From: a virus
Direction: 5' to 3' (one strand)
IMG/VR virus record: IMGVR_UViG_3300045988_117155
DNA: 43,750 bases
The translations under genes and the position numbers were made by a program. Below the pieces are notes generated by a model. That model did not search any database. It was not told where the DNA came from and saw nothing but the letters and a program-made list of their open reading frames with translations. Positions within the stretch are counted from its first letter, which is position 1. The number at the start of each line of letters is the position of its first letter. Below, piece by piece: positions 1 to 43,750 of this stretch.

Positions 1-99
1 GCTTTTTTGCGCCGCATATGCGTATGCGGCTGCGGACGCATAATTAAACGAAGGCAATCCAAATCCGCCTTGTTTTAAACACCATGCTACAAAGATACC
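1..99. repeat. Left copy of an exact 99-bp terminal duplication (identical to 43652-43750)
   Basis: Read directly: the strings at 1-99 and 43652-43750 are identical, and a minus-strand ORF stays in frame across the junction. This fits a circular or permuted molecule linearised with an assembly overlap. Confidence 0.9.
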
Positions 100-1200
100 G
101 CACCAAGGCACGCCGTTCATACCGAGATTCGCACCGTACGGGTTGTTGTTATCGCCCGTTTCCGTCGTTCCGATTTCACCCTCTGCCGCTTTTATGACAG
201 CTTCCGCGACTGCTGAGCCTGCCGCGCCGGCTGACCCGCTTCCGGATGTTACGCCCGAACTTGTTTCAACAATTTCAGTTACTATATTTTCTATACATTT
301 GATGTCTGTAGTCGCGGACAACCCGTCAAAGCTATGCGTGCCTTCAGAAACTCTAAAACTGCCATTACAGTCTTTGCTCGATACGTCTACGATAGCCGCT
401 GTAGCCATTCTGTGCTGAAACAGCATTTGAATCTTATAGCCGGTTACATTGTCCTTATATTCTTCATTTGTATTTTCCTCTTCAAATTGCTCGGGGCTGC
501 CTATCATTCCGGTCTCGGCGCATACTGTAAAATGTATATTGTCACCTTGCCAAATGGGGCGGCAGTAAATTTGGAGTTTATGTATGTATACTGATACGCC
601 GCATATGTCGGCGTACTTTTTAATTGCTTCCGTTATACTTCCTTTCACAGATTCATCTTTGTCGTATTTGTGGTCTCGCTGAATTTCAAATACTGCAATA
701 TTCAAATTTAACTTTTCAAGCAAGGTTTTTAAAATATAACTCGCAGTCGTGCCACTCGTAAAAGTCTGTTCAACAATATCAAGGTCTTCGTAGTCTGCGT
801 TGTCCAAAACATAAACCGTTGTAATCTTATCGACTCCGCTATGCTTTGTTTTGACAGCTGATATTTTACCATTTAAAACAATTCCCGTGTCCGCACCGTA
901 GCCGGCCGTAATCGTCAGCGTATTACCTTTTCTGAAATTATTAAGTGTCTGCTGCGATAAATTATAAATTTTAATTTCAGCCTCATTCGGCACAGTATCG
1001 TCGTCAAACGGTATATCAAACTCAAAATCAAATTCTTTACTGTCTAATATAGTTTTATCTGTCTCTATTACAGCCGAAAATCCAAATTGTCCTTCCGGGA
1101 TAGCAGGAGCTATATTTTCACTTGATAGCGCAAGATTTAAGGCCGTTATAAGCCGCGACGTACTTGACGTACTGCCGTTTTCAAATACTCTTTCACTCAT
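1..1200 (-). CDS. Baseplate hub / tail-associated lysin (XkdQ/gpD-like position), N-terminal about 400 aa. The ORF runs off the left edge and continues in frame at 43651 -> 43421, about 476 aa in total.
   Basis: ATG at 1200 overlaps the TGA of the upstream gene (ATGA). There is no stop down to base 1. The frame (coordinate mod 3 = 0) matches the 43421..43708 ORF through the 99-bp overlap. Translation near the edge reads ...NPYGANLGMNGVPWCGIFVAWCLKQGG, a CHAP/NlpC-P60-type catalytic Cys region. The + strand ORFs 143..418 and 334..594 are antisense artefacts. Confidence 0.8.
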   Translation of the reverse strand, partial: MSERVFENGSTSSTSRLITALNLALSSENIAPAIPEGQFGFSAVIETDKTILDSKEFDFEFDIPFDDDTVPNEAEIKIYNLSQQTLNNFRKGNTLTITAGYGADTGIVLNGKISAVKTKHSGVDKITTVYVLDNADYEDLDIVEQTFTSGTTASYILKTLLEKLNLNIAVFEIQRDHKYDKDESVKGSITEAIKKYADICGVSVYIHKLQIYCRPIWQGDNIHFTVCAETGMIGSPEQFEEENTNEEYKDNVTGYKIQMLFQHRMATAAIVDVSSKDCNGSFRVSEGTHSFDGLSATTDIKCIENIVTEIVETSSGVTSGSGSAGAAGSAVAEAVIKAAEGEIGTTETGDNNNPYGANLGMNGVPWCGIFVAWCLKQGGFGLPSFNYASAAAYAYAAQKS

Positions 1201-1523
1201 ACCATACCACCTGCATTATTGACTTCTAAGAACACTGTCTCGTTAAAATTAGCCCATGTAACTCTTGAATTTTCGCAGCTGTTATCGACCGGAATTATAG
1301 TCAACGTAGGATATGTGCTCGGCTGGTAGAGTTGTTTAAAAAGCGGTACGCCGTATATAATTGGCTCAATACAAATCAGCGTATCATTTTTATATAAGCT
1401 GATAGTAAATAAATCGGCTGTTGTGTTGTACCTGATTTCAAGCTCAAACATTGTCGACGGCAGAGCGATTGAAAACCGGTATGGAATGTTTGCTTTTTTA
1501 ATTAAGATTCTATCTTTTTTCAT
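1197..1523 (-). CDS. Small tail/baseplate-module protein (108 aa counted from ATG 1523)
   Basis: ATG 1523 overlaps the upstream stop (TAATG), and its own TGA overlaps the next ATG. It is therefore translationally coupled inside the tail module. No recognisable motif. Confidence 0.6.
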   Translation of the reverse strand: MKKDRILIKKANIPYRFSIALPSTMFELEIRYNTTADLFTISLYKNDTLICIEPIIYGVPLFKQLYQPSTYPTLTIIPVDNSCENSRVTWANFNETVFLEVNNAGGMV

Positions 1524-2599
1524 TATCTGTACCCCAACAAAATTTTCTCGTAAGCCTTTAAAGTAGTGCAATCGTTCGGAACATCAAAAGCGTGCGGATT
1601 CTTTTGCATTATCCAATCGATAGTTGTATACGCCGTACCGTCAATAGGTTCTCTTTTCAAATTACGATATTCTGAAATTAAGTTATAAAGACTGTCGCCA
1701 AGCTGAACTTCGTACCACATTTCTGAGTTGTCGCCCTGCGATATTTGCTGCGTGCCGCCGTTCGCGCCGGCATAACTATTCGCGGCGCCTTTAAATTCGC
1801 GAAGCGTCATACTAAAGTCAGCACCGCCGGTCACTGTATTAGGGTGCTCAGAATTAAAACTGCGTATTTGATAATTCGCAAGATAATTTCTGCCTTCATA
1901 TACAACTAAAGCGCCATTTTTTTGCCAGTTTTTCAGGCAGTCAAGCACCCATGCCGCACTTTTTTCTTCACTTGAACTTATTACGTTAGTCTCCATATCG
2001 TAATTAGTGAATTCCGTTCGCACTCTGCCAGATTCTCCGTTATATGTATTAGATAGTACAAAATCATTTATAATTTCGGAGTCCGCGTCATAGTCGCGTA
2101 CATTGTAGCCGGTTGTGCTTTTGTTGATAATATTAAAGCAGCAATATTGTTTAAAAGCATTTTGTATTCTTATGGTTGAGGCATATGGCATTACCATTTC
2201 AAACCTAACCGTATAAATTTTTGTACTTTCGGCCGCACTGCAATTTATAACATTATCATTCTCGTCTAAATATCGAATATCGCCGCTATCGCGCCAATTT
2301 GCGCCGCCGTAAAAAGCAAGCACCTCATTATTCAATCTGTCAAAGCTCATTGTATCAAAAGCGGAACCGTCTCGCTTTACAAGACTAAGCCAAGCGTTAA
2401 TTGATTTTTGCTCTTTTTTGTTTTCTGATGTATGCGCAGTATAATTTACAATTTTACCGGACAATGACGCCTCAGCAGGCTTAATTTTTATATGGTCCGT
2501 TATATCGGACCCGTTTTCGATTGAGTGTTCAGACGCCTCAGCTTCTGTATTAATGCTTTCATTTGTTACATGAATATAGATACCATTTATCAAGGCCAT
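1523..2599 (-). CDS. Tail/baseplate protein with a C-terminal LysM-like segment (XkdP-like position)
   Basis: 358 aa, directly downstream of the tape measure. The C-terminus (...YEVQLGDSLYNLISEYRNL...KILLG) resembles a LysM peptidoglycan-binding motif. Confidence 0.6.
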   Translation of the reverse strand: MALINGIYIHVTNESINTEAEASEHSIENGSDITDHIKIKPAEASLSGKIVNYTAHTSENKKEQKSINAWLSLVKRDGSAFDTMSFDRLNNEVLAFYGGANWRDSGDIRYLDENDNVINCSAAESTKIYTVRFEMVMPYASTIRIQNAFKQYCCFNIINKSTTGYNVRDYDADSEIINDFVLSNTYNGESGRVRTEFTNYDMETNVISSSEEKSAAWVLDCLKNWQKNGALVVYEGRNYLANYQIRSFNSEHPNTVTGGADFSMTLREFKGAANSYAGANGGTQQISQGDNSEMWYEVQLGDSLYNLISEYRNLKREPIDGTAYTTIDWIMQKNPHAFDVPNDCTTLKAYEKILLGYR

Positions 2600-2624
2600 T
2601 TTTATTTCAGTCCTTTCTAAAAAT

Positions 2625-5600
2625 TTAGAGTACCTGTACCGCTCTTTGCTTACGGCGCATTGACTCGTCCGCGGCTTCCAAGGCTTCCAGTACCCAGCGT
2701 TTTACTGTTCTTTCCGTTGTTCTGTCATTTTCACTGACTGCACCGTGAATATCAAGCTGGAACACAGGCGCGATTGTAGTATCGCCGCCGTAAAAAGTTC
2801 TTGCCATTCTGCTGTTCTCCGGCGAATATGCTTGTAATTCCACGTCCATGGAAGCGCCTACACTTGACGCTACCCCCCGCGCGGTTGTCTCTGCTTGCGG
2901 AATAGTATTTTTCATACCTACAACAAGCCCTTGAACTGCAAATGCTCCGGTTTTCATTGTAACCCTCGACGGCGAATGAATATCAAGCGCCGCATTCATA
3001 GTTGATGATATAGACCGCGCTATAGACTGTGCCTGCGTCAAGACCGCGCTTGAACGCGATTGCATACCTCTTAGCAAACCGTTCATTATATTCGCGCCTG
3101 TCGAATTTAAGTTTACAGAGCTGAATGCCGATTTAATACCGCTCGCGCAGTTTCTCGCCTGCGATACAATACGCGTACACACTGCCGCTATTCTATTTCC
3201 GCAAGCCGTAAATGTCGTAACAATTTTTTGACACGCCACGGTTACGGCTGTATTAAGCGTGTTAAAGTCTATACATACCGTAGTTAAACCAGAATTTATA
3301 GTAAGTAAAGCTCCCGCGGCAACAACTGATGACGCCGCTAAAATTTGAAATGCACTTGCCAAGCCCGGAACTTCTCCTGTCAACGCCGTTATTGGCGCCA
3401 TAAGACCCAAAAACAAAATGGGCAGCAATACGATATTTGCCGCCAAAGATACAAATGAGACGGCTAATTGCAACAGCGCTGTCATAAGTTGCTGGGTTGG
3501 GTTAATGACACTAAAAAACATCTGGGGAAGTGAAGCTACTCCCGATACGAGCGTTAATAAACTCACAGTTATAATAATTATAGACGCACCCGCAGTTGAC
3601 GCGGCTTCGTTAAGGCCCACAAGTGCTGAAACTAATGTTTGCAAACCTTGACCTGTCTGCATAACTTCATTACCGTGCGCTGCCAGTTCACCAAGGCCAT
3701 CGCCTAAGGCTATAAGCGATTTTCCAAGGTCTATAACCGACAATGAAGATATTATCTTTAACCCGTTTGCGGTGCGTTCAAAGCCTATTCCTGCATTTAA
3801 AGCGGCATTTCCAATCGAGTCGAATATACCGGCCACAGCATTTAATACTGAAGAAATAGCGTTTCCTATACCTTCAATTATAGATTTTACGCCTTCGCCA
3901 AATTTCAAAAATATATTGCCTATACTATCCAAAATTCCACTTATAGCACTGCCTGCGGCAGTAATGTAATTTACAAGTATATTACCGATTGAATTCACAA
4001 TAGTATTTACGACTTCGCCTACAACTGCAACAAGATTTATAAGCGGAGGCACCATTATTTGAATTGCTGCTGCAAACAATACCGCGCCTGCGCCTGCCAA
4101 AAGCATTCCCGCTCCAAAAGCTATAAAACCAATCGCTCCTGCGGTAAGTGCCGGACCAAGAGCCGCCGCAAGAACCATTATACCGGCTATCGCTAAAACC
4201 ATACCAGCCATAACGCCTATTGCCAAAGGTCCGGCTGCGGCTAACGCTACCGCCGAGTTCACAAGCAGCGCAAAACTTACAGCAATTAGTATCAGCGCTC
4301 CGCCAAGTATCGCCATAGCCGCCGCGCCCTGAATCGCGCTTACGCCCATAGTGCTAAGCGATTTTAAGAGTAGCATCATGCCTACGCCAAGCGCGGCAAC
4401 CGCAACAACCATACCGCCCATAACTCCGATTGCAAGCGGTCCGGCTTGCGCCAAAGAGATAGCTGAGTTTGCAAGTATTGCAAAAGCTACAGCAATCGCA
4501 AGAACACCTACGGCTATTAGCACAAAAGCCTTAGCCGAAGACAATAATTTTTGAGAACTGCCTGACGCTGCGTTCCCGGTATCATTCATACCTTTTGCAG
4601 TTTTGCTAAGGTCGTCTCCCATTTTGCCACCCTTGATTTTATCAGCCAAACTTTTGAACGGAGACATAAACGATTTTATATGTCCCGCCGCAGTTTTTAC
4701 TATACTAAATCCCTTAAAGGCTAAAACCGCGCCGATTATAAACGGAATAGCTTTTCCTATACTGTCGGCGCAGTTTTTAATTAAAGAGCCGAAAGATTTT
4801 ATAATTGGGAACGAATCCCCGAATGTGTCTACAACTGCCTGAACGAGTTCTTTAATAATACCCGGCAGCTCTTCCTTAAGGCTTTTTATAATTGACGGTA
4901 AAGCTTTTATAACACCCTGAACGACAGAACCGACAGCTTTTAAAAGCGGAGGCAAAATCTTTTCTGCTAATGCCGGAAACTCCGTAGCGATTACAGGCGC
5001 AAGGTCATCAATTAAAGCGCCTATACCATTAAGCGCTCCGCCTATTGCCGGAAGAACATTTTTACCGAACGTTTTCGCCGAATCTATCATATTTGTGATA
5101 CATTGGTCGAAGTTGTCTCCTCCTATAACAAAAGCCGTAAGAAGATTGCCCCAAGCCGCTTTCATCGAAGCGGCAGAGCCTTGTATTGTTGTAGCCGCCT
5201 CTTGCGCTGTAGTTCCGGTAATACCGAGCTTACCCTGAATTACGTCAATAGCCGAAAACACATCGGCTAAATTATTTATGTCATACTTAACGCCGGAAAA
5301 TTTTTGTGCGTCTTTTAGCAAGCGCTCCATTTCAGTTTTTGTACCGCCGTAGCCGAGCTTCAGGTTGTCAAGCATAGTATAATTCTGTTTAGCAAAGCCC
5401 TGATACGCATCTTGTATAGCTTCCATTGGAGTACCCATTTTATTGGCGTTATCTGCCATAGCTATAATTGCTTTATCGGCCGCTTCGCCCGCGGCTTTAA
5501 TTCCTTCCGGTGTTTGGTCGAAGCTTTGTTTAAGGGACGCAGAAAATGAAGTTACCGTTTCCATATAGTCGTTCGCTGATAGTCCTGCCGTTTTATAGGC

Positions 5601-6251
5601 GTTGCTTGCATTTTGCAGAACGCTGTTTTGCGAAGTGATAAGTCCGTCATATTCGCCTCTTATAGAATCGACAGTTTTACCGACTGACGCCGCGTAATCT
5701 TCTATCCCAAGTCCGCCAGCACCAAATAGAGTTTCAACGCCGCCTTTAAGCTGCTCATAATCTCCGTATGCTTTTACGGATAGCCCTGTCAGTGTGGCAA
5801 CTCCTCCTGCAGCAAGACCAACGCCTTTTGCCGCAAAACTCGCCGCTTTCTTGATTCCCGAGCCCAAAGCGTCGGAAACGGATTTTATACCGGACTTAAG
5901 CTTATCAAAGCTGACATTCGCCGCCTCTTTAAGTTTGACCGCAAATGCGGAAGCCCCGGCTTTTACTTTATCGAACGATATTTTCTTTACTTCTTTAAGC
6001 TTATTTGTAAATGACGACGCTTTACCTTCGCCACTTTTCAAAGCGTCAGCGGTTTTATTAACGTCGCTTGCGACTTTGCTTACTCCGTTGCTCGCGCTGC
6101 TCGCCGATTTTTTAAGGTCTTTATACGGGTCACCGACTCCGCCGCCGGCAAGCTTTTTGATATTACTCATATCGTTTGCGAGCTTATCCAAGGCGTCAGC
6201 GTTATTTACCTGAACGTCAACCTCAATAGAATTTTGACTTATACTATCCAT
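2625..6251 (-). CDS. Tail tape measure protein (about 1208 aa from ATG 6251)
   Basis: Very long ORF after the chaperone pair. It has a Gly/Ala-rich helical N-terminus and an internally duplicated hydrophobic block (AGPLAIGVMxGMV appears twice). RBS GGTGAGG lies 5 nt upstream of ATG 6251. The 6305 start in the ORF track overlaps the previous gene and is less likely. Confidence 0.9.
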   Translation of the reverse strand: MDSISQNSIEVDVQVNNADALDKLANDMSNIKKLAGGGVGDPYKDLKKSASSASNGVSKVASDVNKTADALKSGEGKASSFTNKLKEVKKISFDKVKAGASAFAVKLKEAANVSFDKLKSGIKSVSDALGSGIKKAASFAAKGVGLAAGGVATLTGLSVKAYGDYEQLKGGVETLFGAGGLGIEDYAASVGKTVDSIRGEYDGLITSQNSVLQNASNAYKTAGLSANDYMETVTSFSASLKQSFDQTPEGIKAAGEAADKAIIAMADNANKMGTPMEAIQDAYQGFAKQNYTMLDNLKLGYGGTKTEMERLLKDAQKFSGVKYDINNLADVFSAIDVIQGKLGITGTTAQEAATTIQGSAASMKAAWGNLLTAFVIGGDNFDQCITNMIDSAKTFGKNVLPAIGGALNGIGALIDDLAPVIATEFPALAEKILPPLLKAVGSVVQGVIKALPSIIKSLKEELPGIIKELVQAVVDTFGDSFPIIKSFGSLIKNCADSIGKAIPFIIGAVLAFKGFSIVKTAAGHIKSFMSPFKSLADKIKGGKMGDDLSKTAKGMNDTGNAASGSSQKLLSSAKAFVLIAVGVLAIAVAFAILANSAISLAQAGPLAIGVMGGMVVAVAALGVGMMLLLKSLSTMGVSAIQGAAAMAILGGALILIAVSFALLVNSAVALAAAGPLAIGVMAGMVLAIAGIMVLAAALGPALTAGAIGFIAFGAGMLLAGAGAVLFAAAIQIMVPPLINLVAVVGEVVNTIVNSIGNILVNYITAAGSAISGILDSIGNIFLKFGEGVKSIIEGIGNAISSVLNAVAGIFDSIGNAALNAGIGFERTANGLKIISSLSVIDLGKSLIALGDGLGELAAHGNEVMQTGQGLQTLVSALVGLNEAASTAGASIIIITVSLLTLVSGVASLPQMFFSVINPTQQLMTALLQLAVSFVSLAANIVLLPILFLGLMAPITALTGEVPGLASAFQILAASSVVAAGALLTINSGLTTVCIDFNTLNTAVTVACQKIVTTFTACGNRIAAVCTRIVSQARNCASGIKSAFSSVNLNSTGANIMNGLLRGMQSRSSAVLTQAQSIARSISSTMNAALDIHSPSRVTMKTGAFAVQGLVVGMKNTIPQAETTARGVASSVGASMDVELQAYSPENSRMARTFYGGDTTIAPVFQLDIHGAVSENDRTTERTVKRWVLEALEAADESMRRKQRAVQVL

Positions 6252-6255
6252 TTCC

Positions 6256-6431
6256 TCACCGCCCTTTCTTAGACTTGCTCTCGATTTGCTTGATAGCCTT
6301 ATCAAGCGCGATATTTGCCTCTAAGACCTCTTGTGGGGTCATGTGATTAAATACATAGTCATGTGTAAAGTTGCCAATATCGCTGAATACGAGTCTCCAG
6401 TATGCCCAATTATTTGTTACCCTTTTCTTTA
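6256..6431 (-). CDS. Frameshift extension of the tail assembly chaperone (gpT-like part), lying in the +1 frame relative to 6410..6715
   Basis: ORF 6256..6498 overlaps the 3' end of 6410..6715 and has no RBS or start of its own. It ends (TGA 6256) 5 nt before the tape-measure ATG. Position and layout match the G/GT chaperone pair of long-tailed phages. Confidence 0.55.
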
Positions 6432-6715
6432 GCGCCGCTTTGCTCTTCCGGCTCCCGAAAGTTGCCCTGCATAACCTCACGACCAAAGTCAAGAACATTG
6501 TTTAATTTTTCCGCATTCTCAAAGGAATCAATGTCAACTCGCGGAGCTACGATAACGTTTTCAAGAATATACTTCGCCATTTTCAAAGAAGAAGTATTGC
6601 TTGAACCGTCTATATAGCTGTTGTCAACGGCTTCAAGCGCTGCTGAAAGTCCGTTAAACTGTGCTGTATATTCAACGCCATCAATTATCTTTTTTACTGT
6701 CTTAAATTTTTCCAT
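6410..6715 (-). CDS. Tail assembly chaperone (gpG / XkdN-like position)
   Basis: 101 aa with an acidic C-terminus. It lies between the tube gene and the tape measure. RBS AGGAGG is 9 nt upstream of the ATG. Confidence 0.7.
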   Translation of the reverse strand: MEKFKTVKKIIDGVEYTAQFNGLSAALEAVDNSYIDGSSNTSSLKMAKYILENVIVAPRVDIDSFENAEKLNNVLDFGREVMQGNFREPEEQSGAKEKGNK

Positions 6716-6772
6716 TTCAAAAGTCCTCCTAATATAATTTCAAGGCGGCTATCATCTGCCGCCCTTATACGC

Positions 6773-7171
6773 TTACGCTGTATATGAATAATCAAATACC
6801 TTAAATGTAAATTCACCGTCAGCATGCTCCATGCCGTTCTCTGACGCTGGATAGTTTTCAAGAGCCGCCTGCGTACCGCCGAATACTTCGCCTGTATTAC
6901 TGTTTCGGCACCAAAGCGGAAACTTCTCTCTTCTCTTAGCCAAGCCGAGCAAATACGCATACTGCGGACTTGTCTTCTGTACGGTAATTGTTACCGTGCC
7001 GAGGTCATTGTTTGTAACGCTGACAACGCAGTCGCCCTGTACGCCGTATGATGTAGAGAAAAACGCTTCGTCTTTTTCACCTGACGCACCGTCTTCACCG
7101 AGGCCGGTAATATTTACATTGTTTACTGTGACAATTAAATCTTTACTGTCAAATGTAGTAATATTCGCCAT
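6773..7171 (-). CDS. Tail tube protein
   Basis: 132 aa, immediately downstream of the sheath gene, beta-rich sequence, strong RBS. Its position matches XkdM or DUF3277-type tube proteins. Confidence 0.65.
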   Translation of the reverse strand: MANITTFDSKDLIVTVNNVNITGLGEDGASGEKDEAFFSTSYGVQGDCVVSVTNNDLGTVTITVQKTSPQYAYLLGLAKRREKFPLWCRNSNTGEVFGGTQAALENYPASENGMEHADGEFTFKVFDYSYTA

Positions 7172-7186
7172 CTCTTCTTCCTCCTA

Positions 7187-8170
7187 TTAAATTGAAATTT
7201 CGCCGTTTACAACAACAGTATGAATCGCTCCGGCAAGCTCAAAGCTGAATTTACCGCCGACATATTTACGCTCAACTCTGTCAGTGCTGCTTTGGTCTTC
7301 GCGCAACGCGTAATCTGTACTGTATAAGTAGCTTCCTGATTCCGTATCATACGCAACCATTCCCATATTTGCCGCCTCTTTAAGAACAGTCAAGCAAACA
7401 TTTTCAAGCATTGCAATACCCGCGTTATCGTACGGCACCTTAGGCATTGTATTAAGCAGCTTTTGCGTACGATAAATAATCTGACTGATTATCCAATCTT
7501 TGCAATCGATTATATCGATATATTCGCCGCTCATTGCTTTGCCTTCCGAGGTTACATTATCCCCGGCTTTTGTTACAAAGGTAAGTCCGTTTGCGCCATG
7601 AATTTCCCTTAAGTCCGCTTCGCTAAATACCATAGGCTCAATGCCCGTCAGAATTAAATTCTTATAGGTAAAGCCGCCCGGATTTAAACCTGACGCCTCA
7701 CCCACAAGAGCTGCTGCCGCCAAAGGGTTAGAGTGGACAAAACCGACAACTCTATCATTAGTCCCTAACTTTGCAAGTCCCGCCGCATCAGGTACCACAA
7801 CAAAAATCATTTTATCGTCAGTCGCATTTATATAATCTATTACAGAAGACAGCGCCGCCGTTTCTGCGCCAACTATAACCAATCTGCGCCAGCCCTTATC
7901 AGCATTCGCCGTAAGAGTTTCTACAGCCGCGTCTGCGGATTCCGCCCCCACAATAGCAATGCTTGAAGGTTTATCAGTCTGCGAAAACATAAGAGACGCC
8001 GCCTTATATGTATCAGTAGTGTCTTTATACCCTGCGTCAACAACGTCTGCAATCTCAAAACACTCTTTATATTCCACAGCTTTTCCTATTGTTAAGATAA
8101 GCGGAATACCAAAGCCCAACTTACCGGCGGGCTTTCTAATGTCTATTTTTACTGTAACATCATTAGCCAT
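7187..8170 (-). CDS. Tail sheath protein (short form, 327 aa)
   Basis: Precedes the tube and chaperone genes. The size and sequence character fit the short sheath family found in PBSX-like and DUF3383-type tails. Confidence 0.65.
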   Translation of the reverse strand: MANDVTVKIDIRKPAGKLGFGIPLILTIGKAVEYKECFEIADVVDAGYKDTTDTYKAASLMFSQTDKPSSIAIVGAESADAAVETLTANADKGWRRLVIVGAETAALSSVIDYINATDDKMIFVVVPDAAGLAKLGTNDRVVGFVHSNPLAAAALVGEASGLNPGGFTYKNLILTGIEPMVFSEADLREIHGANGLTFVTKAGDNVTSEGKAMSGEYIDIIDCKDWIISQIIYRTQKLLNTMPKVPYDNAGIAMLENVCLTVLKEAANMGMVAYDTESGSYLYSTDYALREDQSSTDRVERKYVGGKFSFELAGAIHTVVVNGEISI

Positions 8171-8327
8171 TTTTCTTTTCCTTCTTTCCTTCGATTTTTT
8201 GTCCTTCCGCTTTCAATGCGGCAATCTCTTTTTTGAGCGCTACATTTTCGGCTTCCAGTGTTTTGCATTTAGAGCATAATTCCATATACTCTTTATGCGT
8301 TATTTTTACAACAACATCATTCGTCAT
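8163..8327 (-). CDS. Small coiled-coil ORF (54 aa), below the ORF-track length cutoff
   Basis: GGAGG lies 8 nt upstream of ATG 8327. The start overlaps the upstream stop and the stop overlaps the sheath ATG. Translation: MTNDVVVKITHKEYMELCSKCKTLEAENVALKKEIAALKAEGQKIEGKKEKKNG. Confidence 0.5.
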   Translation of the reverse strand: MTNDVVVKITHKEYMELCSKCKTLEAENVALKKEIAALKAEGQKIEGKKEKKNG

Positions 8328-8820
8328 TTATATTTCCTCCGTCTTTTATATACTGCCCGTCAATTTCTGCGCTTTCAATTACATCATCTTCTGAGTATTC
8401 TTGCGTATTCATAATACCGAGCTGAACATCAAAGCCTTGCCGGTGTTCGTAGTCCACTGTAATCAAGGTATCGCGCGGCGTAACCTCGCCAACTTTTTCG
8501 ATTACAATTCCATTGTCTTTGAGCCATATCACACCGCTTTTAGAGAAAAAATCATGAGCCAAAAGCGCCAGCTTTGCGCAGGTGATATATTTTTCTGCGT
8601 TTACAGTTATGCTCCAAACTTGGCGCGCGGGTATTCTATCAATGCCGTTTCCTATACGCTGCCACGTTCCTTCTGAATTTTTAAGCAAAGACTGAATTGT
8701 ATAACTACAAAACGGAAGCTTTGGCAATGTTCGGGGCGTATTACTGCGAATCACAGGAACGCCCAAAGTATCTTTTAAACCGCAAACTATCGTTTGCCGT
8801 ATTTTATCAACATCAATCAT
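8317..8820 (-). CDS. Tail completion / tail terminator-like protein (call by position)
   Basis: 167 aa, the last gene before the sheath, overlapping the upstream gene by 4 nt. Confidence 0.5.
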   Translation of the reverse strand: MIDVDKIRQTIVCGLKDTLGVPVIRSNTPRTLPKLPFCSYTIQSLLKNSEGTWQRIGNGIDRIPARQVWSITVNAEKYITCAKLALLAHDFFSKSGVIWLKDNGIVIEKVGEVTPRDTLITVDYEHRQGFDVQLGIMNTQEYSEDDVIESAEIDGQYIKDGGNINDE

Positions 8821-9188
8821 CTTTGCAGCCTCCTAAATACGCTTACCCATTTTAAGTGATACCTGTATACACCTGTAAACTCTGCGTCGTCAGCTCCGGT
8901 AGAATCCTCAACCGTATAAACATTATCTTTAAATATTATTTCTGCGCCGAGCATAGCATTGTCAATAGGTGTAAGCATATACAGTATTTTATCTTTTTCC
9001 GTATATACACCGTCCTGCTGATATAGCTTAACGTCGCGCACCGATAAAATTGCGCCGGTCATTGAGATAACCGCATTTTCGGACGCCACCCATTCGCCTA
9101 AATCATCGTAAGTACCTTCTGCTTTCAGCTCACAAGTGAATGGTCTGCTATACTTACGAATCAACCGCGAAAAATTAAAATACTGCAT
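8817..9188 (-). CDS. Head-tail adaptor / head closure protein (call by position)
   Basis: 123 aa beta-rich protein in the connector cluster between the gp10-like gene and the tail terminator. Confidence 0.5.
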   Translation of the reverse strand: MQYFNFSRLIRKYSRPFTCELKAEGTYDDLGEWVASENAVISMTGAILSVRDVKLYQQDGVYTEKDKILYMLTPIDNAMLGAEIIFKDNVYTVEDSTGADDAEFTGVYRYHLKWVSVFRRLQR

Positions 9189-9189
9189 A

Positions 9190-9699
9190 CTATTTCACCT
9201 CATAATTTATTGCGCCTATCATATTACCGCTATCTACAAGCGGATTTGAACTTCCTTTACGCTCTACGGTAAAGCCACTGTTCGCAGGGCTTGATAAATT
9301 AGTCGCATATTCTTTTATTGCAGTTGTAACCTCGCGCCCAAGCGCGTCTAAAAACGCAGTAGCTGACAGTTTGCCGTTTATAACTGCGGGTATTAGTTTA
9401 GAGTAGTTTTTTATTATTTTTTTACCCTCCGCGTCCATGCCCGCACGAAAAAACGAACGCTCTGGAATAACTATCTGCGTTGTTGACGCCTTGAGCGGGT
9501 GACCTTGCCCTTTAAACCAATTACGCATTTTATCCGTAACGGTTATGGCAAGACCCCATTCGTGTATTGCCGCAATCTGCGCTTCTTTTGAGCCAGCCGG
9601 AATACCGACGTTAACCTTACGCCCGTTTAGAGCTTTAAGCTCAGCAAACGCTTTATTCAAGCTCTTTACGTCTGATGTAACTTTTACCTTTATTCCCAT
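9190..9699 (-). CDS. HK97 gp10-like head-tail joining protein
   Basis: 169 aa. The internal IPERSFFRAG segment resembles the conserved core of gp10-family proteins. Located in the connector cluster. Confidence 0.6.
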   Translation of the reverse strand: MGIKVKVTSDVKSLNKAFAELKALNGRKVNVGIPAGSKEAQIAAIHEWGLAITVTDKMRNWFKGQGHPLKASTTQIVIPERSFFRAGMDAEGKKIIKNYSKLIPAVINGKLSATAFLDALGREVTTAIKEYATNLSSPANSGFTVERKGSSNPLVDSGNMIGAINYEVK

Positions 9700-10043
9700 G
9701 GTGCCTCCGCTGGTACAGCCGTCATTGCGCCCGTCATATATTCGCCAAGCAGCTCGCTTGCGTACTCCCAGAGAAGCAAACCGTTTCTATCCGGTCCAGC
9801 AAAGGACTGAGATAGTCCCTGTATACTTTCCGAAGTGACACCCGGGTTATTATTCATCAGCTCAAAATATTTCAAAATAAAAAGCCTTACATTTGACGGA
9901 AGGCTCTCAGGAAGATTATTCAAATCATACTTTAGGCTTGTGTTGTTATTTATCCAACCCAAAGCGCATTCGGCGTACATGCACGCCACATCATCAGCCG
10001 GCATAATCGGAATTTGCAGCTGGGTAAGAGTTTCAACCGTCAT
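9690..10043 (-). CDS. gp6-like head-tail connector (DNA packaging) protein
   Basis: 117 aa, the first gene after the capsid gene. Its helical N-terminal sequence is typical of this family. Confidence 0.6.
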   Translation of the reverse strand: MTVETLTQLQIPIMPADDVACMYAECALGWINNNTSLKYDLNNLPESLPSNVRLFILKYFELMNNNPGVTSESIQGLSQSFAGPDRNGLLLWEYASELLGEYMTGAMTAVPAEAPWE

Positions 10044-10196
10044 TTATAAAGACCTCCTATTTCTTTTTCTTTGTTACAGGCTGTTTAGGCTCCTGCGTAT
10101 TTTCCTGTATGCGTTCTGACTCATTCTTTGGCACCTTATTGACCTTCAATCTACGGCGCATATTATGGAATGTTAAACTCACTTTAAAGCCCCCAA

Positions 10197-11192
10197 TCAG
10201 CCAATTTTGTGTCTCAGACACGCAACCGCTATTTTCTTATCGTTCGTGGCAAGTTTCCAGTTCTCGGCTTTTCCGAGGTCTGCAAGGGACGGATATTTTT
10301 CATCGCCCGCAAGTTTAGCTTCTGTATTCCAGCTAAAGCCCCTCGGGTGAATAACCTGCGCCCAGCGGTTAATAAGATAATCTTCCGCGGCAAGCTTATC
10401 GCGGTCTGTCTCTGTCGTAGTCAAACCGTCGGGAGTGCCCGTTTCACGGATAAAGCAGCCGCCGCCAAGGAAATATGTGTCATACACTCCGTCAGTAACA
10501 GGCATGCCGTCGTCAACCTTGATATTGTAGCCGAGGTATCTCTCCATTTCTACAGAGCTCTGCGACGGGTCAAATATCGGATTGCGCGTAATCATACCGT
10601 TTTTTTGTAAGTACGTATATACTGCCGAGTGCATAAATACCATGCCAAGACGGTCGTAATTATCGCCGAGCGCCTGCTTAGTGTCAAGCGTTGCGCCATC
10701 AGAAATATTTGCCGCTGCGCCGCTTCCTGCTGAAATATCGTTAATGTGTGCCTTAAGTGCGCCCGAAGTCGGGTCAAGAATCGCCTTAAGAATAGCAAGG
10801 TAAATCTTCTGTTCGTGGATATTTCTCCAATCCGCAATAAGATTCGCGATTGCTGCCATAGGGTCCGCTCCGCCCAGTACCTTTGCAAGGTCTGTCGCAC
10901 CCCAAGCTTTCTGCCAAATCTGCAAGGTTGCGGACCATGACTTTGTTGTAATGCCAGTCGCGTCAAGAGGGGTTTCGCCGAATACGGACGGGTCGCCCTC
11001 CAATTCATTCCAAGCGGGGATTTCAATAAATCTGCCGCCCTTAGGTGTTCCGTTGATAAGCTGCGCTACCGTTCCGTCTGCTGTAGCTATACCGCTGTTC
11101 ACCATTAAGGATTTCTGAACAGTTCTGTCTTCAACATAGCTTGCAAACTTTTCAGGTACAACTATCATGTCTGAAAGTCTTGTAATTGCCAT
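10197..11192 (-). CDS. Major capsid protein
   Basis: 331 aa, downstream of the scaffold gene, with strong RBS context and the size and position expected for an HK97-fold capsid protein. Confidence 0.8.
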   Translation of the reverse strand: MAITRLSDMIVVPEKFASYVEDRTVQKSLMVNSGIATADGTVAQLINGTPKGGRFIEIPAWNELEGDPSVFGETPLDATGITTKSWSATLQIWQKAWGATDLAKVLGGADPMAAIANLIADWRNIHEQKIYLAILKAILDPTSGALKAHINDISAGSGAAANISDGATLDTKQALGDNYDRLGMVFMHSAVYTYLQKNGMITRNPIFDPSQSSVEMERYLGYNIKVDDGMPVTDGVYDTYFLGGGCFIRETGTPDGLTTTETDRDKLAAEDYLINRWAQVIHPRGFSWNTEAKLAGDEKYPSLADLGKAENWKLATNDKKIAVACLRHKIG

Positions 11193-11551
11193 TATTTTTC
11201 TTCCTCCTTGAAAATATTTTTAATTTCATTGAATACTTTTTCGATTTTAGGAAATTGAATAGCAAACCAATCTACAATTTGCTCGCATTCCCAAACGCAC
11301 GAATTAGACAAACCGCTTTCCTCAAAGAACGCATGAATTATCTCATGCCTTAATACTTGAGTCTGATAAGCTTTCAAATCTTTTTTAGCTGTAACATCTT
11401 CAGCGCAATCTTTAAGGTCAAATACAACAATATCTTTAACAGTCGAATCGGTATACCCGTCCATTGATTCAAGTTTTTTATCTTCAATCATTGAACTGAT
11501 AAATATTGTATATGGCGTGCCTAAAACATCAATTTTAGTTATTTCTTTCAT
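11192..11551 (-). CDS. Small HExxH (zincin-like) protein between the scaffold and capsid genes
   Basis: 119 aa containing VLRHEIIHAFFEESG (an HExxH motif plus a downstream Glu). Its stop overlaps the capsid ATG (ATGA-type coupling). Confidence 0.6.
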   Translation of the reverse strand: MKEITKIDVLGTPYTIFISSMIEDKKLESMDGYTDSTVKDIVVFDLKDCAEDVTAKKDLKAYQTQVLRHEIIHAFFEESGLSNSCVWECEQIVDWFAIQFPKIEKVFNEIKNIFKEEEK

Positions 11552-11552
11552 T

Positions 11553-12209
11553 CTAATTTACCCCGGCTTCCATCTTTAACTGTTCGGCAAGCTCAGGGTT
11601 TTCCTGCAAGAGTCTCATTTGCTCTGTCAGATTATAGGTGTCCTTACTGAAAGGATTGTTTTGCGTACCACCGCTTTTACCCTTACTGGGAACGCGTCCG
11701 GTAGATTTAAAGGCTTTATCTACTTCGACAGCTACCAAAGAATCAACAAGCTTTTTAAGCGCTGAAACATTTTCGGAAATAGCGTCCTCGTCTTCGCCCA
11801 TAACCAAGTCTACAATTTGTATCGCCGTTTCGTCCCCACTGTCGAGCCCGCTTTTCTTAATCTGCTTAAGTGCGAACATTCGATTTTCAGCCGCTTTAAC
11901 CGCCGCCTCTCTTTCAGCTAAGGCCGTTTCCTTTTCCCGGCGCTCTTCTTCCGCGATTTCTTCTGCTGACAGCTTAGTCTTTTTAAGCTTTTCCAGTTTT
12001 TCGCGAAGAGCTTTATTTTCATTACCGAGCTTATTTGTAGCGCGGTCTACCGCTTTTTCAATAAGCTTATCAATATCGTCCTGCTCCGGCTGAGGCTCGG
12101 GGTCCGGGTCAGGATTTAGCTCTAAGCCTAATATCCGTACCATTTCGTCAAACTGCTCCTGCGTCAGCTTGCCCTCTTCAAGCTGTTTCTTTAATTCTTC
12201 AAGTGTCAT
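11553..12209 (-). CDS. Head scaffolding protein
   Basis: 218 aa, highly charged with coiled-coil character (KLEKLKK..., EERREKE...). Lies between the MuF block and the capsid gene. Confidence 0.75.
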   Translation of the reverse strand: MTLEELKKQLEEGKLTQEQFDEMVRILGLELNPDPDPEPQPEQDDIDKLIEKAVDRATNKLGNENKALREKLEKLKKTKLSAEEIAEEERREKETALAEREAAVKAAENRMFALKQIKKSGLDSGDETAIQIVDLVMGEDEDAISENVSALKKLVDSLVAVEVDKAFKSTGRVPSKGKSGGTQNNPFSKDTYNLTEQMRLLQENPELAEQLKMEAGVN

Positions 12210-12391
12210 TTTAAATAAAACCTCCTTGAGTTCCTACCGTCTATCCCACATTCTGAGTTATAGTGGCAAGCCCACTTATAATATATTTTTTGAGTTGCAA
12301 TATTCCGTCCCACGCAAGCGAGTTACGAATTATTACCCCACATTGACGCGCTCTTGCCGAGTTGCACGACAACTAAAAACTGTAGAGCGCA

Positions 12392-12423
12392 CGAAAAAAG
12401 CACTCTGCATTTGCAAAGTGCTT
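12392..12423 (-). terminator. Rho-independent terminator downstream of the 81-aa gene
   Basis: On the minus strand the sequence reads GAAGCACTttgcaaatgcagAGTGCTTTTTTCG, a GC-containing stem followed by a T6 run. Confidence 0.7.
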
Positions 12424-12492
12424 CATATATTTAATTGCTTATATATCGGACTCATATATTTTTTATCCTCATAGTCATATGTGCCTAAATAT

Positions 12493-12738
12493 TTAGTACC
12501 ACATGACAATTTTATCATGTATCGGAGTGTGTAATATTTCTTTTAAATTTGAGAGCAGATATTTTTTAGCGTGATGTACATGAGATTTACACCATTCAAA
12601 TCCAGCAGGCAACGTATAACTGATAATATCCTGTGAGTTAATATCAACTTTAAGTTTTCCACTCTGGACACTATCCTCGGGAAATATTTCGCAACTGATA
12701 ATATTATTATCAATCTCTATATTTTTTAATCTTACCAT
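12493..12738 (-). CDS. Small cytoplasmic protein (81 aa); candidate immunity partner of the MuF C-terminal extension
   Basis: Overlaps the 3' end of the MuF gene by 29 nt. No TM segment or signal peptide. Followed by a terminator. Confidence 0.6.
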   Translation of the reverse strand: MVRLKNIEIDNNIISCEIFPEDSVQSGKLKVDINSQDIISYTLPAGFEWCKSHVHHAKKYLLSNLKEILHTPIHDKIVMWY

Positions 12739-14131
12739 AAAACTCCATTGCCTCCTTATTATAGTTGTATTGTTTTGATGCCATAATATGCGCCTCGTCT
12801 TGAGTATATCCCTTACACATTAATTTTCGCTCTGTAATCTCATGCTTAATCATAGTTATATCATGTGCTTCTGGATTTCCATTTATTAAGCGTTTCCAAC
12901 TTTCTGCCATCATAAAATCAGGCTCAAATCTTTTCGGTTCACCATCACCCAAATCATGCTTATCATAAAATATAAAGTTTTTAATATCCTGTATTTCCTT
13001 TTCGGAAAAGCCTGTAGTTTTTGCAATACGAGCTACATCAGTTTTCATATGACGAACACTTTCATAGTAAGCCACTGCATGAGTTTCTGCCTTTTTACCA
13101 AGAGGATTTCGCGCTCCGCTAATTGCTCCAGCTTTTATTATATCACTATTTTTATCCTCCGTAAACGGTTTTCCTTCAAAATTTTTACCGGTAAGTTGCA
13201 CATATTCTTCTTCGCTAACCAGTTTATAGCGCACAAAGCAGCGGCAATTTATATCCTGTGAGGCGATTCCGCTCTGCCCGGGCGCGTCGGTCATATTTCC
13301 GTCCGACAATTCAAACTGTTCATCGGCAAGAACAGTCTGACCTTCCATTTGAATATGATTCGCGCCGTGACCCATTTTTGTTATAGTACCTTTTTTACTT
13401 TTACGAACTACATTCGGTCGAACTCTGTTATCTTTCATAGTACGCCATATTTTAGCCATACGCATATCCACGCCGGCTTCTTTAAGCTGCGCGTCAAAAT
13501 CTCTTGCACCTTCATTTAAACCAGCTTCACGTACTCTATGAACTTCCGTACGAGCCACGCGAACAGACTTCTTATAATCTCCATCAAGCACTTTTGAAAT
13601 ACGCTTTGACATTGTATCAACTGTTTCGCCATTTGTAATTCCGATATTGATAGCCTGCTTTAAATTGTATATAACACCTTTGCGATTCTTTTCAAGAACA
13701 TCATTCAGCATTATTTTATCGATAATCGTATTATCTACGCCGGACTTTACCTGCATAGGCTGTACATAGCTTAACCCTTTAAGCGCTGAACTCACTTCGC
13801 CCGAAACACTTGATGCCGCAGCTTCAAGCATTCCGTTATAACTGAGATTATACACGGAGCTTATAAGCTGCGTCATTTCGCTTCTTATCTCTGGCGCGAC
13901 CCGGTCAATATGCTGCTGCACTTCTTCAAGGAATCGCGCCTGTGCTTGTTTTTTAGCCAAAATATCGTATGTAAGCTTTCCGTCTTCCGCAAGGGTAGCG
14001 TATTCATAACCGATAAATTGTTTAAGTTCTTTCAAACACTGCTTATACGTGGCTCGGATTTTCTTTTCAGCGCCAAGCTCTCTATGCTCTGCGATACGCC
14101 GCACTTGCAGAAGTAATTTATCTAAAGTCAT
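12710..14131 (-). CDS. Head morphogenesis protein (SPP1 gp7 / Mu F family) with a C-terminal extension of about 140 aa
   Basis: 473 aa, directly after the portal gene. The core (...VARTEVHRVREAGLNEG...) is typical of MuF/gp7. The extra C-terminal domain contains HDLGDG...FEPDF...WKRL...IKHEITE...EAH. Confidence 0.8.
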   Translation of the reverse strand: MTLDKLLLQVRRIAEHRELGAEKKIRATYKQCLKELKQFIGYEYATLAEDGKLTYDILAKKQAQARFLEEVQQHIDRVAPEIRSEMTQLISSVYNLSYNGMLEAAASSVSGEVSSALKGLSYVQPMQVKSGVDNTIIDKIMLNDVLEKNRKGVIYNLKQAINIGITNGETVDTMSKRISKVLDGDYKKSVRVARTEVHRVREAGLNEGARDFDAQLKEAGVDMRMAKIWRTMKDNRVRPNVVRKSKKGTITKMGHGANHIQMEGQTVLADEQFELSDGNMTDAPGQSGIASQDINCRCFVRYKLVSEEEYVQLTGKNFEGKPFTEDKNSDIIKAGAISGARNPLGKKAETHAVAYYESVRHMKTDVARIAKTTGFSEKEIQDIKNFIFYDKHDLGDGEPKRFEPDFMMAESWKRLINGNPEAHDITMIKHEITERKLMCKGYTQDEAHIMASKQYNYNKEAMEFYGKIKKYRD

Positions 14132-14134
14132 TGA

Positions 14135-15601
14135 TTATTCCTCATCTTCCACAGCAGCGCCTTCTTCCGGCTCTTCAAAATCCTCTTTTATATTTTCTTC
14201 AAGAGACGGTATATCGGTCTTCTCGCGCTCTTTAAGCTGCATAAGGTAATCTATATCATCTACAAAGGACAGGGCTTCCGCAAAAGCTATTTCCTCCGGC
14301 ACTCCGGCACTTATAAGCGTTTGCACCGTCTGCGCTTCCGTAAGCATAGCTATCGGGAAATTACGCGTAAATGACATGACGCACTGTAAAGGGTCAAATG
14401 CAATCTTACGCGCGTTAAAGCAAAACGCAAGCAGCTTAAACATATACACGCCTGCGCTCATCATCTTAGCTTGGAACATTCCGCATTTAGTTTCATGGCC
14501 CGTCAGTTTGAACTTTAAACTCTCACCGCTTGCCGTACCAAAAGTCTCGTCCGATAAATTCGGAGTTTTACTAAAGCGGTAAATATTGTTTTTAAGTCTT
14601 TCAAGATGATGTTCAGTAAAGCTATCATTTACATTATTCTGAAGCTTGTACACGTCCGCGTTACCTGTCGGGTCCATAATCTTTATTGCGCCCGTAATAT
14701 TGGACTTTTGTATTTCCTCGTCGTTGACCTTAATATTTTTATAAACAGTCTTAGAATTAACTTCTCCTTCTATCTGGTTACTGCAATCAGAAGTACAGCG
14801 GTCATACGCGTCTATAAGAGTCATAACCTTCTCGGGGTCGCCCATCATCTCGCTGTTACGTGGAATACCTTGCAGCGGACAACTGCCGTAGAAATGTGGC
14901 TCGCGCTTATATTCTGCTAAAGAATCCACAGAAGACCCTTTATAGTATACAACATCATTGCTATCGTAAAACTCAGCGCGCCAAACAGTGTTACCGTTTA
15001 AATCCTGATTATAAAAATACCGAACAGCGTATTGCGGCTCGGTAATATCAGTTTTGGCAAGAATAATTGTTTCATGCGCAGGTAAAATCATAACGCGCTC
15101 GCAGCCGTCAGGGTCCCTATAAAATAACCTGCCAGCGTAGCCACAAATAGTAGCAAATCTTGTAGCTTCCATATCACGGTCAAACATATTATTGCGCGTT
15201 ATAAAATCCGTAAGCGCCTTAGTAGCTGCTTCCATTGCTTCTTCATTTCCTGTATCTTCAATACTTTCCTCAGTATTCGCGTAGCTATACGCGATAGGCT
15301 TACCTGCAAAATATCCTGTCGCAAAATCTACTATTTCACCGAAAAAGTCATTCGCCAATTTATTATTTATCGGCGTGCCCGTTTCAGTCTTAAAGCGCGG
15401 CTCACGATTAAGAATAGGCACTTCAAATTGAAGCATTTCATATCTCTTATAAAGCGAGCGATTATATAACGCATTCGGCTTATGCCTCTGAATGATTTTA
15501 TGTAACAACTCGTCGCTGATACCGACTTCCTCTATAATATCTATCGCGTCCGAATAGTCCGGATATAATTCAGCTTCTGTTCTTAGTCTTGACGTCTTCA
15601 T
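14135..15601 (-). CDS. Portal protein (SPP1 gp6-like)
   Basis: 488 aa, immediately downstream of the large terminase, with an acidic C-terminal tail and sequence typical of SPP1-type portals. Confidence 0.9.
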   Translation of the reverse strand: MKTSRLRTEAELYPDYSDAIDIIEEVGISDELLHKIIQRHKPNALYNRSLYKRYEMLQFEVPILNREPRFKTETGTPINNKLANDFFGEIVDFATGYFAGKPIAYSYANTEESIEDTGNEEAMEAATKALTDFITRNNMFDRDMEATRFATICGYAGRLFYRDPDGCERVMILPAHETIILAKTDITEPQYAVRYFYNQDLNGNTVWRAEFYDSNDVVYYKGSSVDSLAEYKREPHFYGSCPLQGIPRNSEMMGDPEKVMTLIDAYDRCTSDCSNQIEGEVNSKTVYKNIKVNDEEIQKSNITGAIKIMDPTGNADVYKLQNNVNDSFTEHHLERLKNNIYRFSKTPNLSDETFGTASGESLKFKLTGHETKCGMFQAKMMSAGVYMFKLLAFCFNARKIAFDPLQCVMSFTRNFPIAMLTEAQTVQTLISAGVPEEIAFAEALSFVDDIDYLMQLKEREKTDIPSLEENIKEDFEEPEEGAAVEDEE

Positions 15602-15731
15602 TTTTCTTACCCTTTCTTAAATAATTCGGCAAATGCCTGTCAAAATACAAATTCCCGTTAGGAAGTATTGTAAGACCGCAATTTACGCATACTCTTACCG
15701 CATTTATCTTTTTCCATATATGATTACACAT
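15570..15731 (-). CDS. Possible small Cys-containing ORF (53 aa from ATG 15731)
   Basis: ATG 15731 lies next to the terL stop. Translation begins MCNHIWKKINAVRVCVNCG... It overlaps the portal start by 32 nt, so it is uncertain. Confidence 0.3.
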   Translation of the reverse strand: MCNHIWKKINAVRVCVNCGLTILPNGNLYFDRHLPNYLRKGKKNEDVKTKNRS

Positions 15732-15732
15732 C

Positions 15733-16959
15733 TTATAACCTTTCTGCCGCTGTAGCCACTGCGCCAAGGCGGCATAGCTCTGTTGCATATCTGAGCGCGT
15801 CAATTAAATGGTTATCTTTATCAACCGGCTTCGGTAAAGCGTTACCGAGCTTGTCTTCCTGCCAATGATAAGACTGAATTTCATTCTTAAACTCCTGACA
15901 GTGTATATCAATTATAATCTCATATTCTTTAAGCCAGCTAATACCGTCGTTAATACTATTCGGCCCTTTCTTAGCCGGTATAACAGTTATACCGCGATTA
16001 TTAAGTTCAAGTATAGCCTGCGCGCCTTGTGGGTCGCCAACAATAAACTCGTCTTTACTTATTCGGTTATTTAGCTCTTCTGCGAGCTCGTCAATAAGCG
16101 TATTGGATTTCTTATATTCGTTAAATACAAATATCTGCTTTTGACCTTCGTTGACATGTACCCGAATAAATGCGTTCGGGTCTGTAACTCCGAAGTCAAT
16201 ACCGTTATAAATATTATCAAACGAAGGAATAACGTCCGATAAATCTTCCGTACGCCAATTCTTAAATATAACCTTACCAAGTACACCCCAATTACCGAGC
16301 GTATATACATTATAAAAATAAGGGTCGGTTTCATGCTCAAGCGCATATATATCCTCGTCAGTTAAAAATTTATTATCTTTATAAGTAGTTTTCAGAATCA
16401 ATAAATCATCACTCTTATATAGATTTTTGCTGTCGTCCCAATTCCAAAAAAACTCTTGGTATATCCAATGCGTTTGCAATATCGGGTTAAAACTGAATAT
16501 AACGCGCTTACCTATGCCGTCTGGCGTAGCGCCTCTTAAACGCTTTGTAAGCTGCTTATAGGCTTCCCTTGCAGTTTCAGTAGCTTCCTCAATCCATATA
16601 TCAGTAATAACTCCGTCAATAGGTGTTATAGACTTTAGCTTTTCCGGGTCGTCCAAACCGCCGAAAAGGATTTGACGATTATTACGTTTACAAGTAATAA
16701 CCATTTCGCTTTTGGACATTTGAAAGACTTCGCTTAAATTAAAATCTATAATCGTTTTTACTATCTGATTATAAACACTCCGCTTTATTGTATTAGCCAC
16801 GTTTCTTACAATTAAATAATTATGACCCTTTAAAACGTCCATAACTACTCGCTGCGCCAAGAAAAACGACTTACCGCTTGAAGAGCCGCCGAAAAATATT
16901 TGCGTCCGTGTCGTATCGTTCAAGTATGGGATATACGCGTCATTTACATATATGTTCAT
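15733..16959 (-). CDS. terL: Terminase large subunit (PBSX/XtmB-type)
   Basis: 408 aa. Walker A-like FFGGSSSGKS near the N-terminus, with a nuclease half downstream. Follows the small terminase gene with a 4-nt overlap. Confidence 0.95.
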   Translation of the reverse strand: MNIYVNDAYIPYLNDTTRTQIFFGGSSSGKSFFLAQRVVMDVLKGHNYLIVRNVANTIKRSVYNQIVKTIIDFNLSEVFQMSKSEMVITCKRNNRQILFGGLDDPEKLKSITPIDGVITDIWIEEATETAREAYKQLTKRLRGATPDGIGKRVIFSFNPILQTHWIYQEFFWNWDDSKNLYKSDDLLILKTTYKDNKFLTDEDIYALEHETDPYFYNVYTLGNWGVLGKVIFKNWRTEDLSDVIPSFDNIYNGIDFGVTDPNAFIRVHVNEGQKQIFVFNEYKKSNTLIDELAEELNNRISKDEFIVGDPQGAQAILELNNRGITVIPAKKGPNSINDGISWLKEYEIIIDIHCQEFKNEIQSYHWQEDKLGNALPKPVDKDNHLIDALRYATELCRLGAVATAAERL

Positions 16960-17321
16960 TCTCTTTCACTCGCCGGAAGAATATTAAACACAAAATCCTC
17001 CGCTCCGCTATGTTCAATTTGCTGTTTATATTTGCCTTTAAGCTCAAAATACAGCTTTATAGCCTGTGTATCGCCGCAGATACAACGACGTATAAGCGCT
17101 TTCCACACAGTGCTGAGCTCTGCGTCAGTATACGAATCTATTAACGAATCAACATATTTTATAAAATCCGGGTCTTTGAGCCACCTGTATAAAGTTGTAC
17201 GCGGAACGCCAACTTGTTCTATTATTTCTGTTTTATTAGCCTTTATGTCAGGATTGGCAAGCATTTCAGCGACTTCACGCTGTTTTTTGCTCAAACCTGT
17301 ACTTGTTCCACTTCGTTTCAA
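16956..17321 (-). CDS. terS: Terminase small subunit (HTH type)
   Basis: 121 aa containing the HTH segment IIEQVGVPRTTLYRWLK. TTG start with RBS GAGAGGTGG. Immediately upstream of terL. Confidence 0.8.
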   Translation of the reverse strand: MKRSGTSTGLSKKQREVAEMLANPDIKANKTEIIEQVGVPRTTLYRWLKDPDFIKYVDSLIDSYTDAELSTVWKALIRRCICGDTQAIKLYFELKGKYKQQIEHSGAEDFVFNILPASERE

Positions 17322-17349
17322 TGCTTACCACCTCTCAATCACAATAAAA

Positions 17350-17376
17350 GAACGGTCATAATTTCTATGACCGTTC
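17350..17376 (-). terminator. Hairpin followed by a T-run directly upstream of the terS RBS
   Basis: GAACGGTCATAgaaatTATGACCGTTC is followed by TTTTATT on the minus strand. It sits 10-20 nt before the terS Shine-Dalgarno sequence. Confidence 0.6.
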
Positions 17377-17462
17377 AAAACTAAGGAGGCATCCATGCCT
17401 ATGTAAAAAGCTACTCTTTTATCTTTTTACATTTTATATAATACCATAAGAATAGTGGTACT

Positions 17463-17876
17463 TTACGCGGCTAAACTTTCAATAGCACGTTTCAGCCGGC
17501 GCTGTACCCAACGATAGGCATAATGTAAATTAACTGCGATTTCTTCTATTTTCATGCCGTTAAGATACCTCATCTCCAATATTAGTTTATCCGTTTTATC
17601 TAACCCGCTGCTTTTTATAAATTCTGAAATTTCTTTTTGAATGTTCTTCAATTCAGTAATTTCCTCGCTTATTTCATTTTGCAGGTCAATAATACTACAA
17701 ACTGCGTCCTCAACTTTCTTTGAGGGCAAAGAAGAAAAAGCTGCAACCGGTTTTAACGCAAGAGTTATAGATTCCGCATGTTGCTTCCATTCCTCAATCC
17801 GGTGTTGCTTCACCGCAATTCGCGCGTCAAGCCTATATCCTCTGTTTAAAAATTCTTTTACTTCTTCTACGGTCAT
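17463..17876 (-). CDS. Late-gene transcriptional activator, sigma-70 region 4-like (RinA/ArpU/DUF1492 type)
   Basis: 137 aa. The C-terminus (LILEMRYLNGMKIEEIAVNLHYAYRWVQRRLKRAIESL) is a region-4-type HTH. Located just upstream of the packaging genes. Confidence 0.7.
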   Translation of the reverse strand: MTVEEVKEFLNRGYRLDARIAVKQHRIEEWKQHAESITLALKPVAAFSSLPSKKVEDAVCSIIDLQNEISEEITELKNIQKEISEFIKSSGLDKTDKLILEMRYLNGMKIEEIAVNLHYAYRWVQRRLKRAIESLAA

Positions 17877-19237
17877 TTTATCGACACCTCCTTAATTTTT
17901 GCCTTCAACGCCTCAAGTAGAGCGTTCTGCCTCTGTTCCTTAGGTGCAAGAATAGCGTCAAGAACCCTATAGTCATATGTACCTTTCATTAAAATATGAA
18001 ATATTAAAACGGTTTCCTTTTGCCCGGGTCTATGCAGACGTTTATTAGCCTGCTGATAAAGTTCAAGGCTTGTAGGAAGCCCGTACCATATAGCGATATG
18101 CCCTCCTGCTTGTAGATTCAAGCCGTGACCAGCGCTTGCCGGGTGCGCCAATAAAATTGGTATTTCGCCGTTGTTCCAACGCTCAACCGCTGAATCCTCC
18201 TTAATATCAACTGCGTCAGGATAACGCTCAATAATTCTATCCCGTTCATGACGAAAAGCGTAAAATACTAAAACCGGCTGCCCGTTAGCTTCTTCTATAA
18301 GCTGGTCTAAAGCTTCGAGTTTATCCTCGTGCAAATATTTAACATTTCCGTTTTCATCATACGCAGCTCCGCCTGCCGCTTGTAAAAGCTTATTTGTAAG
18401 TACCGCCGCGGTCGGCGCGTCAATATCGCCGTCCACAAACGGTAACAGAGTATCTCGCTCAAGGGTCTTATAAAGTTTCATAGCTTTATCGGACATTTCA
18501 GCTTCTCGCCGCTGGAATATCCTTTCAGGAAGCCGTAAATAATCTGTCGCTTTCATACTTATACATAAACCGTTTAACTTGGCGTAAATCAATTCTTCTG
18601 CGCCCGGTTTCGGTTTCCACGAAAAAATTGTTGCCGCATTCCGCTTGTCTGGTATAAAGTATGTATCTCTATAGCCCGTAAGCGTTCTACCGAGCGCCTT
18701 ACCTTCGTCAAGTAAATACATCTCCGGCCACAAGTCCAAAAGTCCGTTGGGGGACGGCGTACCGGTTAAACCCACAATACGCTTTATGTATTTTCGTACT
18801 TTTTTTAAGGCTCTAAATCTTTGAGCCTTGCTGGATTTAAAACTTGACAGCTCATCTATAATAACCATATCAAACGGCCATTTTGATTTATAATAATCTA
18901 CAAGCCATACAATATTTTCACGATTTATAATATAAATATCTGCGTCTTGCTCTAAAGCCGCTACTCGCGATTGCTTAGAGCCGATAACCAAAGATGTGGT
19001 TAAATGCTGTAAGTGGTCCCATTTTTTTATTTCCGGCAGCCATGTTTCTTTTGCCGGCTTCAGCGGAGCAATTACAAGGACTTTCCTAACCGCAAAATAA
19101 TCATTTAACAATTTATCCGCCGCAGTAAGACTTACTACTGTTTTACCCATACCCATATCTAATAATAGGCCTGCTTCGGGGTTATCCAAAATAAATTGCT
19201 CCGCATATTCCTGATAATAATAAGGTCTATACTCCAT
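17873..19237 (-). CDS. SNF2-family helicase / ATPase
   Basis: 454 aa. Motif I is DMGMGKT, followed by a DEAH-like IIDELSS and C-terminal helicase motifs (...RLHRPGQ). Confidence 0.9.
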   Translation of the reverse strand: MEYRPYYYQEYAEQFILDNPEAGLLLDMGMGKTVVSLTAADKLLNDYFAVRKVLVIAPLKPAKETWLPEIKKWDHLQHLTTSLVIGSKQSRVAALEQDADIYIINRENIVWLVDYYKSKWPFDMVIIDELSSFKSSKAQRFRALKKVRKYIKRIVGLTGTPSPNGLLDLWPEMYLLDEGKALGRTLTGYRDTYFIPDKRNAATIFSWKPKPGAEELIYAKLNGLCISMKATDYLRLPERIFQRREAEMSDKAMKLYKTLERDTLLPFVDGDIDAPTAAVLTNKLLQAAGGAAYDENGNVKYLHEDKLEALDQLIEEANGQPVLVFYAFRHERDRIIERYPDAVDIKEDSAVERWNNGEIPILLAHPASAGHGLNLQAGGHIAIWYGLPTSLELYQQANKRLHRPGQKETVLIFHILMKGTYDYRVLDAILAPKEQRQNALLEALKAKIKEVSIK

Positions 19238-19505
19238 GTAACCTCTCTTTCAAGTCGTCCATATCGGATATGCGCCATACAGTACAGCCGAGCTCTTCGA
19301 GTGTCGCGATAACCTTTTTCTGCCGTACACTCAACCCGTCGCTCAGCCCCGGGCGCTTAACTTCTATAAAAATTATTCTCCCTCCTGGCAGTATAGCAAT
19401 TCTGTCAGGCACTCCCGGAGCGCCCGGCGATACCCATTTATACGCTTTTCCACCAAGACTTTTTATATAATTGCAAATCTTTTTCTCAAAAGAACTTTCA
19501 TACAT
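19227..19505 (-). CDS. VRR-NUC domain nuclease
   Basis: 92 aa containing GVPDRIAILPGGRIIFIEVKRPG, a PD-(D/E)xK core typical of VRR-NUC. Paired with the SNF2 helicase, as is common in phage replication modules. Confidence 0.85.
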   Translation of the reverse strand: MYESSFEKKICNYIKSLGGKAYKWVSPGAPGVPDRIAILPGGRIIFIEVKRPGLSDGLSVRQKKVIATLEELGCTVWRISDMDDLKERLHGV

Positions 19506-19510
19506 AATTT

Positions 19511-19812
19511 CTCCTTTTAGGTAGTCGAGTAGCGCGCGCAGCGAATTTTCTTACGCGCGTATATGCAAACGCAGGCAGGTACAATTTTCCGCTTTCAATG
19601 TTAACCTAAAAAATTTTTTCTTTTTAGTATTTATGAACTACCTTTGCTGCAATAACCTTCAAAGTCAGGTATACCAATACTTTCAAAGGTAGCGCGTTTG
19701 GTAGTTCGTTGCCTAAACTCGACTACCGAACTACCAAAACCATCAAACTCCCTTACATTTTGAAAAAAGTGTTCTCTTTTCTCAGCTACCTTTGCTACAC
19801 TTCTCTTATAAA
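19511..19812 (-). repeat. Repeat family R1, copy A: non-coding module between the primase-helicase and VRR-NUC genes
   Basis: Aligns with 32052-32290 at an offset of about 12,540. Shared blocks are ctccttttaggtagtcgag, gaattttcttacgc, a perfect 31-mer (19561-19591 = 32102-32132), ctacctttgYtgcaata, ggtagcgc and gctacctttgYtac...cttctcttataaat. Confidence 0.85.
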
Positions 19813-22191
19813 TCCGCGCTGTCTTCCGTAAAGCTCTCCGCAATTTACCGAAGTAGAAATACGCCAGCCGGGAATCATACGCAGCAAGCCTATAATTTCG
19901 CGGGCCTGCGCCTGTCCGTAACTCTTAGGGTCACCTTTATAATGCTCCTGCCATATTTCAAGCGCACATACCTTAGTACGCTTAATCGTGCCTTCTTGCT
20001 TATCGCCGAATCCGCCTCCCCAAAACATAAGTCTGCGGTCAAGGTCCCAAGAGTCCCAATCCTCCGGAAGTAAAACATTTAAAAAGTTTTCCAAAGGCCC
20101 CAGCTTACCGTTGACCTCTGTATGGTTGGCTTGTACTTGACGAGCAAGTTCTTCAACTTCGCTATCAAGATACCAAGCTTCACCGGCTTCGTAATAAGTA
20201 ACAACCTCAGCCCATATTTGGTCTACGATAGTTGATGTTAATTTTTCACCGAGCACCTTACCCGCATTTGTAACAACTACCGGCCAAAAGCGTCGAGCTC
20301 CTGTAGGGTCTCTCAAAAATTCCTCGTCATTAGTAGTTCCGAAAAAAGCACATTGCCTCGGGTGGCATTGTGTTCGGCGAGCATATGCCGCACGGTAGTT
20401 ATCTTCTTGCTTTGAAACAAATTGTTTTATCTGTTCAATTTCAGCTTTTCTGGTAGCTGCCATTTCGCTGAGCTCAATTATCCAATTACCTTGAAGCTGC
20501 TCATAAGCCTCTTTGCCCGTCATTGTAAAAAGTGAATCTGAAAACCATTCTTTGCCGAGCTTTTTTAAGGTTGTAGATTTACGGCAGCCTTGCGGACCTA
20601 CAAGAACAAGCATATGGTCATGTTTACACCCGGGCGATAAAATTCTCGCTACGGCTCCAATTAAAGCCTTACGGGTAACATTTCTCGTATATCTGGAATC
20701 TTCTGCGCCGAGGTAGTCTATAAATAATGTTTCAGCACGTTTTTCTCCGTCCCAAACAAGCGAGCGCAGATATTCCCGCACCGGATGCCGCGATATGTCC
20801 GCGAGCGCGAGGTCTATGCCTTCACGGGTTTTCGGCATACTGTCAATCTTATAGTCCTTTTCTAAAATGTTATGTACGCCGGCGTCGTCAGTATCGTCCC
20901 ATGAGCGAGGTTTCCCTTCAAGTTTGCGCCACGGCAAGTCGCCGCATACCATAGGGCGCTCCATAAATTCATCAAAGTAGAATGTTCCTTTAAAACGCGG
21001 GTCATTTCTTACTATAATACGGATATTTTCAACCGTAGTCGCTGCATTGCCGGTTTTAGAGTTAACCTCAAGTTGCGATACCCAATTCATATCAAGGTCT
21101 TCCTCATTGTCACCGAATAGCTGAACAATATAATCAAGCTGCTTGCTTTGCAGTTCTTTCATAACCTCAGGACGATTTGCTTCAATCCACTTACACATAT
21201 TTTTATATGAAGGCAGATTTGTTGCCGCAGTATTTGCCGGCTTGTCCTCGTCGTCCTTGCCAAAAAGGTGTATGCGTATAAGGTCAAAAGCATTACACAA
21301 TTTGCCGCAAATAGGGTCTGTGCTGTGGTGGCTATACGCAAACTTACCGTCGTCATAGACAACAAGTCCGCCGGAAGTAGAGCCGCCCGTATAAGTGTAA
21401 CGGCCGCCATCACCCTTTTTATATGTATTAGATAAAAAAGTATCGATTGCGTCTTCTATAGAGTATATTCGGCAAAACGCGCCAACGATTCCATCTTTAG
21501 CCGTAGGGTCTCCTTGCTTTTCGGCAAGACGCCGCATAGTTCCAGTTTTTCTGCTTGATACCGGCCACTGAGTAGGGTCTTGCCAATCAGCATAGCGCTT
21601 AAGCTGTTCGTCAGCGTCAAGCCATGGGCCGTCTTGCACCTCGTACCTAAATTCTGCGTCAGCCGAAGCACTCGCCCAGTACATAAGTCTATGTGGCTCA
21701 TAAGTGGTATCGTCACACATATCAATACCAATATCACCCGCGATTCTGCGGGCAATAGCTTCATACTCTTCCGGTGATACAGGTCTTGACAGCGGTATAA
21801 CAAGTCTAAGCCTTGGCGCCTTCGGCGTATGGCTATGCGTACTATAGAGAACAGCAGCGCAGCCGAGAATTAGTGTAACCGTAGGCCATGGGTCTTCACC
21901 TGCGGCAATGGAATCCATATCAAGCGTAATAAGTCGGCGCTGTGTAACGGCGCCAATTTTACGGCGACCGCCTTTCAGTGTGCCGCCGACAAAGCCGCCG
22001 ACGTCTTTTGCGCTATCGCGCTCGTCCTTAGGCATACGCGCGTACTCTGCTTGCGTTTCCTGCGTGCGAGTTACGCGTCCGAGTTTATCGACAAACTCGG
22101 ACCATAACATTTCTTTGTTCTTCCAATTTGTTGAACGACGCGAATTACCCGTTGCGATAGTAATCATACCGTCATACTTCAAAATGCTCAC
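19795..22191 (-). CDS. Primase-helicase (N-terminal primase-like domain plus a VirE/D5-type P-loop helicase)
   Basis: 798 aa. Walker A is LVGPQGCRKST, with a conserved VirE-like region. Located in the replication module. Confidence 0.85.
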   Translation of the reverse strand: MSILKYDGMITIATGNSRRSTNWKNKEMLWSEFVDKLGRVTRTQETQAEYARMPKDERDSAKDVGGFVGGTLKGGRRKIGAVTQRRLITLDMDSIAAGEDPWPTVTLILGCAAVLYSTHSHTPKAPRLRLVIPLSRPVSPEEYEAIARRIAGDIGIDMCDDTTYEPHRLMYWASASADAEFRYEVQDGPWLDADEQLKRYADWQDPTQWPVSSRKTGTMRRLAEKQGDPTAKDGIVGAFCRIYSIEDAIDTFLSNTYKKGDGGRYTYTGGSTSGGLVVYDDGKFAYSHHSTDPICGKLCNAFDLIRIHLFGKDDEDKPANTAATNLPSYKNMCKWIEANRPEVMKELQSKQLDYIVQLFGDNEEDLDMNWVSQLEVNSKTGNAATTVENIRIIVRNDPRFKGTFYFDEFMERPMVCGDLPWRKLEGKPRSWDDTDDAGVHNILEKDYKIDSMPKTREGIDLALADISRHPVREYLRSLVWDGEKRAETLFIDYLGAEDSRYTRNVTRKALIGAVARILSPGCKHDHMLVLVGPQGCRKSTTLKKLGKEWFSDSLFTMTGKEAYEQLQGNWIIELSEMAATRKAEIEQIKQFVSKQEDNYRAAYARRTQCHPRQCAFFGTTNDEEFLRDPTGARRFWPVVVTNAGKVLGEKLTSTIVDQIWAEVVTYYEAGEAWYLDSEVEELARQVQANHTEVNGKLGPLENFLNVLLPEDWDSWDLDRRLMFWGGGFGDKQEGTIKRTKVCALEIWQEHYKGDPKSYGQAQAREIIGLLRMIPGWRISTSVNCGELYGRQRGFIREV

Positions 22192-22592
22192 CTCCCGCTG
22201 CTTCCAAAAGCTCCGACACCTCTTTCAGCGGACTCTTCATAAGTGAACTCAGGAATTACAACCGGCATAATTATAAGCTGCCCTATGCGGTCGCCTTTCT
22301 TAATCTCATAAGCACGGTTTCCGACATTTGATATAATAGCATGAACTTCGCCGCGGTAGCCGGAATCTATGGGTGGCAGTTCACAAACAATACCCTCTGC
22401 GCTTAAACTACTGCGCGGAAATATGTAGCCAGCCATACCGTCAGGCAGTATTAAGCCAAAGCCCAAAGGCAACTTACATATTTGACCGGGTATTATAATT
22501 TGGTCTTTAGGCGCAAACACATCAGCGCCGGCATCATTGTCATGTGCCCTTACAGGCGCATGACCGTTAAAGTTAATCAATTTTATTTTCAT
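22188..22592 (-). CDS. dut: dUTP diphosphatase (trimeric dUTPase)
   Basis: Contains AGADV, FPRSS, IDSGYRGE and GDRIGQL motifs and a C-terminal GFGSSG. ATG 22592 with AGGAGG upstream is preferred over the TTG at 22613. Confidence 0.9.
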   Translation of the reverse strand: MKIKLINFNGHAPVRAHDNDAGADVFAPKDQIIIPGQICKLPLGFGLILPDGMAGYIFPRSSLSAEGIVCELPPIDSGYRGEVHAIISNVGNRAYEIKKGDRIGQLIIMPVVIPEFTYEESAERGVGAFGSSGR

Positions 22593-23337
22593 ATCCGCTA
22601 AAACCTCCTGCAAGCAGCGGAAAATCCGCTTTTATAATTTCGTCCGGCGTCGCGCCCGCTGAAATAGGTTTTCCGCAAGACATTTTGCCTTCCTTGCAGC
22701 CGCCGGTCATACAAAAACAACCGCCTGAAAAAAGCTCGGGTGAGAGCTCATAAAGCTCTTTCCAGATTTTCAGCATAACGTATCGGGTTTCAGCAGTATT
22801 TCGCCGACAAATGCGCTGGCCTATCATGTGTTTCCACTGATACGGCGTAGCGCTTATAATCAAAATATTTCTAAGTCCCTGCGGCGTTACATAGCCGGCG
22901 GAATCGTTATCTGCGCTGGCAAGCTGTTTATATCTTTCCATTGCTTCCTCACAACTTAATATGTAGGAATCTTTTAACGAGCTATTTAATAACTCATAGG
23001 GAACAACAAAATCGGCCTCGTCAGAATAATCGCTATATTGCAGCGACGCTGACATAAATTTAACCTCGTTCTGGTGTCGGGTTATCTGCGCCAAAAATCT
23101 CCTTGACGCACCGACTACCACAACATTTATAACCGCAAATTTCTGTAATGTCGGGTGCGGTAAATTGGCTAAATTTGCTACAGTCTGCGCCGTATGCTCT
23201 TTTTCGTATAAATCCGTAAATCCGCGCATACATTTAACCGTATGCCCGCGCTGCGTTAATCGCGCTGCGCAAACCATCATATTTTCGGCTTCTGCAATGG
23301 CCGTAGGGTTAAGAACGCATGTTTCAATTCTGTTCAT
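22573..23337 (-). CDS. thyX: ThyX-family (flavin-dependent thymidylate synthase-like) protein with a divergent signature motif
   Basis: 254 aa. ...GASRRFLAQITRHQNEVKFMSASLQY... aligns with the ThyX RHRxxSxxxxSxRY block but has Gln in place of two Arg residues. The later R.C.RNTAETR segment is ThyX-like. It also has a Cys-rich C-terminal tail. Confidence 0.7.
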   Translation of the reverse strand: MNRIETCVLNPTAIAEAENMMVCAARLTQRGHTVKCMRGFTDLYEKEHTAQTVANLANLPHPTLQKFAVINVVVVGASRRFLAQITRHQNEVKFMSASLQYSDYSDEADFVVPYELLNSSLKDSYILSCEEAMERYKQLASADNDSAGYVTPQGLRNILIISATPYQWKHMIGQRICRRNTAETRYVMLKIWKELYELSPELFSGGCFCMTGGCKEGKMSCGKPISAGATPDEIIKADFPLLAGGFSGYENKID

Positions 23338-23668
23338 CTTTAAACCTCCGTTCTTCTTCTATCATTGCTCTAAGTATGAGCAAATAATTAATACTGTCTG
23401 TAATTTTTTCTGTCCAGCGTTCAACGCTGTATTCTCTGCCGTCAACGCACATATCTGAAATAGATACAAGGTGCTTTGATAACATACCAAGCAACGCCTC
23501 TTTCTGCGTTCCCTCTATAATTGTTGCGGCTTTTTTAAAGGCCGCTAAACGGTCGGCAGAAGTTTCCGCTATAGCGTTAGGCGTATATTCAAGTCCTTTC
23601 TGGCAGAGTATATTTTTACAAGTCAAAAGCTGTTCCTCAATTACTTTATTAAAAATATCTGTTTTCAT
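23324..23668 (-). CDS. Small all-helical protein, possibly a nucleotide-metabolism accessory (DUF1599/Nmad1-like or MazG-like; weak call)
   Basis: 114 aa between the polymerase and ThyX genes, overlapping the thyX start. The pattern KG.EY...DRL..F...KH.VSI.DM...EKITDSINYLLIL only loosely resembles those families. Confidence 0.4.
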   Translation of the reverse strand: MKTDIFNKVIEEQLLTCKNILCQKGLEYTPNAIAETSADRLAAFKKAATIIEGTQKEALLGMLSKHLVSISDMCVDGREYSVERWTEKITDSINYLLILRAMIEEERRFKDEQN

Positions 23669-23673
23669 AGAGT

Positions 23674-25623
23674 TTAGTCCTTTCTATAGTATTCGCACTC
23701 ATACGCGTCTGCCCTTAATGGTAAGCCCTTAGCCCACTCAATAGGCGCTGACATTATTTGATTTATTTCTTCGGCAGAACTTACTCCTATAGGCACTTCG
23801 CAAATAACTTCATCATGCACATGAAACACAACGGGAAATCCTGCACGCTCTAATCTGTCAATTGCGACAGCAAGGCAATCTCTGGCAGTAGCCTGAACGA
23901 TATTCTCAACAAGCTTCGGGCCGTAAGATTCTATTCTGCCCCAGCCGCCCGAGCTTTGAATCGTGCCTTCATATGTAATATTGTCGCCTTCATCAATACG
24001 AGGTTTTACATAACTCAATTCGCGTCCATTAGGTAGTCTCAATTTAAGTAAAGGCCCCTGTTTATAAAAACCCATACCAAACGGAAGCCTAGCCGGCGCT
24101 TTTGTCTGAATCGTCTTTCTTGCTGCCGAGTCTGCGTCCCACCATAATTTTGTAATAGCCTTATTCGCCGAGCGCCAACTATTTACAATAGGCTTAAGTT
24201 CTTCTTCCGCGAGGCCCATATCAAGCGCACCCATAGCCTTCATAGCGCCTACGCTTCCGCCATAACCGAGCGCCAGCTCGGCAATTTTTCCTTTTTGCCT
24301 CATAGGGTCGCCCTTTTTAACTGAACCCGGCGGTAAATGAAACATCTGCTCCGCAGAAGCCTCATAAATTTTTCCGTGTGTATTGAAAACGTCCATGCGC
24401 CATTCTTCATTGGCGAGCCACGCAAGTACGCGCGCTTCAATCGCTGAAAAGTCGGCGACAATAAATCGGCAGCCTTTCTTCGGTACAAATGCCGTGCGTA
24501 TAAGCTGCGATAAAGTTCCTGAAATATCGTCAAAAAGCAGTTCAAGAGTTTCTAAATCGCCTTTAGCAACAAGCTGCCGTGCAGTGTCAAGGTCGCGGTC
24601 AGGCATTTTATTCTGAGGCAAATTCTGCATTTGCACTAACCGACCGGCCCAGCGGCCTGTTCTTGACGCGCCGTAAAACTGAGTTAAGCCCCGGATTCTT
24701 CCGTCGGCGCAGGCTGTCCTTAACATAGCATTATATTTTTCAGTAGAAGTCTTTGAAAGACCTGCCCGTATATCCAGCATAGCGTCAACCTTTTTATTAT
24801 CTGCTTCTGCTCGTACGCCAGCAATACTTTTTTTATTAAGGCTCTCAACCTCAATACCCGCTGTATCTTCAATCCAGCCTTTAAGCTGCGCCGTGCTTTT
24901 AGGGTTATCAAGTCCAGTAAGTTCTTTTGCTTGTTCAAATAAACGGCCTTTTATAATACCGTCAATCTCAATAGCTTTTTCTGCAAAATTGAGGTCCACT
25001 CCGACACCGCGGTCATTGATATGCTGGTCGTGAATCCAAAGCGGCTGCTCATTCTCAAATATTGGAAAACGAGATAGCTTTTTGCGAATAGCGCGTTCTG
25101 CCTCAACGTCTTGCCGGTTATATTCAATGTAAAGATTCCAGCGGTCGGGGTCATGCTCCGGCAAGTTTCTTGTTCTTCCTCCATTGATTTTTGTGGCCTT
25201 GCACGGAATAGAGAAATATCGTATAAGCGCTTTGCCTGTTTTCGATTTTTGCTTGTCCTCAGGTAAACCAATAACTTCGCCAACGGCTTCTAAGCTGCCG
25301 GGTAGACCAAGCTCACGAGCCATAACCGCAGTACAGCTCCACTGTTCAGGCGGTGTAACACGCCCAAAATAAACCGATAGACAAGTTCTTTCAAAAGACG
25401 CATTAAATGCTGTCTTAAGAATTTTGGAGTCATATAAAGCATTCTGGAGCTCCGGAGGCAGTTTCTGACCCGTAGTAAGGTCTATAACCTCAACGGGCCC
25501 ATCGTCCCACGCATAACCGAAGAGCAGAATCTCAAAATCATCACTCTGAGCATAAGCATAAACACCAGATTTTTGCAGAGATACAGAGCTATAAGTTTCA
25601 ATATCAATCGCAAGTGTTTTCAT
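23674..25623 (-). CDS. Family A DNA polymerase with an N-terminal 3'-5' exonuclease
   Basis: 649 aa. ExoI is AIDIETYS. Pol A motifs are present (...DFSAIEARVLAW..., ...RQKGKIAELALGYGG..., ...VHDEV...). Confidence 0.95.
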   Translation of the reverse strand: MKTLAIDIETYSSVSLQKSGVYAYAQSDDFEILLFGYAWDDGPVEVIDLTTGQKLPPELQNALYDSKILKTAFNASFERTCLSVYFGRVTPPEQWSCTAVMARELGLPGSLEAVGEVIGLPEDKQKSKTGKALIRYFSIPCKATKINGGRTRNLPEHDPDRWNLYIEYNRQDVEAERAIRKKLSRFPIFENEQPLWIHDQHINDRGVGVDLNFAEKAIEIDGIIKGRLFEQAKELTGLDNPKSTAQLKGWIEDTAGIEVESLNKKSIAGVRAEADNKKVDAMLDIRAGLSKTSTEKYNAMLRTACADGRIRGLTQFYGASRTGRWAGRLVQMQNLPQNKMPDRDLDTARQLVAKGDLETLELLFDDISGTLSQLIRTAFVPKKGCRFIVADFSAIEARVLAWLANEEWRMDVFNTHGKIYEASAEQMFHLPPGSVKKGDPMRQKGKIAELALGYGGSVGAMKAMGALDMGLAEEELKPIVNSWRSANKAITKLWWDADSAARKTIQTKAPARLPFGMGFYKQGPLLKLRLPNGRELSYVKPRIDEGDNITYEGTIQSSGGWGRIESYGPKLVENIVQATARDCLAVAIDRLERAGFPVVFHVHDEVICEVPIGVSSAEEINQIMSAPIEWAKGLPLRADAYECEYYRKD

Positions 25624-25642
25624 TTTTTACGCCTCCTTTTTT

Positions 25643-25733
25643 AGTACTCAAAAGCTGCCGCGCAGACCAAAAAAGGTAGCTCGAAGCTTCGCCCACATGG
25701 GTAAATAACAATCTGGAGCAGCTTTTGAATACT
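25643..25733. repeat. Long inverted repeat enclosing the ssb-polA intergenic region
   Basis: 16-bp arms with 15 of 16 positions matching (25643-25658 agtactcaaaagctgc versus 25718-25733 gcagcttttgaatact), separated by 59 nt. The spacer contains the palindrome cgaagcttcg and an aaaggtagc box. Confidence 0.7.
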
Positions 25734-25740
25734 TTGCAAA

Positions 25741-26301
25741 TTAGTCAAGAAGGCCGTCGTCTGTATCGTCTTCCCAGTCGTCGTCCCAATCAGCGTCGGT
25801 AACAACACCACCGCCCAAAGGCTCGCCGTCATAGAGCTTCATAACTCCATTAAGACCGGCAGAAATACCCTTATTTCCCTGCGTATCATATACATAGAAG
25901 TTAATAATTGCACGTCCGTAGCAGCCAGAATAAAGTTCCTGAGGGTCAGTCAGCGGGGTCTTATCCGCATTTACGATAACAGGCTTATTGTTAGAGCTTA
26001 CGGTAATAACGTAGCAGCCCTTACATTCTTCGCCAAACTCACCGCCGTTAGGGCGCTCGCCGTCGCCGTCATGAAGAGTATTCTTAAGATTTGTCGGCAG
26101 CTTTTTGCCGCTGTTGCTTGCTATAAACTTTGACTTTGCTTCGTCCATAGCAGCCTTGATTTTTTGAATTGTAGCCTTATCCGATTTCGGTATAAGCAGC
26201 GTTACGCTGTACTTAGGCATAGCGCCTTCCTGCGCCGCGCGAGGTGTAAAAAGATTGCAGTATGAAAAACGTACTTTTCCTGTTGTAATTTGTGTTGACA
26301 T
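25741..26301 (-). CDS. ssDNA-binding protein (T7 gp2.5-like, DUF2815 type)
   Basis: 186 aa. The N-terminus is ...GKVRFSYCNLFTP.... It has a strongly acidic C-terminal tail (DADWDDDWEDDTDDGLLD) and lies beside the DUF2800 nuclease and Pol A genes. Confidence 0.75.
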   Translation of the reverse strand: MSTQITTGKVRFSYCNLFTPRAAQEGAMPKYSVTLLIPKSDKATIQKIKAAMDEAKSKFIASNSGKKLPTNLKNTLHDGDGERPNGGEFGEECKGCYVITVSSNNKPVIVNADKTPLTDPQELYSGCYGRAIINFYVYDTQGNKGISAGLNGVMKLYDGEPLGGGVVTDADWDDDWEDDTDDGLLD

Positions 26302-26328
26302 AATTTTATTCTCCTTTATAAATTATTT

Positions 26329-26697
26329 TTAGTTTAAAATATCTTTAAGCAAAGACTCGAGGTCAAATTCTGAATCATCTGAAGACATCACATGAGTAAG
26401 TAACTTCTTCAGGCCAGAATACTTTGAGCCTTTAGAAAAGAGGTCGTCGCTCATAGCCATATCCTCCTGAGTAGGTACCTGCGTAATTTTACTCTGTCTG
26501 TCTTCATCGACCATGCAAATACCGATAAACTCCAGTACCTTTTTAGTATGGTCTATATTGTCGTATGTACCAAGCTGAATAATGCTTGTATCGGTTTCGG
26601 CTATAAGCCTCGCACCCTCATGAATCTTCTCAATATAACACTGCTTTACATAATCGCTATTAACGAGCCTGAGTTCGTCCTGTGACATAATATACAT
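26329..26697 (-). CDS. Hypothetical protein (122 aa)
   Basis: AGGAGG lies 8 nt upstream of ATG 26697. Acidic C-terminus, no recognisable motif. Confidence 0.6.
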   Translation of the reverse strand: MYIMSQDELRLVNSDYVKQCYIEKIHEGARLIAETDTSIIQLGTYDNIDHTKKVLEFIGICMVDEDRQSKITQVPTQEDMAMSDDLFSKGSKYSGLKKLLTHVMSSDDSEFDLESLLKDILN

Positions 26698-26714
26698 AAG
26701 TTTGTCCTCCTTTT

Positions 26715-27248
26715 TTATTCAAATGCAATGCGTTCAACGCTTGCAATTTTGCCGTTTAACGGCATATAAACATTTGCGCTGCCGAATAGTTTAACTGTTT
26801 CATTAAGACTGCGGGTATCTACTATAAATTCAACAACGTCATTATTGTAACTGTAGCGGTGCGTGCCGTCTGTATCACAGTCGGCTTTTTGGTCGCATAA
26901 TACAGCATAGAACACATTACCCGTGTCAGTTGTGATTTTATACTTTGTTCCTATTCCCGTACCATAGTACGAACCCAGAGCAACCATATAATAATCATCT
27001 GTAATACCTAAATCCCGCTCACCGTTGCAACGCATAAATCCGTTATCATCAGCCCAGCCCCATTGCTGTATATATTTGTACTGCGGGCTTGCTGTATTTG
27101 TTATACAGCGGTAGTCCATATACGTTTTAAAAGAGCTGTTAATATCGGGTACGCCATACGGCGTATATATAGCGGTCATTGCTGCGGCAGGAATAGCAAA
27201 CAATGCCGATAATAAAATTGTTATTGCCGATAGTAATAATTTTTTCAA
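26715..27248 (-). CDS. Secreted protein (signal peptide), possible DPBB/3D-like cell-wall-active fold (weak call)
   Basis: TTG start with AGGAGG 8 nt upstream. The N-terminus MKKLLLSAITILLSALFAIPAAA is a classic Sec signal. The mature part is Cys-, Tyr- and Asp-rich (...SFKTYMDYRCITN...KYKITTDTGNVFYAVLCDQKADCD...). Confidence 0.6.
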   Translation of the reverse strand: MKKLLLSAITILLSALFAIPAAAMTAIYTPYGVPDINSSFKTYMDYRCITNTASPQYKYIQQWGWADDNGFMRCNGERDLGITDDYYMVALGSYYGTGIGTKYKITTDTGNVFYAVLCDQKADCDTDGTHRYSYNNDVVEFIVDTRSLNETVKLFGSANVYMPLNGKIASVERIAFE

Positions 27249-27251
27249 AAT

Positions 27252-28427
27252 TTAGTCCTCCTGTTCATCAAAGGCTTTAAGCACCTCTTCGTCCGGCTTA
27301 TATTCCGGCTTCTTGCTGCTCGCTGGCGCAAGAGTCGGCTTGCCTTTTGGTTTAGTAATTAAGTCTCCAAGCACTTCGGCAACGGCCTTCTTTCCAAAGT
27401 CTGATTCCATTTGCGTCAATGTTATCAGCTTTCTATCATAGAGAAGCGCTTCACCATATCCAGCGGCTTTCATAGCTGCAACTACTTTTTCTTCATCTAC
27501 GAGCTTGCGGTTACTGCGTCCTTCAATCAGCTTCCAACCTGCTACAGGCGTGCCGTCCATAAGGTTAGTGAAAACAAGATTTTCAAGGTCGCCGAGCCAA
27601 GCTTTTATATCTGCCGCCTTTTCAAGAATTTTGCCGGCTTCCTCCGGAGATATAAGCAATGGGTCAGGTGCTTCATCAAAAAGCTTTAGATTATGCTCTG
27701 CACGAGCTCGGCATTGCTCTTTCGCGCGGCAGAATTTGCAAGTCTCTTCTGACGGCGCAAATTCACCCTCACCTTTATAAGCAAGCTTCGCTCTCGGCTT
27801 AACATATTTATTAGCCCATTCAAGCAAGTCTTTTACTGAGATTTCATCTGAACTTTGAACTCCTGAAAGGCGTGGCTGAAAAATAGTCATACGTACAGTA
27901 TCAATATCAAATAGCGTACTATACTTTGCCAATGCGCCAAGTGCGTATAGTCTCATTTGCGGATTTCCCGCGGCCTCAACTCTTACGCCTTTACCATATT
28001 TGAGGTCTACAATTTCAAGAATATTATCAGCGACAATAATACAGTCGCCCGTTCCAAAGCCAGACTTGACCCATTTTGAAAAATCAACCTTTACCTCAAG
28101 CTCGACAAAAGCGTCTTCGCAAGTTTCGTGAGCCTGCTTATATTTTTCAAGAACAAGTTTTCCGTAATCATTAGCGCACTCCTGCATTTCCGCGTTATAA
28201 TATGCACCTTTTGCTAAATCGTCCCGCTGATTCTCATACTCGGCCTCAGTGATTTCACCCAGCCAATAACGAGCGGTAAGCTCCGACAATTCATGCGCCG
28301 CAGTGCCTTCTTCGGCGTATGCGCTTGTTGTTCTCGGAAATTGTTCTTCAAGCTTAGCGCTCGGAGTACATTCAAGCCAACGATGTGAGCCGCTTGCTGA
28401 AAGTAATGCGTGTTTAGGCATTCGCAT
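27252..28427 (-). CDS. PD-(D/E)xK exonuclease, DUF2800 / Cas4-like with a C-terminal Cys cluster
   Basis: 391 aa containing ...SASGSHRWLECTPS..., ...DLKYGKG... and CKFCRAKEQC. The start could be ATG 28427 or ATG 28421. Confidence 0.8.
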   Translation of the reverse strand: MRMPKHALLSASGSHRWLECTPSAKLEEQFPRTTSAYAEEGTAAHELSELTARYWLGEITEAEYENQRDDLAKGAYYNAEMQECANDYGKLVLEKYKQAHETCEDAFVELEVKVDFSKWVKSGFGTGDCIIVADNILEIVDLKYGKGVRVEAAGNPQMRLYALGALAKYSTLFDIDTVRMTIFQPRLSGVQSSDEISVKDLLEWANKYVKPRAKLAYKGEGEFAPSEETCKFCRAKEQCRARAEHNLKLFDEAPDPLLISPEEAGKILEKAADIKAWLGDLENLVFTNLMDGTPVAGWKLIEGRSNRKLVDEEKVVAAMKAAGYGEALLYDRKLITLTQMESDFGKKAVAEVLGDLITKPKGKPTLAPASSKKPEYKPDEEVLKAFDEQED

Positions 28428-28752
28428 TCACCAACTCTCTCATAAGGGCCGGATAATCTTCTGTACGCTTATCAAAGTCAGACAGCTTTTTACAGCCAAA
28501 CTTTTTAAAGATTTCCACCAAAGTGTCCTGCTTGCCGGCTTTTGATAATTTAAGAGCGACAGCTCTAATATCTGTTTTTGTAATATGCGCCGCTTCTGTT
28601 TCCTCTGACTGAACAGCCTGCGCTGTACTTTCTTCTTTAGGCGGTGGGGCAGTAGGAAGCTCAGTCTGAACTGTAGCGCCGCCGTCCGTAATAAGAGCTT
28701 TTATTTTTTCAAGATTTTCAGTTGTTAATTCCATTTTTATTGTGATTTCCAT
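28414..28752 (-). CDS. Early hypothetical protein (112 aa from ATG 28752)
   Basis: AAGGAGG lies 8 nt upstream of ATG 28752 (MEITIKMELTTENLEKIK...). The longer 28806 start in the ORF track lacks an RBS. Confidence 0.6.
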   Translation of the reverse strand: MEITIKMELTTENLEKIKALITDGGATVQTELPTAPPPKEESTAQAVQSEETEAAHITKTDIRAVALKLSKAGKQDTLVEIFKKFGCKKLSDFDKRTEDYPALMRELVNANA

Positions 28753-28897
28753 TTTTAGTAGCCTCCTTATTTTTCTTCCAAGCCTCATAGGCTTGTACAT
28801 TTTCATTTTTACTATAAAATTCTTTAACCGCTGTGCACAAGCAGTCGAGCATTAAATTTTCTCTTGCAAGAGCCGTTTCGGCAAGTTCTTGACGCAT
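28718..28897 (-). CDS. Possible small early ORF (59 aa), below the ORF-track cutoff
   Basis: ATG 28897 to TGA 28718. Translation begins MRQELAETALARENLMLDCLCTAVKEFYSKNENVQAYEAWKKNKE... It has a weak RBS, and its start abuts the palindrome at 28898-28917. Confidence 0.35.
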   Translation of the reverse strand: MRQELAETALARENLMLDCLCTAVKEFYSKNENVQAYEAWKKNKEATKNGNHNKNGINN

Positions 28898-28917
28898 ATT
28901 TGTCTTTTAGGACAAAT
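28898..28917. promoter_or_regulatory. Palindromic operator-like site, ATTTGTC-N6-GACAAAT
   Basis: Perfect 7-bp arms read directly. It overlaps the stop codon of the Cro-like gene and is related to the site at 29179-29194. Confidence 0.5.
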
Positions 28918-29122
28918 CTTTCGCAAAAAAAATTTCATTCATTGTAGGCGGGTCTAAGTCAAGAAGGTCCTTACAAACCTGTACTTCCGGTACCGTAAAC
29001 GCAGATTCTCCGTTAATTTTGCGGTAAGCCTTACGAATATTCCAGCTTTGCGCGTCCGCAAAATCTCTGGTCGTAATGCCTTTTAAAATCATGTGCGCTT
29101 GGAGTAAACGAGTGTTCAGCAT
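28907..29122 (-). CDS. Cro-like / DUF739-like small HTH regulator (first gene of the leftward early operon)
   Basis: 71 aa containing ...GITTRDFADAQSWNIRKAYRKINGES.FT..E.... Divergent from the CI-like gene. Confidence 0.65.
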   Translation of the reverse strand: MLNTRLLQAHMILKGITTRDFADAQSWNIRKAYRKINGESAFTVPEVQVCKDLLDLDPPTMNEIFFAKDLS

Positions 29123-29178
29123 ACAGCATGTCGTCTCCTTTCTTTATATTTTCAGTCTTTTATACGATATACCGTGTT

Positions 29179-29194
29179 TTGTCCCAAAGGACAA
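29179..29194. promoter_or_regulatory. Operator palindrome TTGTCC-CAAA-GGACAA in the switch region
   Basis: Perfect 6-bp arms, placed just downstream of the -10 element of the leftward promoter. Confidence 0.6.
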
Positions 29195-29199
29195 TTATG

Positions 29200-29228
29200 A
29201 TTATACCGCGTTATTTTTGATTTGTAAA
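29200..29228 (-). promoter_or_regulatory. Leftward early promoter (PR-like)
   Basis: On the minus strand: TTTACA, a 17-nt spacer, then TATAAT (coordinates 29228-29223 and 29205-29200). Confidence 0.7.
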
Positions 29229-29288
29229 TAGTTTTTGAAATTTTTTTTATTTTTTTTATATAAAACTGTTCCCTCTACGTCAAATGCG

Positions 29289-29297
29289 TGTTATAAT
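29289..29297 (+). promoter_or_regulatory. Extended -10 element (TGtTATAAT) upstream of the repressor gene
   Basis: Read directly. The -35 region (TTCCCT) is poor, as expected for an autoregulated maintenance promoter. Confidence 0.5.
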
Positions 29298-29318
29298 ATG
29301 TCATAAGAGGTGATTTTA

Positions 29319-29708
29319 ATGACAACAGGCGACAGAATACATTTTTTAAGAAATAACTTACAGCTAACCCTTCAAGAGCTCGGCGATAAAGTTGGCGTCG
29401 GCGCCAGCACTGTCCGAAAGTGGGAGACGGGCCTTATACAATCTATACGCACCGATAAAATACAGAAACTCGCAGCCGCGCTTAATACTTCAGTCGATTA
29501 TCTTATGGGCTGGACGGATAACAGTGTCAATATTGGCTCTGTAGGTACTAATAACGGAGTTATCGGTCAAAATTCGGGTGAGCTTCACGTTTCAGAAGAA
29601 TACTCTAAAGAAGAGGTAGAGCTTATTCGAGTTTATAACGCTCTCAGCGTTAAAGACCGCAGCAAATTATTAAATTTTGCGTGGTCTTTAGAGGATAACG
29701 CAAATTGA
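29319..29708 (+). CDS. CI-like XRE-family repressor (no S24 peptidase domain)
   Basis: HTH segment LTLQELGDKVGVGASTVRKWETG. AGAGGTG lies 7 nt upstream of ATG 29319. Divergent from the Cro-like gene. Confidence 0.85.
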   Translation: MTTGDRIHFLRNNLQLTLQELGDKVGVGASTVRKWETGLIQSIRTDKIQKLAAALNTSVDYLMGWTDNSVNIGSVGTNNGVIGQNSGELHVSEEYSKEEVELIRVYNALSVKDRSKLLNFAWSLEDNAN

Positions 29709-30439
29709 ACGCGTGGAGTAGGGCAGATATTGTAATAGCATATGCGCTATACTGTATTACGCCTCTTAATCAAATCAAACCGACTAACAAAGTTATTCAG
29801 CAGGTTGCAAAAATCATTCCGCACTCTGTGTCGTCAATCGTTATGCGAATGTTAAACTTTAAGCATATTGACCCCAAAGCAGGTGAGGGCTTAGGTCATG
29901 TCGCTAAAAAAGATATTCTTGTATATGAAGAATTTAAGCACGACTGGGGCGCGTTAAGTATAGAAGCTGAAACTTTAACCGGCCTTGCTCTCTTTGATTC
30001 TACGCCGTTGCACGGAGCTAAGCCATTATCTTCTTTAACAGACCACAAACGAGTATCAAGAGAGCGTCACTTCTTTAAGAAAGCTGTTCTTTCGGCCTAT
30101 AATGATACTTGCTATATATCTGGCTGTACGCTGCCGCAAATGCTAATTGCAAGTCATATAAAACCCTATTCAGAATGTCGCAGCGAAGAAGACAGGGTAA
30201 GTCCCGATAATGGTATATGCCTTAATACTTTTTACGATAAGGCTTTTGATTCTGGACTTATTACCATTACGCCTTCTATGACTGTGTATGTATCTCCGCT
30301 TGTAACACACCGTCAGAACGACGATTTTACTCATAAATGGCTCTTAAACCTTGATGGCAGTGTTTTATTACCCCCTCCCCGATTTCCGCCTCGTAGGGCC
30401 TTTCTGGAGTACCATAATGATATAATTTTCAAAAGGTAG
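29705..30439 (+). CDS. HNH nuclease of the COG3183 / HNH_2 type (predicted restriction-like endonuclease)
   Basis: 244 aa. The C-terminal half (C.ISGC......ASHIKPYSECRSEEDRVSPDNGICLNTFYDKAFDSGLITI) matches the HNH_2 pattern. The N-terminus (W...DIVIAYALYC..P...) is typical of this family. The TTG start overlaps the repressor stop. Confidence 0.75.
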   Translation: MNAWSRADIVIAYALYCITPLNQIKPTNKVIQQVAKIIPHSVSSIVMRMLNFKHIDPKAGEGLGHVAKKDILVYEEFKHDWGALSIEAETLTGLALFDSTPLHGAKPLSSLTDHKRVSRERHFFKKAVLSAYNDTCYISGCTLPQMLIASHIKPYSECRSEEDRVSPDNGICLNTFYDKAFDSGLITITPSMTVYVSPLVTHRQNDDFTHKWLLNLDGSVLLPPPRFPPRRAFLEYHNDIIFKR

Positions 30440-30451
30440 GTGGACCACCAA

Positions 30452-32044
30452 ATGAATGCTGTAATTTACGCCCGGTATTCAGCCGGACCGCGACAGACCG
30501 AACAAAGTATTGAAGGACAACTGCGAGTCTGCTCTGATTTTTGTAAACAGCGCGGACTTACCGTTGTGGGTACTTACTGCGACCGTCATATTTCAGGAAA
30601 AACAGACCAAAGACCAGAGTTCCAAAAACTTATTGCTGACGCTAAGAAAAAGAAATTTGAAGCCGTTGTTGTTTATAAAACTGACCGTTTCGCTCGTAAT
30701 AAATACGATAGCGCTATATATAAGCGGGAACTTAAGCAAAACGGAATCCAAATCTTTTACGCAGCGGAAGCTATTCCTGACGGCCCTGAAGGCATTATCC
30801 TTGAGAGCCTTATGGAAGGTCTTGCCGAATATTACTCTGCGGAACTCGCACAAAAAATTCAGCGTGGTATGACGGAGAGTGCTATGAAGTGCAAAAGCAC
30901 AGGTGGTACCCGCGTTCTCGGCTATTATACCGACCAAGACAAACATTTTCAAATTGACCCGGAAGGCGCGCAGATAGTACAAATCATTTTTGATATGTAT
31001 ATTAAGGGCGAGCCTAATACAGCTATTGCCGATTTTCTGAACTCACATGGATTCCGTACTATACAAGGTCGTGACTTTAACAAAAATATTATAACCCGTA
31101 TCATTCAAAACCGTAAGTACATAGGCGAATACCGATATGGAGATATTGTTATAGAAGGCGGCATGCCAGCTATAATAACTCCCGAGGTCTTTTGTTTAGC
31201 CCAAGCTGAAACAGAACGTCGACGCACTCGTAAAAAGCCGATGTCTCCAAAAGCTGAATATCTTTTGTCAAGCCGGCTGTTTTGCGGTCATTGCAAAAAG
31301 CCTATGCAAGGTATCAGCGGAACAGGCCAGAACGGCAATAAATGGTATTACTACTATTGCTCAAACCGACGCACTCGTATTAAAACTTGTGATAAGAAAC
31401 AGGTTCCACGCGATAAACTTGAAAAACTCGTTGTAGATATGACTGTCAACTACATTCTTAAAGAAGAAGTGCTATCCGACCTTTCAAAGAAAATCTACGC
31501 GGCACAAGAGCGCCAAAATGATACCGACGAGCAAATCGCTTTTTACGAAAAGAAGCTAAATGACAACAAAAAGGCGGTCACAAATATTCTAAAAGCGATA
31601 GAGTCTGGCGTTAATACGCAAACCCTACCTGAAAGGCTACAACAACTTGAAAACGAGCAAACTGTTATTCAAGGCGAACTTGCGTACCTTAAAAATCACA
31701 GAACGGCTTTTGACGAAGACCAGATTCTCTTTATGCTAATGCAATACCTTGAGCCGTTTGAAGGAGAGAGTAGGCAAGAATATTATAAACGAATTATCAC
31801 TTGCTTTGTAGCAGAAGTTTATTTGTATAATGACAGACTGCTTATATACTTTAATATCAGCAGTGCAAATGGCTCGTTACAAGCCGAAGACTTAAATAAA
31901 ATAGAAGCTGGTCAAACACTTTCCGTGTTCGACCAGCGATTGAATTGGTGGAGCAACCCTATCACTGGTCGAACACAAGATACAGCTATTATTGTTTTAC
32001 CTTATGGCTTTGTGCTGACTGCCCAATTAGGGGACAGACTTTAG
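30452..32044 (+). CDS. int: Large serine recombinase (phage integrase)
   Basis: Resolvase-type N-terminus (IYARYSAGPRQTEQSIEGQ, ...DRFARN). Followed by a recombinase domain, a zinc ribbon (CGHCKKPM...YYYCSNRR...CDKK) and a coiled coil. ATG 30452 follows AGGTAGGTGG. Confidence 0.95.
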   Translation: MNAVIYARYSAGPRQTEQSIEGQLRVCSDFCKQRGLTVVGTYCDRHISGKTDQRPEFQKLIADAKKKKFEAVVVYKTDRFARNKYDSAIYKRELKQNGIQIFYAAEAIPDGPEGIILESLMEGLAEYYSAELAQKIQRGMTESAMKCKSTGGTRVLGYYTDQDKHFQIDPEGAQIVQIIFDMYIKGEPNTAIADFLNSHGFRTIQGRDFNKNIITRIIQNRKYIGEYRYGDIVIEGGMPAIITPEVFCLAQAETERRRTRKKPMSPKAEYLLSSRLFCGHCKKPMQGISGTGQNGNKWYYYYCSNRRTRIKTCDKKQVPRDKLEKLVVDMTVNYILKEEVLSDLSKKIYAAQERQNDTDEQIAFYEKKLNDNKKAVTNILKAIESGVNTQTLPERLQQLENEQTVIQGELAYLKNHRTAFDEDQILFMLMQYLEPFEGESRQEYYKRIITCFVAEVYLYNDRLLIYFNISSANGSLQAEDLNKIEAGQTLSVFDQRLNWWSNPITGRTQDTAIIVLPYGFVLTAQLGDRL

Positions 32045-32059
32045 GTCTGTCCTCCTTTT
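32032..32059 (+). terminator. Hairpin with a T-rich tail at the integrase stop codon
   Basis: GGACAGAC-tttag-GTCTGTCC followed by TCCTTTTA. The stop codon lies in the loop. Confidence 0.5.
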
Positions 32060-32290
32060 AGGTAGTCGAGCAACAAATGCAACGAATTTTCTTACGCACA
32101 TATATGCAAACGCAGGCAGGTACAATTTTCCGTTTCTTATATTTTACTTTTATAAAAAATCTTTTTAAGATTTCTCTGCTACCTTTGTTGCAATAGCCTT
32201 TAAACCCTTATGTATCAACGCTTTTAGCGGTAGCGCATTCAGCCGCAGATTTGTTGCAACCTGCTACCTTTGTTACTTCTCTTCTATAAA
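32052..32290 (-). repeat. Repeat family R1, copy B: between the integrase 3' end and the 3' end of the repeat-protein gene (the likely attP neighbourhood)
   Basis: Aligns with 19511-19812 (see copy A). It retains the AAAAGGAGG RBS-like end, but no start codon or ORF follows on the minus strand. Confidence 0.85.
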
Positions 32291-32977
32291 TTCTCCATTT
32301 ATAAGAGTATAATATGTATCGGCTTTAAGATTTTTACCGTCTATAATAGCAGCTTTTATACCGATAAGATTATAATTATCATCTCTTTCGCATACAACAA
32401 TAGCAGAACCTACATTTGCTTTTGCCTTACTTTCATAGCCTGTCGCTATAGCAACAGAGCCGTTCCCGCCTACCGCTGCAGCGGACCAGTTGCCTGTATT
32501 GGTCGCTGCAGACCAGTTGCCTGTATTGGTCGCTGCAGACCAGTTGCCTGTATTGGTCGCTGCGGACTGGTCGCCTGTATTGGTCGCTGCAGACCAGTTG
32601 CCTGTATTGGTCGCTGCAGACCAGTTGCCTGTATTGGATTCAGAAGCATTTTTAAAATCAATCTTACTAAATGTAAAATCTACAAATGCTTTAACCAAGC
32701 CAGTGATACCTATTTTTGCGCCTATTTTAAGCTTTTTGGTGCAGTATTTCTCATTATCATCTGTTTTACATTCGTCCAGAGCCTCTACTTCTGCAAATTC
32801 ATTTAATGCGCCATTAGCTCCAACAAAACCGTAGTAGTCCAACACCGCAAACGGATTTTCGCAAAAGTGCATACCACTGCTGCAAATTTCCGCCTCAGCT
32901 TCCTCAAACACAGTATTTTCTGCGTACTGTTTATTTCTACAGGTCATATCTTTATTAAAGCCCTTATATCCTTTCAT
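32273..32977 (-). CDS. Repeat-containing hypothetical protein (234 aa): Cys-containing N-terminal domain, six 9-aa repeats (TGNWSAATN), then a C-terminal domain
   Basis: RBS AAAGGAG upstream. The N-terminus (MKGYKGFNKDMTCRNKQY...CSSGMHFCENPF) belongs to a recurrent phage/bacterial family of unknown function. Confidence 0.8.
   Translation of the reverse strand: MKGYKGFNKDMTCRNKQYAENTVFEEAEAEICSSGMHFCENPFAVLDYYGFVGANGALNEFAEVEALDECKTDDNEKYCTKKLKIGAKIGITGLVKAFVDFTFSKIDFKNASESNTGNWSAATNTGNWSAATNTGDQSAATNTGNWSAATNTGNWSAATNTGNWSAAAVGGNGSVAIATGYESKAKANVGSAIVVCERDDNYNLIGIKAAIIDGKNLKADTYYTLINGEFIEEK
32459..32640. repeat. Tandem 27-bp repeat, about 5.6 near-identical units (ccagttgcctgtattggtcgctgcaga)
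   Basis: Units start at 32486, 32513, 32540, 32567 (the variant unit), 32594 and 32621 (partial). The array is in frame within CDS 32273..32977. Confidence 0.95.
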
Positions 32978-33001
32978 CGTGTTTCTCCTTTCTTATGTTT
33001 A

Positions 33002-33027
33002 GCAGTGGGGCGGTCATACCCCACCGC
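33002..33027 (-). other. Stable hairpin between the SprT-like and repeat-protein genes (no T-run)
   Basis: On the minus strand: GCGGTGGGG-tatgaccg-CCCCACTGC. A 9-bp stem including one G-U pair. Confidence 0.5.
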
Positions 33028-33029
33028 GC

Positions 33030-33815
33030 TTAACTTATCTTTTCCATAGGAACTTCGCAGTCGCCGCAAATCAGGTTTAGTTCCGCCGTACTTCTCACCT
33101 TTTGACCGCATATAGGGCATACGTATGTATTAGCTTTTTCGCGCTCACGCTTTACTTTTTGCTCTGGGAGGGCTCTTGCAAATAAAGCTTCAAGCGTAAA
33201 GTTATTATCTTTAAGAGTCCGCTCGAATTTAGGCGTAGGCGCAGTATGCGAATAGCCTACCGTGCGGTCATATCCGATTTCAAGGTCTCTTGATTCCGCC
33301 TCTGCTTTAAAGGTTTTATTATGATAACGGCCTTTCTGGCAGGTGTCGGCAATCTCGTTCTCCAAGCAATAGAGATGTACCATTTCATGACACATAGTTG
33401 CAGCCGTATCAGCAGAAGGTCTATTTAGGTATTCCGCACCGATATTGATTTCATACATTGCTTCGGTCTCAGACTTCCAAATCTTTTTAGTCGTACAATG
33501 ACCGTATGATTTAGGCGTGGACTGTACCGTGATAACCGGCTTCGGCAGTTCGCCGCCGAAGTACGCCTTATTCAGAATGTTAAATAAGTTTTCAAGCTTA
33601 TCAATAACATCTGACATTTTCATAGACTTATCCTCTGTAGTCGCTTCGGACGCTGTTTCTTCTGGTTTGTCCTCTACAAGTTTCCACCAACGGCGGAAAG
33701 TAATTTGCGCTACTTCCTTTTTAGTGCCGTCTTCAAATTTGAGGATAACAGCTTTTGTGTTTTCTGAAAAGAGTTCTGCAAGCTCGCCGCTTGTTACGTG
33801 TTTATAAGTTTTCAT
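33030..33815 (-). CDS. SprT-like zinc metalloprotease with a C-terminal zinc ribbon
   Basis: 261 aa. Contains ATMCHEMVHLYC (HExxH) within a SprT-like core, with CPICGQK...CGDC at the C-terminus. GGAGG lies 8 nt upstream of the ATG. Confidence 0.75.
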   Translation of the reverse strand: MKTYKHVTSGELAELFSENTKAVILKFEDGTKKEVAQITFRRWWKLVEDKPEETASEATTEDKSMKMSDVIDKLENLFNILNKAYFGGELPKPVITVQSTPKSYGHCTTKKIWKSETEAMYEINIGAEYLNRPSADTAATMCHEMVHLYCLENEIADTCQKGRYHNKTFKAEAESRDLEIGYDRTVGYSHTAPTPKFERTLKDNNFTLEALFARALPEQKVKREREKANTYVCPICGQKVRSTAELNLICGDCEVPMEKIS

Positions 33816-33834
33816 TTTTTTTGCCTCCTAAGTA

Positions 33835-33940
33835 TTTACTTTGTGAAAAACATGTGCTATAATAATTTCATTGAAGGGCTCGCCCTCAATGTGCGCCCCT
33901 TGACCGTGTGGACGAGCACGCGGTCGGGGCTTTTTCACTT
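33835..33940 (+). ncRNA. Counter-transcript sRNA-A (promoter 33835-33863; predicted transcript about 33870-33940)
   Basis: TTTACT, 17-nt spacer, TGcTATAAT on the + strand. Downstream lie the hairpins ttgaagggc/gccctcaa and GCCCC..GACCG/CGGTC GGGGC (33895-33930), followed by TTTTT. No ORF. It is antisense to the leader between the 45-aa ORF A and the SprT-like gene. Confidence 0.6.
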
Positions 33941-33945
33941 TTTGC

Positions 33946-34083
33946 TTACTTGTTAAGTAAGTCTTTTACCTTTTCGATTGCCTCATCAAGGTCTTTGCTT
34001 TCGCGCATAATCTCAAGGATTTTTCTCGTCTGATTTTCTTCGCATTTTTCAGCAAAGATTTCACTGATATTCATCTCTTCCAT
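33946..34083 (-). CDS. 45-aa hydrophilic ORF A, a paralogue of ORF B at 35854..35991
   Basis: GGAGG lies 6 nt upstream of ATG 34083. Translation: MEEMNISEIFAEKCEENQTRKILEIMRESKDLDEAIEKVKDLLNK. It has the same length as ORF B, and the two align without gaps. Confidence 0.6.
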   Translation of the reverse strand: MEEMNISEIFAEKCEENQTRKILEIMRESKDLDEAIEKVKDLLNK

Positions 34084-34250
34084 TATGTACCTCCTTTCTG
34101 AGCTCGTCCTCGAATTATAAATGATTTACTCACTTACATTTATTATTATAACGTGTTTCTCAGCATTCGTATGCCAACAAAGCGCTCGAGGATTTACTGA
34201 TTTTAGTAAATTGTTCTATGCGGTTTTACCATTATCAGTAAAAAGCTCTA
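34084..34250 (-). promoter_or_regulatory. Repeat family R2, copy A: control region with two inverted repeats and a TATAAT box upstream of ORF A
   Basis: Inverted repeats are TTTACT-N6-AGTAAA at 34193-34210 and TTTTAC-N8-GTAAAA at 34224-34243. A minus-strand TATAAT lies at 34150-34145. About 75% identical to 35992-36150. Confidence 0.6.
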
Positions 34251-34445
34251 TTTATCCGGCTTCATTAGGTCTTCCGGCTCACATTCAAGGGCATTAGCTA
34301 ATTTTAAAGCGGTTTTAAGCGCAATATTCTCAGACTTAATGACATTATTTTCAATTTGCCATATTTTCTGATAATTTACGCCGCTTACCTCTGCGAGTCC
34401 GTGAAGTGTAAAGCCTTTTGCAAGTCGCAAATCTTTCAGTCCCAA
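34248..34445 (-). CDS. XRE-family HTH protein (about 65 aa), the terminal gene of the upstream accessory operon
   Basis: HTH segment FTLHGLAEVSGVNYQKIWQIENN. TTG 34445 lies 7 nt after GGAGGTGA. The GTG at 34463 is an alternative start. Confidence 0.75.
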   Translation of the reverse strand: MGLKDLRLAKGFTLHGLAEVSGVNYQKIWQIENNVIKSENIALKTALKLANALECEPEDLMKPDK

Positions 34446-34462
34446 TTTATCACCTCCCTTCA

Positions 34463-35179
34463 CTATAAGAGTTCCGTGCCTCTAAAAATCCGCCTAAGCG
34501 TCCATACGTCAGAGAAATACATCGGTGTATACCAATAATTCGCTAACGTATCATCTGAACACATCGGCCCGGTTAAAGTATTTCCTATTTTGATATACGC
34601 GGCTACGCCTAAGAGCGATAATTGTATGTAGCACATTAGCGCCGTAGTGTAATCAATATCTTGCGCTACCACAAGCACATGATTCTGATAGTTAAGTTTT
34701 CCTTCAAGCTGTTTTCGTATTTCATGTATTCCGGCTATTAAGGTTGCGCCTGCGCCGCAGCATGGGTCACAAACTGTTATGTAACTGTTCTTCTTAATCT
34801 GCGGCAGTATATCACCGATTGTAACTTTAGCCATAAGTTCACAAATGTGATATGGTGTAAAAAATTGCCCGCCGCTTTTGTTACCGAGCCCAAGATTTAT
34901 AAATATATTGCCGAGAAAGTCTTGCTCTTGATTTTCCTCTAAAGCAATGACTGTTTCTGCTGCAAGCTGAGGAAACAGCTCTCTCTCTTCTTTATTATAT
35001 TTCTGAATCGTTTTCAGGTACAAAGCCTCGCGCTCTTCATAATGGGTCTTATCCAGCGAATTTGATATGGCACAAGCAAACATCACAATGAAGTCTTTCC
35101 ACACCTCCCACGGCGAAAACCGATACGCCAGCTTATTAAAAATTTTTATAAATTGCTGGTTATTTGCCTGCTTCGTCAT
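34463..35179 (-). CDS. HsdM-like N6-adenine methyltransferase homologue, short, with a degenerate catalytic motif
   Basis: 238 aa. GQFFTP and motif I ([10 protein letters not shown]) are present. At the motif IV position TLANYWYTP replaces xxxNPPF/Y, and the protein ends about 22 aa later. GGAGGAAGG RBS. Confidence 0.65.
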
Positions 35180-35723
35180 TCTGGCCTTCCTCCAATACAG
35201 CGTTAAGCTCAGTTAGACATTTTACTAAACCGCTTGTTGCTTCTTTTGTAGCTTGCTCCTGAGCTTTATGTATTGCTGCTTTGCGTACATAAAACAAAGG
35301 GTCTTTTAAAGCGTCTTCACAACCGTTGATAAAAGCGCGTACGTCTTTGACCTTATCAAATCCTGCTTCATTTTTATAGTCCGCTCTTGCCGAAAAGACA
35401 GTATATTTATGCGCGTTGCGTTTATCGTCAATCGCTATACCAAAATACATTTTATCGCGTTTGCTTTCATCTAAAGGCTCAAATCTTACGTCATCATATA
35501 GCGGGTCTTCTATAGGACAGTTATTCTTAAACCATACTCTGAAATTATCCAGAATAAAATCACTGTCAATGCCTTTTAGAATATGCCAGATTTTTGCTAA
35601 TCTTCCGGCAAGAGCCGTGTCGCTGCAAAACCAATCATACCAACCCGCTTCAATTTGAACATTTCTGTCCTTGATTAAAAAATCGCCGTTGCGGTATCTT
35701 TCGCAAAATTCTCTTACAGTCAT
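35160..35723 (-). CDS. Hypothetical protein (187 aa), first cargo gene of cassette B
   Basis: GGAGG lies 5 nt upstream of ATG 35723. Trp/Asp-rich N-terminal half ([10 protein letters not shown]...) and a helical C-terminus. No motif recognised. Confidence 0.7.
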
Positions 35724-35739
35724 TTTTGCCTCCTTAGTG

Positions 35740-35861
35740 TTTACATCTTTAAAAATATGTGGTATAATATATGAAGCTTGACCGGATGTAAGGTTCCGGG
35801 CATGCTTCGGTTGTATAGTCTGCGGTCTGTGTCAAGTAGAGCCGCAGGCTATTTTATTTTT
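35740..35861 (+). ncRNA. Counter-transcript sRNA-B (promoter 35740-35768; predicted transcript about 35775-35861)
   Basis: TTTACA, 17-nt spacer, TGgTATAAT on the + strand. Hairpins are CCGGA/TCCGG and AGTCTGCGG/CCGCAGGCT (35817-35850), followed by ATTTTATTTTT. No ORF. It is antisense to the leader of the 187-aa gene, and its 3' end overlaps the stop codon of ORF B. Confidence 0.6.
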
Positions 35862-35991
35862 GCTCTTCGGCCTTGAGCTTTTTAATAAGCTCTTCAAGGT
35901 TTTCACAGTCAAGAGCCATAAGTATGATTCTTAATCGCTCTGACCTCTTAGCCTCATCTCGAAGAGTCTCGGCCATATTCGGCGTCTTCAT
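35854..35991 (-). CDS. 45-aa hydrophilic ORF B, a paralogue of ORF A
   Basis: AAGGAG lies 8 nt upstream of ATG 35991. Translation: MKTPNMAETLRDEAKRSERLRIILMALDCENLEELIKKLKAEEQK. Confidence 0.6.
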   Translation of the reverse strand: MKTPNMAETLRDEAKRSERLRIILMALDCENLEELIKKLKAEEQK

Positions 35992-36150
35992 TCACCTCAC
36001 TCCTTTCAATAACGAGCTTGTCAGCTCGTCCTTACATTATTTATTTTAACGTATTTTACTGATTTCGTATGCCGACAAAACAGCCGAGGTTTTACTGATT
36101 TCAGTAAGTTCTCCTATGCGTATTTACTACAATCAGTAAAAGACTTTCTT
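35992..36150 (-). promoter_or_regulatory. Repeat family R2, copy B: control region with inverted repeats upstream of ORF B
   Basis: Inverted repeats are TTACTGA-tt-TCAGTAA at 36092-36107 and TTTACT-N6-AGTAAA at 36123-36140, with a half-site TTTTACTGA at 36054-36062. A leader hairpin ACGAGCT-tgtc-AGCTCGT lies at 36012-36029. Confidence 0.6.
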
Positions 36151-36243
36151 CCTATATAATTAAAGAAGATACTCGGGCTCTTGTATGGAGCCCATAAACT
36201 ATCCATATTTTGATATATCCTACTAAGTAATAGAAATAGCTTA

Positions 36244-36290
36244 CAAATAAAAAAGAGGCCATGCGGTGCGAATATGGACACCGTATGGCC
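36244..36290 (-). terminator. Rho-independent terminator of the late/lysis operon
   Basis: On the minus strand: GGCCATACGGTG-tccatattcg-CACCGCATGGCC followed by TCTTTTTTATTTG. It begins 13 nt after the endolysin stop. Confidence 0.85.
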
Positions 36291-36302
36291 GTTATATTAT
36301 TC

Positions 36303-37106
36303 TTACATTTTCATGTTAATCAATTTGCCGATAAATTTAACAACTCTGTACATCACCACGCACTGCCAGAGCTTATTGTCGTTCAAGCCGAGGCTGCCCT
36401 TGTCGTTCGTACCCTGAATAATACCTTTATCCACGCACCATTGAACTGCTTCATGCGCCCATGATGGCATGTTCTTGTCGATGTAGTTGTAAATCATCTC
36501 TGGCTCATTCACCTTTTGTTCGAGAGCCGCAATTCTCTTTTCAAATTCTTCTGCTTTCGTCATGTCAATATCCTCCTCATTATTTGCTTCCTGCCCTGTA
36601 ATCGCCGTGCATATCGCCTGCGCAATACGTTCAGCGCCTAATGATTTATACAAATCCACATCTGCCTGTGTGTCTACAAAGCACACCTCAATCAGCATAG
36701 CTTTAGCGTTACTTCTGCGTACAACATACAGATTTGACCCGTCCTTTACACCTCGGTTTACAAAACCGAGCTTATTAAGGGCATTGCATACGCTAACCGC
36801 TTCTGTATGCTGTGCCGCTCCATATGTATAAACCTCCGTACCTTTGCCGCCGCCTGCGTTAAAGTGTATCGACACAAACAGGTCAAGCGGCTGCTTATTT
36901 GCCAGTCCCACAATTTGACTTAGGTTACTGCTCGTAGTCGGTGCATAATCGTTTGTGCAATCATGTACCGTATGACCTGCTTGTTTAAGCAAGGTTATGA
37001 GCTTTTTACCAACGTTCCTTGTTTCAACACTTTCATCAATATAGCCGACAGCTCCGCATCCGGGCTGACCGCTTACTGTGTGTCCGCAGTTAATTCCTAT
37101 TCTCAT
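36303..37106 (-). CDS. Endolysin: N-acetylmuramoyl-L-alanine amidase (Amidase_3 type) with a C-terminal binding domain
   Basis: The N-terminus MRIGINCGH... and ...LFVSIHFNAGGG... are typical of Amidase_3. The C-terminus (PSWAHEAVQWCVDKGIIQG) resembles amidase C-terminal wall-binding modules. ATG 37106 follows GAGGTG. Confidence 0.85.
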   Translation of the reverse strand: MRIGINCGHTVSGQPGCGAVGYIDESVETRNVGKKLITLLKQAGHTVHDCTNDYAPTTSSNLSQIVGLANKQPLDLFVSIHFNAGGGKGTEVYTYGAAQHTEAVSVCNALNKLGFVNRGVKDGSNLYVVRRSNAKAMLIEVCFVDTQADVDLYKSLGAERIAQAICTAITGQEANNEEDIDMTKAEEFEKRIAALEQKVNEPEMIYNYIDKNMPSWAHEAVQWCVDKGIIQGTNDKGSLGLNDNKLWQCVVMYRVVKFIGKLINMKM

Positions 37107-37116
37107 ATTCTGCACC

Positions 37117-37317
37117 TCAATCCTCAACTTCCGGCAGACCCGCAACGCTTGTCAGCAGTGACAACACACCCGCCAGAGCCGAAGCCGAAGCGACCATTAC
37201 CCAATTTACATCACCCAAAACGGCTGATGTACCTATTGTCGCAACGGCTGTCTGCGCAACCGTCTTAACCGCTCTTACTCCTGCCGCTTTTATCCAATTC
37301 TTAAATGTGTCTTTCAT
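37117..37317 (-). CDS. Holin (small, phi LC3 / LL-H-like)
   Basis: 66 aa with hydrophobic helices and a charged C-terminus (...LPEVED). Directly upstream of the endolysin gene. Confidence 0.75.
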   Translation of the reverse strand: MKDTFKNWIKAAGVRAVKTVAQTAVATIGTSAVLGDVNWVMVASASALAGVLSLLTSVAGLPEVED

Positions 37318-37332
37318 TTTCCCTTCCTCCGT

Positions 37333-37593
37333 TTAAATTGAATTTTTAAGCTCTACGCCTTCAATAACTGCTCTTGCTTCAAGAACTGCGATATAATCTG
37401 TCATGGCTCTAATTTGCATATTGTATATGCTGCGCGGACAGGTAGGATTGAAATTCAATTCTCCCTTATCCCACTTCTCAAGCATTGCTTTCAGCTTTTT
37501 ATATCTGATTACTACCTGATAATATTCCGCTTTAAATCTCTCCTTATAGTCCGAGCTATTCATCATTTCTGCTGTTCCCAACAAATTCTCCAT
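37333..37593 (-). CDS. Hypothetical protein (86 aa) in the lysis cluster
   Basis: Helical and soluble. Lies between the XhlA-like and holin genes. Confidence 0.55.
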   Translation of the reverse strand: MENLLGTAEMMNSSDYKERFKAEYYQVVIRYKKLKAMLEKWDKGELNFNPTCPRSIYNMQIRAMTDYIAVLEARAVIEGVELKNSI

Positions 37594-37611
37594 TTCCGTT
37601 TCCTCCTATTA

Positions 37612-37920
37612 TTAAAATCCAATTCGGGTAGAAATATACCCTATTATAATACCTACAACCATTGTAACCGCATATGCCGTCACCTTGCGCCACATCTCAC
37701 CGTCACGGCTCTCCAAAACCTCAAGCCGCTCACCCTGCCGTACCTGTTCATTAAGCATACTTTCCATATTAACAGCAAGCTTTTCTATTGATGTACTGAG
37801 CGTGGCTATGCGTGTTGTACTTTCTTCAAGCAGTTCAATCCGCTTATTTTGTCGGCTATGCTCGTCCTCCATGCGGCGCGCAAATTCTTCATGCTCTACT
37901 CGTGTTATACAGTCCTCCAT
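37612..37920 (-). CDS. xhlA: XhlA-like membrane protein (lysis-associated)
   Basis: 102 aa with an N-terminal coiled coil (RVEHEEFARRMEDEH...RIELLE) and a single C-terminal TM segment (AYAVTMVVGIIIGYI). Confidence 0.7.
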   Translation of the reverse strand: MEDCITRVEHEEFARRMEDEHSRQNKRIELLEESTTRIATLSTSIEKLAVNMESMLNEQVRQGERLEVLESRDGEMWRKVTAYAVTMVVGIIIGYISTRIGF

Positions 37921-37921
37921 T

Positions 37922-38086
37922 TTACTCCTCCGTCTTATTTATTTCTGCGGCTAATTCTTTGTAGTCTTCTTCTGTCAAGCCGCCAGATATAAGAAGAATA
38001 TCAAACTTTGACAGCATAATCTCTTTATCCATTTTTCCGACTGCTACAATTTTCTTGCATAGCCCATAAGAACGTCCATGCTCCAT
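37922..38086 (-). CDS. XkdX-like small protein (54 aa from ATG 38086)
   Basis: AGGAGG lies 9 nt upstream of ATG 38086. The C-terminus (...ISGGLTEEDYKELAAEI) is like XkdX-family proteins found after tail fibre genes. Confidence 0.55.
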   Translation of the reverse strand: MEHGRSYGLCKKIVAVGKMDKEIMLSKFDILLISGGLTEEDYKELAAEINKTEE

Positions 38087-38103
38087 AATATTAAACCTCC
38101 TTT

Positions 38104-38493
38104 TTACTGAATACCCATTTCTACCATTGTCATACGGCATTCCATATCAAGCATAAAATCGTCGACATATTCAGGCAATGAAGCTTGATATGCTTCAAGA
38201 CTGCCATACGAAGCAATTTCTTCGATTTCCCTATTAAAGTCTTGCGTTTTTAGCTCAATACCCTCCATATACGAATACTGAGAATTGTCCAATTCTGTTT
38301 TAGAAATAATCTCTAAAAGCTGATGTTTAGGTACTACATTGACTTCAAGTTCATGCGCTCCTTCATCATCTACATAATAAATTTTATCCGTATATGTTTC
38401 TTTAGCTAAAGCTGTATAATGTCTTATAACAAGAGCGTATTGATTAAGGTGTATTTTACTATCTTTGACTACAAAATTATCAAGTATTTCCAT
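38104..38493 (-). CDS. Hypothetical protein after the tail fibre (XkdW-like position)
   Basis: 129 aa. The call rests on position only. Confidence 0.5.
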   Translation of the reverse strand: MEILDNFVVKDSKIHLNQYALVIRHYTALAKETYTDKIYYVDDEGAHELEVNVVPKHQLLEIISKTELDNSQYSYMEGIELKTQDFNREIEEIASYGSLEAYQASLPEYVDDFMLDMECRMTMVEMGIQ

Positions 38494-38509
38494 ATGTACT
38501 GCTCCTTTC

Positions 38510-40831
38510 TTAGCCCGATACCATATTATTTGCGTTTACGCTGCCCGTAGGAAATGTAGTATAAGATTGAGAGTATTGCAGTATGTTATTTGTGAATAAT
38601 ACTTTATTTCCATTAAAATTCATTTCTGAGCGGCCCACAAATGCGTTATTTGTTATCTGCGCCGGGCAGAGTACCTGTAGCTTATAGGCATCAGTTGTAT
38701 AACCGGTACTTGAATTTTTAAAAGTACAGCCCGTTATTTTACCGAAAGTCAAGTAAGTAGAAGCAGTATAATTTATTGTGCAATCTCGAAGTGCAGTATA
38801 AATTTTTTCGGCACTCGTTGTATAATGGCATAAAGATGCTTTATTTCCTAACGTAATATCGCAAGTGGCTACTTCAATATATGGACTGTCAATTATTGAT
38901 ACTCTATAAGACCCTGCGCCGTTAATTGTACAATTTTTTATGTAACCTGTTACATTAGAGCCGTAAATAAAATTAAGTTCAAAATTGTCGGGATTTATTG
39001 TATTACTACAATCATTAGTAATACTTATTGAGCCGCCGTCTATTTCTAAGCGGTTACACCGTATACCTGAGTAACACATATATTGACTATGCTCAGTAGC
39101 TTCTAAGCTATAATTACAGTTTTTCATTATTATAGTGTCAGCAATAAAAGCAGGTAGCTCAGAAACTTGCGACTCAGATATTGATATATCACAGTTTTCA
39201 AGTATAAGTACGCTGCCATTGCCTGTACCCAAATTTATAAAAGTAGTATTTTGAACTCCAACTCCTATACCCCAGTATAATTGAAGTTCAAGATTTTTAA
39301 GAGTTAGCTGTGGGCTAGTAGCCCCGCCGTTTTTTATACTGCAATTATTTTTAAAGTCAAGGCGCGCTTTACTTGTGCTAACCATAGAACGCCCTTCTAT
39401 AGTAACTTTTCGAGGTGCACGTAAAGATGACTCTGTTTGGCTTTCTGCTATATAAATATTATCATCTATAGTGAAATACGAGTTACCGTAAGTGGTAATT
39501 ATAGATAGCCTGCCAGCATTCGCAGTATGCCTTAATGCTTCCTGTATAATAGACGCAGCATTTGAAGAATCTGCAAAAAAATCGCAGCTTCGTATTATTT
39601 TATTGAGAAATTTAGGGAGATACGTTGTATTTCCGGCGGTATTCCAAGTCACACATGATGCGCGAACTAATTTTACGTCTAAGGGGTCAAGTATATGCGT
39701 TTCTGGTATGCTTCGCCACGAACTACCGTCATACCAAAACTCAATTACCTCATTCTCGTCCCAAGTGTTCGGGTACATAGAGGTGTCAGCGCTGGAGGCA
39801 TTAGGAACTCCGTAATAGCCCCTCACAAGTTTATTCGCTAAGTATACTGTTTTTGCGCCAGTATTTGAAACATTTAATCGAGCGTTAGTGCCAGACGCAA
39901 GAATAGCATGCGAGTATGTAAATTTAACTCTAATACGAACACCGTTTACAAGTTTAAAATTAGGTATGTCTACTACTTTATCTCGCGTAGCGCCCTCCGT
40001 GGAGCATACCCCATAATAATCAGGCTGCCTCCACGCAGGCGCGCCACTTCCATTACTGATAGGAATATAGCCTGCCGTACCTGCTGTCGTTGGGGCGTAC
40101 CACGTTTTTGCTACGCTGCTTTCGCCCGTATAGCTTGTAGACGTTCCGTTCATAGATAAAGTCAAGGCGTTTGGATTCTTCAAGGCTGTAGGCGTATTAT
40201 CCAAGTCGTTGTAGTCATTTGAAAATGCAACTACTTTTAAATCCGCAAACCATTTCTTAATTTTTCCAAAAGCAGTAGACAATTTTTCACCGCTTGCAAG
40301 ATTGTCACGCTCTTCTGCTTCCGTATATGTCGGGGTCTCGTCATTTATCGGAATACTTGTCATGCCGCAGTATACCCATTTGGGAGTTGCACCGTCCTGA
40401 TAAATGAACTCATATGTACAGCCAGCAACAATAAATTTTGAAATTAACTCATTATTGTAAGCGCGACTTGTGCCAATCGGGAACCACGCAAAATATGCGC
40501 CTGTTCCGTTTACATTTAACGTCATATAATTTGCGCTATTTCCATTATTAAAGGTAACGGCTATTCTTGCGCCGTCATATATTTTAAAGTCGGGGCACGT
40601 AACGACTTTCCCTGTAGTGCCTTTTGCGGTAGTGCATACACCCGATAATGGGATAGGCGCGCAGCTAAGCTTTTCCTGAAGCTCCTTTATACATTTACCT
40701 GTTTTATTCCAGAACCAATTAAAAAAAGCAGCTGGCGGTTTATATCCCGCCTGAAAGCCCATTTTTTTTATTTCTTCTGTCGGCTCCGTACCTTCATTTT
40801 CCCATTCGGGCGGCTTGTTTGTAAAATTCAT
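38510..40831 (-). CDS. Tail fibre / receptor-binding protein with a C-terminal parallel beta-helix (depolymerase-like)
   Basis: 773 aa. The N-terminus (NKPPEWENEGTEP...PPAAFFNWFWN) is typical of fibre anchors. Two copies of an internal domain follow (...LNVNGTGA.../...LNVSNTGAK...). The C-terminal third has repeated N/G-C-x-I/F rungs (ENCDISI, KNCNYSL, KNCTING, RDCTINY, TGCTFKN). Confidence 0.8.
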   Translation of the reverse strand: MNFTNKPPEWENEGTEPTEEIKKMGFQAGYKPPAAFFNWFWNKTGKCIKELQEKLSCAPIPLSGVCTTAKGTTGKVVTCPDFKIYDGARIAVTFNNGNSANYMTLNVNGTGAYFAWFPIGTSRAYNNELISKFIVAGCTYEFIYQDGATPKWVYCGMTSIPINDETPTYTEAEERDNLASGEKLSTAFGKIKKWFADLKVVAFSNDYNDLDNTPTALKNPNALTLSMNGTSTSYTGESSVAKTWYAPTTAGTAGYIPISNGSGAPAWRQPDYYGVCSTEGATRDKVVDIPNFKLVNGVRIRVKFTYSHAILASGTNARLNVSNTGAKTVYLANKLVRGYYGVPNASSADTSMYPNTWDENEVIEFWYDGSSWRSIPETHILDPLDVKLVRASCVTWNTAGNTTYLPKFLNKIIRSCDFFADSSNAASIIQEALRHTANAGRLSIITTYGNSYFTIDDNIYIAESQTESSLRAPRKVTIEGRSMVSTSKARLDFKNNCSIKNGGATSPQLTLKNLELQLYWGIGVGVQNTTFINLGTGNGSVLILENCDISISESQVSELPAFIADTIIMKNCNYSLEATEHSQYMCYSGIRCNRLEIDGGSISITNDCSNTINPDNFELNFIYGSNVTGYIKNCTINGAGSYRVSIIDSPYIEVATCDITLGNKASLCHYTTSAEKIYTALRDCTINYTASTYLTFGKITGCTFKNSSTGYTTDAYKLQVLCPAQITNNAFVGRSEMNFNGNKVLFTNNILQYSQSYTTFPTGSVNANNMVSG

Positions 40832-41436
40832 AGTATCATCCTTTCCATTAGCCCTAAATATCCGCCTATATTTCCTTCTACATCAGCAAACCCCTTGTCA
40901 GGGTCATACTCGTTATCAATATCAGAAAACTCAAATGTCCCTGTAAAGCCATATTTTTCGATTTTTACACCCAGTGGCAGCATATCTTCAACTATTGCAA
41001 TAATATCCGTAGTTGTAAATCCTGCACTGAGTACCGTTCCAAGAGGAATATCCTTTATGTTAACTTTATTCGGCGTGCTGCTCTCAACAATATGTATTAC
41101 AGATTTATCGCATTGCAACGCATATGCCAAGGATTCAACCAAATCAGGAAATGAACCGTTAACTATATTCTGCATCATTTTAGCGCGTAACCGTATTATA
41201 TATTGCTTATCATTAAGAGTTCCGCGCTGTAAATGTACCCGACCGCCATAAATAGCGTCTAACACTTTACCTTTTGCGTTATTGATATTTAGAGCATTAA
41301 ATAAATCCGCCGAAGCGGATTTTAAAATATCGGTTGTATTTTTATTTATTTGAAGCAGTTTATAGTTATTGCTGCCGGTGTCCTTCTTAAAGGCGTCCGG
41401 TAAATTTTTAATAGGGTCATCATAATTTATATTCAT
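40828..41436 (-). CDS. Baseplate protein (XkdU / DUF2313-like)
   Basis: 202 aa, immediately after the baseplate J-like gene with a 4-nt overlap into the fibre gene. Confidence 0.6.
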   Translation of the reverse strand: MNINYDDPIKNLPDAFKKDTGSNNYKLLQINKNTTDILKSASADLFNALNINNAKGKVLDAIYGGRVHLQRGTLNDKQYIIRLRAKMMQNIVNGSFPDLVESLAYALQCDKSVIHIVESSTPNKVNIKDIPLGTVLSAGFTTTDIIAIVEDMLPLGVKIEKYGFTGTFEFSDIDNEYDPDKGFADVEGNIGGYLGLMERMIL

Positions 41437-41441
41437 TGGAA

Positions 41442-42632
41442 TTATCCCTCCGTGATTGATACCGATATATTACTAACCCGGATTATCTCGTCTCGCGCCG
41501 GGTAAACTGAATCGGTGGCGCCGTTTACGGTAAGCTTTGTAATTTCTGACGTGCCTGGTACTGAATAAATTTGTTGATACAGTTTACTGTAAATAAGCGG
41601 CTTGCCTATATCTAAATTGTTTACATATTCAGAAATATTAGCTTTAATATTTTCAATACCATTACTTGAAAATTCGCTGCTGACCGTACAAGTGACTTCT
41701 ATGTTTTCAGGTACCTCTCTGACATAAGAAAATACTACTGCGTGCGTTTCTCCCGATTCGTCTTTAAGATTTACCGTTGTCGTTCCATTTTGTTTTATAC
41801 CAAACGGCTTGCGTTTAAAAATCGCCTCCGCAATTTTTGTGTCCAATCCGCTATTAGCATATATAATGATAGCGTACCTGCCGCTTTCAATAGTTAAATA
41901 ATCAGATATTTTAATATCGCTGTCGGTAGGGTTATCAAGTATAATAACTTTATGAATCCCATTTATTCTCATTAGCCCCGATATAATAGCGCTTTTTGTG
42001 TTTGTTCCCATACCGTCGACGACATTGTTATATCTGTTAAGAAGCGCGATATCGGTTTCGGTATCAGCTCCGTCCGTAACTGTCGATACATATGTGATAG
42101 CCGTTACGTCATTATCGACAGACACAAGGCTGTTTATATCGTATACGTTTCCCACCGTTCCTGCTTCGGTGCATTGAACGTTTACCTCGCCGTAGTACAT
42201 TTCAATATCGTTTTGATTACCATCATATTCAGATATAACGCAGTCTGCCGCTGTGTAAAACACAATACCGCCCCGTGACTTAACCAACGTGCCTTTGCCG
42301 AGCATGTGATTTACAGTACCGTAAATTCTTATTTTATGTACTGCCGCGATAGCTGTATTTCTGGACATTCTCGCGAAGCTGACATTCCTATCAAGTGATA
42401 CGCCGGTAGCCGTTACCGGTGAAATACTGTAATAGATTTTTTCCATTTCCTCAAATTGCTTTAAATCATACGCGGTTTCAAGGCGAATAAATTTGCCTAA
42501 AGCGGTATTATTATCAGTACAGATGTTTTCGCCAAAAAGCTCTTTTGCACTTTTGATTTTGCTTGCCAGAACTTCGTCGTACGTAGGGCAATAAAATCCT
42601 TTTTCACTTAACCCCCAATCTGCAATATTCAT
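41442..42632 (-). CDS. Baseplate J-like protein (XkdT-like)
   Basis: 396 aa. Position and size fit the baseplate wedge J family. Confidence 0.7.
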   Translation of the reverse strand: MNIADWGLSEKGFYCPTYDEVLASKIKSAKELFGENICTDNNTALGKFIRLETAYDLKQFEEMEKIYYSISPVTATGVSLDRNVSFARMSRNTAIAAVHKIRIYGTVNHMLGKGTLVKSRGGIVFYTAADCVISEYDGNQNDIEMYYGEVNVQCTEAGTVGNVYDINSLVSVDNDVTAITYVSTVTDGADTETDIALLNRYNNVVDGMGTNTKSAIISGLMRINGIHKVIILDNPTDSDIKISDYLTIESGRYAIIIYANSGLDTKIAEAIFKRKPFGIKQNGTTTVNLKDESGETHAVVFSYVREVPENIEVTCTVSSEFSSNGIENIKANISEYVNNLDIGKPLIYSKLYQQIYSVPGTSEITKLTVNGATDSVYPARDEIIRVSNISVSITEG

Positions 42633-42648
42633 ATATCATCACCTCGTC

Positions 42649-43002
42649 TTAATTATAACTGTTGCTAATACTGATAGCCGAGCCGTCTGTTTTTCTGGCT
42701 GTAAAATTTGTTGTGGCAGTACGCGTGATTTTATCTAAGCTATAGTTAAAATCCTCAATGGTATAATTTTTGTCAACCTGATTTATACCGTTTTTAATTT
42801 GAGTTTTAACCATATCTGCCGTTGCGCCTTTACTGAGAATTTGGCGTAAATTTATACCCTCCGTTTCGTCAAAAACGTCCTCGCCCTTATTTGTCTTTAG
42901 CACAGTTTTCATAGTTTGAATTTCAAGCTCCGTATCTTCTGCCATATCAATATTTCCGTCTGTAATCGATACATCGCCGTCAACTATCTTAAAGCCTTTC
43001 AT
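42649..43002 (-). CDS. Baseplate gpW/gp25-like protein (XkdS / DUF2634-like)
   Basis: 117 aa. Contains ...TVLKTNKGEDVFDETEGINL..., as in gp25/W-family proteins. Confidence 0.6.
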   Translation of the reverse strand: MKGFKIVDGDVSITDGNIDMAEDTELEIQTMKTVLKTNKGEDVFDETEGINLRQILSKGATADMVKTQIKNGINQVDKNYTIEDFNYSLDKITRTATTNFTARKTDGSAISISNSYN

Positions 43003-43015
43003 TTTGTCACCACCT

Positions 43016-43405
43016 TTATATTACAGCCAAGATGACGCTGTCATTTATATCGTGATGACGCGTAGGCTTAGCAGTTTTACCACCTAAATTTTCAGCGGTA
43101 ATATCTCTTTCCGATACACCACAATATACAATATCGCCGTCTGTTACGGCAGCGGGTACAATAACCGTCATAGTTTTTGAGCTGTCTTGCCCTGTCGTAT
43201 AAGTTATTGTTTCCTGTTTAACTTTTATATTCTGCGGAATATATACGGCCACTGGTGTCTGCGCTTTCAGCTCGCCCCTTACATTTTTTGAATAAGTGAG
43301 CGGCTGTACACGCGCAATATTGCCGTTCACCGATAATACTTTACCGATAAACGCGGTATGAATATTTACAATTTTGCTCTCAATAAGCATTTCAACAAAA
43401 TTCAT
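43016..43405 (-). CDS. Baseplate spike/plug-like protein (XkdR / DUF2577-like)
   Basis: 129 aa. OB-like N-terminus (...IGKVLSVNGNIARVQPL...). Follows the hub gene. Confidence 0.55.
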   Translation of the reverse strand: MNFVEMLIESKIVNIHTAFIGKVLSVNGNIARVQPLTYSKNVRGELKAQTPVAVYIPQNIKVKQETITYTTGQDSSKTMTVIVPAAVTDGDIVYCGVSERDITAENLGGKTAKPTRHHDINDSVILAVI

Positions 43406-43420
43406 ATTATTTGCCCTTCC

Positions 43421-43750
43421 TTAACTCCACGGCGGTGTTACAAAGGTATAGCTCGCCGTGTTAAGCGTTCTTGTATTTACTCTGTTGCTTGAATTGCCCT
43501 CTACAGTATCAAATGTACCGCCGTCGCTGTCATAGCGTACAAAGCCAACGTGACCGCTTGCGCTGAAGTCGTTTCCTGTATAGTTCCATACAAAAATATC
43601 ACCTCTTTTAGGCGCGTACCCGCTTCCCTGCGCGTGATACGTCCCCCAACCGCTTTTTTGCGCCGCATATGCGTATGCGGCTGCGGACGCATAATTAAAC
43701 GAAGGCAATCCAAATCCGCCTTGTTTTAAACACCATGCTACAAAGATACC
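43421..43750 (-). CDS. C-terminal CHAP peptidase domain of the hub/tail lysin. This is the same gene as 1..1200, with 43652-43750 duplicating 1-99.
   Basis: Contains ...PKRGDIFVWNY...SGHVGFVRY...VEGNSS..., the His and Asn/Glu half of a CHAP domain. The catalytic Cys (PWCGIFVAWC) lies at bases 102-73. The ORF is open to the right edge. Confidence 0.8.
   Translation of the reverse strand, partial: GIFVAWCLKQGGFGLPSFNYASAAAYAYAAQKSGWGTYHAQGSGYAPKRGDIFVWNYTGNDFSASGHVGFVRYDSDGGTFDTVEGNSSNRVNTRTLNTASYTFVTPPWS
43652..43750. repeat. Right copy of the exact 99-bp terminal duplication
   Basis: Identical to bases 1-99. Confidence 0.9.

Follow-up and report, generated by a model that had tools for sequence, protein, structure and literature searches.

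The locus between the lysis genes and the attachment site of the prophage in the viral DNA analysed here (the window, 43,750 nt in full) raises the question of what its genes are for and how their expression is controlled. The first-pass annotation had presented it as a self-contained anti-defence locus and as an undescribed system. The best explanation of the whole, to which we assign a probability of about 70%, is that it would be an anti-defence island made of two paralogous cassettes and governed by an HTH protein together with antisense control. The island features listed earlier were all recovered on the minus strand, with coordinates and gene content confirmed, and the phage itself is a temperate phage of gut Clostridia, of the Lachnospiraceae type.

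Upstream, the island is bounded by the intrinsic terminator of the late (lysis) operon (36245-36290, minus strand), directly preceded by an Amidase_3/SLH endolysin gene (36303-37145). This terminator, annotated correctly before, consists of a hairpin at 36257-36290, GGCCAUACGGUG...CACCGCAUGGCC, and a U tract reaching 36245, UCUUUUUUAUUU (-22 kcal/mol, z -4.3), and it closes the late operon and insulates the island. Together with promoter elements of the island's own, absent elsewhere in the window, and with the dyad described below, it bears out the self-contained character of the locus. The location at the attachment-site end of the prophage is likewise borne out; attP itself, formerly placed about 100-300 bp too far right in the spacer 32045-32272, is most likely the imperfect inverted repeat at 31925-31976, which lies within the 3'-terminal part of the serine-integrase gene and would mark the island-side end of the prophage. 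In relatives the integration site is the tmRNA gene, homology breaks at ~31960 and gives way to a tmRNA 3' end, and bacterial loci retain only integrase codons ~505-534 beside the island.

Operon A runs on the minus strand from a small ORF (sORF-A, 35854-35991) through an AcrIIA11-like gene (35160-35723) and an HsdM-like gene (34463-35179) to an HTH gene (34248-34463), with overlaps or short gaps and no terminators between the genes; the start of the HTH gene overlaps the stop of the HsdM-like gene. Operon B, also on the minus strand, comprises sORF-B (33946-34083), a SprT-like gene (33030-33815) and a DUF7666 gene (32273-32977). The 187-aa protein of operon A, previously labelled unknown, belongs to the AcrIIA11 family by sequence and fold: phmmer matched it to AcrIIA11 in PDB entry 9utm (E 6.6e-75, residues 1-159), its AF2 model has a pLDDT of 91, and Foldseek against the same entry gave E 2.8e-24, a TM score of 0.94 (on target), an rmsd of 0.9 and 73% identity over the alignment. 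The protein is a predicted Cas9 inhibitor; all tested AcrIIA11 homologues of the Lachnospiraceae group inhibited SpyCas9 (PMC6739867), and characterised AcrIIA11 binds Cas9 and traps it on PAM-rich off-target DNA (PMC12022753). The family counts 1,063 homologues, one of them fused to a DarA_C ("defence against restriction") domain, and in our sample it occurs at five loci only, as cargo of a more widespread island framework.

Because the AcrIIA11 homologue is followed, co-directionally and in the same operon, by a small XRE-type HTH gene, the island is very probably an acr-aca-type locus with an anti-CRISPR or anti-defence identity, in agreement with the earlier anti-defence assignment. The core of the system is, however, already known: AcrIIA11 loci of Lachnospiraceae phages, with a putative aca4-like HTH nearby, have been described (Forsberg et al. 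2019, PMC6739867). The present locus resembles them in its AcrIIA11 protein (same fold, 73% identical), in lying within an accessory region carried by a temperate phage of gut Clostridia, and in a small HTH gene within 2 kb, the counterpart there being reported as a putative aca4 homologue. In contrast, that study reported no linkage of acrIIA11 to other genes and did not describe a repeated promoter element, leader small proteins or antisense promoters (PMC6739867). It found no strong SpyCas9 inhibitor among 17 genes neighbouring acrIIA11 homologues, which speaks against the explanation preferred here. What appears undescribed is the cassette of promoter, small protein and antisense RNA, present in two copies, and with it three aspects: the ~110-nt element, the small protein with its convergent promoter, and a conserved backbone with variable cargo.

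The two control cassettes recognised by the first-pass annotation are genuine paralogues, with identities of 77% across 120 nt and 83% across 47 nt. Element A (36029-36141, minus strand), at the head of operon A, carries dyads O1 (36124-36141) and O2 (36090-36107), an extra half-site (36055-36063), the conserved box GTCGGCATAC (36067-36076) and the -10 TAAAAT (36043-36048). Its paralogue, element B (34132-34243, minus strand), begins 5 nt past the HTH stop codon, heads operon B and carries O1 (34225-34242), O2 (34193-34210), the box GTTGGCATAC (34169-34178) and the -10 TATAAT (34145-34150). Element A scores 71 bits against the element HMM and was aligned with 30 other copies; across the 141 sequences searched the ~110-nt element is present in 68, at 2-10 copies per island, whereas the window holds two copies only, both inside the island. 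It is built of a single dyad or a pair of dyads, a conserved box of unusual type where a -35 would stand, and a good -10. A sigma-70-type -35 is absent from the element, so that it may depend on an extra factor and might not act in the immediate-early phase. The dyad TTACTGAnnTCAGTAA has seven matches in the window, a number reached by 0 of 100 shuffles, and four of the seven fall inside the control cassettes, in which it is enriched and to which it is taken as private. The inverted repeats, which had been read as repressor-bound, are real and conserved in relatives, as are the antisense promoters; the simple repressor reading is not favoured, since the dyad centres (~-62 and ~-94) lie far upstream of the -10 and of the core promoter and are not promoter-occluding, a geometry that an activator or C protein fits at least as well.

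The candidate regulator, the 71-aa Aca-like or C-protein-like HTH protein, has generic matches only (HTH_3, 5.8e-7; PADLOC Control_protein, 1.3e-6), with C.AhdI as its best PDB relative (E 1.2e-4). Across four lineages sharing the recognition helix NYQKIWQIE, a TTTACnG..CnGTAAA dyad is found in 11 of 11 distinct elements, whereas lineages with other recognition helices mostly lack it, a co-occurrence in which phylogeny is a confounder and which becomes noisy beyond the window's group. We lean slightly towards binding of the dyads by the HTH protein. Aca proteins are autorepressors that bind inverted repeats in acr promoters, and the island resembles acr-aca operons in having an Acr gene with a small HTH gene after it in the same operon, in the inverted repeats associated with its promoter and in the expected logic of an expression burst followed by shut-off. 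It differs from them in its dyads, which are not over the core promoter, in a second operon that carries the same dyads, in the missing sigma-70-type -35, and in the added layer of a leader small protein and a predicted antisense RNA. With the controller (C) proteins of restriction-modification (R-M) systems it shares, besides the C.AhdI and Control_protein matches, two adjacent dyads upstream of the regulator's own operon and a weak or absent -35 that could need activation, but there is no restriction enzyme gene under its control, and the dyad spacing and distance from the -10 are unlike those of C-boxes.

Both operons begin with a charged, hydrophilic 45-aa protein, the acidic sORF-B product being a paralogue of that of sORF-A. 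Searches of protein families and the PDB gave no matches for either, and only 5 relatives of sORF-A were found in 1.84 billion representatives. The small ORFs are under purifying selection: sORF-A (pN/pS 0.18) has orthologues at nine loci, always first after the element, and sORF-B is conserved in L087-L090 with synonymous changes only. A type I toxin-antitoxin pair was also considered; it does not agree with the hydrophilic nature of the 45-aa proteins, the expected toxin being a small hydrophobic membrane protein; moreover, the predicted antisense RNAs overlap the spacer and not the ORF start or ribosome-binding site.

On the plus strand, between each small ORF and the following genes, lie the top two promoter matches of the region, TTTACA-17-TATAAT and TTTACT-17-TATAAT, each with an upstream TG. 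Antisense promoter A (-35 at 35740-35745, -10 at 35763-35768; 11/12 consensus match) would direct a ~90-nt asRNA-A with two hairpins and a U tract (35740-35862 including the promoter), and antisense promoter B (-35 at 33835-33840, -10 at 33858-33863; 10/12) a ~70-nt asRNA-B (33835-33940) ending at a terminator at 33898-33929 with its U tract. The predicted folds reach -38.2 kcal/mol (z -3.8 to -5.1) and -36.9 kcal/mol (z -4.4), respectively, within a z range of -3.8 to -6.8 for predicted asRNAs of this type. The window promoters would make 65-90-nt, two-hairpin, terminated antisense RNAs, and the architecture of asRNA-A is shared with Dulem virus 37, where three changes are compensatory and the loop is conserved. 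Counts over 230 kb of islands gave 86 antisense consensus promoters against 30 in sense and 26.5 +/- 5.2 in shuffled sequence. In 34 distinct modules, a convergent consensus sigma-A promoter lies at a constant distance from the start of the element (325-385 nt) and precedes the ribosome-binding site of the effector gene by 4-14 nt, its hexamers TTTAC(A/T) and TATAAT kept exactly 17 nt apart while the spacers are free. That an antisense RNA is indeed made and regulates is a tentative proposal, which we hold at somewhat below even odds.

Known counter-transcript systems (pCF10 prgQ/Anti-Q, pIP501 RNAIII, pT181) of Gram-positive mobile elements would offer a parallel in their convergent promoters, in a short terminated antisense RNA, predicted in the island, complementary to the leader between a small ORF and downstream genes, and in paralogous cassettes whose differing hairpin sequences would make each pair specific. 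The island differs from these systems in having no clear sense-strand attenuator terminator, in small ORFs of hydrophilic intracellular type instead of secreted peptide precursors, and in its setting, a phage anti-defence island and not plasmid replication or conjugation.

Putative anti-restriction roles, proposed from context in the first-pass annotation but not supported by the present analysis, concern two further proteins. The HsdM-like protein (238 aa) is a truncated N6_Mtase fragment that covers only positions 22-140 of the 311 in that profile, matches phrog_5696 at 1.4e-97 and aligns to residues 191-293 of EcoR124 HsdM. In common with HsdM it has the N-terminal helical domain, motif X, the SAM-binding motif I (invariant across the family and aligned to DPAAGSG of EcoR124 HsdM) and the next two strands, its AF2 model showing a helical N-domain and four strands. 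It differs in that the place of catalytic motif IV, (N/D)PP(Y/F), set by eye from the alignments and from the spacing after GNTLT, reads Y-T-P-M-Y with T and Y invariant and no Asn or Asp (TPMY for NPPY/F), and in ending right after strand 4, without the complete seven-stranded fold or the C-terminal HsdS-binding helices; no hsdS or hsdR neighbours were found in the contexts examined. The protein has more than 6,600 homologues; the homologues all end at the same point, and the family is, by its sequence, a conserved and presumably catalytically dead pseudo-enzyme rather than a decayed gene. The SprT-like protein (261 aa) has an intact zinc metalloprotease domain with an HExxH active site, read as HEMVH in the translation (Pfam score 39 bits, cut-off 25.6, residues 74-174; phrog_6361), a C-terminal CxxC..CxxC ribbon scoring below threshold (18.6 against a Pfam cut-off of 29), a weak PDB match to Spartan (E 0.7) and putative DNA-dependent protease activity. 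Its gene is the commonest in islands that bear the element, occurring at 32 loci and standing first after an element in 26 of them. A SprT-type protease directed against defence has a precedent in ArdC of plasmid R388 (PMC7213743), an anti-restriction factor of mobile elements; structurally, its metalloprotease domain comes nearest to the SprT domain of Spartan. Unlike ArdC, the window protein has the zinc ribbon and no detectable ssDNA-binding N-domain: such a domain was found neither in it nor in 120 homologues, and its residues 1-70 have no Pfam, NCBIfam or PHROG matches.

Homology, gene order and the conservation of the elements and RNA structure are direct observations; transcription, binding and the anti-defence activities are what we infer in the following scheme. 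On DNA entry both elements would fire, and the AcrIIA11-type protein would disable Cas9. The HTH protein, as it accumulates, would then bind the dyads common to both elements and tune or shut both operons in the manner of Aca or R-M controller proteins. The convergent promoter between small ORF and effectors, strong and constitutive, would supply a short, terminated, two-hairpin antisense RNA that targets the mRNA spacer and neutralises weak or leaky sense transcripts, with the Acr and the protease expressed only under strong firing.

A plainer acr-aca locus could be imagined, in which the antisense promoters and hairpins would be insulators or bidirectional terminators, with no regulatory antisense RNA, and the small ORFs more anti-defence proteins. 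Several small proteins under one HTH-controlled promoter are common in Acr loci (PMC6739867), small acidic proteins in first position are in keeping with what is usual for Acrs, the Rfam search returned no matches, and a clear terminator after the antisense promoter is recognisable in only 13 of the 34 related modules. We nevertheless consider this account unlikely: the hexamer pairs hold an exact 17-nt spacing at one fixed place in 34 distinct modules, antisense promoters are strand-biased and three times as frequent as shuffling predicts, the U tracts follow the window hairpins on the antisense and not the sense strand, and a U-G pair of asRNA-A would correspond to a C-A mismatch in the sense RNA.

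Improbable, too, is a lysogenic-conversion or prophage-defence island whose genes would be expressed from the prophage and help the host, as by superinfection exclusion by means of a type I R-M remnant and the protease, even though the interval between lysis genes and attachment site is the classic place for morons, the island is equipped with promoters of its own and a terminator upstream, the HsdM-like protein weakly matches many PADLOC type I methyltransferase models, and PADLOC located an HNH defence candidate, judged real, elsewhere in the prophage. Against it stand the AcrIIA11 homology, the HsdM-like protein's lack of motif IV, second fold half and HsdS/HsdR partner, the occurrence of long HsdM-like forms within the replication modules carried by phage contigs of 45 kb and ~100 kb, and the absence of matches to PADLOC effector models among the island proteins. 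Least probable of all is that the HTH and SprT-like proteins form a switch of the ImmR/ImmA or DdrO/IrrE type or a toxin-antitoxin, with the HTH or the phage CI cleaved to control induction and the antisense RNAs acting against toxic products in the way of type I antitoxins. ImmR/ImmA systems likewise have an XRE-type HTH close to a zinc metalloprotease, the resemblance of the ArdC protease domain to Spartan extends to IrrE (PMC7213743), no other genes of the island are as conserved as the HTH and SprT-like ones, and tight antisense control would suggest toxic products. The protease, however, matches SprT-like and not the ImmA/IrrE peptidase family, the HTH has no cleavable C-terminal domain in its 71 aa, the two genes lie in separate operons and are set further apart in relatives by inserted genes, the small ORFs are too hydrophilic for type I toxins, and all matches to toxin-antitoxin models fall below cut-off.

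The preferred reading, an anti-defence island of two paralogous cassettes, is accompanied in the closest relatives by a retained backbone, to which the HsdM-like, HTH and SprT-like genes would belong, with swapped cargo, and Lar restriction-alleviation genes are present in related islands. The last gene of operon B is variable cargo: its 234-aa product matches DUF7666 (1.7e-26; phrog_4433) and contains six NTGNWSAAT nonapeptide repeats, encoded by 5.7 copies of a 27-nt repeat (32484-32637), and in L087-L089 its place is taken by DUF5406.

The window is a temperate phage genome, with structural and lysis genes on the minus strand, a CI-like/HNH/serine-integrase operon on the plus strand, and a replication block comprising DUF2800/PD-(D/E)XK, Enc34-type ssDNA-binding, PolA, ThyX, dUTPase, VapE-primase and SNF2 genes. 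A strong intrinsic terminator (36245-36290) lies directly after the endolysin gene (Amidase_3 plus SLH, 36303-37145), and every gene between it and 32273 is on the minus strand. From the terminator onwards, this island of about 4 kb encodes a 45-aa protein without family match (sORF-A, 35854-35991), a 187-aa protein without a match in the family libraries (35160-35723), a 238-aa protein with a partial N6_Mtase match (HsdM-like, 34463-35179), a 71-aa HTH_3 protein (34248-34463), a second 45-aa protein without family match (sORF-B, 33946-34083), a 261-aa SprT-like protein (33030-33815) and a 234-aa DUF7666 protein (32273-32977) whose gene contains 5.7 copies of a 27-nt repeat. ORF calls, family searches and the terminator fold bear out the gene inventory and coordinates of the first-pass annotation. 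As PADLOC returns only generic methyltransferase and HTH matches here, the island does not correspond to a known defence system.

The 187-aa protein, which has no match in Pfam, PHROG, NCBIfam or PADLOC, is a predicted anti-CRISPR of the AcrIIA11 family, as judged from sequence and modelled structure. Modelled by AlphaFold from 40 homologues, it has a confident predicted structure (pLDDT 91), to which AcrIIA11 is the only solved structure with a significant match (Foldseek, PDB 9utm: E 2.8e-24, TM 0.94 on target, 73% identity); a sequence search aligns residues 1-159 to AcrIIA11 free of gaps (E 6.6e-75). The family of the window protein numbers 1,063 homologues, one of which bears an N-terminal DarA_C 'defence against restriction' domain, and tblastn of the window Acr against annotated phage records returned no annotated homologue. 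AcrIIA11 itself was recovered by functional metagenomics from a Lachnospiraceae siphophage, and every tested homologue of the Lachnospiraceae group inhibits SpyCas9 (PMC6739867); the protein binds Cas9 and then traps it on PAM-rich off-target DNA (PMC12022753). A putative aca4 homologue lies at most 2 kb from two acrIIA11 homologues, and none of 17 neighbouring genes is a strong SpyCas9 inhibitor (PMC6739867). The presence of a known Acr family thus supports the anti-defence role first proposed for the island, and the same finding removes the claim that the system is undescribed, at least for its core. Two further loci have AcrIIA11 homologues in long islands that follow the lysis genes and hold 25-35 small genes, one (L141, 3625-14698) including Lar_restr_allev, ParB_N, DUF4313 and DUF7659 genes and the other (L143, 6293-14955) an IS110-family transposase.

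Two paralogous control cassettes (36150-35723 and 34252-33818) organise the island, each headed by a promoter/operator element of about 110 nt (A, 36029-36141; B, 34132-34243). On the coding strand each cassette opens with two dyads of the type TTACTGAnnTCAGTAA, followed by a conserved box GT(C/T)GGCATAC, 18 nt and TAAAAT or TATAAT, then a 5' hairpin with a ribosome-binding site, the 45-aa ORF and two hairpins. The opposite strand bears TTTACA- or TTTACT-17-TGnTATAAT, which ends a few bases short of the next gene's ribosome-binding site. Four of the seven dyad matches in the window fall inside the two cassettes, a total of seven being reached in none of 100 shuffles, and all five window occurrences of the half-site ATCAGTAAA lie within them. 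Neither a promoter scan nor reading of the sequence and alignment revealed a sigma-70-type -35 at workable spacing in the sense promoter, which may have ECF-like and forespore-sigma-like resemblances. An HMM of the element matches 68 of 141 sequences (140 fetched loci and the window). One island may have as many as 10 copies, and the window has two, both in the island; an exact-pattern scan of viral contigs found it in 50 stretches. The box at the -35 position takes two forms, GTCGGCATAC and G(C)GCGCTCCC, in the alignment (L001, L005, L006, L008 and L074, fetched loci of relatives), and since both forms occur within one island in L001 and L006, the sequences suggest that different factors read two classes of promoter.

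In four lineages the HTH protein has the recognition helix NYQKIWQIE, and each of their 11 distinct elements contains the dyad TTTACnG..CnGTAAA. Lineages with another helix mostly have other dyads, a comparison limited by the automated dyad extraction, which is reliable for the HTH group of the window only and noisy in other groups. This co-occurrence is suggestive of a link between the HTH protein and the dyads, confounded as it is by relatedness. The nearest solved relative of the HTH protein is the restriction-modification controller protein C.AhdI (E 1.2e-4), and it also matches the PADLOC Control_protein model.

The promoters on the opposite strand form a recurrent feature of these islands. 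In 230 kb of island sequence there are 86 antisense consensus promoters and 30 on the sense strand, against 26.5 +/- 5.2 in shuffled sequence. Across 34 distinct modules the antisense promoter lies at a distance of 325-385 nt from the start of the element and precedes a ribosome-binding site by 4-14 nt, in some cases with unrelated small ORFs and downstream genes (as in locus L030). The plus-strand RNAs predicted for the two window cassettes are 65-90 nt long and comprise two hairpins, with a U tract after the second (z -4.4 and -3.8); a clear antisense terminator is present in only 13 of the 34 modules. Comparison of the window with the related phage Dulem virus 37 shows that two hairpins and the loop UGUAAGG are retained in the cassette A antisense RNA, with three double, compensatory changes preserving the stems. 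Searches of the island against Rfam, whether at the gathering threshold or at E <= 1, yielded no known RNA family. A large sub-group of islands (L091, L093-L097, L102, L113, L115, L118, L125, L126, L129, L133, L135 and L136) has a second antisense promoter, TTTACA-17-TAAAAT, at the 5' edge of the element and diverging from it, at position ~52 of each island region. Cassette A of L087 (9024-9247), and likewise of L088-L090, contains an insertion of ~75 nt between the small ORF and the antisense promoter that resembles a tandem duplication of the hairpin region.

The HsdM-like protein belongs to a family with 6,652 hits (phrog_5696, 1.4e-97 for the window protein), nearly all members being ~240 aa long or ~300 aa with a Lys/Pro-rich N-terminal tail; this tail accounts for the extra length, which rules out the longer forms as HTH fusions. 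The window protein aligns to residues 191-293 of EcoR124 HsdM, retains motif I, reads Y-T-P-M-Y rather than NPP(Y/F) at the expected motif IV site (judged by eye in alignments) and ends directly after the motif IV strand, and its predicted structure consists of a helical N-domain and four strands only. On sequence and model it is best described as a predicted conserved pseudo-enzyme, not a decayed gene. A fold search with the model gave only weak methyltransferase matches without a functional lead, and nothing specific was found in the literature on inactive methyltransferases as anti-restriction factors. Long forms also occur in the replication modules of a 45-kb and a ~100-kb phage contig (L083 10001-10909 and L146 7001-7897), adjoining a DUF5906 primase-helicase and an ssDNA-binding protein, with a Tad3-family gene a few kb away.

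The SprT-like protein has an intact HEMVH motif and a zinc-ribbon-like CxxC..CxxC at its C-terminus, and its homologues lack informative fusions. A precedent for a SprT-type protease acting against defence is offered by ArdC, in which the protease domain most resembles Spartan and IrrE (PMC7213743); a literature search on SprT-like anti-defence proteins in prophages gave nothing specific. Neither 45-aa protein has a match in Pfam, PHROG, NCBIfam or PDB, and a search of 1.84 billion representatives yields only 5 relatives of sORF-A. The pN/pS values of the small ORFs (0.18 and 0.06) indicate that they evolve under purifying selection.

The closest relatives (L087-L090) share the order endolysin, sORF, cargo, HsdM-like, HTH, sORF, SprT-like, cargo, with 166-aa and 77-aa proteins in place of the Acr and DUF5406 in place of DUF7666; Dulem virus 37 and several bacterial genomes harbour larger versions. 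Among element-bearing islands the SprT-like family is the commonest (32 loci, first after the element in 26), with the HTH protein at 27 loci, a 37-aa acidic small ORF at 23 (always first after an element), the HsdM-like protein at 21 and AcrIIA11-like proteins at 5. Pfam searches of 10 further island families yielded only DUF6273. One close relative (L089) looks like a deletion derivative: its replication and structural modules are missing and the island is intact, and at 2844-5844 a shortened DUF2800/PD-(D/E)XK gene and two small ORFs (~0.7 kb) lie upstream of the holin-endolysin genes.

From the observed homology, synteny and conservation of elements and RNA structure we infer each step of the following sequence of events. 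Both elements would fire on entry, the Acr would block Cas9, and the accumulating HTH protein would act on both elements through their shared dyads. Since the centres of these dyads fall at about -62 and -94, the HTH protein could be an activator at low levels, by analogy with C-proteins; a third half-site inside the spacer (36055-36063), in cassette A only, would fit autorepression at high levels. A constitutive antisense RNA would neutralise weak sense transcripts within the spacer, so that production of the Acr, the HsdM-like protein and the protease would require strong firing of the element; strong sense transcription would in turn cross and occlude the antisense promoter. In the boldest reading, to which we assign a probability of roughly one in four, the cassette is a dedicated controller of anti-defence islands in phages of Clostridia and a threshold switch that keeps the Acr and protease genes silent short of strong firing, and the HsdM-like/SprT-like backbone supplies new anti-defence effectors: the truncated HsdM-like protein would be a decoy disarming type I restriction complexes, and the protease would strip DNA-bound defence proteins off phage DNA.

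A plain acr-aca locus devoid of regulatory antisense RNA is a tentative alternative, but it leaves the fixed, strand-biased, consensus antisense promoters unexplained. We disfavour a moron of benefit to the host, or a defence island, given the Acr, the dead methyltransferase and the lack of any match to a defence effector. An ImmR/ImmA-like or toxin-antitoxin pair, which the HTH and protease genes might be taken for, is disfavoured as well: the protein families differ, the HTH protein is short and the two genes sit in separate operons.

Our searches found no description of the cassette architecture, the repeated promoter element or the HsdM-like/HTH/SprT-like backbone, all of which are testable. 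Together with its antisense partner, the element is a sequence flag by which anti-defence islands can be recognised in phages of gut Clostridia. Because the sampled islands hold dozens of small protein families, unannotated or without family match, beside a validated Acr family and Lar genes, they make a ready list of candidate inhibitors of CRISPR, restriction and other defences. If real, an antisense-RNA layer over Aca-type control would represent a new means by which phages time and cap Acr expression. The SprT-like protease and the HsdM-like family, with its >6,600 homologues, are both abundant and conserved, and either can be tested directly.

In the bacterial loci L005 (14187-14276), L074 (14385-14465) and L013 (12249-12668), only the last 26-30 integrase codons remain beside the island end. 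Homology with the window stops at ~31960, beyond which these loci continue as the 3' end of a tmRNA gene that ARAGORN calls in L013. Related prophages are therefore inserted in the 3' end of tmRNA (ssrA), and this break makes an imperfect inverted repeat at 31925-31976, within the last ~30 codons of the serine-integrase gene (30440-32044), the likely attP. With attP inside the gene, integration would replace the integrase C-terminus. The island is indeed the attachment-site-proximal end of the prophage, as the first-pass annotation had it, but the likely attP lies inside the integrase gene and not in the spacer 32045-32272.

Between the CI-like repressor and the integrase, a 244-aa HNH_2 protein (29705-30439, plus strand; gene kept in L089) has a match of 1.5e-54 to PDLC04132, an HNH model of PADLOC, and a sub-threshold match to a model of phosphorothioate-DNA-dependent restriction endonucleases; it is a candidate prophage-encoded defence gene within the lysogeny operon. 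At the distal end of the island, the 27-nt units of the DUF7666 gene (32484-32637) encode NTGNWSAAT and share 76-82% DNA identity with repeats of small Salmonella plasmids and of the Salmonella phages ES18 (gp53), SEN22 and GE_vB_TR. Repeat proteins of this type are present in distant hosts. Just beyond the stop of this gene, an exact 14-nt direct repeat, CTGCTACCTTTGTT (32176-32189 and 32261-32274), brackets a stretch of 85 nt.
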